Both the position numbers and the translations under genes were made by a program. Below, piece after piece: positions 1 to 45,001 of a DNA stretch of 45,001 nucleotides. Positions within the stretch are counted from its first letter, which is position 1. The number at the start of each line of letters is the position of its first letter. Where the stretch lies: the IMG/VR virus record IMGVR_UViG_3300025676_000029, positions 1 to 45,001 of that record; one strand, written 5' to 3'. The notes below the pieces were generated by a model. That model made no database searches, was not told the origin of the DNA, and saw only the letters and a list, made by a program, of their open reading frames with translations. Source of the DNA: a virus (lineage: Duplodnaviria > Caudoviricetes).

Positions 1-2
1 CC

Positions 3-680
3 GTTACGAGTTATGGTAACATGGAATTAGGGAGATGGGCCACGAGCAACGAATTCGACGGATATATGTGCAACTTCGGGGTATGGTCTAGTCACTTAAC
101 CCAACCTCAAATAAAATCCATAATGAATAAAAATTACGCAGATCTTACTGCTAGTGAAACATCAGATTTAGTTTCATGGTGGAATTTGGATAGCACGGTA
201 GATAGCGCTACGGAGGGCAGTAGTTTTGTTTATGATAATCATCATGGTGGTACCGATACTTTAAGTGGCGAATTAATAACGAACGGAACGCTAGATACAA
301 GTAGTGGATGGGTTATTGGAGATTTCACAATGAGCGGCACAGCTACAGTTACAACAGATGGCGGTAATCAATATATTCAACAAACCAACATGTGGGACAA
401 TAATGCTAAAGATGGTAAATTATTAAAATTATCTTGGGAGGTTGTAGAGAACTCTGATAGCATACAACTTAAAATAGGTGGTTTTTCAGGGGCAGAATTT
501 AGTGCCTCTACACTTGATTTAACTAGCACTGTAGGTTCTCATTCTATGTATATAGAGGTTGATGGAACTGGAAATGCTGATGCGATTGTTTTGTGGATTA
601 ATCATACGGCAGGTAAAACTTTAACAATAGATAATATTTCATTAAAAGAAGTTCAAGGTAACACAGGAAAACTATCATAA
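3..680 (+). CDS. 5'-truncated LamG/concanavalin A-like virion appendage protein with C-terminal CBM-like beta-sandwich
   Basis: The frame is open from the window edge (VTSYGN precedes the ATG at 21), so the real start is probably upstream. LamG C-terminal signature FDGYMCNFGVWSSHLTQPQIKSIM...LVSWWNLD, followed by an ELITNGTL...IDNISLKEV module. Confidence 0.7.
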   Translation, partial: VTSYGNMELGRWATSNEFDGYMCNFGVWSSHLTQPQIKSIMNKNYADLTASETSDLVSWWNLDSTVDSATEGSSFVYDNHHGGTDTLSGELITNGTLDTSSGWVIGDFTMSGTATVTTDGGNQYIQQTNMWDNNAKDGKLLKLSWEVVENSDSIQLKIGGFSGAEFSASTLDLTSTVGSHSMYIEVDGTGNADAIVLWINHTAGKTLTIDNISLKEVQGNTGKLS

Positions 681-3496
681 TGGCGACGACAATACAAACA
701 ATAGAAGTACCGAAAAAAGCCAGGGCGTTAGATACCTCTGGAAATAACAACCACGGACAAATATATTCTGGTCGAGGATTAGAATTTGATGGGGTTAGTG
801 ATCATTTACTTACGGGATACGGTGATGGATTAAATCCTTATACCACCCCTATAACCGTAGCTATTTGGGTTAAAACAGCAGCTGCGGATGGAAAGATATT
901 TATTGGGCCAACCGCAGGTACCAACCAAAGATTTTACATTGGTCACACTGGCGGGGTGTGGGACATGGGTATACAAGACTCCATCTGGAATAGCACTACC
1001 AATGAGGTGTCTGGTTTTAGTGACCAGCCAAGTTACGAGGTAGACACGTGGTATAGGATAGTTATCGTGATGAGCGCTGGGCAAGCCACTATGTATGTTA
1101 ATGGGGTAAAATCTTATGCCAAAACCTACACTTCTTACGTTTTTGATTCAGACATTACAATAGGAAGTTTTGGCGATAACACGTCTTATTATTGGGATGG
1201 AATGCTATCTGATGCTCAAATCTGGGACGCAGCATTCACACAAGCCGACGTAACGTACGACTACTTAAACCCAGAATCACTCGCTTTAAATAATAGTGGA
1301 ACAGCCTTAACAGAATCCAACCTTAAATTATGGTACCCAATGCAAGATGGTCATAGAGGCCAACAATCATATATTTTAGATGGTGCTAATAGTGGGTTGG
1401 TGGATGAGAAAGTTACTGATGGAAATTTTCCTTCAGGAACTACTGCTTGGACTTCAGATGCTTCTACTGTTTTTGCAGAAGGAAGTGTTACTTTAACGGG
1501 GGGAGGAGATTATAAAAATTTATTGGTGCAAACAAATGTTTTAGAAAGTGGTAAACTTTATAAAGTTACTTATACTTGTGATTTGAGTAGTGTTATATCA
1601 GGTTCATTAAAATTACAATCTTTTAGTGATGGCTCAGTGTCAAGGACAGTATTAGACGGAACAAATACAATATATTTAACTGCTAATGCAACTACCTTTT
1701 ACGTTGGTGAGGGAGGTATGAGTGGAACTGCTACACTTTCAAACGTATCAGTAAAACCCGTAAACGACAAAAACCACGCGACGACTGTGTTTCATGGGGA
1801 TGAGTTGGTTACTAATGGAACGTTTGCTAGTGGTACAACGGGATGGGATAAAAATACCAATACAACTCTTTCTGTTACTAGCGAGCAACTAGACATACAA
1901 AGTGGTGGTGGTAGTGGTGTATATGGATATGCTTATTCTACGGTAAATTTTGTTCAGGGTAGAGCATATAAAATAGATTTAGATGTTATATCTACAAATG
2001 TAGCATCTCATATAAGGGCAGGAAGTACGAGCTCTCTAGCTGGAGTCCCTACTAATATTTGGAATAGTGGAGATATTGGGGTAGGTAGCCAATCTATAAC
2101 CTTTGTGGCCGCGACCAATGCAACTTATTTTGCTATTGGCGGTAGAAATGATATGACTACTTTAGTGATAGACAACGTCTCTATTAAAGAAGTCGGCGTA
2201 GCCTCAGGTTGGACAGACGCAGACCAACAATTACATATACCGCAAACAGCTTTGCAATCGTATAATGAGTTGGCTTGGTTTGATGGAGAGGGAGATTACA
2301 TTGATATTAATCCATCGACAGCTATATGGAATGGAAGTGACGGAGAGTGGAACTCTGTGAGTTGCTGGGTTAACGAAACTGGATTAGATTCAGCTATATT
2401 TTATTGGAGTGCAGGTTTCAATCCTGGTTTGTATGTTAAAATCGATGGTAGTAACCACTTGATAGGGTATAATACTGGTAACGGAGAACAATTTGGTATT
2501 ACCATAGCCTCTACTAGTATAATTAACAAATGGAATCATTGGGTCATGAACTTCAAAAGAAACAGTAATTCTGACGACACAGCTATTAGTGGCTCGGATG
2601 TAGAGCTATTTTTAAATGGAGTGAAGCAAACTCTTAGTTACGTTTCTGGATCTAATAGCAACTCTTGTGATACAAGTACCACTCAAAATATAGAACTAAT
2701 GAGTCATGGTGCTTATTATTTCACTACAGGCGTTATGACGGAGGTGTCTACGTGGAAAGACCAGTTAAGCGATGCTGAGGTTTTAGAACTATTTAATGAC
2801 GGTAAAGCTCTAGACGCTTTAACTCATTCTAACGCCAATCTATCTGCTTATTGGAGAAACAATGGGTTAAGTACTTGGACTAACCTGGTGAACTCAGGTA
2901 CAAACGATGGCACTCCAACTAATGTCACCGAAACAATCCTAATCCCACAAGGCGTAGATTCTTCGCGAGATAATCAAGGATTTATAATGAATAAGCAGAA
3001 AGATACGAGTTGCTTGAATTTGACTAATGGCAGTGATGATCCACACGTAGATTTAGGTAGTGTTGCTACTGTAGCTGACGACGAGGCTTTTAGTTTTGTT
3101 GTATGGTTAAAACCCGATGATTTTACCGCTAATTATTTTATGGGTACTAGTTCAACTGACTATATAAGTGTAAATAGTTCTACTACGCTTGCCATGAGAG
3201 CGGATAACGCCACGGCTGTATTATTTACGGTAGACACTATAGTCCCAAAAGAATGGATTCATGTGGCTGTGGTTAAAAAAGCTTCCAATGATTTAGTCAC
3301 AATATATATTAATGGAGATGCAAGCGTTGACACCGAAACTTTAAACGAACCGTTTGACTATAGGTATTTAGGGTCTCAATATACCTCTAAAAGTTTCAGA
3401 GGAGCTGTAGACGGATTCTTGGTATACAACTCTGAATTAGACGAAACAGAAGTAACAAGAAATTATAACGCTACCAAAGGTAGTCACAGAAATTAA
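680..3496 (+). CDS. Multi-LamG / CBM-like virion appendage (fibre or spike) protein, 938 aa
   Basis: Three LamG-like units (LEFDGVSDH...WYRIVIV...MYVNG...WDGMLSDAQIWD; WFDGEGDY...WNHWV...LFLNG; WIHVAVV...IYING...FRGAVDGFLVYNSEL) plus two NG(T/N)F...NVS(V/I)K modules. Confidence 0.75.
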   Translation: MATTIQTIEVPKKARALDTSGNNNHGQIYSGRGLEFDGVSDHLLTGYGDGLNPYTTPITVAIWVKTAAADGKIFIGPTAGTNQRFYIGHTGGVWDMGIQDSIWNSTTNEVSGFSDQPSYEVDTWYRIVIVMSAGQATMYVNGVKSYAKTYTSYVFDSDITIGSFGDNTSYYWDGMLSDAQIWDAAFTQADVTYDYLNPESLALNNSGTALTESNLKLWYPMQDGHRGQQSYILDGANSGLVDEKVTDGNFPSGTTAWTSDASTVFAEGSVTLTGGGDYKNLLVQTNVLESGKLYKVTYTCDLSSVISGSLKLQSFSDGSVSRTVLDGTNTIYLTANATTFYVGEGGMSGTATLSNVSVKPVNDKNHATTVFHGDELVTNGTFASGTTGWDKNTNTTLSVTSEQLDIQSGGGSGVYGYAYSTVNFVQGRAYKIDLDVISTNVASHIRAGSTSSLAGVPTNIWNSGDIGVGSQSITFVAATNATYFAIGGRNDMTTLVIDNVSIKEVGVASGWTDADQQLHIPQTALQSYNELAWFDGEGDYIDINPSTAIWNGSDGEWNSVSCWVNETGLDSAIFYWSAGFNPGLYVKIDGSNHLIGYNTGNGEQFGITIASTSIINKWNHWVMNFKRNSNSDDTAISGSDVELFLNGVKQTLSYVSGSNSNSCDTSTTQNIELMSHGAYYFTTGVMTEVSTWKDQLSDAEVLELFNDGKALDALTHSNANLSAYWRNNGLSTWTNLVNSGTNDGTPTNVTETILIPQGVDSSRDNQGFIMNKQKDTSCLNLTNGSDDPHVDLGSVATVADDEAFSFVVWLKPDDFTANYFMGTSSTDYISVNSSTTLAMRADNATAVLFTVDTIVPKEWIHVAVVKKASNDLVTIYINGDASVDTETLNEPFDYRYLGSQYTSKSFRGAVDGFLVYNSELDETEVTRNYNATKGSHRN

Positions 3497-3506
3497 AAAA
3501 TAAAAA

Positions 3507-3866
3507 ATGGCACATTACGAATTATATATATGTTTAAAGAAATCAACTTACGAATCTACAATACCTAGTGTATTACAACCTAAACTTGGTTGGAATAACT
3601 ATACGTACGAAGAAGACGGTGAGACGATAGCTTCAACAACAGCTTACACTCCAACTTGGAAAGAAGCGGCGTTTAAAGGAAAACTAGGAGCACCTAGAAC
3701 AAGTCTAGATGGTAACTTAATAGTAATTAAAGGTGAATTTAGCTTAAGAACTGGTGAGTTATCTGCAATAATAGATCTAGGTAGCGGAATGGATTATCCA
3801 AACAACTCTGTACTTACAAAAACTGAAGCACAAACATTAGTGAATGGAGAACTGTTCACCGAGTAA
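3507..3866 (+). CDS. Hypothetical protein, 119 aa
   Basis: Clean ORF with A-rich leader, tightly packed after the LamG gene; no recognisable motif. Confidence 0.6.
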   Translation: MAHYELYICLKKSTYESTIPSVLQPKLGWNNYTYEEDGETIASTTAYTPTWKEAAFKGKLGAPRTSLDGNLIVIKGEFSLRTGELSAIIDLGSGMDYPNNSVLTKTEAQTLVNGELFTE

Positions 3867-3894
3867 TAAATTAAATTAACTTAAATTAAATAAA

Positions 3895-4185
3895 ATGGCA
3901 AAGAACACAACGAAGAAAATCAAGGAATTAAAGAAGGAAAAACCTTCTAAAATTACAAACGAAGAATTAAATCAAGTACAATCAGTAATAAACGATGTAA
4001 ATAGAGCTCAGTTAGAGATTGGGAGTTTTGAAAGTAAGAAGCATAATCTTTTACACCATGTAGCGCAACTACAAGAGAAGTTAGGTGAACTACAAGGTAA
4101 TTTCGAAAAGACTTATGGCACAGCTGATATTAACATCCAAGACGGTACTATAAATCATCCAAAGGAAGATGTCAAAACTGATTAG
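3895..4185 (+). CDS. Small coiled-coil hypothetical protein, 96 aa
   Basis: Heptad-like segment (LNQVQSVINDVNRAQLEIG...LQEKLGELQ) and AT-rich leader. Confidence 0.6.
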   Translation: MAKNTTKKIKELKKEKPSKITNEELNQVQSVINDVNRAQLEIGSFESKKHNLLHHVAQLQEKLGELQGNFEKTYGTADINIQDGTINHPKEDVKTD

Positions 4186-4390
4186 AAAAATTACCGTAGG
4201 TAAAGATTATAAGAACGACGCTATGCATTACGCTGTTGGGCAAGAAGTTTATGGTGGACATACTATTTGCGATATAATAGAGGAGAAGGAAAAATACTCT
4301 ATATTTATCAAGAAAAATAAAGATGTACTACCGTGGAAAGACTTTAATAAGAACATGGCTGTTTCTGTAGAATATAACCTAGAATATTGA
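4169..4390 (+). CDS. Hypothetical protein, 73 aa
   Basis: Overlaps both neighbours (17 nt and 4 nt), consistent with translational coupling. Confidence 0.6.
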   Translation: MSKLIRKITVGKDYKNDAMHYAVGQEVYGGHTICDIIEEKEKYSIFIKKNKDVLPWKDFNKNMAVSVEYNLEY

Positions 4391-4971
4391 TGAAAGCGCC
4401 TTTTGACTTTGTTATAAAGCCAAAGGGAAACAGATACAACAATACTACTAAAGTCGGAACTTCAGAATTGATACTTAATACTGAGGTTTATAATCACCAA
4501 TTTGTGAATAGACAAGCTATTGTTAAATCTGTTCCCACTGCTTTTGAATCAGAAATAAAACCTAAAGACGAAATTGTAGTTCATCACAATGTATTTAGAA
4601 GATGGCACGACGTCAAAGGTAAAGAAAGAAATAGTAGAAGTTTCTTTGATGAAAATACCTATCTAGTAAAAGAAGATCAAATATTCTTATACAAAAGATA
4701 TTGGAGGTGGAAAGCAGTAAAAGGATATTGCTTTGTACAACCTATAAAAGATACAAATTATCTTACAGAAGACATAGAAAAACCTTGCGTAGGTAAAATT
4801 GTATATACTGATGGTAGCTTCGAAGAGGGTGATTTAGTAGGATTCACACCTTTTTCTACCTATGAATTTATAATCGATGGTAAAAGATTATATAGAGTTA
4901 TGACCCAATTTATTACAATTAAATATGAATATCAAGGAAACGAAGAAGAGTATAATCCAAGCTGGGCATAA
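4387..4971 (+). CDS. GroES/Cpn10-like co-chaperonin, apparently two tandem GroES-like units
   Basis: Two similar units: FVIKP...ELIL...AIVKSVP...IKPKDEIVV and CFVQP...GKIVY...FEEGDLVGF...EFIIDGKRLYRV. Both match the GroES pattern (V.V.P...G.VV.VG...VK.GD.V.F...E...DG..Y). Confidence 0.6.
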   Translation: MMKAPFDFVIKPKGNRYNNTTKVGTSELILNTEVYNHQFVNRQAIVKSVPTAFESEIKPKDEIVVHHNVFRRWHDVKGKERNSRSFFDENTYLVKEDQIFLYKRYWRWKAVKGYCFVQPIKDTNYLTEDIEKPCVGKIVYTDGSFEEGDLVGFTPFSTYEFIIDGKRLYRVMTQFITIKYEYQGNEEEYNPSWA

Positions 4972-5200
4972 AGCAGTGGAGGAATTGATAAAGGTAGCTA
5001 AAGAAGCTATTGTTGATTCTGGAGATGATATTACTGCTGATAGACTAAAGAACGCCGCGGCTACTAAAAAACTAGCTATATTTGACGCGTTCGAAATACT
5101 TACAAGAATTCAAGAGGAAGAAAATCTACTTGAGGGCAGGGTACCTGAAGAGAGAAAGGAAACGGTCTTTAAAGGATTCGCAGAAGGTAGATCTAAGTAA
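4925..5200 (+). CDS. Putative terminase small subunit
   Basis: Small helical protein whose stop overlaps the TerL start (taATG at 5198-5202). Assigned by position only. Confidence 0.45.
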   Translation: MNIKETKKSIIQAGHKAVEELIKVAKEAIVDSGDDITADRLKNAAATKKLAIFDAFEILTRIQEEENLLEGRVPEERKETVFKGFAEGRSK

Positions 5201-7413
5201 TGTACAAGCAAAGTTTAGTTAATACGGTTGAGCCGATAAAAAGAACCACTATTACCAGAATGAACAGAGGTAAGAAGTGGAAGTACGGTTACAACAAAGA
5301 ACATGATTTAATTGTGTTGTCTCACAATGGAGTTATAGGTGAGATCATAGAAATACAAAATTTAATTATAGCGCTACCTAAACCACCTAAAGAAGTATAC
5401 AAGCACCAGAAGAACAAATGGGTGAAACAAGAGTATCCCAAAGAGTTACAAAGGATCAAGAATATATTCGATTGGAGGAGTTATCCGGAAAATAACAAAG
5501 AAAAATGGTACGATTACATAGACGAAGAGTTTAATCGAAGAGATAAGGGATTCTGGTTCACAAACAATGGTAAACCAACCTGGATAACTGGTACGCACTA
5601 TATGTATTTACAATGGAGTAAGATTGATGTAGGTGCTCCAGATTTTAGAGAGGCGAACAGATTATTTTTTATATTCTGGGAAGCTTGTAAGGCAGACAAA
5701 AGATGTTACGGAATGTGTTACCTTAAAAACCGTAGATCTGGATTTTCTTTTATGTCATCAGCTGAAACAGTTAATCTAGCCACTTTAACAGGTGATGCTA
5801 GATATGGTATACTTTCTAAAACTGGTTCGGATGCTAAAAAGATGTTTACCGACAAGGTAGTTCCAATTAGCATAAACTACCCATTCTTTTTCAAACCTAT
5901 TCAAGACGGTATGGATAGACCTAAAACAGAATTAGCGTATAGAGTACCGGCATCTAAATTTACAAGGAAAAAGATTACATCTAACGAAAAGTTAGAAAAT
6001 TTACAGGGATTAGACACAACTATTGATTGGAAGAACACTGGAGATAATAGTTATGACGGAGAAAAATTAAACTTATTAGTTCATGACGAAAGTGGTAAGT
6101 GGGAAAGACCCGATAACATATTAAATAACTGGAGAGTTACAAAAACATGTTTACGGCTAGGTAGTAGAATAGTTGGTAAATGTATGATGGGCTCAACTTC
6201 AAACGCATTAGACAAAGGTGGAGACAATTTTAAAAAATTATACAACGCATCAGATGTCACATCGCGAAATAGAAATGGCCAAACAAAGTCTGGCTTATAT
6301 TCTTTGTTTATCCCAATGGAATGGAACTACGAAGGATTTATTGACGAGCATGGATATCCAGTCTTCGATAATCCAGATAATGATGTCCTCGGACCAGACG
6401 GCGAATTAATAGATGTAGGTATAGTAGAGCACTGGAATAACGAAGTAGAAGGATTAAAATCTGATCAAGATGGATTAAATGAATTCTATAGACAATTCCC
6501 AAGAACTACAGAGCACGCGTTTAGAGATGAATCTAAAAATAGTATCTTCAATCTTGTTAAAATATACGAACAGATAGATTACAACGAAGGTATAGGAAAT
6601 TCATCAGTATTATCAGTTGGTAATTTTCAATGGGTTAATGGTGTGAAAGATACACAAGTAATTTTCTACCCAGATCCAAAAGGTAGATTCAAAGTAAGTT
6701 GGTTTCCACCAAGTCACATGCAGAATAAAATCATAATGAAGAACAACGTGAAATACCCCGCTAATGAACACATGGGAGCTTTTGGTTGTGACAGTTATGA
6801 TATATCAGGAACTGTTGATGGTAAAGGATCGAATGGAGCTTTACACGGACTAACAAAGTTTTCAATGGAAGATTGTCCACCTAATCACATGTTTTTAGAA
6901 TACGTGGCTAGACCGCAAACAGCTGAGATATTTTTCGAAGATGTACTGATGGCTTTAGTATTTTACGGAATGCCATTACTTTGTGAAAACAATAAACCTA
7001 GGTTACTGTATCATTTGAGAAGAAGAGGTTATAGAGGTTATTCTATGAATAGACCAGATAAGCTTTGGAACAAACTATCTGTAACAGAAAAAGAAATAGG
7101 AGGGATACCTAATTCAAGTGAAGATATAAAGCAGGCTCACGCGGCTGCTATTGAGATGTACATACAGAGTCACGTAGGTCATTTAGGTGATGGAAATTAT
7201 GGAAACATATATTTTAACGAAACCTTAAACGACTGGAGTAGATTCGATATAACAAAGAGAACTAAATTTGATGCATCTATTAGTTCTGGATTAGCAATAA
7301 TGGCTTGTAACAGAAATCTGTACAGACCCAACGCTAAAATTGAGAAGCAAAAATTAAACATAAATATTGCGAAGTATACTAATACTGGAAACGCATCAAA
7401 AATAATAAAGTAA
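5200..7413 (+). CDS. terL: Terminase large subunit
   Basis: Walker A variant YLKNRRSGFS, Walker B LLVHDESGK, motif C MMGSTSN, and RNase H-like nuclease acidic motifs FGCDSYD, LCENNK and KFDASIS; lies directly before the portal. Confidence 0.93.
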   Translation: MYKQSLVNTVEPIKRTTITRMNRGKKWKYGYNKEHDLIVLSHNGVIGEIIEIQNLIIALPKPPKEVYKHQKNKWVKQEYPKELQRIKNIFDWRSYPENNKEKWYDYIDEEFNRRDKGFWFTNNGKPTWITGTHYMYLQWSKIDVGAPDFREANRLFFIFWEACKADKRCYGMCYLKNRRSGFSFMSSAETVNLATLTGDARYGILSKTGSDAKKMFTDKVVPISINYPFFFKPIQDGMDRPKTELAYRVPASKFTRKKITSNEKLENLQGLDTTIDWKNTGDNSYDGEKLNLLVHDESGKWERPDNILNNWRVTKTCLRLGSRIVGKCMMGSTSNALDKGGDNFKKLYNASDVTSRNRNGQTKSGLYSLFIPMEWNYEGFIDEHGYPVFDNPDNDVLGPDGELIDVGIVEHWNNEVEGLKSDQDGLNEFYRQFPRTTEHAFRDESKNSIFNLVKIYEQIDYNEGIGNSSVLSVGNFQWVNGVKDTQVIFYPDPKGRFKVSWFPPSHMQNKIIMKNNVKYPANEHMGAFGCDSYDISGTVDGKGSNGALHGLTKFSMEDCPPNHMFLEYVARPQTAEIFFEDVLMALVFYGMPLLCENNKPRLLYHLRRRGYRGYSMNRPDKLWNKLSVTEKEIGGIPNSSEDIKQAHAAAIEMYIQSHVGHLGDGNYGNIYFNETLNDWSRFDITKRTKFDASISSGLAIMACNRNLYRPNAKIEKQKLNINIAKYTNTGNASKIIK

Positions 7414-7416
7414 AAT

Positions 7417-9831
7417 ATGGCAGAGTCTGTTATAAATAATTTCCCTAGTCAAGTTGTAAGTGATGCTGAAAAGCTTAGTTACGACTATGGGTTAAAGATA
7501 GCTAAGGCTATAGGAGAAGAATGGTTTAATAATGATAGAAACTCCAATAGACACAGGGTTAGTAATAATAATTTCCACAATTTAAGATTGTATGCTAGAG
7601 GCGAACAATCAATACAAAAATATAAGGATGAGTTATCTATAAACGGTGATTTGTCCTATCTTAATTTAGATTGGAAACCAGTTCCTATAATAGCTAAGTT
7701 TGTAGATATAGTCGCGAACGGTATAGCTGAAAGAACTTATGATATAAAAGCGTTCTCACAAGATCCCTATGGAGTGTCAGCAAGAACAAAATATATGGAA
7801 AATATATTAGCTGATATGCGTTCTAGAGAGTTTGATCAAATGGCTATGCAAGATTTTGGAGTTGACACTAGGTACAGCGAAGATACTCTACCTGATTCAC
7901 AAGAAGAGTTACAATTGCACATGCAGATTAATTACAAGCAAGCTGTTGAATTAGCAGAAGAACAAGCTATAAATGTTTTAATGGAAGGTAGTAAATACGA
8001 ATTAATAAAGAAGCAATTTTATTACGATTTAACCGTGCTCGGAATAGGTGCTGTTAAAACTTCTTTTAACACTTCAGAAGGAGTGGTTATTGACTATGTT
8101 GATCCTGCTAATTTGGTTTATTCTTACACTGACTCTCCTTATTTCGATGACATATACTACGTAGGAGAAGTTAAAACTATTCCAGTAAATGAATTAGCTA
8201 AACAATTTCCTCATTTAACGGAATCTGATCTAGAGGACATAATGAAGAATAAATCTACGAGTAGATCAAACTACAATTCAATCCACACCGAGAACAAAGA
8301 AGATAGCAACACAATACAAGTTTTGTATTTTAACTACAAGACTTATATGAACGAGGTGTACAAGATGAAGGAAACTGGATCTGGCGCTGAAAAACTAATA
8401 CCTAAAGACGACAGTTTCAATCCACCAGAAAACAAAGAAGGTGGGTACTCTAAATTACATAGATCTATAGAATGTTTGTACGACGGGGCTTTTATACTTG
8501 GTACTGATAAACTACTTAAATGGGAGATGTCAAAAAATATGATGCGTCCTAAAAGTGATTTTACTAAAGTAAAGATGAATTATTCTATAGTTGCTCCGAG
8601 AATGTACAACGGAAAAATAGATTCTTTAGTTAGCAGGATTACCGGGTTCGCTGACATGATTCAGTTAACGCACTTGAAATTACAACAAGTAATGTCACGT
8701 ATGGTGCCAGATGGGGTGTATCTTGACGCAGATGGTCTTGCTGAAATAGACTTAGGTAATGGAACAAATTATAGTCCACAAGAAGCGTTGAATATGTTTT
8801 TCCAAACCGGTAGTGTTATTGGGAGAAGTTTTACTTCAGAGGGTGATATGAATCCTGGTAAAGTACCAATACAAGAAATACAATCCGGAAACGGTGGAGC
8901 TAAACTTCAAAGTTTGATCGCTACGTATAATTATTATTTACAAATGATAAGAGATACTACCGGATTAAACGAAGCGAGAGATGGCAGTATGCCAGATAAA
9001 AACGCATTAGTTGGGGTACAAAAACTAGCTGCTGCTAATTCTAACACAGCCACTAGGCACATATTACAATCTGGATTATTTCTAACTGCTGAAGTAGCGG
9101 AATGCTTATCTCTTAGAATATCTGATATTATAGAATACTCTCCAACTAAAGATGCGTTTATACAGGCTATAGGGGTTCACAACATGGCTACATTAGAAGA
9201 AATGAAAGATCTGCATTTATACGATTTCGGTATATTTATAAATCTGTTACCAGATGAAGAAGAAAAAGCTTTATTAGAGAACAATATACAAATGGCGCTA
9301 CAGCAACAAACCATTGATCTAGAAGACGCTATAGATTTAAGAGAGATTAACAGTATTAAACTAGCGAACCAATTATTAAAAATAAGGAGAGTTAAGAAGC
9401 AAGAAAGAGATAGACAACTGCAGTTAGAAAACATAAAAGCGCAATCAGAGTCTAACACTCAAGCAGCTCAAAACGCAGCTCAAATAGAAATGCAAAAAGA
9501 TCAAATGTTAACCAACGGTAAGTTACAACTAGAACAAACGAAATCCCAATTAGACTCTCAAAAAATGCAACAAGAAGTTCAATACAAAAAAGAACTAATG
9601 CAGCTAGAGTTTGAGATGAACATGCAGCTAAAGCAGATGGAGGTTAGTGGGAATAGGGATAGGGAAGCTCAAAAAGAAGATCGTAAAGATCAAAGAACAA
9701 AAATACAAGCAACACAACAATCAGAAATGATTGACCAAAGAAATAATCAAAAACCACCTAAAAACTTTGAATCAGCAGGTAATGATATAGTAGGTGGTGG
9801 ATTTGATTTAGGGGCATTTGAACCCAATTAA
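7417..9831 (+). CDS. Portal protein with long Gln-rich C-terminal coiled coil (P22-like barrel)
   Basis: 804 aa directly after TerL; YDLTVLGIGAVK and IRDTTGLNEARDG portal-like segments; Q/E/K-rich C-terminal helix. Confidence 0.85.
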   Translation: MAESVINNFPSQVVSDAEKLSYDYGLKIAKAIGEEWFNNDRNSNRHRVSNNNFHNLRLYARGEQSIQKYKDELSINGDLSYLNLDWKPVPIIAKFVDIVANGIAERTYDIKAFSQDPYGVSARTKYMENILADMRSREFDQMAMQDFGVDTRYSEDTLPDSQEELQLHMQINYKQAVELAEEQAINVLMEGSKYELIKKQFYYDLTVLGIGAVKTSFNTSEGVVIDYVDPANLVYSYTDSPYFDDIYYVGEVKTIPVNELAKQFPHLTESDLEDIMKNKSTSRSNYNSIHTENKEDSNTIQVLYFNYKTYMNEVYKMKETGSGAEKLIPKDDSFNPPENKEGGYSKLHRSIECLYDGAFILGTDKLLKWEMSKNMMRPKSDFTKVKMNYSIVAPRMYNGKIDSLVSRITGFADMIQLTHLKLQQVMSRMVPDGVYLDADGLAEIDLGNGTNYSPQEALNMFFQTGSVIGRSFTSEGDMNPGKVPIQEIQSGNGGAKLQSLIATYNYYLQMIRDTTGLNEARDGSMPDKNALVGVQKLAAANSNTATRHILQSGLFLTAEVAECLSLRISDIIEYSPTKDAFIQAIGVHNMATLEEMKDLHLYDFGIFINLLPDEEEKALLENNIQMALQQQTIDLEDAIDLREINSIKLANQLLKIRRVKKQERDRQLQLENIKAQSESNTQAAQNAAQIEMQKDQMLTNGKLQLEQTKSQLDSQKMQQEVQYKKELMQLEFEMNMQLKQMEVSGNRDREAQKEDRKDQRTKIQATQQSEMIDQRNNQKPPKNFESAGNDIVGGGFDLGAFEPN

Positions 9832-9861
9832 GTAAATTATTAATTATTATTATATTATATT

Positions 9862-11034
9862 ATGGCAAAAAAGAAAAAAGAAACAACTGAAGAAGTTGTA
9901 GAAAAAGTAGACAACGTAACTAAAGTCGATCTAAAGAAAACTGAAGACGATGATGTTATAAAAGTAGATTTAAGCAAACCACCAACACCAAAAGAAAATG
10001 AAGAAATTAAAGAAGACGTTACTGACGACGGAGGAGTGGTTGAACTCGTTGAAGATACCGACCCCACACAAGAACAAGAAGAAGTACAGTCGGAAACTGA
10101 AACACAAGAAACTCCAGTCTTAGAAGAAGTAACAAACGAAGAGGTTGAAGAATTAACCGAACAAGTTGAAGAAGCGGTTGCTGAAGCTGAAGCTACTGGA
10201 AAAGAACTTCCTGAGAATATCCAGAAGTTAATGGAGTTTATGGAGGATACTGGAGGTGATTTAGAGGATTATATCAAACTAAATCAAGATTATAGCAAGC
10301 TAAATGAAAGCGCTTTGTTGAAAGAATATTACAAACAAACTAAAACTCATTTAGATGATGAAGAAATTAACTTCCTTATGGAAGATCAATTCTCTTACGA
10401 CGAGGATATAGATGACGAAAGAGATATTAAAAGAAAAAAATTAGCATTAAAAGAGCAAGTTGCCAATGCTAAGACTCAGTTGGAGGAGAATAAATCCAAA
10501 TATTACGAAGATATCAAGGCTGGTTCGAAACTTACGGGTGAACAACAAAAGGCTGTTGATTTTTTCAATAGATACAACAAGGAATCAGAAGGAACTAAAA
10601 AAGCGGCTAAAAAGAATACTGAAATATTCGAACAAAAGACCAATAATCTTTTTAACGATAAATTCAAAGGTTTTGAATATAACATCGGTGAGAAAAAATT
10701 CAGATTCAACGTCAAAGACGTAGGTGGAGTTAAACAATCCCAAAGTGATCTTAATGGCTTTATGTCAAAGTTTGTCAATAAAGACTTATCATTAAACGAT
10801 GCTAAAGGATACCATAAATCTCTGTTTACCGCGATGAACGCTGACTCAATTGCTAATCACTTTTATGAACAAGGTAAAGCTGACGCTTTGAAAAACAGCG
10901 TAGCTAAATCTAAAAACATTAGTATGGATCCACGCCAGCAACATAGTGGCGAGATCAACGCTGGTGGTATTAAAGTAAGGGTGCTTGGCGAAGATTCTAA
11001 TGATTTCAAATTTAAAATTAAAAACAAACAATAA
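9862..11034 (+). CDS. Putative capsid scaffolding protein
   Basis: Highly acidic low-complexity N-terminus plus helical C-terminus, located between portal and capsid genes. Confidence 0.65.
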   Translation: MAKKKKETTEEVVEKVDNVTKVDLKKTEDDDVIKVDLSKPPTPKENEEIKEDVTDDGGVVELVEDTDPTQEQEEVQSETETQETPVLEEVTNEEVEELTEQVEEAVAEAEATGKELPENIQKLMEFMEDTGGDLEDYIKLNQDYSKLNESALLKEYYKQTKTHLDDEEINFLMEDQFSYDEDIDDERDIKRKKLALKEQVANAKTQLEENKSKYYEDIKAGSKLTGEQQKAVDFFNRYNKESEGTKKAAKKNTEIFEQKTNNLFNDKFKGFEYNIGEKKFRFNVKDVGGVKQSQSDLNGFMSKFVNKDLSLNDAKGYHKSLFTAMNADSIANHFYEQGKADALKNSVAKSKNISMDPRQQHSGEINAGGIKVRVLGEDSNDFKFKIKNKQ

Positions 11035-11053
11035 ATTAAAAAATTAAAAAATT

Positions 11054-12505
11054 ATGGCAATTACACCTGCAACTCAGACAAGAGCAGGCGCTGTTAAGAC
11101 AGCTCTTTCTGAGAATTATTTAGACATCCAAACAAATGGATGGGCACAGCAATACCTTCCAGACCTAATGGAAAAAGAAGCGGAAGTGTTCGGTAAAAGA
11201 ACAATTTCTGGATTCTTATCTCAAGTAGGAGCTGAGGAAGCTATGGCTGCAGACCAAGTTATTTGGTCAGAACAAGGTAGATTACATTTATCTTACAAAG
11301 GTACTATAGGAACAAATACTGTTAGTACAATTCAATTAGATACTGATATTGACGATCAAGACGTTGGAACTACACACGGTGTTAGAGTTGGAGACACTGT
11401 TTTAGTAGCTTCAGCAGCTTTAACTGTTCAGTGTTACGTATCTCAAATTAATTCAGATACTGGTGGTGCACAAAACGCTGGTTCAACTGACTTTATCACA
11501 GCTGTTCCTTATTCTCACGAGCATTTAGACGATGCTGGATTTGGAGCTGACGACGCTGTTACTGTGTTAGTTTACGGTTCTGAGTACGCTAAAGGCGTAA
11601 ATGGTAAAGTAGGATCTAACGAACCTTCTTTCACTACATTCACTAACAAACCAATTATAATGAAAGACATGTACCAAGTTTCTGGTTCTGATGTTTCTCA
11701 AATCGGTTGGGTTGAAGTTTCTGGTGAAGACGGACAAAACGGTTACTACTGGTACTTAAAAGCTGAAGGTGATACTAGATCACGTTTTGCTGATTACTGC
11801 GAAATGTCACTTATTGAGTCTGAAAAAGCTGCTACAGCTTCTTTAGCTTTAGGTGGTGTTCTTGGTACTGATGAGTTACAAGGTACTGAAGGTTTGTTCG
11901 CTGCTATTGAGTCAAGAGGTCACCAAACTTCTGGTGTTACTGGCGTTAACGCTGCTACTGATTTAGCTGAATTTGATGCTATCTTAGCTGAGTTTGATAA
12001 GAACGGTGCTATTGAAGAAAACATGATGTTTATCGATAGAGCAACTGCTTTGGCAATGGATGACATGTTAGCTTCTATGAATTCTTATGGGGCTGGTGGT
12101 ACTTCTTACGGGGTATTTAACAACTCTGAAGATATGGCGCTTAACTTAGGTTTTTCTGGTTTCAGAAGAGGTTCTTATGACTTCTACAAGTCTGACTGGA
12201 AATACTTAAATGACTTAGCTACAAGAGGTGGTATCAACGCTAGAAACACTGCTGGAGCTATCCGTGGGGTTGTTATTCCAGCTGGTACTTCTAGTGTTTA
12301 TGATGAAAGTTTAGGTAAAAACCTAGTTCGTCCTTTCTTACATACTAGATACAGGGCTTCTAACACTGAGTCAAGAAAAATGAAAACTTGGGTTACTGGT
12401 TCAGTTGGAGCAGTTACTTCTGATTTAGATGCAATGACTATGAACTTCTTAACTGAAAGATGTTTAGTAGTACAAGGTGCAAATAACTTCATGTTAATGA
12501 ACTAA
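11054..12505 (+). CDS. Major capsid protein (HK97 fold inferred)
   Basis: 483 aa after the scaffold; strongly biased codon usage (gct/ggt/tct/aac) typical of highly expressed genes; followed by a terminator; WSEQGRLH and GTEGLFAAIE segments recognised from Bacteroidota podophage capsids. Confidence 0.85.
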   Translation: MAITPATQTRAGAVKTALSENYLDIQTNGWAQQYLPDLMEKEAEVFGKRTISGFLSQVGAEEAMAADQVIWSEQGRLHLSYKGTIGTNTVSTIQLDTDIDDQDVGTTHGVRVGDTVLVASAALTVQCYVSQINSDTGGAQNAGSTDFITAVPYSHEHLDDAGFGADDAVTVLVYGSEYAKGVNGKVGSNEPSFTTFTNKPIIMKDMYQVSGSDVSQIGWVEVSGEDGQNGYYWYLKAEGDTRSRFADYCEMSLIESEKAATASLALGGVLGTDELQGTEGLFAAIESRGHQTSGVTGVNAATDLAEFDAILAEFDKNGAIEENMMFIDRATALAMDDMLASMNSYGAGGTSYGVFNNSEDMALNLGFSGFRRGSYDFYKSDWKYLNDLATRGGINARNTAGAIRGVVIPAGTSSVYDESLGKNLVRPFLHTRYRASNTESRKMKTWVTGSVGAVTSDLDAMTMNFLTERCLVVQGANNFMLMN

Positions 12506-12518
12506 GCACAATTATTTT

Positions 12519-12556
12519 AAAGAGACTGGGATTAGTTTCCCAGTCCCTTTATTTTT
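12519..12556 (+). terminator. Rho-independent terminator after the capsid gene
   Basis: Stem gactggga / tcccagtc with a 6-nt loop, followed by cctttattttt. Confidence 0.8.
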
Positions 12557-12580
12557 ATTAATTTTATTATATATTATATT

Positions 12581-13432
12581 ATGGCAAAAAAACAAAAAAC
12601 ACAAAAAGAAGTAGTAACTGAAGAAGTAGTAACTGAAGAAGTTACTCAGGTTGTAGAACAACCAAAAGCAGTTGTTAAAGAAAAACCTTTACCAACACCA
12701 AAAAAAGATACTTGGGAGATAAAAGATAGAGTTTATTTTTTGAAAAGTAATAAAAAACCTATATCAAAACTACTAAAAGGCAGTGGTATACACTGGTTTG
12801 ATGAGAAAGCTGGATATGAAAGAGAGTTAAAGTATACGTCTAATCAAAGAACACCTTTTGTTGATGAGATGGTTGGTGATCAAAGGTTGGAGCATATTAT
12901 TTTTAGAAACGGAAGTTTAGCTGTACCAAAAAACAAAACGGTATTACAAAAAATGTTGTCTTTATATCACCCAATGAGAAACATTTTATACGCGGAGCAT
13001 AAACCTCAAGCTATAGCTGCTAATCAGGTCGAAACTATAGAGCTAGAAATAGAAGCTTTAAACGCTGCTATTAACATGGAGATAGATATGGCGGAAGCTA
13101 TCATGAGAGTTGAAATAGGTTCTAAAGTATCAGAGATGAGTTCTAAGGAACTTAAGAGAGATTTACTATTATACGCTAAGAAAAGCCCAAATCTATTCTT
13201 AGAATTAGTTAATGATGAAAATGTAGTTCTTAGAAACTTTGGTATTAGAGCAACAGAAATGGGGATATTGAAATTATCTTCTGATCAAAGAACTTTTTCA
13301 TGGGGATCTAACGATAGGAAACTAATGACAGTTCCTTTTGATGAGCACCCATATTCAGCTTTAGCCGCTTGGTTTAAAACTGATGAAGGAATGGAGATTT
13401 ACTCCAATATAGAAAAACGATTAAACAATTAA
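12581..13432 (+). CDS. Hypothetical virion or morphogenesis protein, 283 aa
   Basis: Between capsid and tail adaptor genes; N-terminus resembles that of the scaffold gene. Confidence 0.6.
   Translation: MAKKQKTQKEVVTEEVVTEEVTQVVEQPKAVVKEKPLPTPKKDTWEIKDRVYFLKSNKKPISKLLKGSGIHWFDEKAGYERELKYTSNQRTPFVDEMVGDQRLEHIIFRNGSLAVPKNKTVLQKMLSLYHPMRNILYAEHKPQAIAANQVETIELEIEALNAAINMEIDMAEAIMRVEIGSKVSEMSSKELKRDLLLYAKKSPNLFLELVNDENVVLRNFGIRATEMGILKLSSDQRTFSWGSNDRKLMTVPFDEHPYSALAAWFKTDEGMEIYSNIEKRLNN
12606..12642 (+). repeat. In-frame 15-bp tandem repeat (aagaagtagtaactg x about 2.5), encoding EVVTE
   Basis: Read directly from the sequence. Confidence 0.85.
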
Positions 13433-13438
13433 TCAAAC

Positions 13439-13476
13439 TGTAGAGCGGTCGCCCTACGGGGCGATCGTAAACTACA
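13439..13476 (+). promoter_or_regulatory. GC-rich RNA hairpin with C(UACG)G tetraloop
   Basis: tgtag-a-gcggtcgccc-TACG-gggcgatcgt-aaa-ctaca: 10-bp stem with two G-U pairs plus an outer 5-bp stem; no U-tract on the + strand. Confidence 0.7.
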
Positions 13477-13491
13477 AATTAAAAAGAAATT

Positions 13492-14175
13492 ATGGTAAAG
13501 ATAGATACAGTATATCAAAGAGTATTAGCATTAGCTAATAAAGAACAAAGAGGATATATAACTCCTCAGGAGTTTAACTTATTTGCCAACCAAGCTCAGA
13601 TGGATATATTTGAGCAATACTTTTATGACTTAAATCAATTTAGAAGAATACCAGGTAACGATAGTATATACGCTGATATGGTTAATGTCTTAGAAGAAAA
13701 AATTAGTATTTTTAAGGAAGGTCCAAAGACAGCTACGTACGAAAGTTACGTGCATAACATTAGTGATCTTTACGTAATAACAGACGTTAATTTGTCAGGT
13801 AAAGTAGCGGAAGAAATAAGATATGAAGATTGGTATAAAACACAAAGCGCACCTTTAACAAAAGCCACAAACAATAGACCTATATGGTATAGAAAAGAGG
13901 GAAAGATGTATTGGGATCCAGAATCTCTTGGAGACGCGAGCGTACATTACGTAAGAAAGCCAAAGAAAGTAAACTGGACGTATGTTGTAGTTGGGGAAAA
14001 GCCGTTAGTCAATATCCACGCCTCTGACTACCAGTCTTTCGAACTACACCCTTCAGAAGAAACAAAATTAGTTATAAAAATATTGGGCCTAGCAGGGATA
14101 ACACTAAAAGACCCCGCTTTATATCAAGCAGCTACAGCGGAAGATAATAAGAATATTCAACAAGAAAAACAATAA
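13492..14175 (+). CDS. Tail ring / head-tail adaptor protein
   Basis: VLALANKEQRGYITPQEFNLFANQAQ N-terminal helices and HYVRKP motif typical of podophage or crAss-like ring/adaptor proteins; position supports this. Confidence 0.65.
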   Translation: MVKIDTVYQRVLALANKEQRGYITPQEFNLFANQAQMDIFEQYFYDLNQFRRIPGNDSIYADMVNVLEEKISIFKEGPKTATYESYVHNISDLYVITDVNLSGKVAEEIRYEDWYKTQSAPLTKATNNRPIWYRKEGKMYWDPESLGDASVHYVRKPKKVNWTYVVVGEKPLVNIHASDYQSFELHPSEETKLVIKILGLAGITLKDPALYQAATAEDNKNIQQEKQ

Positions 14176-14178
14176 TAA

Positions 14179-15663
14179 ATGGGATTATTAGACGGCACGA
14201 CACAAAACGCTTATTACCAAGGAGGAGAAAAAGGTAGTTATCAATTTACATCTCTAGAAGATATTATAAATCAATTTTTAGTTGCTTACGTTGGAGAAGA
14301 AAAGATAATTAACAAAGTAAGTAGAACGGATGTTGCTTTCCACGCGCAAAGAGCCATGCAAGAACTTTCGTTCGATACTTTTAAATCTATAAAATCCCAA
14401 GAAATAGTTCTTCCGCCATCCAACACAATGATACTTCCGCATGATTACGTGAGTTACGCTAAATTATCTTGGAGTGATTCTGCAGGTATAAAACATATTT
14501 TATATCCAACTTCTAAAACATCAAACCCTTTTAAAATACAGCAAAACGACGACTTAACATACGACTTTACAATACCAGCGGTTGCTGTAATTACTAATGG
14601 TGATTTTAGCGAGGCTTTTGGGCAAACTGGAGGTTGGACAGGATCGCCACACCACGGAAGTCAATTTGGTTCTGCTTTAGGAATTGTAAATGGACAATAC
14701 GAGTGGACGCATACTACACAAGGATTAAACGGGTCATACACCGGTAGACATTTTGCGATATGGCAAGAAATAGACGTTTCGGATATAGATACAATTACAA
14801 TAACCGCTAAGGGATTATCTTCTGCTGCTAGTTCAGGTAAAAGCGCTGGAACGGTTAGAGTCGGTTTGTCTAACTTTATAGATTTTAACCAGACGAATGC
14901 TACTTCAGGTTACGATCCAAATAGAACAAACCCAAACTTAACAAATAATCCTAGTAGAAACTTAGATCCTCTTGTTTTTGATTTGCAAACTATAACTGGT
15001 TTATCTAGTTACATAGAATTTAACGACGGTTCTGGATCAATGTCTGCAGATACAACCTTAGAAGATATAGACGTTAGTGGTTTAAATACTGTGTATTTAT
15101 TAGCCGTGAGTGACGGCGGTCAAACAACAAGTTCCGCTGCTAACGGTACTAACGCTATCGACGATATAGTTTTAACTTTTGATGGTGTGTCTTCTGGGTT
15201 GCAAACTACTGGAGACTCTACAACTTGGACAAATTATAAATCTGCAACCCCATCCGAAAATCAAGACGACTACCAAGACGATACTTACTGGCCTAATAAC
15301 CAAAAAAGATATGGACTAGACCCTCAACACGCTCAGGTCAATGGTTCATTTTATATAGATAATCTAAGAGGATTAATCAATTTTAGTTCTAATATTTCTG
15401 GAAAAACTGTGATCTTAGATTATATAAGCGATAGTCTTGGAACAGACGGAGAAATGCAAGTTCACAAATTTGCAGAAGAAGCTATGTACAGATGGATACT
15501 GCACGCTATTGCGGCTGGCCGTATGCAAACTCAACAACTGGTGCCTAGACTTAAAAAAGAAAAAACAGCAGCAATAAGACAAGCTAAATTAAGATTGTCA
15601 AATATAAAATTAGAAGAATTAACTCAAACACTAAGAGGTAAATCGAAACATATAAAACACTAA
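14179..15663 (+). CDS. Tail ring / tubular protein with inserted CBM-like domain
   Basis: Ring-protein core (LEDIINQF...RAMQEL...LPHDYV; VILDYISD...VHKFAEEAMY...AKLRLSN) interrupted by an about 200 aa beta-rich segment (about 14575-15180). Confidence 0.65.
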   Translation: MGLLDGTTQNAYYQGGEKGSYQFTSLEDIINQFLVAYVGEEKIINKVSRTDVAFHAQRAMQELSFDTFKSIKSQEIVLPPSNTMILPHDYVSYAKLSWSDSAGIKHILYPTSKTSNPFKIQQNDDLTYDFTIPAVAVITNGDFSEAFGQTGGWTGSPHHGSQFGSALGIVNGQYEWTHTTQGLNGSYTGRHFAIWQEIDVSDIDTITITAKGLSSAASSGKSAGTVRVGLSNFIDFNQTNATSGYDPNRTNPNLTNNPSRNLDPLVFDLQTITGLSSYIEFNDGSGSMSADTTLEDIDVSGLNTVYLLAVSDGGQTTSSAANGTNAIDDIVLTFDGVSSGLQTTGDSTTWTNYKSATPSENQDDYQDDTYWPNNQKRYGLDPQHAQVNGSFYIDNLRGLINFSSNISGKTVILDYISDSLGTDGEMQVHKFAEEAMYRWILHAIAAGRMQTQQLVPRLKKEKTAAIRQAKLRLSNIKLEELTQTLRGKSKHIKH

Positions 15664-15666
15664 TAT

Positions 15667-18600
15667 ATGCCAGAGATTAAAAATACTTTCACTCAAGGTA
15701 AAATGAATAAAGACCTTGACGAAAGAATTATTCCAAACGGACAATATAGACACGCGATGAACGTACAGGTTTCAACATCTGATGGATCAGATGTTGGAAC
15801 AGTGCAAAACATATTAGGAAATACTAGTGTTGAAAATATTGTCGGTAGTGGATTTAAGTGCGTAGGAAGTGTATCTGACGAGAAAAAAGATAGGTTATAT
15901 TGGTTTATTAAGGGTAGTTCTATAGATGCGATTTTAGAATATTCCATTAAAAAAGGTACTAACGCGGTACTTGTAGACACTAAAGCAAACACATCTGAAG
16001 CCGTGTTAAAGTTTAAAGATAATATTATAACTGGTATAAACATAATTGACGACTTACTCCTTTGGACTGATGGGGTTAATGAACCAAGAAGAATTAATAT
16101 TGAAAGATGTAAATTAGGTAATGAAAATCTAACAAACTTAAGTACGGCTAACCATACTAAACTGGTGACTGGTGGCGAGGTGACTGAGACAGAAATCACC
16201 GTTAAATCAAATTTTACTGAAGTTGGAGTTTCGTTGACTGATATAGATCTTTTTACCACCTCTAGATTAAAAATAGGTGATGAATTAATAAAAATAAGAA
16301 ATTATAATTTCGGAACTCCTTATAGAAAAATCACCGCTATAACGGGTGACACTATCACGTTAAGTTCCGGTATATTAGGATCTTCATATATAAACCCTGA
16401 GGATAAACTAGTTTTCAAAAGGGCTGAAGATGTTACAGAAGAACATATAACTTCTATAAAAAAGAACCCTCTAAAATCCTTAAACTTTGTTATAAACGAA
16501 GCTGATCCTTCAGATAAATCTCCTTTATTTGAAAAAATATTCCCAAGATTTTCATACAGATATAAATACGAAGACGGAGAGTACTCTACTTTTGCGCCTT
16601 TTACTAACGTGGTATTTAAATCTTTATATGGTAAGGGCCCTAAAAACATAATTGATTATACTGACGCTACTGCTTACGGAATTCAAGAACCATATAATCT
16701 TGGTATGCAAAACATGATTCAATCTATTGAATTGAAAGATTTTATATCTCCAGACACACCAAAAGATGTCGTTCAAGTAGATTTATTATACAAGCAAGAG
16801 AACTCTCCTATCGTATACGTACTAGATATAATAAAAAACAGCGATGCCGCATGGGATGATGATGGATCAAGTATAGATTCAGAGCACAAAGGTAGTTTTA
16901 CTGTTAAAAGTGAAAATATATACGCGGCATTACCAGAAAATCAATTACTTAGACCTTGGGATAATATTCCTAAAACCGCGTTGGCTCAAGAAGTCACTGG
17001 TAATAGAGTTGTTTATGGTAATTATACTCAAGGATACAACCTTGGAGAAGACGATACGGGTGGTAAGATATCTCCTAGTGTTGTCTCTAGTTATGATTTA
17101 AGGAGTGTGCAAGAAGATTTTATAACTGGAGGATTACCAAGTGTAAAATCGCAAAGAAACTACCAAATAGGTGTAGTTTACGGAGATAAATACGGTAGAG
17201 AAACACCTGTTTTTACAGGAGAAGACGCTTCTTTAACAATTCCTTGGGAAGACGGTAATTTAAACGCTAGTAGATCGTTACGATTAAAAACCGAAATTAA
17301 TTCTCAACACCCAGAGTGGGCGAGTTATTATAAGTTTTTTGTAAAAGAGACGTCTGGAGAGTATTACAACTTAGTAATGGACGCTATTTACAATCCTACA
17401 GTAGAAGATCTTAGTGAAGAAGCAGAAAGTCACGTTTGGCTTTCTTTTGCTTCCTCTGACCGAAATAAAGTGTCTGAAGAGGATTATATAATATTTAAAA
17501 AGAAGATTGGAGAAAACGCTCAAATACCAACGGAGAATAAATATAAAATACTAGATATTAAAAATGAAGCTCCAGAATCTATTCAATACAAGTATTTAAA
17601 ACTTGGAGAAGTAGATAATACTCTAGGTAAATTAAACGATACAGCCGCAAACGGAGGTATATTCCACGACTCGACAAAACGTCCAATAGCAGTTGGCCCA
17701 AAAGGAACTGATTACTTTTATATACATAAAACAAATTGGCAAGCTGATGGTAACAACGGAATGTCTCTTACCGTAAATGACGAAATATCGGATACGCAAG
17801 ATTTATTTATCTCTTTTGTCAATAAAGAAGGTGAAGTTAGTTCGAAAACAGAAAAATATAAAATAGCATCTATTAGGATAAGTAGTGGTAATGTTTATAT
17901 AATCCAATTAGAAAAACCTATAACAGATGTAGACGCAGCAATGATGGAAAAATCTGGTACTTCTAGCCAAGAATTACACGATGATTTAGTTGTTTTAATA
18001 GAAAGAAAACTAGAAAAAAGTAGAGAGGCTTTTGCGGGTAGATTTTTTGTAAAAGTAAATAACAAGGGGCCAATTGAAGACTTGCAAGACTCAAGTCAAA
18101 TTGAAACTTTCATCGTAGCGACTCACACAGAAAACCTACATTGGCACGCGGATACTAACACTGCCTCTTACGATCCGGCTAATGGATTAATAAACAACAC
18201 CTACAATGGTACAGCGCCAAGTGGTGATGATAGAACTTGGGTTGTGACAAGTGGTGGAAATTTAACAAACACAGAGGCTAGTTGGGATAATTTACTAACT
18301 GAGGTAGGGAACAATAGGTTTTTCATAGACAATATGTATATGGCTGCCTCGCAGCCTAGCGATATTTTTTACGCTAAGAATTCTGGACAAGGATGGTATG
18401 GAGGTAATCCAAATATCTCTGAGGAATTATTATATAAAACTGGATCTGCCTCTAATTCAGTTTGGAAAACAGGAGGCTCGGGAGCCACCAAGGGCACTGG
18501 AAGTAATACTGTTCCAACTGGATGGATTATAGGAGGTGGAGGAAAATTCGCGTTTCCTACTAACGCAAACAGCAGTATGAGTTTACAAAATCCTGGCACT

Positions 18601-21600
18601 CCGTATATTGGAGGAAATTTAATAAATGGTATAGATGGAATTGTTCAAACTACCGATGATCACAATTCGTCTACAGGAATAAGAAGATGGAGAAAGAGTA
18701 TCTACGAAACTGATTTAACTCAATGGGACTATGGAAATCATCCATCTCATAATGGAAAAAATGTTATACATTTATCGTTTTTAGCACCAGGAGAAGATTT
18801 ACATGATGGTAGTTGGGCTTATAGTAAAACTCAATGGGATTTTAATAGCACTAAAATTCCTAAAAGTTTACAGGGTATACACGGAGGAGGGGTTTTTACT
18901 AAACCTAGTGGTGGTAATTTTCAAAATATTGGAGGCAGTAACTCCGTTGGTTATAACATGGGGGTTCATATGGAATCATCACACCCTTCTACCGCTGGAT
19001 CCGGTACATACGAAGGAACAACGAACATACGAGGCGCTAATATGTGGGGTTATGATCCAATATATAAATCTAAACACGATAACCAATGGAAACCTTGGAT
19101 TAAAGCAGATGGCACAACTGATGCCGCGATAGAGAGTTTTACAACAGCCTTAACTAAGTCGGGAGGAGGACAAAAATTCAAATTTACAGATGATCCAGAC
19201 GAAACAATATATACGATTCAAAGAGTTGTAGAAAAAAGAATTTACAACCACACCCCATGGAGGAAAATGTATAAGCACGATGGAAGTGGCGCGATAGTTG
19301 GTACTGGAGATAGCGTAGAAGAAGCGGCTACCATTTGGCGCGAAAATGCTACTGGAGCGAGTATTTACACCCATAGCGACGCTCAGGAATGGATGGATAG
19401 AGTGGTTAATTTTGGTAAAGCAAACAACAGAAGAGTTTGTTATATTATACATCTAGAAGATCCCGCTCCTAACCAAGCTTTTCCAACTACTCCTGGGAAT
19501 TTCGACCCTACTGGTGGTACTTTGTTAAATTCTGTTGACTTCTCTGCCATCGAGTTTATATATGAAGATTTTAATTTACTAGATGGTAGCGTGTCAGAAA
19601 ATCCAGCTATATGGGAAACAGAACCTAAAGAAAATACTGGTTTAGATATATACTATGAAACTAATCAAGCTTATCCGACAACACTAACGCTGGAGAACAT
19701 TGAACTTTTCGCGCAAGTTGGATCTGAAATTAAGTTTGATTTATCAGGGGCTACTACTGGTACTTCTATCGGCGTTATAAACGATCCTATAAAACTAAAG
19801 GAGTGGATTTCTGCAGATACCTTTACTGTAGAAATATCTCCTACGCAACCTGGAGTTAACACGTATACTGGACTAACGGCAACGCCGACGATGTTAAGCT
19901 ATATTGGCACGAAGGTTAAATTTATAAAATTAGACGGTAGTTTTACCGAGGGTGTTATATCTGCGTCGCCAACTAAAACTATAGCGGGAGTTTTTTATTT
20001 AGTTTACGACACGTTTACAATAACTCCTACCGCTGAAATAGGATTATCTTGGTACAACTGCCTAACGTTTGGAAACGGAATAGAATCTAATAGAATTAGA
20101 GACGATTTTAACGCAATGACTTTATCAAACGGAGTTAGAGCTAACGCTACTTTAGACAAAGCATACAAAGAAGAGCATAGAAAAAGTGGTTTAATTTATT
20201 CTGGACTATATAATTCTACAAGTGGAGTAAATAACTTAAATCAATTTATAGCAGCCGAAAAAATTACTAAAGATTTAAATCCCACATATGGTAGTATACA
20301 GAAGTTATTTTCTAGAAGAATAAGTCTAATTGCATTTTGCGAAGATAGAGTAATTGGAATCATAGCTAATAAAAACGCTTTATACAACGCGGATGGAAAT
20401 CCTCAAGTAGTAGCTACTAACGCTGTGCTAGGAGACGCTAATCCATTTGTTGGAGATTTTGGTATATCTAAAAATCCAGAATCATTTGTTTCAGAATCTT
20501 ATAGAGCTTATTTTACAGACAAACAAAGAGGCGCTGTGTTAAGACTATCAAAAGATGGATTAACCCCTATATCGGACGCTGGAATGCACGATTACTTTAG
20601 AGATAACTTAAGAACATCTGGTAAACTAATAGGTACTTACGATTCTCATAAGAACGATTATAATATAACACTAACAGATTACTTACCAGAAAACCTTATA
20701 GTTAATGGATTGTTAGAAGAGGGAGAGGGAGGATCTACAGAATCTTTTGATCCAACTGATCTCGTTATTGATGGAAGCTTTACAAGTGGTTCAAACGTAG
20801 TCCACCCGGCAGTACCTTCAAACGTCGCTAGTAACTCAATTTTAAACAGTACAACTACCATAACTAACTATAATTCAATAGGTCAATACACCTTACAACC
20901 ATCACAAGCAGAAATGATTCCTAGTAATTGGTTTGATGATTTTCCTTCAAATGGAACTATTTATAAAATGAATTTTCAAACTCAAAGTCCTAATCCACAG
21001 GTATTTGGCACCCCACCAAGCGCAGTTGGTGAAACTGGTAACCCGCCTGACGCTGTTCATTGGGGCAGTTTTGTCTCAGGGGATGGTTTAGTAGGCATGG
21101 GATATAACACTAAACATACCCCTTGGTTCCAAAATAGCGGAACCGGAAGTTACGGGCAAGCTAATATAAGAGTTAAATTAACAGAGTTAGGAGACGGACT
21201 TGTTGCTAGTGGAATGGCGAGTTCTTTTCCAAACGCTATAAATCCAACGTTGTTTCATGGTGAAATATTTAAAGTGAATTTAACAATACAAAATTACGGT
21301 CATCCTTCTGGTTCTAGTTTGCACACGACTGATGATATTGATTTTAAAGTGGAATTACTAGACGCGACTAATGCGCTTATTACCTCTGGGCTTTTTATGG
21401 ATATCGTAACAGCTGAAGGTATATATAATCCTGCAACTGCAGAAGGTTATACTATAGATTCTAAAAATTTAGGGTATGTAAATAATAGTTCGTTATATCA
21501 AGGAGCTACTACGTCAGGTATAAAATTTAGCGGTCTACCTACTGTAGGTGGTAACATTATTAATTTATCGTTTTACTTCGCGTTACAGGGCACGCTAGGA

Positions 21601-24081
21601 ACACACTTTGACTTTACAACATACGACGGAAATTCAATATTCCAAATGCAAAATCCGGTGGTAGCTAACGGTTTTAATCTTCGCTTCTCAAACACAGCGG
21701 GTGGTAGTAAAACAAATAGAGTTTCTATTAAAAATGTCGAGGTAAAAAAAATCAGGAGATGGACAGACCCAGGAAGTCTTACCCAACAAGATGAATCAAT
21801 TGGGGAGCCTCCAACAAACATTCTACCTTGGGCAAAAGTTGAGCACACTGCCGTTAATGGTTGGAGCGCTAGTAACAGTAATTTAATTTTAAATGATTTA
21901 GCAATATATACATATGGGCCCGACACGGGATCAGGTACCACGGTAACTTACGATGTTTATAGTGGTGGAGCTGCAACAGGTACTGATACTTATTTAGTTC
22001 CACCTGATCCAAATCCAAACGGCAATCCCCCAATAACCGCATACAATCAATATACAACAACCACGAACGTTATGGATGGCCCAAATAACGTAATAGGAAC
22101 GACAGATGATTTTGGTCATGATGGTTATTTAGAAGCAAGTACTGATGTTACACATACCGCACATTTAACACAAGATTTGAGTGTTGCCACTGGTTCTGGA
22201 CACCCACTAGTAATAGATAACTGGTATGAAGTGAAACTAACCGGAGTTAACGAGACGGGTGGAAACGGTGGTATATTTGTGTCCGATGCTTTAGATTCGA
22301 GTACTTTTCCAGCAACAGTACCACCTATTCCTACAGGACACACGTTGCCTGGTCATTTAGGTACGATTAGCGCTGGTTTACATAAGTCAATTAAGTTTAG
22401 TGACGAAGGTAGTGGCGTGTGGATAGCTAGATGGCAACAGAAAGATACTAGTGGGGATTTAAATGAGTTAAAAATATACTTTTATGATTTCTCTGGTACA
22501 GTAGGTGGAATAGAGTTCGCAGACATTTCGGGTGTAGCAACCGGAGGAAATGCTAATAATTGGAGTCTAGGTGGTAACGAACCTGCGTACCATTACTATA
22601 ACGCAAAAACCGTATATTATCAAAACGGAGCGATTAAGTGGGATAATGGTGTTGGTGGAAACTATGTAGCCCAAAATTTTAGTGATGAATCAAGTAGCCA
22701 AAGTAGAGCGCAAGATATAAGTAATACTCCAAAAGTAACAGAAGATGGATATGAATTAAAATTTAGAATACACAACGTAGTGAATCCTGCTGGTAGTTTA
22801 AGTGGGTATGTTACCGCGGCCGAAAGAAATTATGGAACCTCAGCCAATCCTGACCGTAAGGCTTATGGTTTTGAATTTGTAGGTTTAGATACTGATGGAT
22901 ATTACAAAGTTTTAGGAAATTTTGATGGAACTACCGTTCCAACAATAGCTAAATACGACTCGAGCTATACTACAGAAGACACTTCTCAATCCAACTTATC
23001 TGCTTCTATAAAAACTACAACGAACTACGGGCACATGAATAAAATAGTTTTCCGAGTTCCAGATGGTGGTTCTTTTAATGGGAGAATAGATGACGTGTCC
23101 TTAATGGATGTTACTAATTATTTCACCACAACAAACGCGGGATCATGGGTGTTTGGTGGATTTAATCAAACTTTAGAAAACTATATTGTTTTTGACGACG
23201 TTAATAAAAATATAGTATTTACTAACGCTCCTGATACGGTCTCTTTAAAACAAAGTATTCCAGATCATGATTTTACTACTGGAGCTACTACTCGATTAAA
23301 GTTTGATGCCATTGGTATAACTAGCGGTTCTATTAGTGGATATTTTTATAATAACGAAGGAAAAGGATTTGCTTTTGGACCAATTGACATTGATGAGAAT
23401 CACGACAAAGAATACGTTATGGGGGACGACGAATCCGCGGTCTCTGATGCTAGCTTGTTACGTAACACATTTGTTATAAGTGTAGATACTGGAGACTTTA
23501 GTGGAACTTTAGATAATTTTGAATTACATAGAATATATCCTGAGTTTATACCAACTACTATTACTTATAGTGAAGATGTTAAAGGTTGGACAAGCTTCAA
23601 ATCATTTATACCAGAATCTGGGGTTAATTTATCTAAAGAATATTACACGTTTAAAGAAGGTAGTCTCTATAAACATCACAGCGAAGACGTGGATAGAAAC
23701 ACGTTTTACATAAATGAGTTTACAGAATCTTCTATTACAACAATTTTAAATGCAGAACCATCATTAGTAAAAATATATAACACGTTAAACTACGAGGGTA
23801 GTCAATCTAAAATAAATCTTCATGATACTCAAGATGTTTTTGACGCTAATGGCAGCACTGTAACTTTATCTAACGCTGAGATATATAATTTAAAAGCTAA
23901 GGATGGTTGGTATGTTGATAGCATAACAACAGATAAGCAAAGTGGAAGCATATTAGAATTTATAGAAAAAGAAGGGAAGTGGTTTAACTACATTAAAGGA
24001 ACTGGAATGACAGACACAACACTACCATCTACAGCAGATTTAAGTTTTCAAGGATTAGGAATGGTGTCTAATACAATATAA
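15667..24081 (+). CDS. Tail stabilization / muzzle (nozzle)-like protein, 2804 aa, with large insertions
   Basis: N-terminal FTQGKMNKDLDER...NILGN, LLWTDGVNEPRRINI, FSYRYKYEDGEYS, GNRVVYGNY, YGRETPV, GIESNRIRDDFN, YGSIQKL, FGISKNPES and C-terminal KEGKWFNYIKG, recognised as stabilization-protein motifs of crAss-like and related phages. Confidence 0.75.
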   Translation: MPEIKNTFTQGKMNKDLDERIIPNGQYRHAMNVQVSTSDGSDVGTVQNILGNTSVENIVGSGFKCVGSVSDEKKDRLYWFIKGSSIDAILEYSIKKGTNAVLVDTKANTSEAVLKFKDNIITGINIIDDLLLWTDGVNEPRRINIERCKLGNENLTNLSTANHTKLVTGGEVTETEITVKSNFTEVGVSLTDIDLFTTSRLKIGDELIKIRNYNFGTPYRKITAITGDTITLSSGILGSSYINPEDKLVFKRAEDVTEEHITSIKKNPLKSLNFVINEADPSDKSPLFEKIFPRFSYRYKYEDGEYSTFAPFTNVVFKSLYGKGPKNIIDYTDATAYGIQEPYNLGMQNMIQSIELKDFISPDTPKDVVQVDLLYKQENSPIVYVLDIIKNSDAAWDDDGSSIDSEHKGSFTVKSENIYAALPENQLLRPWDNIPKTALAQEVTGNRVVYGNYTQGYNLGEDDTGGKISPSVVSSYDLRSVQEDFITGGLPSVKSQRNYQIGVVYGDKYGRETPVFTGEDASLTIPWEDGNLNASRSLRLKTEINSQHPEWASYYKFFVKETSGEYYNLVMDAIYNPTVEDLSEEAESHVWLSFASSDRNKVSEEDYIIFKKKIGENAQIPTENKYKILDIKNEAPESIQYKYLKLGEVDNTLGKLNDTAANGGIFHDSTKRPIAVGPKGTDYFYIHKTNWQADGNNGMSLTVNDEISDTQDLFISFVNKEGEVSSKTEKYKIASIRISSGNVYIIQLEKPITDVDAAMMEKSGTSSQELHDDLVVLIERKLEKSREAFAGRFFVKVNNKGPIEDLQDSSQIETFIVATHTENLHWHADTNTASYDPANGLINNTYNGTAPSGDDRTWVVTSGGNLTNTEASWDNLLTEVGNNRFFIDNMYMAASQPSDIFYAKNSGQGWYGGNPNISEELLYKTGSASNSVWKTGGSGATKGTGSNTVPTGWIIGGGGKFAFPTNANSSMSLQNPGTPYIGGNLINGIDGIVQTTDDHNSSTGIRRWRKSIYETDLTQWDYGNHPSHNGKNVIHLSFLAPGEDLHDGSWAYSKTQWDFNSTKIPKSLQGIHGGGVFTKPSGGNFQNIGGSNSVGYNMGVHMESSHPSTAGSGTYEGTTNIRGANMWGYDPIYKSKHDNQWKPWIKADGTTDAAIESFTTALTKSGGGQKFKFTDDPDETIYTIQRVVEKRIYNHTPWRKMYKHDGSGAIVGTGDSVEEAATIWRENATGASIYTHSDAQEWMDRVVNFGKANNRRVCYIIHLEDPAPNQAFPTTPGNFDPTGGTLLNSVDFSAIEFIYEDFNLLDGSVSENPAIWETEPKENTGLDIYYETNQAYPTTLTLENIELFAQVGSEIKFDLSGATTGTSIGVINDPIKLKEWISADTFTVEISPTQPGVNTYTGLTATPTMLSYIGTKVKFIKLDGSFTEGVISASPTKTIAGVFYLVYDTFTITPTAEIGLSWYNCLTFGNGIESNRIRDDFNAMTLSNGVRANATLDKAYKEEHRKSGLIYSGLYNSTSGVNNLNQFIAAEKITKDLNPTYGSIQKLFSRRISLIAFCEDRVIGIIANKNALYNADGNPQVVATNAVLGDANPFVGDFGISKNPESFVSESYRAYFTDKQRGAVLRLSKDGLTPISDAGMHDYFRDNLRTSGKLIGTYDSHKNDYNITLTDYLPENLIVNGLLEEGEGGSTESFDPTDLVIDGSFTSGSNVVHPAVPSNVASNSILNSTTTITNYNSIGQYTLQPSQAEMIPSNWFDDFPSNGTIYKMNFQTQSPNPQVFGTPPSAVGETGNPPDAVHWGSFVSGDGLVGMGYNTKHTPWFQNSGTGSYGQANIRVKLTELGDGLVASGMASSFPNAINPTLFHGEIFKVNLTIQNYGHPSGSSLHTTDDIDFKVELLDATNALITSGLFMDIVTAEGIYNPATAEGYTIDSKNLGYVNNSSLYQGATTSGIKFSGLPTVGGNIINLSFYFALQGTLGTHFDFTTYDGNSIFQMQNPVVANGFNLRFSNTAGGSKTNRVSIKNVEVKKIRRWTDPGSLTQQDESIGEPPTNILPWAKVEHTAVNGWSASNSNLILNDLAIYTYGPDTGSGTTVTYDVYSGGAATGTDTYLVPPDPNPNGNPPITAYNQYTTTTNVMDGPNNVIGTTDDFGHDGYLEASTDVTHTAHLTQDLSVATGSGHPLVIDNWYEVKLTGVNETGGNGGIFVSDALDSSTFPATVPPIPTGHTLPGHLGTISAGLHKSIKFSDEGSGVWIARWQQKDTSGDLNELKIYFYDFSGTVGGIEFADISGVATGGNANNWSLGGNEPAYHYYNAKTVYYQNGAIKWDNGVGGNYVAQNFSDESSSQSRAQDISNTPKVTEDGYELKFRIHNVVNPAGSLSGYVTAAERNYGTSANPDRKAYGFEFVGLDTDGYYKVLGNFDGTTVPTIAKYDSSYTTEDTSQSNLSASIKTTTNYGHMNKIVFRVPDGGSFNGRIDDVSLMDVTNYFTTTNAGSWVFGGFNQTLENYIVFDDVNKNIVFTNAPDTVSLKQSIPDHDFTTGATTRLKFDAIGITSGSISGYFYNNEGKGFAFGPIDIDENHDKEYVMGDDESAVSDASLLRNTFVISVDTGDFSGTLDNFELHRIYPEFIPTTITYSEDVKGWTSFKSFIPESGVNLSKEYYTFKEGSLYKHHSEDVDRNTFYINEFTESSITTILNAEPSLVKIYNTLNYEGSQSKINLHDTQDVFDANGSTVTLSNAEIYNLKAKDGWYVDSITTDKQSGSILEFIEKEGKWFNYIKGTGMTDTTLPSTADLSFQGLGMVSNTI

Positions 24082-24083
24082 AA

Positions 24084-25292
24084 ATGAAATTAATAACTAG
24101 CTTTAACATAAACGAATCAAACTTATCAACCTTATCTAACTTTAGACAGTTTTCTATCGAAGGGGAGAAAGATGCGGAGTTCATGTTGCAGGTTGTCAAT
24201 TCTTCTCAAGAATTTTATAACTTTAGTTCTAAATCTTTTACAGCGGCGTTTACTTCAGAGAATAATTTAACTGTTAAAATGAAAAGTGGTATCTATAACG
24301 GTTCTATAAAGTTCCCAGCAAACGCAAGTGGAGATGTTTATACTGTATTAATATTAACGGGTGCTAGTGAAGATACTGAACTAGGAATTGGGTATGGAAA
24401 AAATTCGTATAGTACATCTATAACACAGGTTGGAGACAGTACTTTAACTTTTACACCGCTATCTGCCACGAGTAGTAAATACGATAGTATGCCTTCAAAT
24501 ATAACCTCCGTGGGATCTCCAGGTACTTTTAACGCTACGAAATCACTTAATTGGGATCTTCTAGGTCAGCAAAGTGATGCGAATGGATTTGGTCTTAGAC
24601 TAATAAGACAACCTATAGATACCGATTGGTATTTCCAAACTACAGAAGTAATATCTTCAAATCCATTAGGAGACGCGGTAAGTAATAATACCGTGATAGT
24701 TTCTGATTTAACAGATATAGGGACTGGTATGGAATTAGTATACCACAAAAGCACTACGGCACCAGCGGCAACAACCGTTATAACTGCCATTAATCAATCT
24801 ACAAAAACTATAACATTTTCAACAAATACAGCTTTTGAAGATGGAGAGACAATGACATTGAGAGCTAAAGGTTCGAGTGTTATACAAAAAGCTATTGGAG
24901 CTAATATCGACTTCTCTAATTTTAACGCTAGCACAACCTCAGCAACCTCTGCAGAATTAACTAAAACGGTTAGAGAAGCAGCGTCAGATAATAACATTGC
25001 TTTAAACGGAACGTACGGTATATCTGGAGGTGGATTTGTAACAATGTCTGGCGCTGGGATGAAGAACACTGGTGGGAACGCGGTTCAAGTAGTGGCGCCT
25101 GGAGAGGGTGACGGAAGCGTACTAACCGAAGAAAGCCAGTCTATTCAAGAAGGTACTAGAATATACTTTACAGGATCGACGCTAACAATATCTGTTGTAA
25201 ATACTTTTACGATAAATTCTCATCCATCTGCAAATAAAACAATATACTTAAACTTAGATAACTTTATAACACCGGGAATTTCCGGATCATAA
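24084..25292 (+). CDS. Putative tail-associated structural protein, 402 aa
   Basis: S/T/G-rich beta-strand composition; lies within the tail gene block. Confidence 0.55.
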   Translation: MKLITSFNINESNLSTLSNFRQFSIEGEKDAEFMLQVVNSSQEFYNFSSKSFTAAFTSENNLTVKMKSGIYNGSIKFPANASGDVYTVLILTGASEDTELGIGYGKNSYSTSITQVGDSTLTFTPLSATSSKYDSMPSNITSVGSPGTFNATKSLNWDLLGQQSDANGFGLRLIRQPIDTDWYFQTTEVISSNPLGDAVSNNTVIVSDLTDIGTGMELVYHKSTTAPAATTVITAINQSTKTITFSTNTAFEDGETMTLRAKGSSVIQKAIGANIDFSNFNASTTSATSAELTKTVREAASDNNIALNGTYGISGGGFVTMSGAGMKNTGGNAVQVVAPGEGDGSVLTEESQSIQEGTRIYFTGSTLTISVVNTFTINSHPSANKTIYLNLDNFITPGISGS

Positions 25293-25293
25293 T

Positions 25294-25638
25294 ATGGCGT
25301 TAAGAATAAATTTAAAAAACGAAATTGATAATGTATCCTTACAAGTTGGGGATATAGCTTACTACGTTAAAGATGATGATACTAGTACTTCTGTAGCTAG
25401 TTTTACCGATAGCGTTAAAAGAATAGGTAAAATAACTAGTATAGGAACCTCATATATAATTGTTGGTTCGTCTACTAACGATCCTCCTGACGATGCGTTT
25501 TTGATGTTCTCTAAAGATAAGGTAGCGAATAACACGAGTTTAGTAGGTTATTTCGCAGAAGTAAAGCTAAGCAACAACTCAACTGAAAAAGCAGAATTGT
25601 TTTCGTTGGGTTCTGAAATAACGCCTAGTAGTAAATAA
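25294..25638 (+). CDS. Small tail-associated protein, 114 aa
   Basis: NVSLQVGDIAYY...LVGYFAEVKLSN...KAELFSLGSE; last gene of the tail block. Confidence 0.55.
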   Translation: MALRINLKNEIDNVSLQVGDIAYYVKDDDTSTSVASFTDSVKRIGKITSIGTSYIIVGSSTNDPPDDAFLMFSKDKVANNTSLVGYFAEVKLSNNSTEKAELFSLGSEITPSSK

Positions 25639-25644
25639 AGTACA

Positions 25645-25666
25645 AAAAGTGTAACTATATAGTTAC
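25645..25666 (+). promoter_or_regulatory. Candidate promoter or operator containing a perfect 16-bp palindrome (gtaactatatagttac, 25651-25666)
   Basis: Palindrome read directly; a similar gtaattatata lies at 40705 in another module-start intergenic region. Confidence 0.45.
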
Positions 25667-25683
25667 GAATTAAATTAAATTAA

Positions 25684-26154
25684 ATGGATAATATTAACTT
25701 TAGAACCTTTAAGCAAGGTGACTATGAAACATGTTGTGAGTGGTGGAAATGGTGGTGGGGATCGTTTGGAGCAGAACCAATTAGAAGAGGGTTTTTACCG
25801 AAAGACGAAAGATGTTTTATAATTGAAAAAAATGACACGCCTATCGCTGCGACTTTCTTAATACTATCATATGACATACCAGCGGTAGCTTGGACTACAT
25901 ATTTAGTTTCAAATCCAGATTACAGAGAGAAAGATAGAAGAGATATAATAGGGACATTAATAAATAACGTAGAAAAGGAAGCTGAAAAATATGGGGTATT
26001 ACAGTTGTTTACCGTTTGTGGAGATACACATATATCAAATATATACAAGAATTTAGAATGGGAAATGGCCCCTGCAAAATACGAGGCGTTCAAATACATA
26101 GAAAATAATTTGAGAAAAATAGATAAAAATTATGGGAAGAAAAGCAAAAGCTAG
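25684..26154 (+). CDS. GNAT-family acetyltransferase-like protein
   Basis: N-terminal FRTFKQGDY, beta-strand FIIEKNDTPIAATFL, motif A-like LVSNPDYREK...GTLINNVEKEAEKYG, and IYKNLEW. Confidence 0.7.
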   Translation: MDNINFRTFKQGDYETCCEWWKWWWGSFGAEPIRRGFLPKDERCFIIEKNDTPIAATFLILSYDIPAVAWTTYLVSNPDYREKDRRDIIGTLINNVEKEAEKYGVLQLFTVCGDTHISNIYKNLEWEMAPAKYEAFKYIENNLRKIDKNYGKKSKS

Positions 26155-26992
26155 ACAATCAGCATTAGAAGAAAAAATGTTTGCTGCCACTGAAGAACAG
26201 TTGGCGAAATACAATGAAGAACAGGTAGTTCAACGTGAACTTTTAGAAGTGCAAAAAGGAAAATATAGACAGTTTCAATTTGAAAATCCATATGGTGATA
26301 TGGAAAACTATTATGAAGATATGACCGTTGACACTACTGCGGCAGATTATCAAATGAGACAAGGTCAACAACAAAGATCTAATATAATGAACCAGTTAAG
26401 AGGTGTAGCTGGTAGTAGCGGTATAGGTGGGTTAGCGCAAGCATTAGCAAATCAAGGCACTTTACAAGCTGGACAAGTCTCAGCTCAATTATCTCAACAA
26501 GAAAGACAAAACGCTATGATGGCTGCTAAAGGAGCTTCTGCTGCTGATATGGCTCAAAGAGGTGGTGCAGCTATGGTTCAATCCGCTGAAATGCAAAGAC
26601 AATCTACCTTACTCGGTATTGAGTATGGTGGTATGGCTGGGGCTAACGCTGGTGTTCAAGCCGCTTATGGAAATCAAATGTCAGCGTTTGGAGCGAGCGC
26701 TAATATGATTGGTTCTCAAATGCAGATGACGGGTCAAATGTATGGAGCAGCTTTTGAGGCAATAGGAACAGCGAAAGCATCTGACAGACAACTTAAAAAG
26801 AATATAAATAAAATTGGTGAATCACCTAGTGGATTAAATATATATAGTTTTGAATACAAAAACTCTAAATATGGAGAGGGATTATTCCAAGGTGTAATGT
26901 CTGACGAAATACCTCAAGAAGCGGTTGGAACAAGAGATGGTTATGATACTGTAGATTATAGTATGTTAGATGTAGAATTTAAACAAATATAA
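26132..26992 (+). CDS. Putative ejection / DNA-pilot-like protein with C-terminal peptidase S74 (intramolecular chaperone auto-cleavage) domain
   Basis: Q/A/G/M-rich helical body, then ASDRQLKKNI...GLNIYSFEY...QGVMSDEI...VDYSML starting at 26780. Confidence 0.7.
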   Translation: MGRKAKARQSALEEKMFAATEEQLAKYNEEQVVQRELLEVQKGKYRQFQFENPYGDMENYYEDMTVDTTAADYQMRQGQQQRSNIMNQLRGVAGSSGIGGLAQALANQGTLQAGQVSAQLSQQERQNAMMAAKGASAADMAQRGGAAMVQSAEMQRQSTLLGIEYGGMAGANAGVQAAYGNQMSAFGASANMIGSQMQMTGQMYGAAFEAIGTAKASDRQLKKNINKIGESPSGLNIYSFEYKNSKYGEGLFQGVMSDEIPQEAVGTRDGYDTVDYSMLDVEFKQI

Positions 26993-26994
26993 AT

Positions 26995-29130
26995 ATGGCG
27001 ACAAATTTAAATCCAGGTGCAGATGCAACATTAGTACAAGCGGCAACAAACGCCGCGATGGCAAACGTACCTTTAGATCAAAGTAAAGCTTATGCACAAC
27101 TTGCAGCGGGATATGCAAAGTTCGCGGATGGAATGGTGTCAATGTACGCACCTATAGCTAAACAGGTGGGAGAAGCGGCGGCACCTCTTGTAGAAAAAGT
27201 AAAAGAAAAAGTTGGTGAGAATTTACAAGAGCTTTGGTTAGCTATTAACACCCCTTTTAAAGACGAATGGACAGTTCAACCTAACGAGAAAGGGGAGCAA
27301 ATTACAAATTTGGTTGAAGAGTGGGAAGCATCTGCAGGGGAGGGGAATTTACTAGAGTCGTTTAGTATAGGTAATTATAATAGTGCCGACATCGAGAAGT
27401 TTCAAACGCGAATAGAAGAATTATACCCAAACGCTTTTCCAAAATGGGGTACCGATGGTAGAATGGGGCTAGAAACAGAAACGGCTATTAAAAATTTACT
27501 GAAGGATAAAGAAGAATACGGTAAATCTGGTCCAACGATTCTACCAGGAAAAACGTTTTCATTTGATAATGGCCAAGGTCAAACTAATAATATATCGCTA
27601 ACTGGACAAGACGAGTATATCCAAGGGTTAAAAGATGAAAATGCAAGTATTGAAGCGGAGTATGCGAGTAATATTATAGACAAAACTGAGCGTGATAAAA
27701 AGTTAGCGATTAATAAATCTAAAGCTCAAAACGCTAAAAATTCAGCTAGAGCGTTTTCAAAAGAACAAGTAAGAGTTATGAATCTCATTAATAATAATAA
27801 CTTCAATCCAATGGCATCAGGAGCTATGGGTATGGATTTCATTAACGCGGCGATAGAACGTGGTAGATCCGCTGCAGACGGATCGCGCGTTGTTAGAGGT
27901 TATGATGATGATGGGAATATAGCTTTAATATGGATAGATAAATATGGTAGAGCTAAAATAGATCCTACCACTGGTAAGTCTTGGGTTGTTTCGCAAGGAC
28001 AAATGAAAAAATTCATAGTTGAAAAAGATACTGAATCTGAACTAGCTATAACAAAAATCGTTACAACAGACCAGCAAGCACTTGGAAAATCTGGCGTAGA
28101 GTTTAATGGACAAGAGATCATGAACAATGCCACTAAATTGATCTCTGATGGTGGAGAAAAAACCTTCTTACATCTGACAAATACACCCTTAGCAGATAAT
28201 ACCGGAACGTATCGTGAATATGTCTATGGGGCTAAGAAAGACGAAAACGGTAATTGGGTATTTGACCCAACAAAATTAAGTCAGGAAATATATACTCAAT
28301 TAACTATGTTAGGTAGTCAATTTGACGCTGATGGAAACGATAGGGTTGACGCCCAAGACTTTAATACACCTGAAAGTAGAGCGGCGCTAGCTAATTATTT
28401 AACTAGTTATAATCCTACGTCTGTAAATGCTTTTGCTAGCTTTATGAAAGACACAGCTGAAGGATACCACGCTCAAGGAGCTGGGATGATAAAACCAGCA
28501 AAAACAAAAAAGAAGACAAAAAAAAAGACTGATGAAAACAAAGAACCGGAATTTGATGAAACTCGTGATGGCGGTGATAACACCGAAACAATTAACGTAG
28601 ATAATAATAGTGTAGAGGAACTTATGAAGAAATACTCCGGGCAAATGACCCTTGAGGAATCAAAAAAGACATCTATTGTTAACGAATTAATTAAATACGA
28701 CTCAAATCCAAATAGAAGTTTTAAAGGAGAGTTTACTACATCAGATAATAAAAATGCTTTTAACATTTATGGGTATTCCCCAGCCCAAGCTAAGTTAGCT
28801 ATTAAAGATATTGACAAGCATTTAGGAAGCGGCAGAGAGTACACCTTCCAAAAGTTTTTTGAAGATCATTTTGACTACGTAGGGGCGACCCGTCCGCTTG
28901 GTATGATGGGGGGAACTGAAGATTGGATTGATGCTAGAGCGGCTTGGAAGCAAATAAAACTAGCTTATAGTAATAATCCATTACTAAAAGATGTAGATAA
29001 GTTAGATTTAACAGGTCAAACAGGAGGCGGTGAAGATTCTGGAAGATACACCACAAACAGCGCGATTCAAGCGTTTCTTAAATCCAATGCTATAGGAGGA
29101 TACACAGCACCTACTACCATATATAAATAA
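26995..29130 (+). CDS. Putative ejection / cargo protein, 711 aa, with peptidoglycan-binding-like and EF-hand-like motifs
   Basis: Lies between the pilot-like and giant proteins; IEKFQ...GTDGRMGLETETAI (27391-27489) and DADGNDRVDAQD (28324-28359). Confidence 0.55.
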   Translation: MATNLNPGADATLVQAATNAAMANVPLDQSKAYAQLAAGYAKFADGMVSMYAPIAKQVGEAAAPLVEKVKEKVGENLQELWLAINTPFKDEWTVQPNEKGEQITNLVEEWEASAGEGNLLESFSIGNYNSADIEKFQTRIEELYPNAFPKWGTDGRMGLETETAIKNLLKDKEEYGKSGPTILPGKTFSFDNGQGQTNNISLTGQDEYIQGLKDENASIEAEYASNIIDKTERDKKLAINKSKAQNAKNSARAFSKEQVRVMNLINNNNFNPMASGAMGMDFINAAIERGRSAADGSRVVRGYDDDGNIALIWIDKYGRAKIDPTTGKSWVVSQGQMKKFIVEKDTESELAITKIVTTDQQALGKSGVEFNGQEIMNNATKLISDGGEKTFLHLTNTPLADNTGTYREYVYGAKKDENGNWVFDPTKLSQEIYTQLTMLGSQFDADGNDRVDAQDFNTPESRAALANYLTSYNPTSVNAFASFMKDTAEGYHAQGAGMIKPAKTKKKTKKKTDENKEPEFDETRDGGDNTETINVDNNSVEELMKKYSGQMTLEESKKTSIVNELIKYDSNPNRSFKGEFTTSDNKNAFNIYGYSPAQAKLAIKDIDKHLGSGREYTFQKFFEDHFDYVGATRPLGMMGGTEDWIDARAAWKQIKLAYSNNPLLKDVDKLDLTGQTGGGEDSGRYTTNSAIQAFLKSNAIGGYTAPTTIYK

Positions 29131-29141
29131 CGCTAAACTCT

Positions 29142-32100
29142 ATGGATATAAAAACAGTAGTACAGAACATGATCAATGCTGGCGAATCTGAAGAGAATAT
29201 CGCTAAAGTTATTCAATCGCTTTCGCCAAAGAAGGTAAAAGAAGAAAAGACAATTGTACACGCCGACGCTTTAGACATGGAAACCGAGGTTAGTGATGGT
29301 TGGTTTAGCATGGAAGAGGACGCCGCTAAGTTTTTTACTAAACATTACCAAAACCAAGGTTTAAACGTAGGATTTAAAGAAGCTAAAGTAGGACACAACG
29401 CGTTGCAAATGCAAGTTAATGGAAAGGATTTTGGTGAAATAATAACGCTACACCAAGGCGGTAAAGCAATGGATTTTGGAGAAATTCAAAAACATATACA
29501 ATTTAAGATAGATGACGCCGCTGCTAGTGGCGCTCTTGGAGAAGAATTTGGTGACAAAGAATCTTCAACTAAGAGAACGAAAGAAATCTTAAGCCTTATA
29601 CCTGATGCAAACATGCTTGAGAGTGATGACACTGGAGAGGGTCGGGCTGAACTTGCCCACGCCCTTGACAAGGCACAGGGGATAGACGTGCAATTTGACG
29701 GAAGAATTAACGAAGATGGTTGGGGAAACGAAGTAGACGTATTTGATAAATTCGGAAACAGAAGATCTACAGAAACTCAAAACGTACTAACCAAAGGAAA
29801 GGAAGTATTTGGAGAAATATTCGGAGCTATATCAGGAGAAGGATACGACCAGTATATAGGTGATCTAAGTGGTGGAGTTGAACTTGAAGACGGAACTTAT
29901 GTTCCTTATTCTTATATTTGGGATAGAAGAAAAGAATTGTTAGAGTTAAAGCAAGACGGATTGGGATTACAAACAGAGTATGTAAAAGAAGGTGATAAAT
30001 TAGTACAAACCTTTAAGTATGACGAGAACTCTGATATGAACTCACTGTATAATAAAAAAATATCTGAAGAAGGATTTGGAAGTGAAGGCGCGCTCGACGA
30101 CTACATAGGTGATAACGCCTTTGTATATTTTTCTCCAGGAGAGCAGGAAATAAGACTTAAACATATAGAACTTGAGGGTATTGAAGATGAAGCTGAAAGA
30201 GAGCTTATAAAAGCTGATATAAATAAAAAATGGAAAGAACTATATCCAGATTTATCTGATAGCGACATAGAAGATTTAACGCTATACGATAAAGACGGTA
30301 ATTTCCTTCGTATTAAAAAACCAAAGATAGAGCAAAGAGGTGATGTAACAGAAGAAGAAACTCTAATAGAAAATGAAGCTGATGAATTAGCTAGAGAAAA
30401 TATTAATGATTTAGATTATTTAGTTAAAAAACGCCAAGAAGCTTATTTACGTTTAATACTTTTAGCAAAAAGAGTTAGTGGCAATAAAGATAAGGTTAGT
30501 GATCAAACAAATTATTATGCAAAGCAATTTGGAGAAATGTTTGACTTTTCCAATGACGCTTTAATAAAGGATCTTTCCCAATTAGAGTCAATTGCTAAAT
30601 TTGAAGATATTTTTGCGATTTCAGATGCGCTTGGAGAAGGCAGAACGTTAAAAGACGTTGATATTGGTATTTTAAATCCAAATCTAGGGTCAGATGGAAA
30701 ACCAAGTAAATATAATATAACAAACGAAACGTTAAGTAATTTACCTGGCGGTTCGGCTTTGGCAGAGGAATACAACAAGGCTTTATTAGATTTTAAAGTA
30801 TTATCTAGATCCGTAGATTTAAATCTTGATATAAACCAAACGCCCGAAGAAGGTTTATTCACGGAGATTGTTGATGATCTAGGGAAAAGTATTGCTGGAA
30901 CTGGTATCGTTAACGAGGTAAGTCAAGACGAAGTTAGAGACGCTTATAGAGGTATATTGGAGCATGATGGCTACGAAGTTCCAGAACATGTTATAGAGTC
31001 GTCTTTTTGGAAGAACGGTAGGTTAGGTAAGAATAATGCGACTAGAGACAACATAGAATCTGGGGCCGAAATAGTAACAGATTTAGCACCACTATTAATT
31101 GAATTAGCTGTGTTTAAGAAACTTGGTGGATTAAAGAAATTACAAACCATACTTGGGTCTGCTAAAAACTCAAAGGGACTTCGTACTGGATTAATAGGTA
31201 GGCTTACTAACGGTAAAAGATTTCAAGGTAAGGTACCTAGATTTTTAGTAGATAAAATGATTGCTCCAGGTGTTATAACCGCTGCTGAGTGGGCTTCTGC
31301 TGAAAGTCTTGGAGAGTTAGCTACTGGTGGGGCTTGGAAAGCACATACTATTGATTGGGAGAAAGGTGAAACAAATCTAACTATGCCGATAGCTATGGGT
31401 ATGTCAGCTGGTATGTTTGGTGCGTTTTCTGGAGCGGCTATGAAAGGATTCGAAAGATATGTTCCTGGAGGTAAAAGATTTTTAGCTAACGTAAAAGATC
31501 CTAACGCTTGGCAAAACGCTAAAGCGCTTGGAATTGGAACAAAAAAAGCAGTGGGGACTCCTTTGAGAATGGCAGGACAAGGAGCCACAGCTACAGCACT
31601 GTTAGTAACAGCGGAAACAGCACAAGCTATTACAGACGATTTACTTGCAGACGGAAAAGTTGACTGGGCCGCAAAATGGAAGACTATATCAGATACAGAT
31701 CATTTAATCCAAACGTGGATGGCAATGACAATTCTAAGTGGTAAAGATGTAGTTCCAAAAGCTAGAGAAGCTTACAGAGCAGACGTCGCTAGATTAAAAA
31801 GAAATACAGAGGCAACAGAAAAAGCATATAAAGAATTAGGTGTTGATAAAAATTCAACAGAAACAGAGATAGATCAAGCTGCAGAAAGAAAAATAAAGGA
31901 AACTGAAGAGCGTGGTAAGTTGAAAATGATAGAACCAGAGCAGAGAAAATTAGATGGTAAACAAGTTCTTGATTTTCAACAAGAAAGTGGTTTAACTAAT
32001 GCTGAGGTAAAAGCTAAGGTTGAAGAGATCAAGAAGGCACAGAAAGATCTTCAATCAGATTTAAGGATAAAAGACGCTAAGGCAGCGGCTATATCTGCTG

Positions 32101-35100
32101 GTAGATACTACGAGGATTGGGTAAAGCCTAATTACGACCGGATGCAAAACATAAAAAACAAACCACCAAACGAATGGACTATAGATGATTACAACGCTAT
32201 AAGCGACCTTACGTTTGATCAAATGTACGATGTTTTAAGAAGGAATGGTATGGAACCAAATACAGCTGAATTCAAACTAGCCGAAGATATACATGCGAGT
32301 GTGAAGCATTTAGATTATGTAATTAAGGAATTAGGTATAGACGCTAAGTTACCAGAGTTTAGAGAAGAATATATACGAAATACTTTAAGTATAAATATAA
32401 ATGACTCTCGTATTAAACAACTAAAAAAGATAATTAAAGACGGTAAAAACGTCGGATTAGCTAAAGTTGAGTTAAATAAACTAGAAGAAGCTAATAAAAT
32501 AACTTTAGAAAAGAATATTACCCTTGACAAGAGAGCTGGTGTAGAATACGAAGTAAGATTAAAAGCAGAGGTAGCGGCAGCAAAAGTATTGGCAGAAAGC
32601 TTAGGTGCTAATATAAAAACATACAACGCTAAAGAGTGGAAAGAAGCAGGGTTTGAAGAGGCTGAAGGTTTTTATAGAGAAGTAGACAGTAAGGGAGAGA
32701 TACATTTAAATCTAGATGAAATTAGAAAAACTGGTAACTTAGGGGCTCCAATACATGAAGTTATTCATCACGTTTTGAGAAACGCTATTACAAAAACAGT
32801 TAAACTTAAAGGTGGAAAAACTAAAAAAGTTGTAACCGAAAAAGGTATGGAAATAATTGACGGTTTAATGCAAAAGTTTTCTCCAAAAGAAAGAGAGATA
32901 ATTCAAAAGAGAATTGACGATAATTATAGATATGACGAGACTGGTAAAGAAAAAGCCAAAGAAGATTATTACGACGAATATATAACTGGTATTGGTGATG
33001 CTATTAAGACGAAGCAAATAAAGTATGATCAAAGTAAATTCCGTAAAATAGGTAAGTTAATATATCCCATATTAAAACCTTTAATGCCGAATCTTTATGA
33101 TTATAAATTAAGTAAAACTAGTTCTGCTGAAGCAACTAAAGATTTGTTTAATATGCTTGGTGATATTCATTTAAGCTCTTCTAGTAAAAGAGTTCAAAAA
33201 GCATTGCAAAAACTCGCTGAAACAAATCCTAAAAAAGCCGCTGAAATGGCTGATAAGGCTATAGAGAAAAAATTATCTAAAACAAAAGAAAAGGAAATAC
33301 AAGATTTAGGAAATGAATATAGAGTACTAAACAAAAAGGGTAAAGAATTTTTACAAAAATCAATTGAGAGAGGTGTCTTTGATGCGGTGGAAGTAAAAAA
33401 ATACATGAAAAAGAATAATCTTTCAGAAGAAGGATATTTCAAGGAAACCGCGGATAATAAGTATTTTAGCGCTAAGAAATCTAAAGATCTATGGGATGAA
33501 AAAGGCGCTGATAAAGTTCTAGGTGAAATATATGGAGATTTAGAAAATCTAGCGGGTTCTAAAGCAAAAGAATACGAAGGCACGCCTGATTTCTCAAAAG
33601 AAGACTTTATAAGCAATACTGTGGTGGAAATGGTGATTCATACCCGTAATTTTAAACCTGGAGAAAATAATAATTTATCCGCATGGATTAACTCCCAATT
33701 AAAAAACAAAGCCTTAGAATCCATAAAGCCTAAAACCGGTATTATTAAGGGAAAGTTTGAAAAACAAATTGGTGGTGAAGAAATAAGAGATATAGAGTCA
33801 AAGGATATGACGGCTGAAGAAATATATGATGCTAAGCAAGCCGCAAAAGCAATAATTGAAAACGCTACTAATCTTAGAAAATCTTTAGTCAACGAAAAAG
33901 GTGAACATTATATTACGGAATCATTTATCAAGGAAGTAGAAAATGCAACTATGAAAACCTTGATGCAAAAACTACCAGAGATTCCTACTAAAGAATTTAA
34001 AAAAGCGTTGTCAGATTCTTACGATTCATTTCTTAGAGACAAGATGGTTCAAATAATGGGTAAGGGAAAAGAGTATGATACATTTTTAGAAAACACCCGC
34101 GAAACCATACATGAATACATGCCAAAAGAAACCTTGATACAATTAGAAAGATTAGTTCATAGTAAAAAAATATTAGCTAAATATCCTAATGCTAAAAAAA
34201 TATTTACAACTAAAAGAAGAATTACGAAACCTACTGAGGTTGATTTGTTGGTTAGCAAAGAATTACTACCTAAAGATGTTAGCAGAACCTCGGGCCCTAA
34301 TTTAATTACTAAACTTGAAGCGCCAGGTATTAGAGAACATATGGCTTTTTTCAGAGGTAAATATACAGATCCAATTACCGGGAAAACTGAAAGTATGTTG
34401 GATATATTGGGGTACGAAGTAAACGAATCTCAACTAAACAATAGGAAAAGTAAACTAGGAGGAGAGTTAAGTATCAATATGGCGTTTGATAAAACTATAG
34501 AAACTATGCGACTTCCTGAGGTAATGAAGAGAAGGAGAGAAATAGAAAATACTACTAGCGAACAAGCTCAATTAGAAATAGCTGAAATAGCTAAACGCAT
34601 CGACAGGAATCCTGACATGAAGTTTTCTAAAAACAAAGTAAAAGACTATGAGAACGCCGCTTCAGTAGAAAGAGATATGAACTACTTGCTTAGAGAAATT
34701 CGTTTAAAAGGTAGAGAAGAAGTTTATGATTCCAAGGGTAAATTATTAGATACTTATAAAGACAAAAATATAAGTAAGTTTACGTCTGATTTTATTTTAG
34801 ATTTAGATAACAGAGGTTTAATATATCCAGAACCTTATAAATCAGAAATCGTAGCCCAACAAAGATACTTACAAGGATTATCTAGTAGTATTAGATCTGG
34901 TTCTTTTGAAACAATACCTATACAATATGGAATAGAATTAGGGAAACCTTTTGGACTAGAGGTGTTAACAAAAAAAGTTACAGAAGGTGGATACCCTGAC
35001 TTCCACTCTACTGTCCACGGAGTACCTTTTAACGTTGAGGTTAAAATGTTTGATTCTCAACTACCAAGAACTGCCGTGGGTGCTACTTTAAACTTTACAA

Positions 35101-38100
35101 CGGGTAAACATTCGTTTAAAGGAATTGAGCTAGCAGATGCCCAAATGCAGGGCATGTTAACGGAAGTATCGCCAGCACTTAAAAATTGGCAAGATTTTGT
35201 GTTAAAAGAAATGCAACAAGTAGGTATAAACATAAAAGAAATAACTAACACAACAAAAGTTCCTGAAGATATATATTTAAAAGCAAAAAACGAAGGACTG
35301 CAAGTACTAACTAGTATAACTAAGCCGTTTGAAAACGGTCTTGATTATATTAGAGACAAATACGCTGCAAAAACACTAAAAGATGGTACTTCTGTTTCTA
35401 ATCACTACATAGAGGTACAAAGCACGGCTGGCAAGGAATTAGGATTGTATAAAATTAGTGATTTCAATCCTTTAGGATTAAAAGTACCAAAACTAGACGC
35501 AAAAGTAAATTTAAAATTACGTTTCTCGGCTACTAGTTCTACTCCGGTTAATGCACCTAAGGGATATGAGAAATTCCATAAATCTGGACAAAAATACTAT
35601 TCGCCATCTATGGCGTTTATTCCAGTTATGAATATGCGTAGTATATCAAAGAGCTCTCCATATTCTATATCTGTTAAATCAAAGTTCATGAAACTTCTTA
35701 AGTCTCCTGAGTTTGTGAAATTAAAAAAGCTAAATCCCAAAGAAGTAACTGACAAAATAACTAAAAATGTTCAAAGCATTGTTGGTAAGAAATACTCTAA
35801 GTCTACTAAAAAAGAGATTATAAAGGACATGGAGACTATCGATAAAGCCGTTAACTTAGGTAGACTAGTTAATAAGAAGAAAAAAGGTATGAGTGCTTGG
35901 GATTTTGATGACACGCTAGCTTATACTAAGGGTGGTGTTAGATATACTTTACCTAATCCAAGTGGTAAACCACAACCTAAGAAGAAAGTTATATTTGTGG
36001 CTGGTGGTGCTGGATCTGGAAAGTCAAATGTTATTAAGCAACTAGGGTTAGAAAAACAAGGTTTTAAAATTGTTAATCAAGATATATCTTTAGAGTGGTT
36101 AATGAAGAATCATGGATTACCTAAAGACATGAGAGATTTTACCACAGAACAAAAAAGTAAATTTGGTAGTCTTAGTCACCAAGCAAGAAGTATAGCACTA
36201 AGAAAAAGAACAAAGTTTCAAGGTAAAGGAGATGGTGTTATTGTAGATGGTACTGGAGCTAGTTTAAACGTTATGAAAAAGAACGTTAAGGAATTTACAG
36301 ACAAAGGTTATGATGTTCAGATGATGTTTGTGGAAACTTCTAAAGACGTTGCTGTCGCAAGAAACAAAGCTAGAAAAGAAAGATCACTTAGCACGAAAAT
36401 AGTAGAAGGCACGTGGGAAAAAGTTCAGGGGAATAAAAAAGCATACCAAGAATTATTTGGAGAACGATTTGCAGAAGTTAATACCGATAACTTAAAAATG
36501 AAAGATCCAATGCCACCTGAGTTGGTCGAAAGCTTGGATGCGTTTACTAAAGGATATATCAAGGCTAGACTAAATGCCGGTGAGTTCGCTGACAAAGGCG
36601 CTAAATTAAAAGAACAAGGAGCTGAATTTGATTTTGCTGAATTTGACGTTGTTACAGGTGGCAAAAAAGGACCTTTCTTTCAAAAAGCCTTAGATAGAGT
36701 TAAGAAATTCGGATCAGAACATCAGTATATAATAACCGCTAGACCACCAGAAGCACAAGTACCTATACACGAGTTCTTAAAATCTCAAGGATTAAATATA
36801 CCGTTAGAAAACATTAAGGGATTAGGAAATAGCACTGGAGAAGCAAAAGCTATGTGGATGTTAGAGAAGTTTTCAGAGGGATATAATGACATGTATTTTG
36901 CCGATGACGCCTTAGGAAACGTTAAGGCTGTTAAGGATGTTTTAGAACAACTGGACGTTAAGTCTAAAGTACAGTTAGCTATGCGTGGTGAAGACGCTAA
37001 GATAGAATCTAAAGAGTCAGTTAAAGACGTTGATAGGTTAGATGCTCCTGAGAACTACGACAATATAAAATATTCTAAAAGCCATAGATCTGAATACGAG
37101 AACACGATATCTAAACATCGTCCTGATTTAGTTAAAGAGGGAAAAGTGTCTCAAACTATAGACGCTATGTTTGATTTTGTAGACGGATTAAACATACCTG
37201 GAAATAAGAAAAGGAAGTATGAGCAAGTAACTACTAAGTGGTTAGCTACAAGTAACATAAAGCTAAAAGAAGATTCATATAAAATAAAAGAAGCTGTAGA
37301 ATTAGCTGAAAAACATAAAGAGGACATATTCTCTTATAAAAATCCTAATGAGATTATAGAAAAATATGCTGGTAAAGCTAAAACAAAACCAACAGATCCT
37401 AACACTGTAAAAGAGTTTGCTAAAGGCACGGTTACAAACAAAGAGTACGGTATAACAGAACACATTGTTGAGAACACTAAAGAGGGACAACTTGCTGTTA
37501 GAAAGGTTATGGATACTCATTTTGGAGAAAATTCTAATCCATGGTGTCTTGCGCAGAAGAAAGATGGTAAATTAACAGATGACGCTTGGATGAGTTGGAG
37601 AGGTTATGAAAAAGGCCCAAAGAGTATGGTATTCCAAAACGGTAAGTTAATAGCATTCAAAGGTAGTGAGCAATACTGGGACAGAATGGATAACGCTACA
37701 GACGCTCCTGTTGTACAGATTAAAGAAGGTAGAGTTACTAAAAAAGTAGAGTTAGTTCCTATTGGTGGTGGAAAAGCTTCGGAATTTGTTAGGGAAACTA
37801 GAACTGTTAGTAAGGACAAAAATACTGTTACAACAGAATATGCTACAGAAACAGAACATTATGAGGTTGGAACTACCGTTGTAGAAAATAGAGTTAATGG
37901 TATAACTGTTAAAAAGACTACATCTCGTCCTAGTTTTGACAAACAAGGAAACGATGTAATGCAAGTTATGGAAGTAGTAAACTATAATAAAAAGGGTAAA
38001 GCAACTAGTAACAAGAATTTTGAGGATGGGAAATTAATAGCTATTAACACATATGGTAGACCTTTTGGTGAGGCGAAAGTTGAGCAAATAATTAAAGAAA

Positions 38101-40688
38101 AAGGTGATCAAATAGAGTTTATGGACACAAATCGTTTTGGAAGAAGCGAATATTTTGCAGAAGCTCTTGTTGAGAGTAAAATAACGGAAATAGGTTTTCA
38201 ATTGGGAAGAGGCATTAAGCTAGAAAGTGTTATTAAAACATCTCCTGATGGTGAAATAAGATTAGATCTTAATAAATTACGTAAAATAGATCCTGACGTT
38301 AAAGGTTTGCCTAAAGAGACAGCTGGAGTTGAGCAATTTAAATTCAGTAAAAACAAAAAGAATTTAAGTAAAGATTTTAATAAAATACTAGAAGAAGTTA
38401 AAGGCATTGGAAAAGAAAAGACATTTAGTTTGGCTAAAGCTAAATTAGTTGGTAAAGGTAAGGGTAAGTACAAAATTTTTGGAACTCCAGGAGCTGAAGA
38501 TTTCGCGGGATTAGTAACTTATGCTTTTGCTGGTAAAGGAAAACAAGGGGAGATGCACAAGAAGTTTTTTGAAGAAAACTTACAAAAACCTTTTAATAGA
38601 GCTTACAACGATATACACTCTAGAAAGCAAAATATATCTAACGATTACAAAGCCTTGAGAAAAGCAATGCCAGAAGTTAGAAGTAGATTAAACGAAGCGG
38701 TAGATGGAGTTTATACTGTAGACAATGCTATTAGAGTACATCTATGGAATAAAGCTGGAATCGAAATACCTGGTTTGTCTAAGACGGATTTAAAAACACT
38801 AACAGATTTTGTTAGAAAAGACGGTGAGTTAACTTTATTCGCCGAGCAGTTGTCTCAAATAACAATGTTAAAAGAGGGTTATCTTAAGCCAGCGGATTAT
38901 TGGTTAGGTGAAAACATAACAATAGATATGAACAATGTTGTTGATCGTGTTTATAGGAAAGAAGCTCTAGCTGAGTTTGTGGAAAACAGAGAAGCTATAT
39001 TTGGCAAATGGAAGGGAGGGGAAATAGTAGGAGAAAACATGAACAAAATAGAGGCTGCCTACGGACCTAAACATAGAGAGGCTTTAGAAAATATTTTATG
39101 GAGAATGGAAAACGGTACCAACAGAAAGACCGGAGCTGATTCCAACACTAACAAATGGATGAATTGGGTTAACAGTGCGACTGGAACTATAATGTTCTTT
39201 AACCAGAAATCCGCAGTGTTACAAACTATATCTAGTTTAAATTACGTTAACGGTACGTTTAATAATCCGTTAAGAGCAGCTCAAGCTTTTGCTAACCAAA
39301 AACAATACTGGGCTGATTTTGTTAAAATATTTGGCTCAGATATGATGGTGCAAAGAAGATCTGGATTAAAAATAAACATTGAAGCAAACGAACTAATAGA
39401 AAGAGTAGGTAGTGGAGAAGGAGGTTTTGCTAAGTTTAGAGCTTACTTATTGGAAAAAGGATTTATACCTACAAAATATGCCGATAGTTTTGCTATTGCT
39501 TCAGGTGGTGCAACTTACTATAGAAATAGTATTAGAAAGTACGAAAAAGAAGGTTTGTCAACTAAAGAGGCTGAGAAAAAGGCTTGGGAAGATTTTACTG
39601 AAATGACAGAAGCAACACAACAGTCTTCTCGTCCTGATTTAATATCTATGCAACAAGCCTCTGCTCTTGGTAGACCAATATTAGCCTTTGCTAATACTCC
39701 TATGCAGATGTTTAGAAGACACAAAAGGCGTATTCAAGACATAGCAAACGGAAGAGGTAATACCGCTGAGAACGTTGGTAGTGCTCTGTATTATGGCTTT
39801 GCGCAAACGTTATTATTCTCATACTTAGCCAACGCTATGTTCGCTGTAGACGACGAAAGTGACGATCCAGAGGACATTGAGTTTGCAGAAAAAAAGAAAT
39901 CTAGACACGTTAATACCATTGCGGATTCTTATTTAAGAGGTATGGGTACTGGAGGTGCTAGTGTAGCTGCTTTAAAAAACGGAATAATGAGTTTTATAAA
40001 CGAGTCTAAAAAGGATCATAACGCTGACTACGGTAACACTGTTATAGATATGTTAAATGTATCTCCACCTATCGGATCTAAAGCTAGAAAACTATATAGC
40101 GCTGGCAAGTCTTATATGTATAACAAAGAAGCTGTGCACGAAATGGGGTTAGATTTTGACAACCCAGCTACTATGGCTATAGCAAACGTTATATCAGCGT
40201 TTACAAACATGCCTACAGATAGAGCTGTTATGAAGATTCAAAATATTAGAGACGCATCTATGGGTGATTTTGAAAACTGGCAAAGAATAGCTATGTTTAT
40301 GGGTGTTAACAAGTGGCAGCTAGGAGTCGGTGAAAAAGGACCTGGTGAAATAAGAGTTGAGGAGGTTGAAACTAGAGTTAAAGGAGAAAAGAAAACAAAG
40401 AAAAAAGAAATAAAACAACAAGAAAACCAAGTTTTAGAAAATCAATTTAAGAACGAACAAAAAAAGGAAAAGAAACAAGGAAAAAAAGATGTAACTTGTA
40501 GTTCTGTTGTGAACGGAAGAAGGTGTAACAAGAAAGTAAAAGGAAAAGGCGGTAAGTGTACTATTCACGAAAGCGTAGAAATGCATCCTTCTGGAGAATC
40601 AATACAGTGTAGAAGAAAGAAGTCTAACGGTAAAAGATGTAAGGTTACAACATTCAGTAAAAGTGGACTCTGTTACTATCACGATTAA
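29142..40688 (+). CDS. Giant polyvalent virion cargo / ejection protein, 3848 aa (zincin peptidase, sigma region 2-like, PD-(D/E)XK-like, HAD plus P-loop kinase, PcfJ-like, C-terminal CCCH zinc fingers)
   Basis: HEVIHH at 32754; EDF...NFKP...LSAWI about 33600-33690; YPDF...VEVK about 34992-35045; DFDDT 35901; AGGAGSGKS 36000; IITAR about 36729; YFADD about 36894; NPWCL about 37536; two C-x8/9-C-x10-C-x2-H at 40497-40683. Confidence 0.8.
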   Translation: MDIKTVVQNMINAGESEENIAKVIQSLSPKKVKEEKTIVHADALDMETEVSDGWFSMEEDAAKFFTKHYQNQGLNVGFKEAKVGHNALQMQVNGKDFGEIITLHQGGKAMDFGEIQKHIQFKIDDAAASGALGEEFGDKESSTKRTKEILSLIPDANMLESDDTGEGRAELAHALDKAQGIDVQFDGRINEDGWGNEVDVFDKFGNRRSTETQNVLTKGKEVFGEIFGAISGEGYDQYIGDLSGGVELEDGTYVPYSYIWDRRKELLELKQDGLGLQTEYVKEGDKLVQTFKYDENSDMNSLYNKKISEEGFGSEGALDDYIGDNAFVYFSPGEQEIRLKHIELEGIEDEAERELIKADINKKWKELYPDLSDSDIEDLTLYDKDGNFLRIKKPKIEQRGDVTEEETLIENEADELARENINDLDYLVKKRQEAYLRLILLAKRVSGNKDKVSDQTNYYAKQFGEMFDFSNDALIKDLSQLESIAKFEDIFAISDALGEGRTLKDVDIGILNPNLGSDGKPSKYNITNETLSNLPGGSALAEEYNKALLDFKVLSRSVDLNLDINQTPEEGLFTEIVDDLGKSIAGTGIVNEVSQDEVRDAYRGILEHDGYEVPEHVIESSFWKNGRLGKNNATRDNIESGAEIVTDLAPLLIELAVFKKLGGLKKLQTILGSAKNSKGLRTGLIGRLTNGKRFQGKVPRFLVDKMIAPGVITAAEWASAESLGELATGGAWKAHTIDWEKGETNLTMPIAMGMSAGMFGAFSGAAMKGFERYVPGGKRFLANVKDPNAWQNAKALGIGTKKAVGTPLRMAGQGATATALLVTAETAQAITDDLLADGKVDWAAKWKTISDTDHLIQTWMAMTILSGKDVVPKAREAYRADVARLKRNTEATEKAYKELGVDKNSTETEIDQAAERKIKETEERGKLKMIEPEQRKLDGKQVLDFQQESGLTNAEVKAKVEEIKKAQKDLQSDLRIKDAKAAAISAGRYYEDWVKPNYDRMQNIKNKPPNEWTIDDYNAISDLTFDQMYDVLRRNGMEPNTAEFKLAEDIHASVKHLDYVIKELGIDAKLPEFREEYIRNTLSININDSRIKQLKKIIKDGKNVGLAKVELNKLEEANKITLEKNITLDKRAGVEYEVRLKAEVAAAKVLAESLGANIKTYNAKEWKEAGFEEAEGFYREVDSKGEIHLNLDEIRKTGNLGAPIHEVIHHVLRNAITKTVKLKGGKTKKVVTEKGMEIIDGLMQKFSPKEREIIQKRIDDNYRYDETGKEKAKEDYYDEYITGIGDAIKTKQIKYDQSKFRKIGKLIYPILKPLMPNLYDYKLSKTSSAEATKDLFNMLGDIHLSSSSKRVQKALQKLAETNPKKAAEMADKAIEKKLSKTKEKEIQDLGNEYRVLNKKGKEFLQKSIERGVFDAVEVKKYMKKNNLSEEGYFKETADNKYFSAKKSKDLWDEKGADKVLGEIYGDLENLAGSKAKEYEGTPDFSKEDFISNTVVEMVIHTRNFKPGENNNLSAWINSQLKNKALESIKPKTGIIKGKFEKQIGGEEIRDIESKDMTAEEIYDAKQAAKAIIENATNLRKSLVNEKGEHYITESFIKEVENATMKTLMQKLPEIPTKEFKKALSDSYDSFLRDKMVQIMGKGKEYDTFLENTRETIHEYMPKETLIQLERLVHSKKILAKYPNAKKIFTTKRRITKPTEVDLLVSKELLPKDVSRTSGPNLITKLEAPGIREHMAFFRGKYTDPITGKTESMLDILGYEVNESQLNNRKSKLGGELSINMAFDKTIETMRLPEVMKRRREIENTTSEQAQLEIAEIAKRIDRNPDMKFSKNKVKDYENAASVERDMNYLLREIRLKGREEVYDSKGKLLDTYKDKNISKFTSDFILDLDNRGLIYPEPYKSEIVAQQRYLQGLSSSIRSGSFETIPIQYGIELGKPFGLEVLTKKVTEGGYPDFHSTVHGVPFNVEVKMFDSQLPRTAVGATLNFTTGKHSFKGIELADAQMQGMLTEVSPALKNWQDFVLKEMQQVGINIKEITNTTKVPEDIYLKAKNEGLQVLTSITKPFENGLDYIRDKYAAKTLKDGTSVSNHYIEVQSTAGKELGLYKISDFNPLGLKVPKLDAKVNLKLRFSATSSTPVNAPKGYEKFHKSGQKYYSPSMAFIPVMNMRSISKSSPYSISVKSKFMKLLKSPEFVKLKKLNPKEVTDKITKNVQSIVGKKYSKSTKKEIIKDMETIDKAVNLGRLVNKKKKGMSAWDFDDTLAYTKGGVRYTLPNPSGKPQPKKKVIFVAGGAGSGKSNVIKQLGLEKQGFKIVNQDISLEWLMKNHGLPKDMRDFTTEQKSKFGSLSHQARSIALRKRTKFQGKGDGVIVDGTGASLNVMKKNVKEFTDKGYDVQMMFVETSKDVAVARNKARKERSLSTKIVEGTWEKVQGNKKAYQELFGERFAEVNTDNLKMKDPMPPELVESLDAFTKGYIKARLNAGEFADKGAKLKEQGAEFDFAEFDVVTGGKKGPFFQKALDRVKKFGSEHQYIITARPPEAQVPIHEFLKSQGLNIPLENIKGLGNSTGEAKAMWMLEKFSEGYNDMYFADDALGNVKAVKDVLEQLDVKSKVQLAMRGEDAKIESKESVKDVDRLDAPENYDNIKYSKSHRSEYENTISKHRPDLVKEGKVSQTIDAMFDFVDGLNIPGNKKRKYEQVTTKWLATSNIKLKEDSYKIKEAVELAEKHKEDIFSYKNPNEIIEKYAGKAKTKPTDPNTVKEFAKGTVTNKEYGITEHIVENTKEGQLAVRKVMDTHFGENSNPWCLAQKKDGKLTDDAWMSWRGYEKGPKSMVFQNGKLIAFKGSEQYWDRMDNATDAPVVQIKEGRVTKKVELVPIGGGKASEFVRETRTVSKDKNTVTTEYATETEHYEVGTTVVENRVNGITVKKTTSRPSFDKQGNDVMQVMEVVNYNKKGKATSNKNFEDGKLIAINTYGRPFGEAKVEQIIKEKGDQIEFMDTNRFGRSEYFAEALVESKITEIGFQLGRGIKLESVIKTSPDGEIRLDLNKLRKIDPDVKGLPKETAGVEQFKFSKNKKNLSKDFNKILEEVKGIGKEKTFSLAKAKLVGKGKGKYKIFGTPGAEDFAGLVTYAFAGKGKQGEMHKKFFEENLQKPFNRAYNDIHSRKQNISNDYKALRKAMPEVRSRLNEAVDGVYTVDNAIRVHLWNKAGIEIPGLSKTDLKTLTDFVRKDGELTLFAEQLSQITMLKEGYLKPADYWLGENITIDMNNVVDRVYRKEALAEFVENREAIFGKWKGGEIVGENMNKIEAAYGPKHREALENILWRMENGTNRKTGADSNTNKWMNWVNSATGTIMFFNQKSAVLQTISSLNYVNGTFNNPLRAAQAFANQKQYWADFVKIFGSDMMVQRRSGLKINIEANELIERVGSGEGGFAKFRAYLLEKGFIPTKYADSFAIASGGATYYRNSIRKYEKEGLSTKEAEKKAWEDFTEMTEATQQSSRPDLISMQQASALGRPILAFANTPMQMFRRHKRRIQDIANGRGNTAENVGSALYYGFAQTLLFSYLANAMFAVDDESDDPEDIEFAEKKKSRHVNTIADSYLRGMGTGGASVAALKNGIMSFINESKKDHNADYGNTVIDMLNVSPPIGSKARKLYSAGKSYMYNKEAVHEMGLDFDNPATMAIANVISAFTNMPTDRAVMKIQNIRDASMGDFENWQRIAMFMGVNKWQLGVGEKGPGEIRVEEVETRVKGEKKTKKKEIKQQENQVLENQFKNEQKKEKKQGKKDVTCSSVVNGRRCNKKVKGKGGKCTIHESVEMHPSGESIQCRRKKSNGKRCKVTTFSKSGLCYYHD

Positions 40689-40695
40689 ATAAAGC

Positions 40696-40716
40696 AAAAA
40701 ATACGTAATTATATAC
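40696..40716 (+). promoter_or_regulatory. Candidate promoter motif (aaaaaatac-gtaattatata) upstream of the lysis/fibre block
   Basis: 10 of 11 nt match to gtaactatata at 25651; both follow an A-run. Confidence 0.35.
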
Positions 40717-40733
40717 AAAACTAATACATAGAA

Positions 40734-41057
40734 ATGGCGAAAGAATTAAACGAGGACACAACATTTAAAATGAGTGTTAAAACTATGGGTATGATAGCAG
40801 CCGGTATAGCAGTTATAGTAGGCGGTTGGTACTCTCTTATGCAAGAAATACAAGAAGCAAAAGAGCAACCTGTTCAGATAGATGTTAACATTTTGAAGGA
40901 CGAGATTTTAAAAGCAATACCAGAATCTGAAATCACAAGGATGGAGTTTGATATGAAGGATCAGATGATTAGACAAACAATAATGACAACTCAATCAGAC
41001 GTAGAGGAAATGAAAAAGACTCTAGAGAAAATTGAAGATAAAATCTACAACAGATGA
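40734..41057 (+). CDS. Single-TM plus coiled-coil membrane protein (holin- or spanin-like candidate)
   Basis: Hydrophobic MGMIAAGIAVIVGGWYSLM, then coiled coil; lies upstream of the putative endolysin. Confidence 0.5.
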   Translation: MAKELNEDTTFKMSVKTMGMIAAGIAVIVGGWYSLMQEIQEAKEQPVQIDVNILKDEILKAIPESEITRMEFDMKDQMIRQTIMTTQSDVEEMKKTLEKIEDKIYNR

Positions 41058-41395
41058 AACCAATTTATAAGATATGGACAGCCTATATATTACTAATTAT
41101 ATTTATGATAATAGCTGGAACGTCTTATGGACAAATAGTGGTAACACATTTTAATGCTGAATGGAACGAACTAAATAAAACCGAATGGGTTGACGAACTA
41201 GAAAAGTGTGAAATTACCCACGTGCAGTGTCCTGAGAAAATAAAGAAACACAAAGTTAAAGTTTTACCAACTATAATTGTATTTAAAGACGGAGAAGAAA
41301 TATATAGATTTGAGGCTGATCTAAGTTTTAAAATAGCAGCAACAAAAGAGGAGTTACAAGAATATGTTAATGAACTAGTTAAAGACGTACATTAA
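41054..41395 (+). CDS. Exported thioredoxin-fold protein lacking CxxC
   Basis: Signal-like N-terminus ending SYG-Q; VVTHFNAEWN in place of xxDFxAxWCxxC; cis-Pro region VKVLPTIIVFKDGEEI. Confidence 0.65.
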   Translation: MKPIYKIWTAYILLIIFMIIAGTSYGQIVVTHFNAEWNELNKTEWVDELEKCEITHVQCPEKIKKHKVKVLPTIIVFKDGEEIYRFEADLSFKIAATKEELQEYVNELVKDVH

Positions 41396-42012
41396 TGACA
41401 TATAAATATACTAAAGAACAGATAAAAGATACTGTAGAAGGATTAGGCTATAAGTACTTTACTGGAGACAATTACGATGTAAATATAATTGGTGTTCGAA
41501 ATTCTAAAACCGAAGGTAAGATAACAAATAGGTTTGACGACACAATGACCATCTCTTACAAAGACGAAAACGGTGAATGGCAATACCAAGAATACGATTG
41601 TACTACAGATCCAGGAGATGACTGGATGGAAAATCCTTGGATAGATAAAATAGGTTGTGCGGTTTTGAAACCTGGACAATATAGAGGTTCTCATAAACTT
41701 AGGTTACATGGAGGTAAATACCTAGCTTTAGGGCAGAAAGAACCCGTAACAGTATACAGAGACAACAATAGAAATGATAAATATGAATTTGACGAATCGT
41801 CTGTAGACACAGGTGTGTTTGGAATCAACATACATAGAGCCACAGCGTTAGAAGGTAAAACTTCTACGTACGTAAACAAGTGGTCAGCCGGGTGCCAGGT
41901 ATTAGCATCTAACGACGATTGGATGGAATTCCTAGGTATATGCCAAGAAGCTAGAGAACATTGGGGTAATTCATTTTCATACACATTAATAGAAAGTAAA
42001 AATATAAAATAA
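41395..42012 (+). CDS. Putative endolysin with L,D-transpeptidase (YkuD)-like His/Cys catalytic motif
   Basis: LKPGQY and GINIH-x14-WSAGCQV resemble the YkuD H...SxGC motif; lysis-cassette context. Confidence 0.65.
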   Translation: MTYKYTKEQIKDTVEGLGYKYFTGDNYDVNIIGVRNSKTEGKITNRFDDTMTISYKDENGEWQYQEYDCTTDPGDDWMENPWIDKIGCAVLKPGQYRGSHKLRLHGGKYLALGQKEPVTVYRDNNRNDKYEFDESSVDTGVFGINIHRATALEGKTSTYVNKWSAGCQVLASNDDWMEFLGICQEAREHWGNSFSYTLIESKNIK

Positions 42013-42018
42013 AAGAAT

Positions 42019-42426
42019 ATGGCAACAATAACAACAACGATAACAATAAATAGTACAGATCTTTTAACGGATGAATTATCGTTATCTACTACAGCAACAT
42101 TAACAACGGCCGGTACGTCTACTGGTTTAACTGGTACTGCTGGTTTAGCTAGAAAGAAAACTGGAAACACAAGCGAATACACTTTGTTTGCCGCCGCGAG
42201 TTATACAGACGACAAGGCTCATAAAGCGTATTTAAAAAACACATCAACAACAGCAGCTCAATATTTTATAGTAGAAGTAGCTGGTGCTGTCGTGGGTAGA
42301 TTGTACGCTGGCGATTGGGCTTTAATTCCTTGGGCAGCTGATACTACAAGTACAAATTGTGATATAGATATAACGCCATCAGCGGCAGATATGACGTTAG
42401 AGTATATGCTATTTACAGACGAATAA
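42019..42426 (+). CDS. Small beta-rich virion protein, paralog 1
   Basis: MATIT..., KAYLKN, GRLYAGDWALIP, LEYMLF. Confidence 0.65.
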   Translation: MATITTTITINSTDLLTDELSLSTTATLTTAGTSTGLTGTAGLARKKTGNTSEYTLFAAASYTDDKAHKAYLKNTSTTAAQYFIVEVAGAVVGRLYAGDWALIPWAADTTSTNCDIDITPSAADMTLEYMLFTDE

Positions 42427-42455
42427 ATAATAACAACTAAATAAATAAATAAATT

Positions 42456-42872
42456 ATGGCAACAACAACAGCAGCGGTAACGCTAACAAGTGATCTATTG
42501 TCAGACGAAATGTCCGTAAATGCAACTACAACTTGCATGAAAGCGGGCACTACTGCTGATGGTTTAGATGGCATGGAATATGGATACTTAGATTTAGTAA
42601 CTGGAGATGAGTATGATCTTATAGGAGCAACTCCAACAGCGAGTAAGGCGAGTAAACTTTACTTAAAAAACCACTCTACAGATGAAACTTACTTTGTAGC
42701 AATCACTCAGGGCACGCAAGCTATAGGTAAATTATATGGTGGTGACTGGATGTTTATTCCAGCAGATTTTCACGATGCAGCTGGGGAAATCGCAGTAACC
42801 GCGAACGGAGGTACAAATAAAATATGTTACGCTTTGTTTCACGAGGGAATAACTAAAGATGCGTCAGCATAA
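42456..42872 (+). CDS. Small beta-rich virion protein, paralog 2
   Basis: MATTT..., KLYLKN, GKLYGGDWMFIP, ICYALF. Confidence 0.65.
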   Translation: MATTTAAVTLTSDLLSDEMSVNATTTCMKAGTTADGLDGMEYGYLDLVTGDEYDLIGATPTASKASKLYLKNHSTDETYFVAITQGTQAIGKLYGGDWMFIPADFHDAAGEIAVTANGGTNKICYALFHEGITKDASA

Positions 42873-42896
42873 TAATAACTTTAAAAATAAATAAAT

Positions 42897-43319
42897 ATGG
42901 CAACAACAGCAACGATAAGTATATCTTCAGATATAGCTCCGGGCTTTGGTGGGATTAGTGAGTCAATGACGCTAACACAAGCTGGTACACTTACAGATAT
43001 AGATAGCACTTCAGGATTTCAAATAAGAAAATTATCGGCAACGGGCGCGGTAGATTTAATCACAATGGCCAGCGAAATTGTAGAACCAAAAGATAGTGTA
43101 GCATCTAAGATATTCATTAGAAATATTGGATACAGAGGCGTTATAGATAAATCAGTGGGGGTTACGATAGGTGTAAACGCAGAGCCTATCGGCCTGCTTT
43201 ATGGTGGAGACTGGATGATGATGCCTCTTACTTGTATAGATGCGGATGACATTACGGCTAACCCTACCACAGACGACACTGTGGTTATAGAGTATGTAAT
43301 GTTCTTTGAAGAAGCGTAA
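42897..43319 (+). CDS. Small beta-rich virion protein, paralog 3
   Basis: MATTA..., KIFIRN, GLLYGGDWMMMP, IEYVMF. Confidence 0.65.
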   Translation: MATTATISISSDIAPGFGGISESMTLTQAGTLTDIDSTSGFQIRKLSATGAVDLITMASEIVEPKDSVASKIFIRNIGYRGVIDKSVGVTIGVNAEPIGLLYGGDWMMMPLTCIDADDITANPTTDDTVVIEYVMFFEEA

Positions 43320-43322
43320 CAA

Positions 43323-43655
43323 ATGGCTTTTACAGCGTATCATAATATTACTGGGTCTACTGGTGTAGATGTGGAACTTATCGCTCCCGGTGAAAATGTC
43401 GGGACGATAAAATCTATTATGATAACTAATACTCACGCTACGGCGGATGCTACGGTTACTTTGTTTGTAGAGAACGATCCAACCGCGGCAGCGGCTAGCA
43501 TATTTAAAATACTAAGTACAGTAGCTATACCGTCTGACACGTCTTTACTTTTAGATAATAGCAGTGTTTTATCTTTTGATAACTCCGCTAGTGGATATGG
43601 GTTATATGTAACGATTGGTAGCTCCGATACGTTAGATATAATGATAAACATTTAA
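43323..43655 (+). CDS. Small beta-sandwich virion protein, 110 aa
   Basis: IKSIMITNTH...VTLFV...VAIPSDTSL pattern; co-oriented and tightly packed. Confidence 0.55.
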   Translation: MAFTAYHNITGSTGVDVELIAPGENVGTIKSIMITNTHATADATVTLFVENDPTAAAASIFKILSTVAIPSDTSLLLDNSSVLSFDNSASGYGLYVTIGSSDTLDIMINI

Positions 43656-43656
43656 T

Positions 43657-45001
43657 ATGAAATGGATAGGCCAACATATATTTGACCTAAAAAGTAAATT
43701 TAGGAATGACGTAGATATTACGGGTGACGTAACTATTACTGGCACGTTGGATGTGTCGGGGATAAGTACGTCTGCGACACATTTTGTTTTAGGCGATGAC
43801 GATAAAATCAAGCTTGGTACCGGGGATGACGGTGAAATATATGTAAATGGCGACGACCTATATATTAAAAATGTAACATCTGACAAAGATATAATTTTTA
43901 GTATTAACGACGGTGGTACTCCCGCTGAGGTCATGCGTATTGATGGTAGTACTAGTAGAGTCGGCATTGGAACGACTTCACCTAGCCAATTGTTAGAGCT
44001 AAAAGCAGCGAATCCGAGACTAAGACTAATTAATTCAGATGATAACGAAAGAGTAGAAATTGGAGATAGTGCTGGGAATGGAGGTTTTTTGGATTTAACA
44101 AACAATGCTAACACTAAAAATATTATTCTACGCTCATACGGAATTAGTTATTTTAACGGCGGTAACGTCGGCATCGGAACGGATTCGCCTTCAAAAAAAT
44201 TACACATAAGTCAGACCGCTGATAGTAGCGGTATAAGAGTTACAGGATATGATAATGAAAACAATTCGCATTTAGATTTATATGTAGATAATTGGGGTAA
44301 CGACTATATCACATCAACTGAATTTTTAGGAATTCATTCTGGGGGTTCTGCAAGGTTAAGAGCTAGTAGTGGTTATTTAAGATTAGAATCGTATGGTGCG
44401 AGTAATCAAATCCAAATAGATAGTGGGTATATTAAAATGCTTACATCAGATACTGAGCACTTGCGCATTATATCTAGTGGTAACGTCGGTATCGGAACGA
44501 CAAGTCCTGGCGAAAAACTGCATATTGTAGGAGATTTAAAAATTGCAACTAACGCTGACGCTGGAGTTATACACTTTGGAGATACAAGTGATGAAACCAA
44601 AATAGTAGGATATGACTCGAGTGATTCAAACACAAGATTTGATTTTTTTACATCTGGCACAAAAAGACTAACTATTCTTGACAGTGGAAACGTCGGTATT
44701 GGAACGGCTTCACCCGCATCAACTTCTAAGCTGCATATTGTTGGAGGGAATGCAGTAGGTGGCGCTATTTTACAGAATACAAACGCTACGCTAACGTCAG
44801 AGAGCTTTACTAACTTAGGTCGACCACAACTTCAGTTAGCGATGCGTAACGCAAACGGATATGTTGGAGGATTGCATGTCTATAAAAGCGGTATGGATAC
44901 TGGTGCGTTTTTAACCTCCACATCGTCAACAAGAGGAGTTTGGTCTGTTGGCGCACGTCAACACACAAGTACTAGCTCTAATGACTTCTTTATCTTTCAA
45001 T
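43657..45001 (+). CDS. Tail fibre protein with GNVGIGT-x-SP repeats (3'-truncated; absent from the ORF track)
   Basis: ATG at 43657 (MKWIGQHIFDLKSKFRNDV...); my translation stays open to the window end, with VGIGT repeats at 43960, 44161, 44479 and 44686. Confidence 0.85.
   Translation, partial: MKWIGQHIFDLKSKFRNDVDITGDVTITGTLDVSGISTSATHFVLGDDDKIKLGTGDDGEIYVNGDDLYIKNVTSDKDIIFSINDGGTPAEVMRIDGSTSRVGIGTTSPSQLLELKAANPRLRLINSDDNERVEIGDSAGNGGFLDLTNNANTKNIILRSYGISYFNGGNVGIGTDSPSKKLHISQTADSSGIRVTGYDNENNSHLDLYVDNWGNDYITSTEFLGIHSGGSARLRASSGYLRLESYGASNQIQIDSGYIKMLTSDTEHLRIISSGNVGIGTTSPGEKLHIVGDLKIATNADAGVIHFGDTSDETKIVGYDSSDSNTRFDFFTSGTKRLTILDSGNVGIGTASPASTSKLHIVGGNAVGGAILQNTNATLTSESFTNLGRPQLQLAMRNANGYVGGLHVYKSGMDTGAFLTSTSSTRGVWSVGARQHTSTSSNDFFIFQ
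43957..44730 (+). repeat. Four dispersed GNVGIGTxSP fibre repeat junctions
   Basis: Nucleotide core gtcggYatYggaacg is conserved in all four copies. Confidence 0.8.

Follow-up and report, generated by a model that had tools for sequence, protein, structure and literature searches.

Background

Phage polyvalent proteins were defined by Iyer et al. in 2017 (PMC5512222), and autoproteolysis by their MPTase domain was proposed in that paper. The same paper describes the N4 virion RNAP, which also has an MPTase, as being packaged unprocessed. Cutting of fused virion RNAP polyproteins by a zincin was suggested for the crAss-like phage phi14:2 (preprint 10.1101/2020.03.07.982082), and the metallopeptidase of phi24B has been assigned to peptidoglycan (preprint 10.64898/2026.04.10.717836). 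Nothing on the cutting of DdrB was found in the portion of the P1 paper covered here (PMC9024508).

The giant protein analyzed here (the query) resembles the polyvalent proteins of Iyer et al. 2017 in being a very large multidomain phage protein with HExxH and a downstream Glu, for which autoproteolytic release was proposed. It also carries several biochemically unrelated enzyme domains in one chain, which is mosaic across relatives. The HExxxH variant known in polyvalent proteins is found in the query family as well. The portion of PMC5512222 covered here names no junction motif or cut site and makes no mention of sigma, PcfJ or linker, and the module set of the query (sigma-2, PD-(D/E)XK, Pnkp-like) was not found in it. 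The crAss-like phi14:2, also a Bacteroidetes podovirus, is similar in having large cargo genes (gp65-gp66-gp67) after a muzzle-like gene. The cargo proteins of crAss001, which must partly unfold to exit (PMC10172136), are a further likeness. In contrast to the crAss-like polyproteins, no RNA polymerase was detected in the query, which is built of small modules that can be exchanged for one another. The parts of these sources covered here describe no cleavage motif for the crAss-like proteins. No junction code or cut site was found in the accessible literature that was searched.

Several phages carry a gene in the same position as the query. Elemovirus gp90 (Flavobacterium phage elemoA 13-1A, MT497065, 3694 aa, annotated as structural) has a homologous N-terminal region, as linked through family members, a zincin and modules after the zincin, but its tag is R-x-Q (aa 1683, 2079 and 2302 in P0121) and its modules are different. 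Pervagoviridae phi38:1 gp101, Pachyviridae phi18:3 gp123 and Maribacter phage Panino CDS0069 have a related N-terminal region, but are only 1,691-1,935 aa long and have no HExxH. Among the matches listed for these three relatives, none was to the module zone of the query family.

Genome context and domain architecture

The window, meaning the whole 45,001-nucleotide stretch analyzed, is a 45-kb virus record that is ~77% complete. Terminase, portal, capsid and muzzle-like genes are followed by genes for proteins of 286, 711 and 3848 aa, the last being the giant protein (Table 1). The portal and capsid are matched in Elemovirus, Pervagoviridae and Pachyviridae phages of Flavobacteriia (25-52% identical). 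The source is an uncultured marine Bacteroidetes-type podovirus. The 286-aa virion protein gene (26132-26992) has a weak match at its end to Peptidase_S74, an intramolecular chaperone (E 0.006).

The position of the giant gene is the same as that of Elemovirus gp90, phi38:1 gp101 and phi18:3 gp123. The last large gene of those Flavobacteriia phages is annotated as structural, and phi18:3 gp123 is a virion protein by MS/MS. The N-terminal region of family members matches the virion proteins phi38:1 gp101 and phi18:3 gp123 (E down to 1e-13). Since this region is common to structural or virion proteins of related phages, the gene position and the MS/MS-annotated relative suggest that the giant protein is likely packaged in the virion.

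Family members are laid out as N-terminal region, zincin, J0, module A, J1, module B, J2, HAD, last junction and C-terminal domain, and additional modules come with additional tags, the term used here for the junction motifs. The family is common, with pattern matches estimated in ~1,500 viral and ~5,900 metagenome stretches. Among 160 loci, no split of the giant gene at a tag was noticed. In L079, L117 and L137 it is broken into two ORFs away from the anchored junctions checked, which may be an assembly error or a real split.

Table 1. Features of the giant gene, in positions of the window
Feature	Position	Strand	Remarks
Giant protein, 3848 aa	29142..40688	+	Last gene of candidate ejection/cargo block, after muzzle-like gene
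N-terminal region (aa 1-1149)	29142..32588	+	Without motif enrichment
Zincin-like metallopeptidase domain, ~aa 1150-1345	32589..33176	+	HEVIH at 32754-32768
Third ligand candidate E1279	32976	+	Kept in 128/129 domains
Junction J0, KLSK, aa 1377-1380	33270..33281	+	Directly after zincin; coil, pLDDT <50 just before and at start
Module A, sigma-70 region-2-like (~aa 1382-1532) and further helical domain	33282..34619	+	Pfam Sigma70_r2 E 0.01
Junction J1, KFSK, aa 1827-1830	34620..34631	+	Coil, pLDDT 29-42
Module B, PD-(D/E)XK-like nuclease, swappable slot	34632..35789	+	E1923 / D1953 / E1966-x-K1968
Junction J2, KYSK, aa 2217-2220	35790..35801	+	Low-confidence linker
HAD phosphatase (DFDDT) with P-loop kinase inserted inside	35802..37067	+	Polynucleotide kinase/3'-phosphatase-like
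P-loop kinase nested in HAD, ~aa 2280-2471	35979-36554	+	Pfam AAA_33 / Zeta_toxin
Junction Jp, KYSK, aa 2643-2646	37068..37079	+	Start of optional NPWC module; short break between two helices after disordered linker, pLDDT ~73
Optional NPWC module, H-x-G-x(3)-NPWC, beta-rich second half	37080..38339	+	Conserved motif
Junction before C-terminal domain, KFSK, aa 3067-3070	38340..38351	+	Coil, pLDDT ~34
C-terminal domain, conserved, helical, with basic Cys-containing tail	38352..40688	+	2,033 matches
Inserts with second HAD tail and tag before C-terminal domain			P0011, P0012, P0035, P0042, P0050, P0107; L017, L043, L056, L099, L124-L126, L128

The HEVIH(H) metallopeptidase at aa 1205 named in the initial annotation was confirmed. 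The H, E and H residues are kept in 129/129 domains and the downstream Glu in all except one, at low overall identity. The domain has the HExxH helix, a Glu further downstream and the small beta sheet, and its VIA structural match is to the zincin 3e11 (Z only 6.8, whole-model search). No other HExxH or annotated head protease was seen in the 27 window ORFs scanned. HExxH is lacking in two locus proteins that cover the zincin position; both have HExxxH in its place, and their tags are regular. In the HExxxH variants (L028:1873-9249 and L072:3809-12466), [AG]-x-x-S-K tags are present at all junctions and the C-terminal domain is divergent. A second HExxH zincin-like domain occurs as a downstream module in P0167, P0170, P0173, P0181, P0198, P0210, P0233, P0236, P0238 and L009 (MW202828), and a tag follows in most such proteins.

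The sigma region 2-like assignment of module A gained weak but consistent support. In addition to the Pfam match, module A matches SigB in VIA (Z 8.0, rmsd 3.6, 88 aligned), and most of the top VIA rows over model residues 243-393 are sigma factors. Sigma region 4 was not detected in this module. The PD-(D/E)XK-like reading of module B agrees with D1953, E1966 and K1968 being present in 10/10 homologs, and its ESM Atlas lead is R.HinP1I (0.90). The module B part of the AlphaFold model is low-confidence, and a fold match to the restriction-like fold is absent there. In 248 proteins, 9 linkage groups were found to occupy this slot (query's own group, 15).

The third module was expected to be a HAD plus kinase, and this was borne out by the Pfam matches and by VIA, where the kinase matches PNK 4gp6 (Z 16.9) and the HAD matches the T4 Pnkp phosphatase 5uj0 (Z 13.3). 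The query is therefore like T4 Pnkp in both folds (Z 13-17), but differs in that its kinase is nested inside the HAD and optional, and in being part of a likely virion polyprotein. The insertion is present in 32/122 family HADs as a nested rather than tandem Pnkp-like fusion; no junction motif was seen at its edges. No RNA ligase partner was identified in the window. There was also no match to an RNA polymerase (two-barrel, DFDxD), and the DFDDT sits in a HAD fold like that of the T4 Pnkp phosphatase.

The fourth module had been called PcfJ-like, and this label gained no support, with no PcfJ match in 19 members at E 0.05 or in the ESM Atlas. It is referred to here as the NPWC module; 17/126 proteins have it at the query's slot, and P0109, P0115, L058 and L148 have it at another slot. 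No Pfam family was found for the C-terminal domain, and tblastn of this domain against annotated phages gave no match. Its basic tail (~40500-40688) has Cys pairs (CSS...C...C..H, C...C...C.YH) in only some homologs and is possibly zinc-binding. A Pfam scan of the module zone in 53 of 135 locus proteins gave 1 weak match. For the whole 1,111-residue model, Foldseek against the PDB gave nothing at E 0.001 and a viral structure library returned uncharacterised proteins only. As parts of the larger models, the C-terminal domain, the NPWC module, module B and the latter half of module A received no fold assignment.

Tags at the module junctions

The motif positions in the initial annotation were correct: those in Table 1 and an additional KLSK at aa 1322 (33105). 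Exactly four K[FY]SK occur in the giant protein, and the spacings are 450/390/426/424 aa. Enrichment over a shuffled sequence holds only in part. The count of 4 compares with 0.21 expected from composition shuffles (p 0.0004), but some four-letter pattern is equally extreme in 294/300 shuffles, so the excess is not significant after look-elsewhere correction. The single-protein count was thus ruled out as proof, and the claim therefore depends on homologs.

The homolog set consisted of 126 proteins, which are the best 120 of 2,033 matches to the C-terminal domain (one being the query) and 6 locus proteins; two duplicates of L004 were dropped, and HExxH is present in 126/126. Between the zincin and the C-terminal domain, [KRQLM][FY]S[KE] was observed 211 times versus 43 expected. 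Outside of this module zone it was not enriched (26 vs 29 expected upstream, 12 vs 21 downstream). The 4.9-fold enrichment (range 4.9-6.1x) is thus confined to the module zone, and it is descriptive because the 126 proteins are related and not independent. The other window ORFs have 2 matches in 10,944 aa (27 ORFs tested).

A K-[FYL]-S-K motif at the junctions was a correct description of the query, but the family motif is looser, approximately x-x-S-[KE] with clade-specific spellings. The Ser position is A, T, Q or N in ~10/104 last junctions (by eye), and the tag is degenerate. KLSK 1322 is probably not a junction because it is inside the zincin model and is poorly kept in the clade, being present in 1/10 other proteins of the query zincin clade (P0022; three windows shifted). 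Tag-like words also occur in folded parts, such as KFSE (KFSEG) at aa 2576 within the HAD, where the Ser is not conserved, and F-S near aa 3095. An element [KR]x[FY]SxAKA is conserved early in the C-terminal domain (aa 3092-3098, ~38415-38435) and in homologs; it is tag-like and could be either a further site or a helix cap. Two KYSK matches occur in phi18:3 gp123, which has no zincin.

AlphaFold models were made of aa 1140-2250 (mean pLDDT 64) and 2190-3290 (mean pLDDT 80). The expectation that the motifs fall in disordered linkers agrees with both models: 4/5 tags are in coil of low pLDDT, and the remaining one lies next to a disordered linker. A helix begins within a few residues after most tags. 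Linkers are not always tagged, since the long low-confidence linker in module A (aa 1529-1569) is without K[FYL]SK.

Modules are gained or exchanged at the tags across homologs, as had been anticipated. BLAST breakpoints fall within 30 aa of tags in 40% of cases vs 23% for random positions, a signal that is weak and diluted because of the tag-less kinase insertion. A second copy of the HAD tail (last ~20 residues) together with a tag ends 14/37 post-HAD inserts, some of which are near-duplicates. Some tags would therefore arise by duplication, which suggests module gain by recombination that duplicates the junction. Between the tag and the HAD there are 10 to 62 residues, as measured in the 53 proteins whose own-word match is good.

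The initial annotation also considered a standard cassette junction. In the sense of a DNA element this is disfavored, since Ser is encoded by codons of both families. Ser codons at the last junction in the loci are AGY in 81 and TCN in 25, and codons differ between junctions of one gene. No conserved nucleotide sequence that would mark a recombination site was found at the junctions, where synonymous codons are mixed. The codon usage points to the tag being a protein-level code.

Tag spelling across lineages

With a generic last-junction PSSM, J2 and J0 could be told apart from most controls. The HAD control, however, had a high score owing to KFSEG, and therefore own-word tests replaced the PSSM. 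The word was taken at the first Ser after the HAD tail (104 proteins) and compared with a protein's own J0 and J2 windows versus those of other zincin clades. The own last-junction word fits the own J0 better in 35/41 zincin clades and the own J2 in 34/40, and random own Ser words, used as a control, gave no excess (~0). The own-word excess was replicated in 37/50 and 42/50 in a held-out set of 94 locus proteins with zincins <60% identical to the first set. The homolog tests showed the motif conserved at module junctions in two protein sets with null controls. These comparisons indicate that tag spelling is private to a lineage and common to that lineage's junctions.

The NPWC module gives an example. 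It is 67-89% identical over the first 170 residues among the 17 carriers, yet the tag differs by zincin clade. In the query's clade the module opens with KYSK; clade 2 has LYSK, clades 9 and 12 have KSSK or RSSK, two clade-6 proteins have FSKV or NSKV, and P0050 has MLSK. Most of these opening words echo other junctions of the same protein; P0005 opens with KFSR.

A matrix regression that related word similarity to the similarity of five protein regions gave coefficients of 0.194 for the zincin (p 0.001), 0.096 for the N-terminal segment, 0.054 for the C-terminal domain, 0.013 for module A and -0.01 for the HAD. The effects are modest (r 0.26) and the Mantel-type p values are optimistic since the proteins are related. 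The word sits between the HAD and the C-terminal domain, yet the zincin predicts its spelling best. Discordant pairs scored 9.9 when alike in the zincin (75 pairs) vs 3.9 when alike in module A (86 pairs). At the level of sequence, spelling follows zincin similarity and not the flanking domains. The N-terminal segment, which is adjacent to the zincin, also predicts the tag and is not fully separable from it, so the reader could lie there.

The Elemovirus clade has a zincin that is homologous to that of the query family (hhalign 92.6%), and was represented by the best 120 of 228 matches. R-x-Q is enriched 5.8x in the Elemovirus clade vs 0.94x in the query family, and the Ser tag is enriched 5.6x in the query family vs 1.3x in the Elemovirus clade. 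This double dissociation indicates that each zincin clade is enriched for its own tag only. In 116/120 Elemovirus-clade proteins, one zincin family is followed by modules of 9 families that begin at R/K-x-Q/S, a permissive regex that picked an early false word in a few proteins. Elemovirus-clade proteins carry PF18760, PF18838 and PF18857; the query has no LPD Pfam match. DA[IV]Q (as EDAVQKQ) is 10-fold enriched upstream of the Elemovirus-clade zincin (42 vs 4.2, P0121-P0240), is found at aa 1090 and 1220 of Elemovirus gp90 (L011) and is possibly a second signal. Elemovirus is cultured, so its gp90 is testable.

Proposed mechanism and alternatives

The tags are candidate autoproteolytic cut sites of the embedded zincin, which would release virion-delivered enzymes, and we give this reading a probability of about 0.7. 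The cleavage site proposed in the initial annotation is favored by the module junctions, the swaps, the intact zincin catalytic set and the co-variation of tag and zincin. Weighing against it are the degeneracy of the tag, the tag-like words in folded parts, the helices that follow most tags, the N-terminal segment as a second predictor, the modest regression effects, the KYSK matches of phi18:3 gp123 and the unprocessed packaging of the N4 virion RNAP. The zincin domain would read and cut the x-x-S-K tags of the giant polyprotein, whether still inside the head or once the protein has entered the host. Its most likely cut position is before the Ser, because an N-terminal Ser is stable under the bacterial N-end rule. 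The predicted pieces are ~154, 52, 44, 48, 48 and 88 kDa, and the sigma-like, nuclease-like, RNA-end-repair-like and other modules would be freed as separate proteins. The N- and C-terminal pieces may act in ejection, as the crAss001 cargo proteins are thought to (PMC10172136). The freed inner modules would act early in infection by binding host RNA polymerase, cutting DNA and healing RNA ends cut by host nucleases. It is fold resemblance that suggests these three roles.

The tag could instead be a docking or binding signal that is read without cutting by a co-evolving part of the giant protein or of the virion during packaging, ordered unfolding or ejection, with the zincin acting elsewhere, for example on peptidoglycan or host proteins. 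Such a signal would fit with the N-terminal segment also predicting tag spelling, with the proposal that the zincins of crAss-like gp65 and phi24B gp47 digest peptidoglycan (10.1101/2020.03.07.982082; 10.64898/2026.04.10.717836) and with the N4 vRNAP being packaged whole (PMC5512222). It is nevertheless unlikely, since the zincin is the strongest predictor of spelling, the enrichment starts right after the zincin with only about four residues that matter, and every module resembles a stand-alone enzyme. That the tags are cut by another protease, either from a separate phage gene outside the window or from the host, is very unlikely. From lineage to lineage the spelling tracks the embedded zincin, tag enrichment is absent from the other window proteins, and neither a further HExxH nor an annotated head protease was seen in the 27 ORFs scanned. 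However, the incomplete record means that another protease gene may be missing, and prohead proteases process head proteins in many phages.

The tag might also have no reader. It would then be a structural relic, a helix cap or a linker, that spread as the gain of modules duplicated the junctions. The inserts that end in a second HAD tail and tag are what such spreading would leave, and the tags do precede helices in the models. However, J0, J1 and J2 do not follow a HAD tail yet have the same spelling, codons differ between the junctions of one gene, and the tag of a common module is respelled by zincin clade. The Elemovirus clade also uses Gln, which is a poor helix cap, and this explanation is quite unlikely. 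Chance matches in a Lys-rich protein would be consistent with the single-protein count failing the look-elsewhere test, but are extremely improbable, because two protein sets with null controls both show conservation that is specific to the junctions.

Implications

Autoproteolysis by phage MPTases has been proposed since 2017; new here are the replication in held-out loci, the test of zincin against flanking domains and the prediction of sites in a cultured phage. If the tags are cut sites, their co-evolution with the zincin allows cut positions and fragment sizes to be predicted exactly, and these are testable in the cultured Elemovirus (R-x-Q). Thousands of giant 'hypothetical' phage proteins could be divided by the same rule into candidate early effectors, and the differently spelled zincin/tag pairs found in nature would amount to a set of proteases with short sites. 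It is somewhat more probable than not that abundant marine Bacteroidetes podoviruses use a virion polyprotein strategy in the style of eukaryotic viruses, in which a single gene would code for an ejection protein, a zincin and exchangeable host-takeover enzymes, with a protease-tag code private to each lineage to which captured modules must adapt their border.
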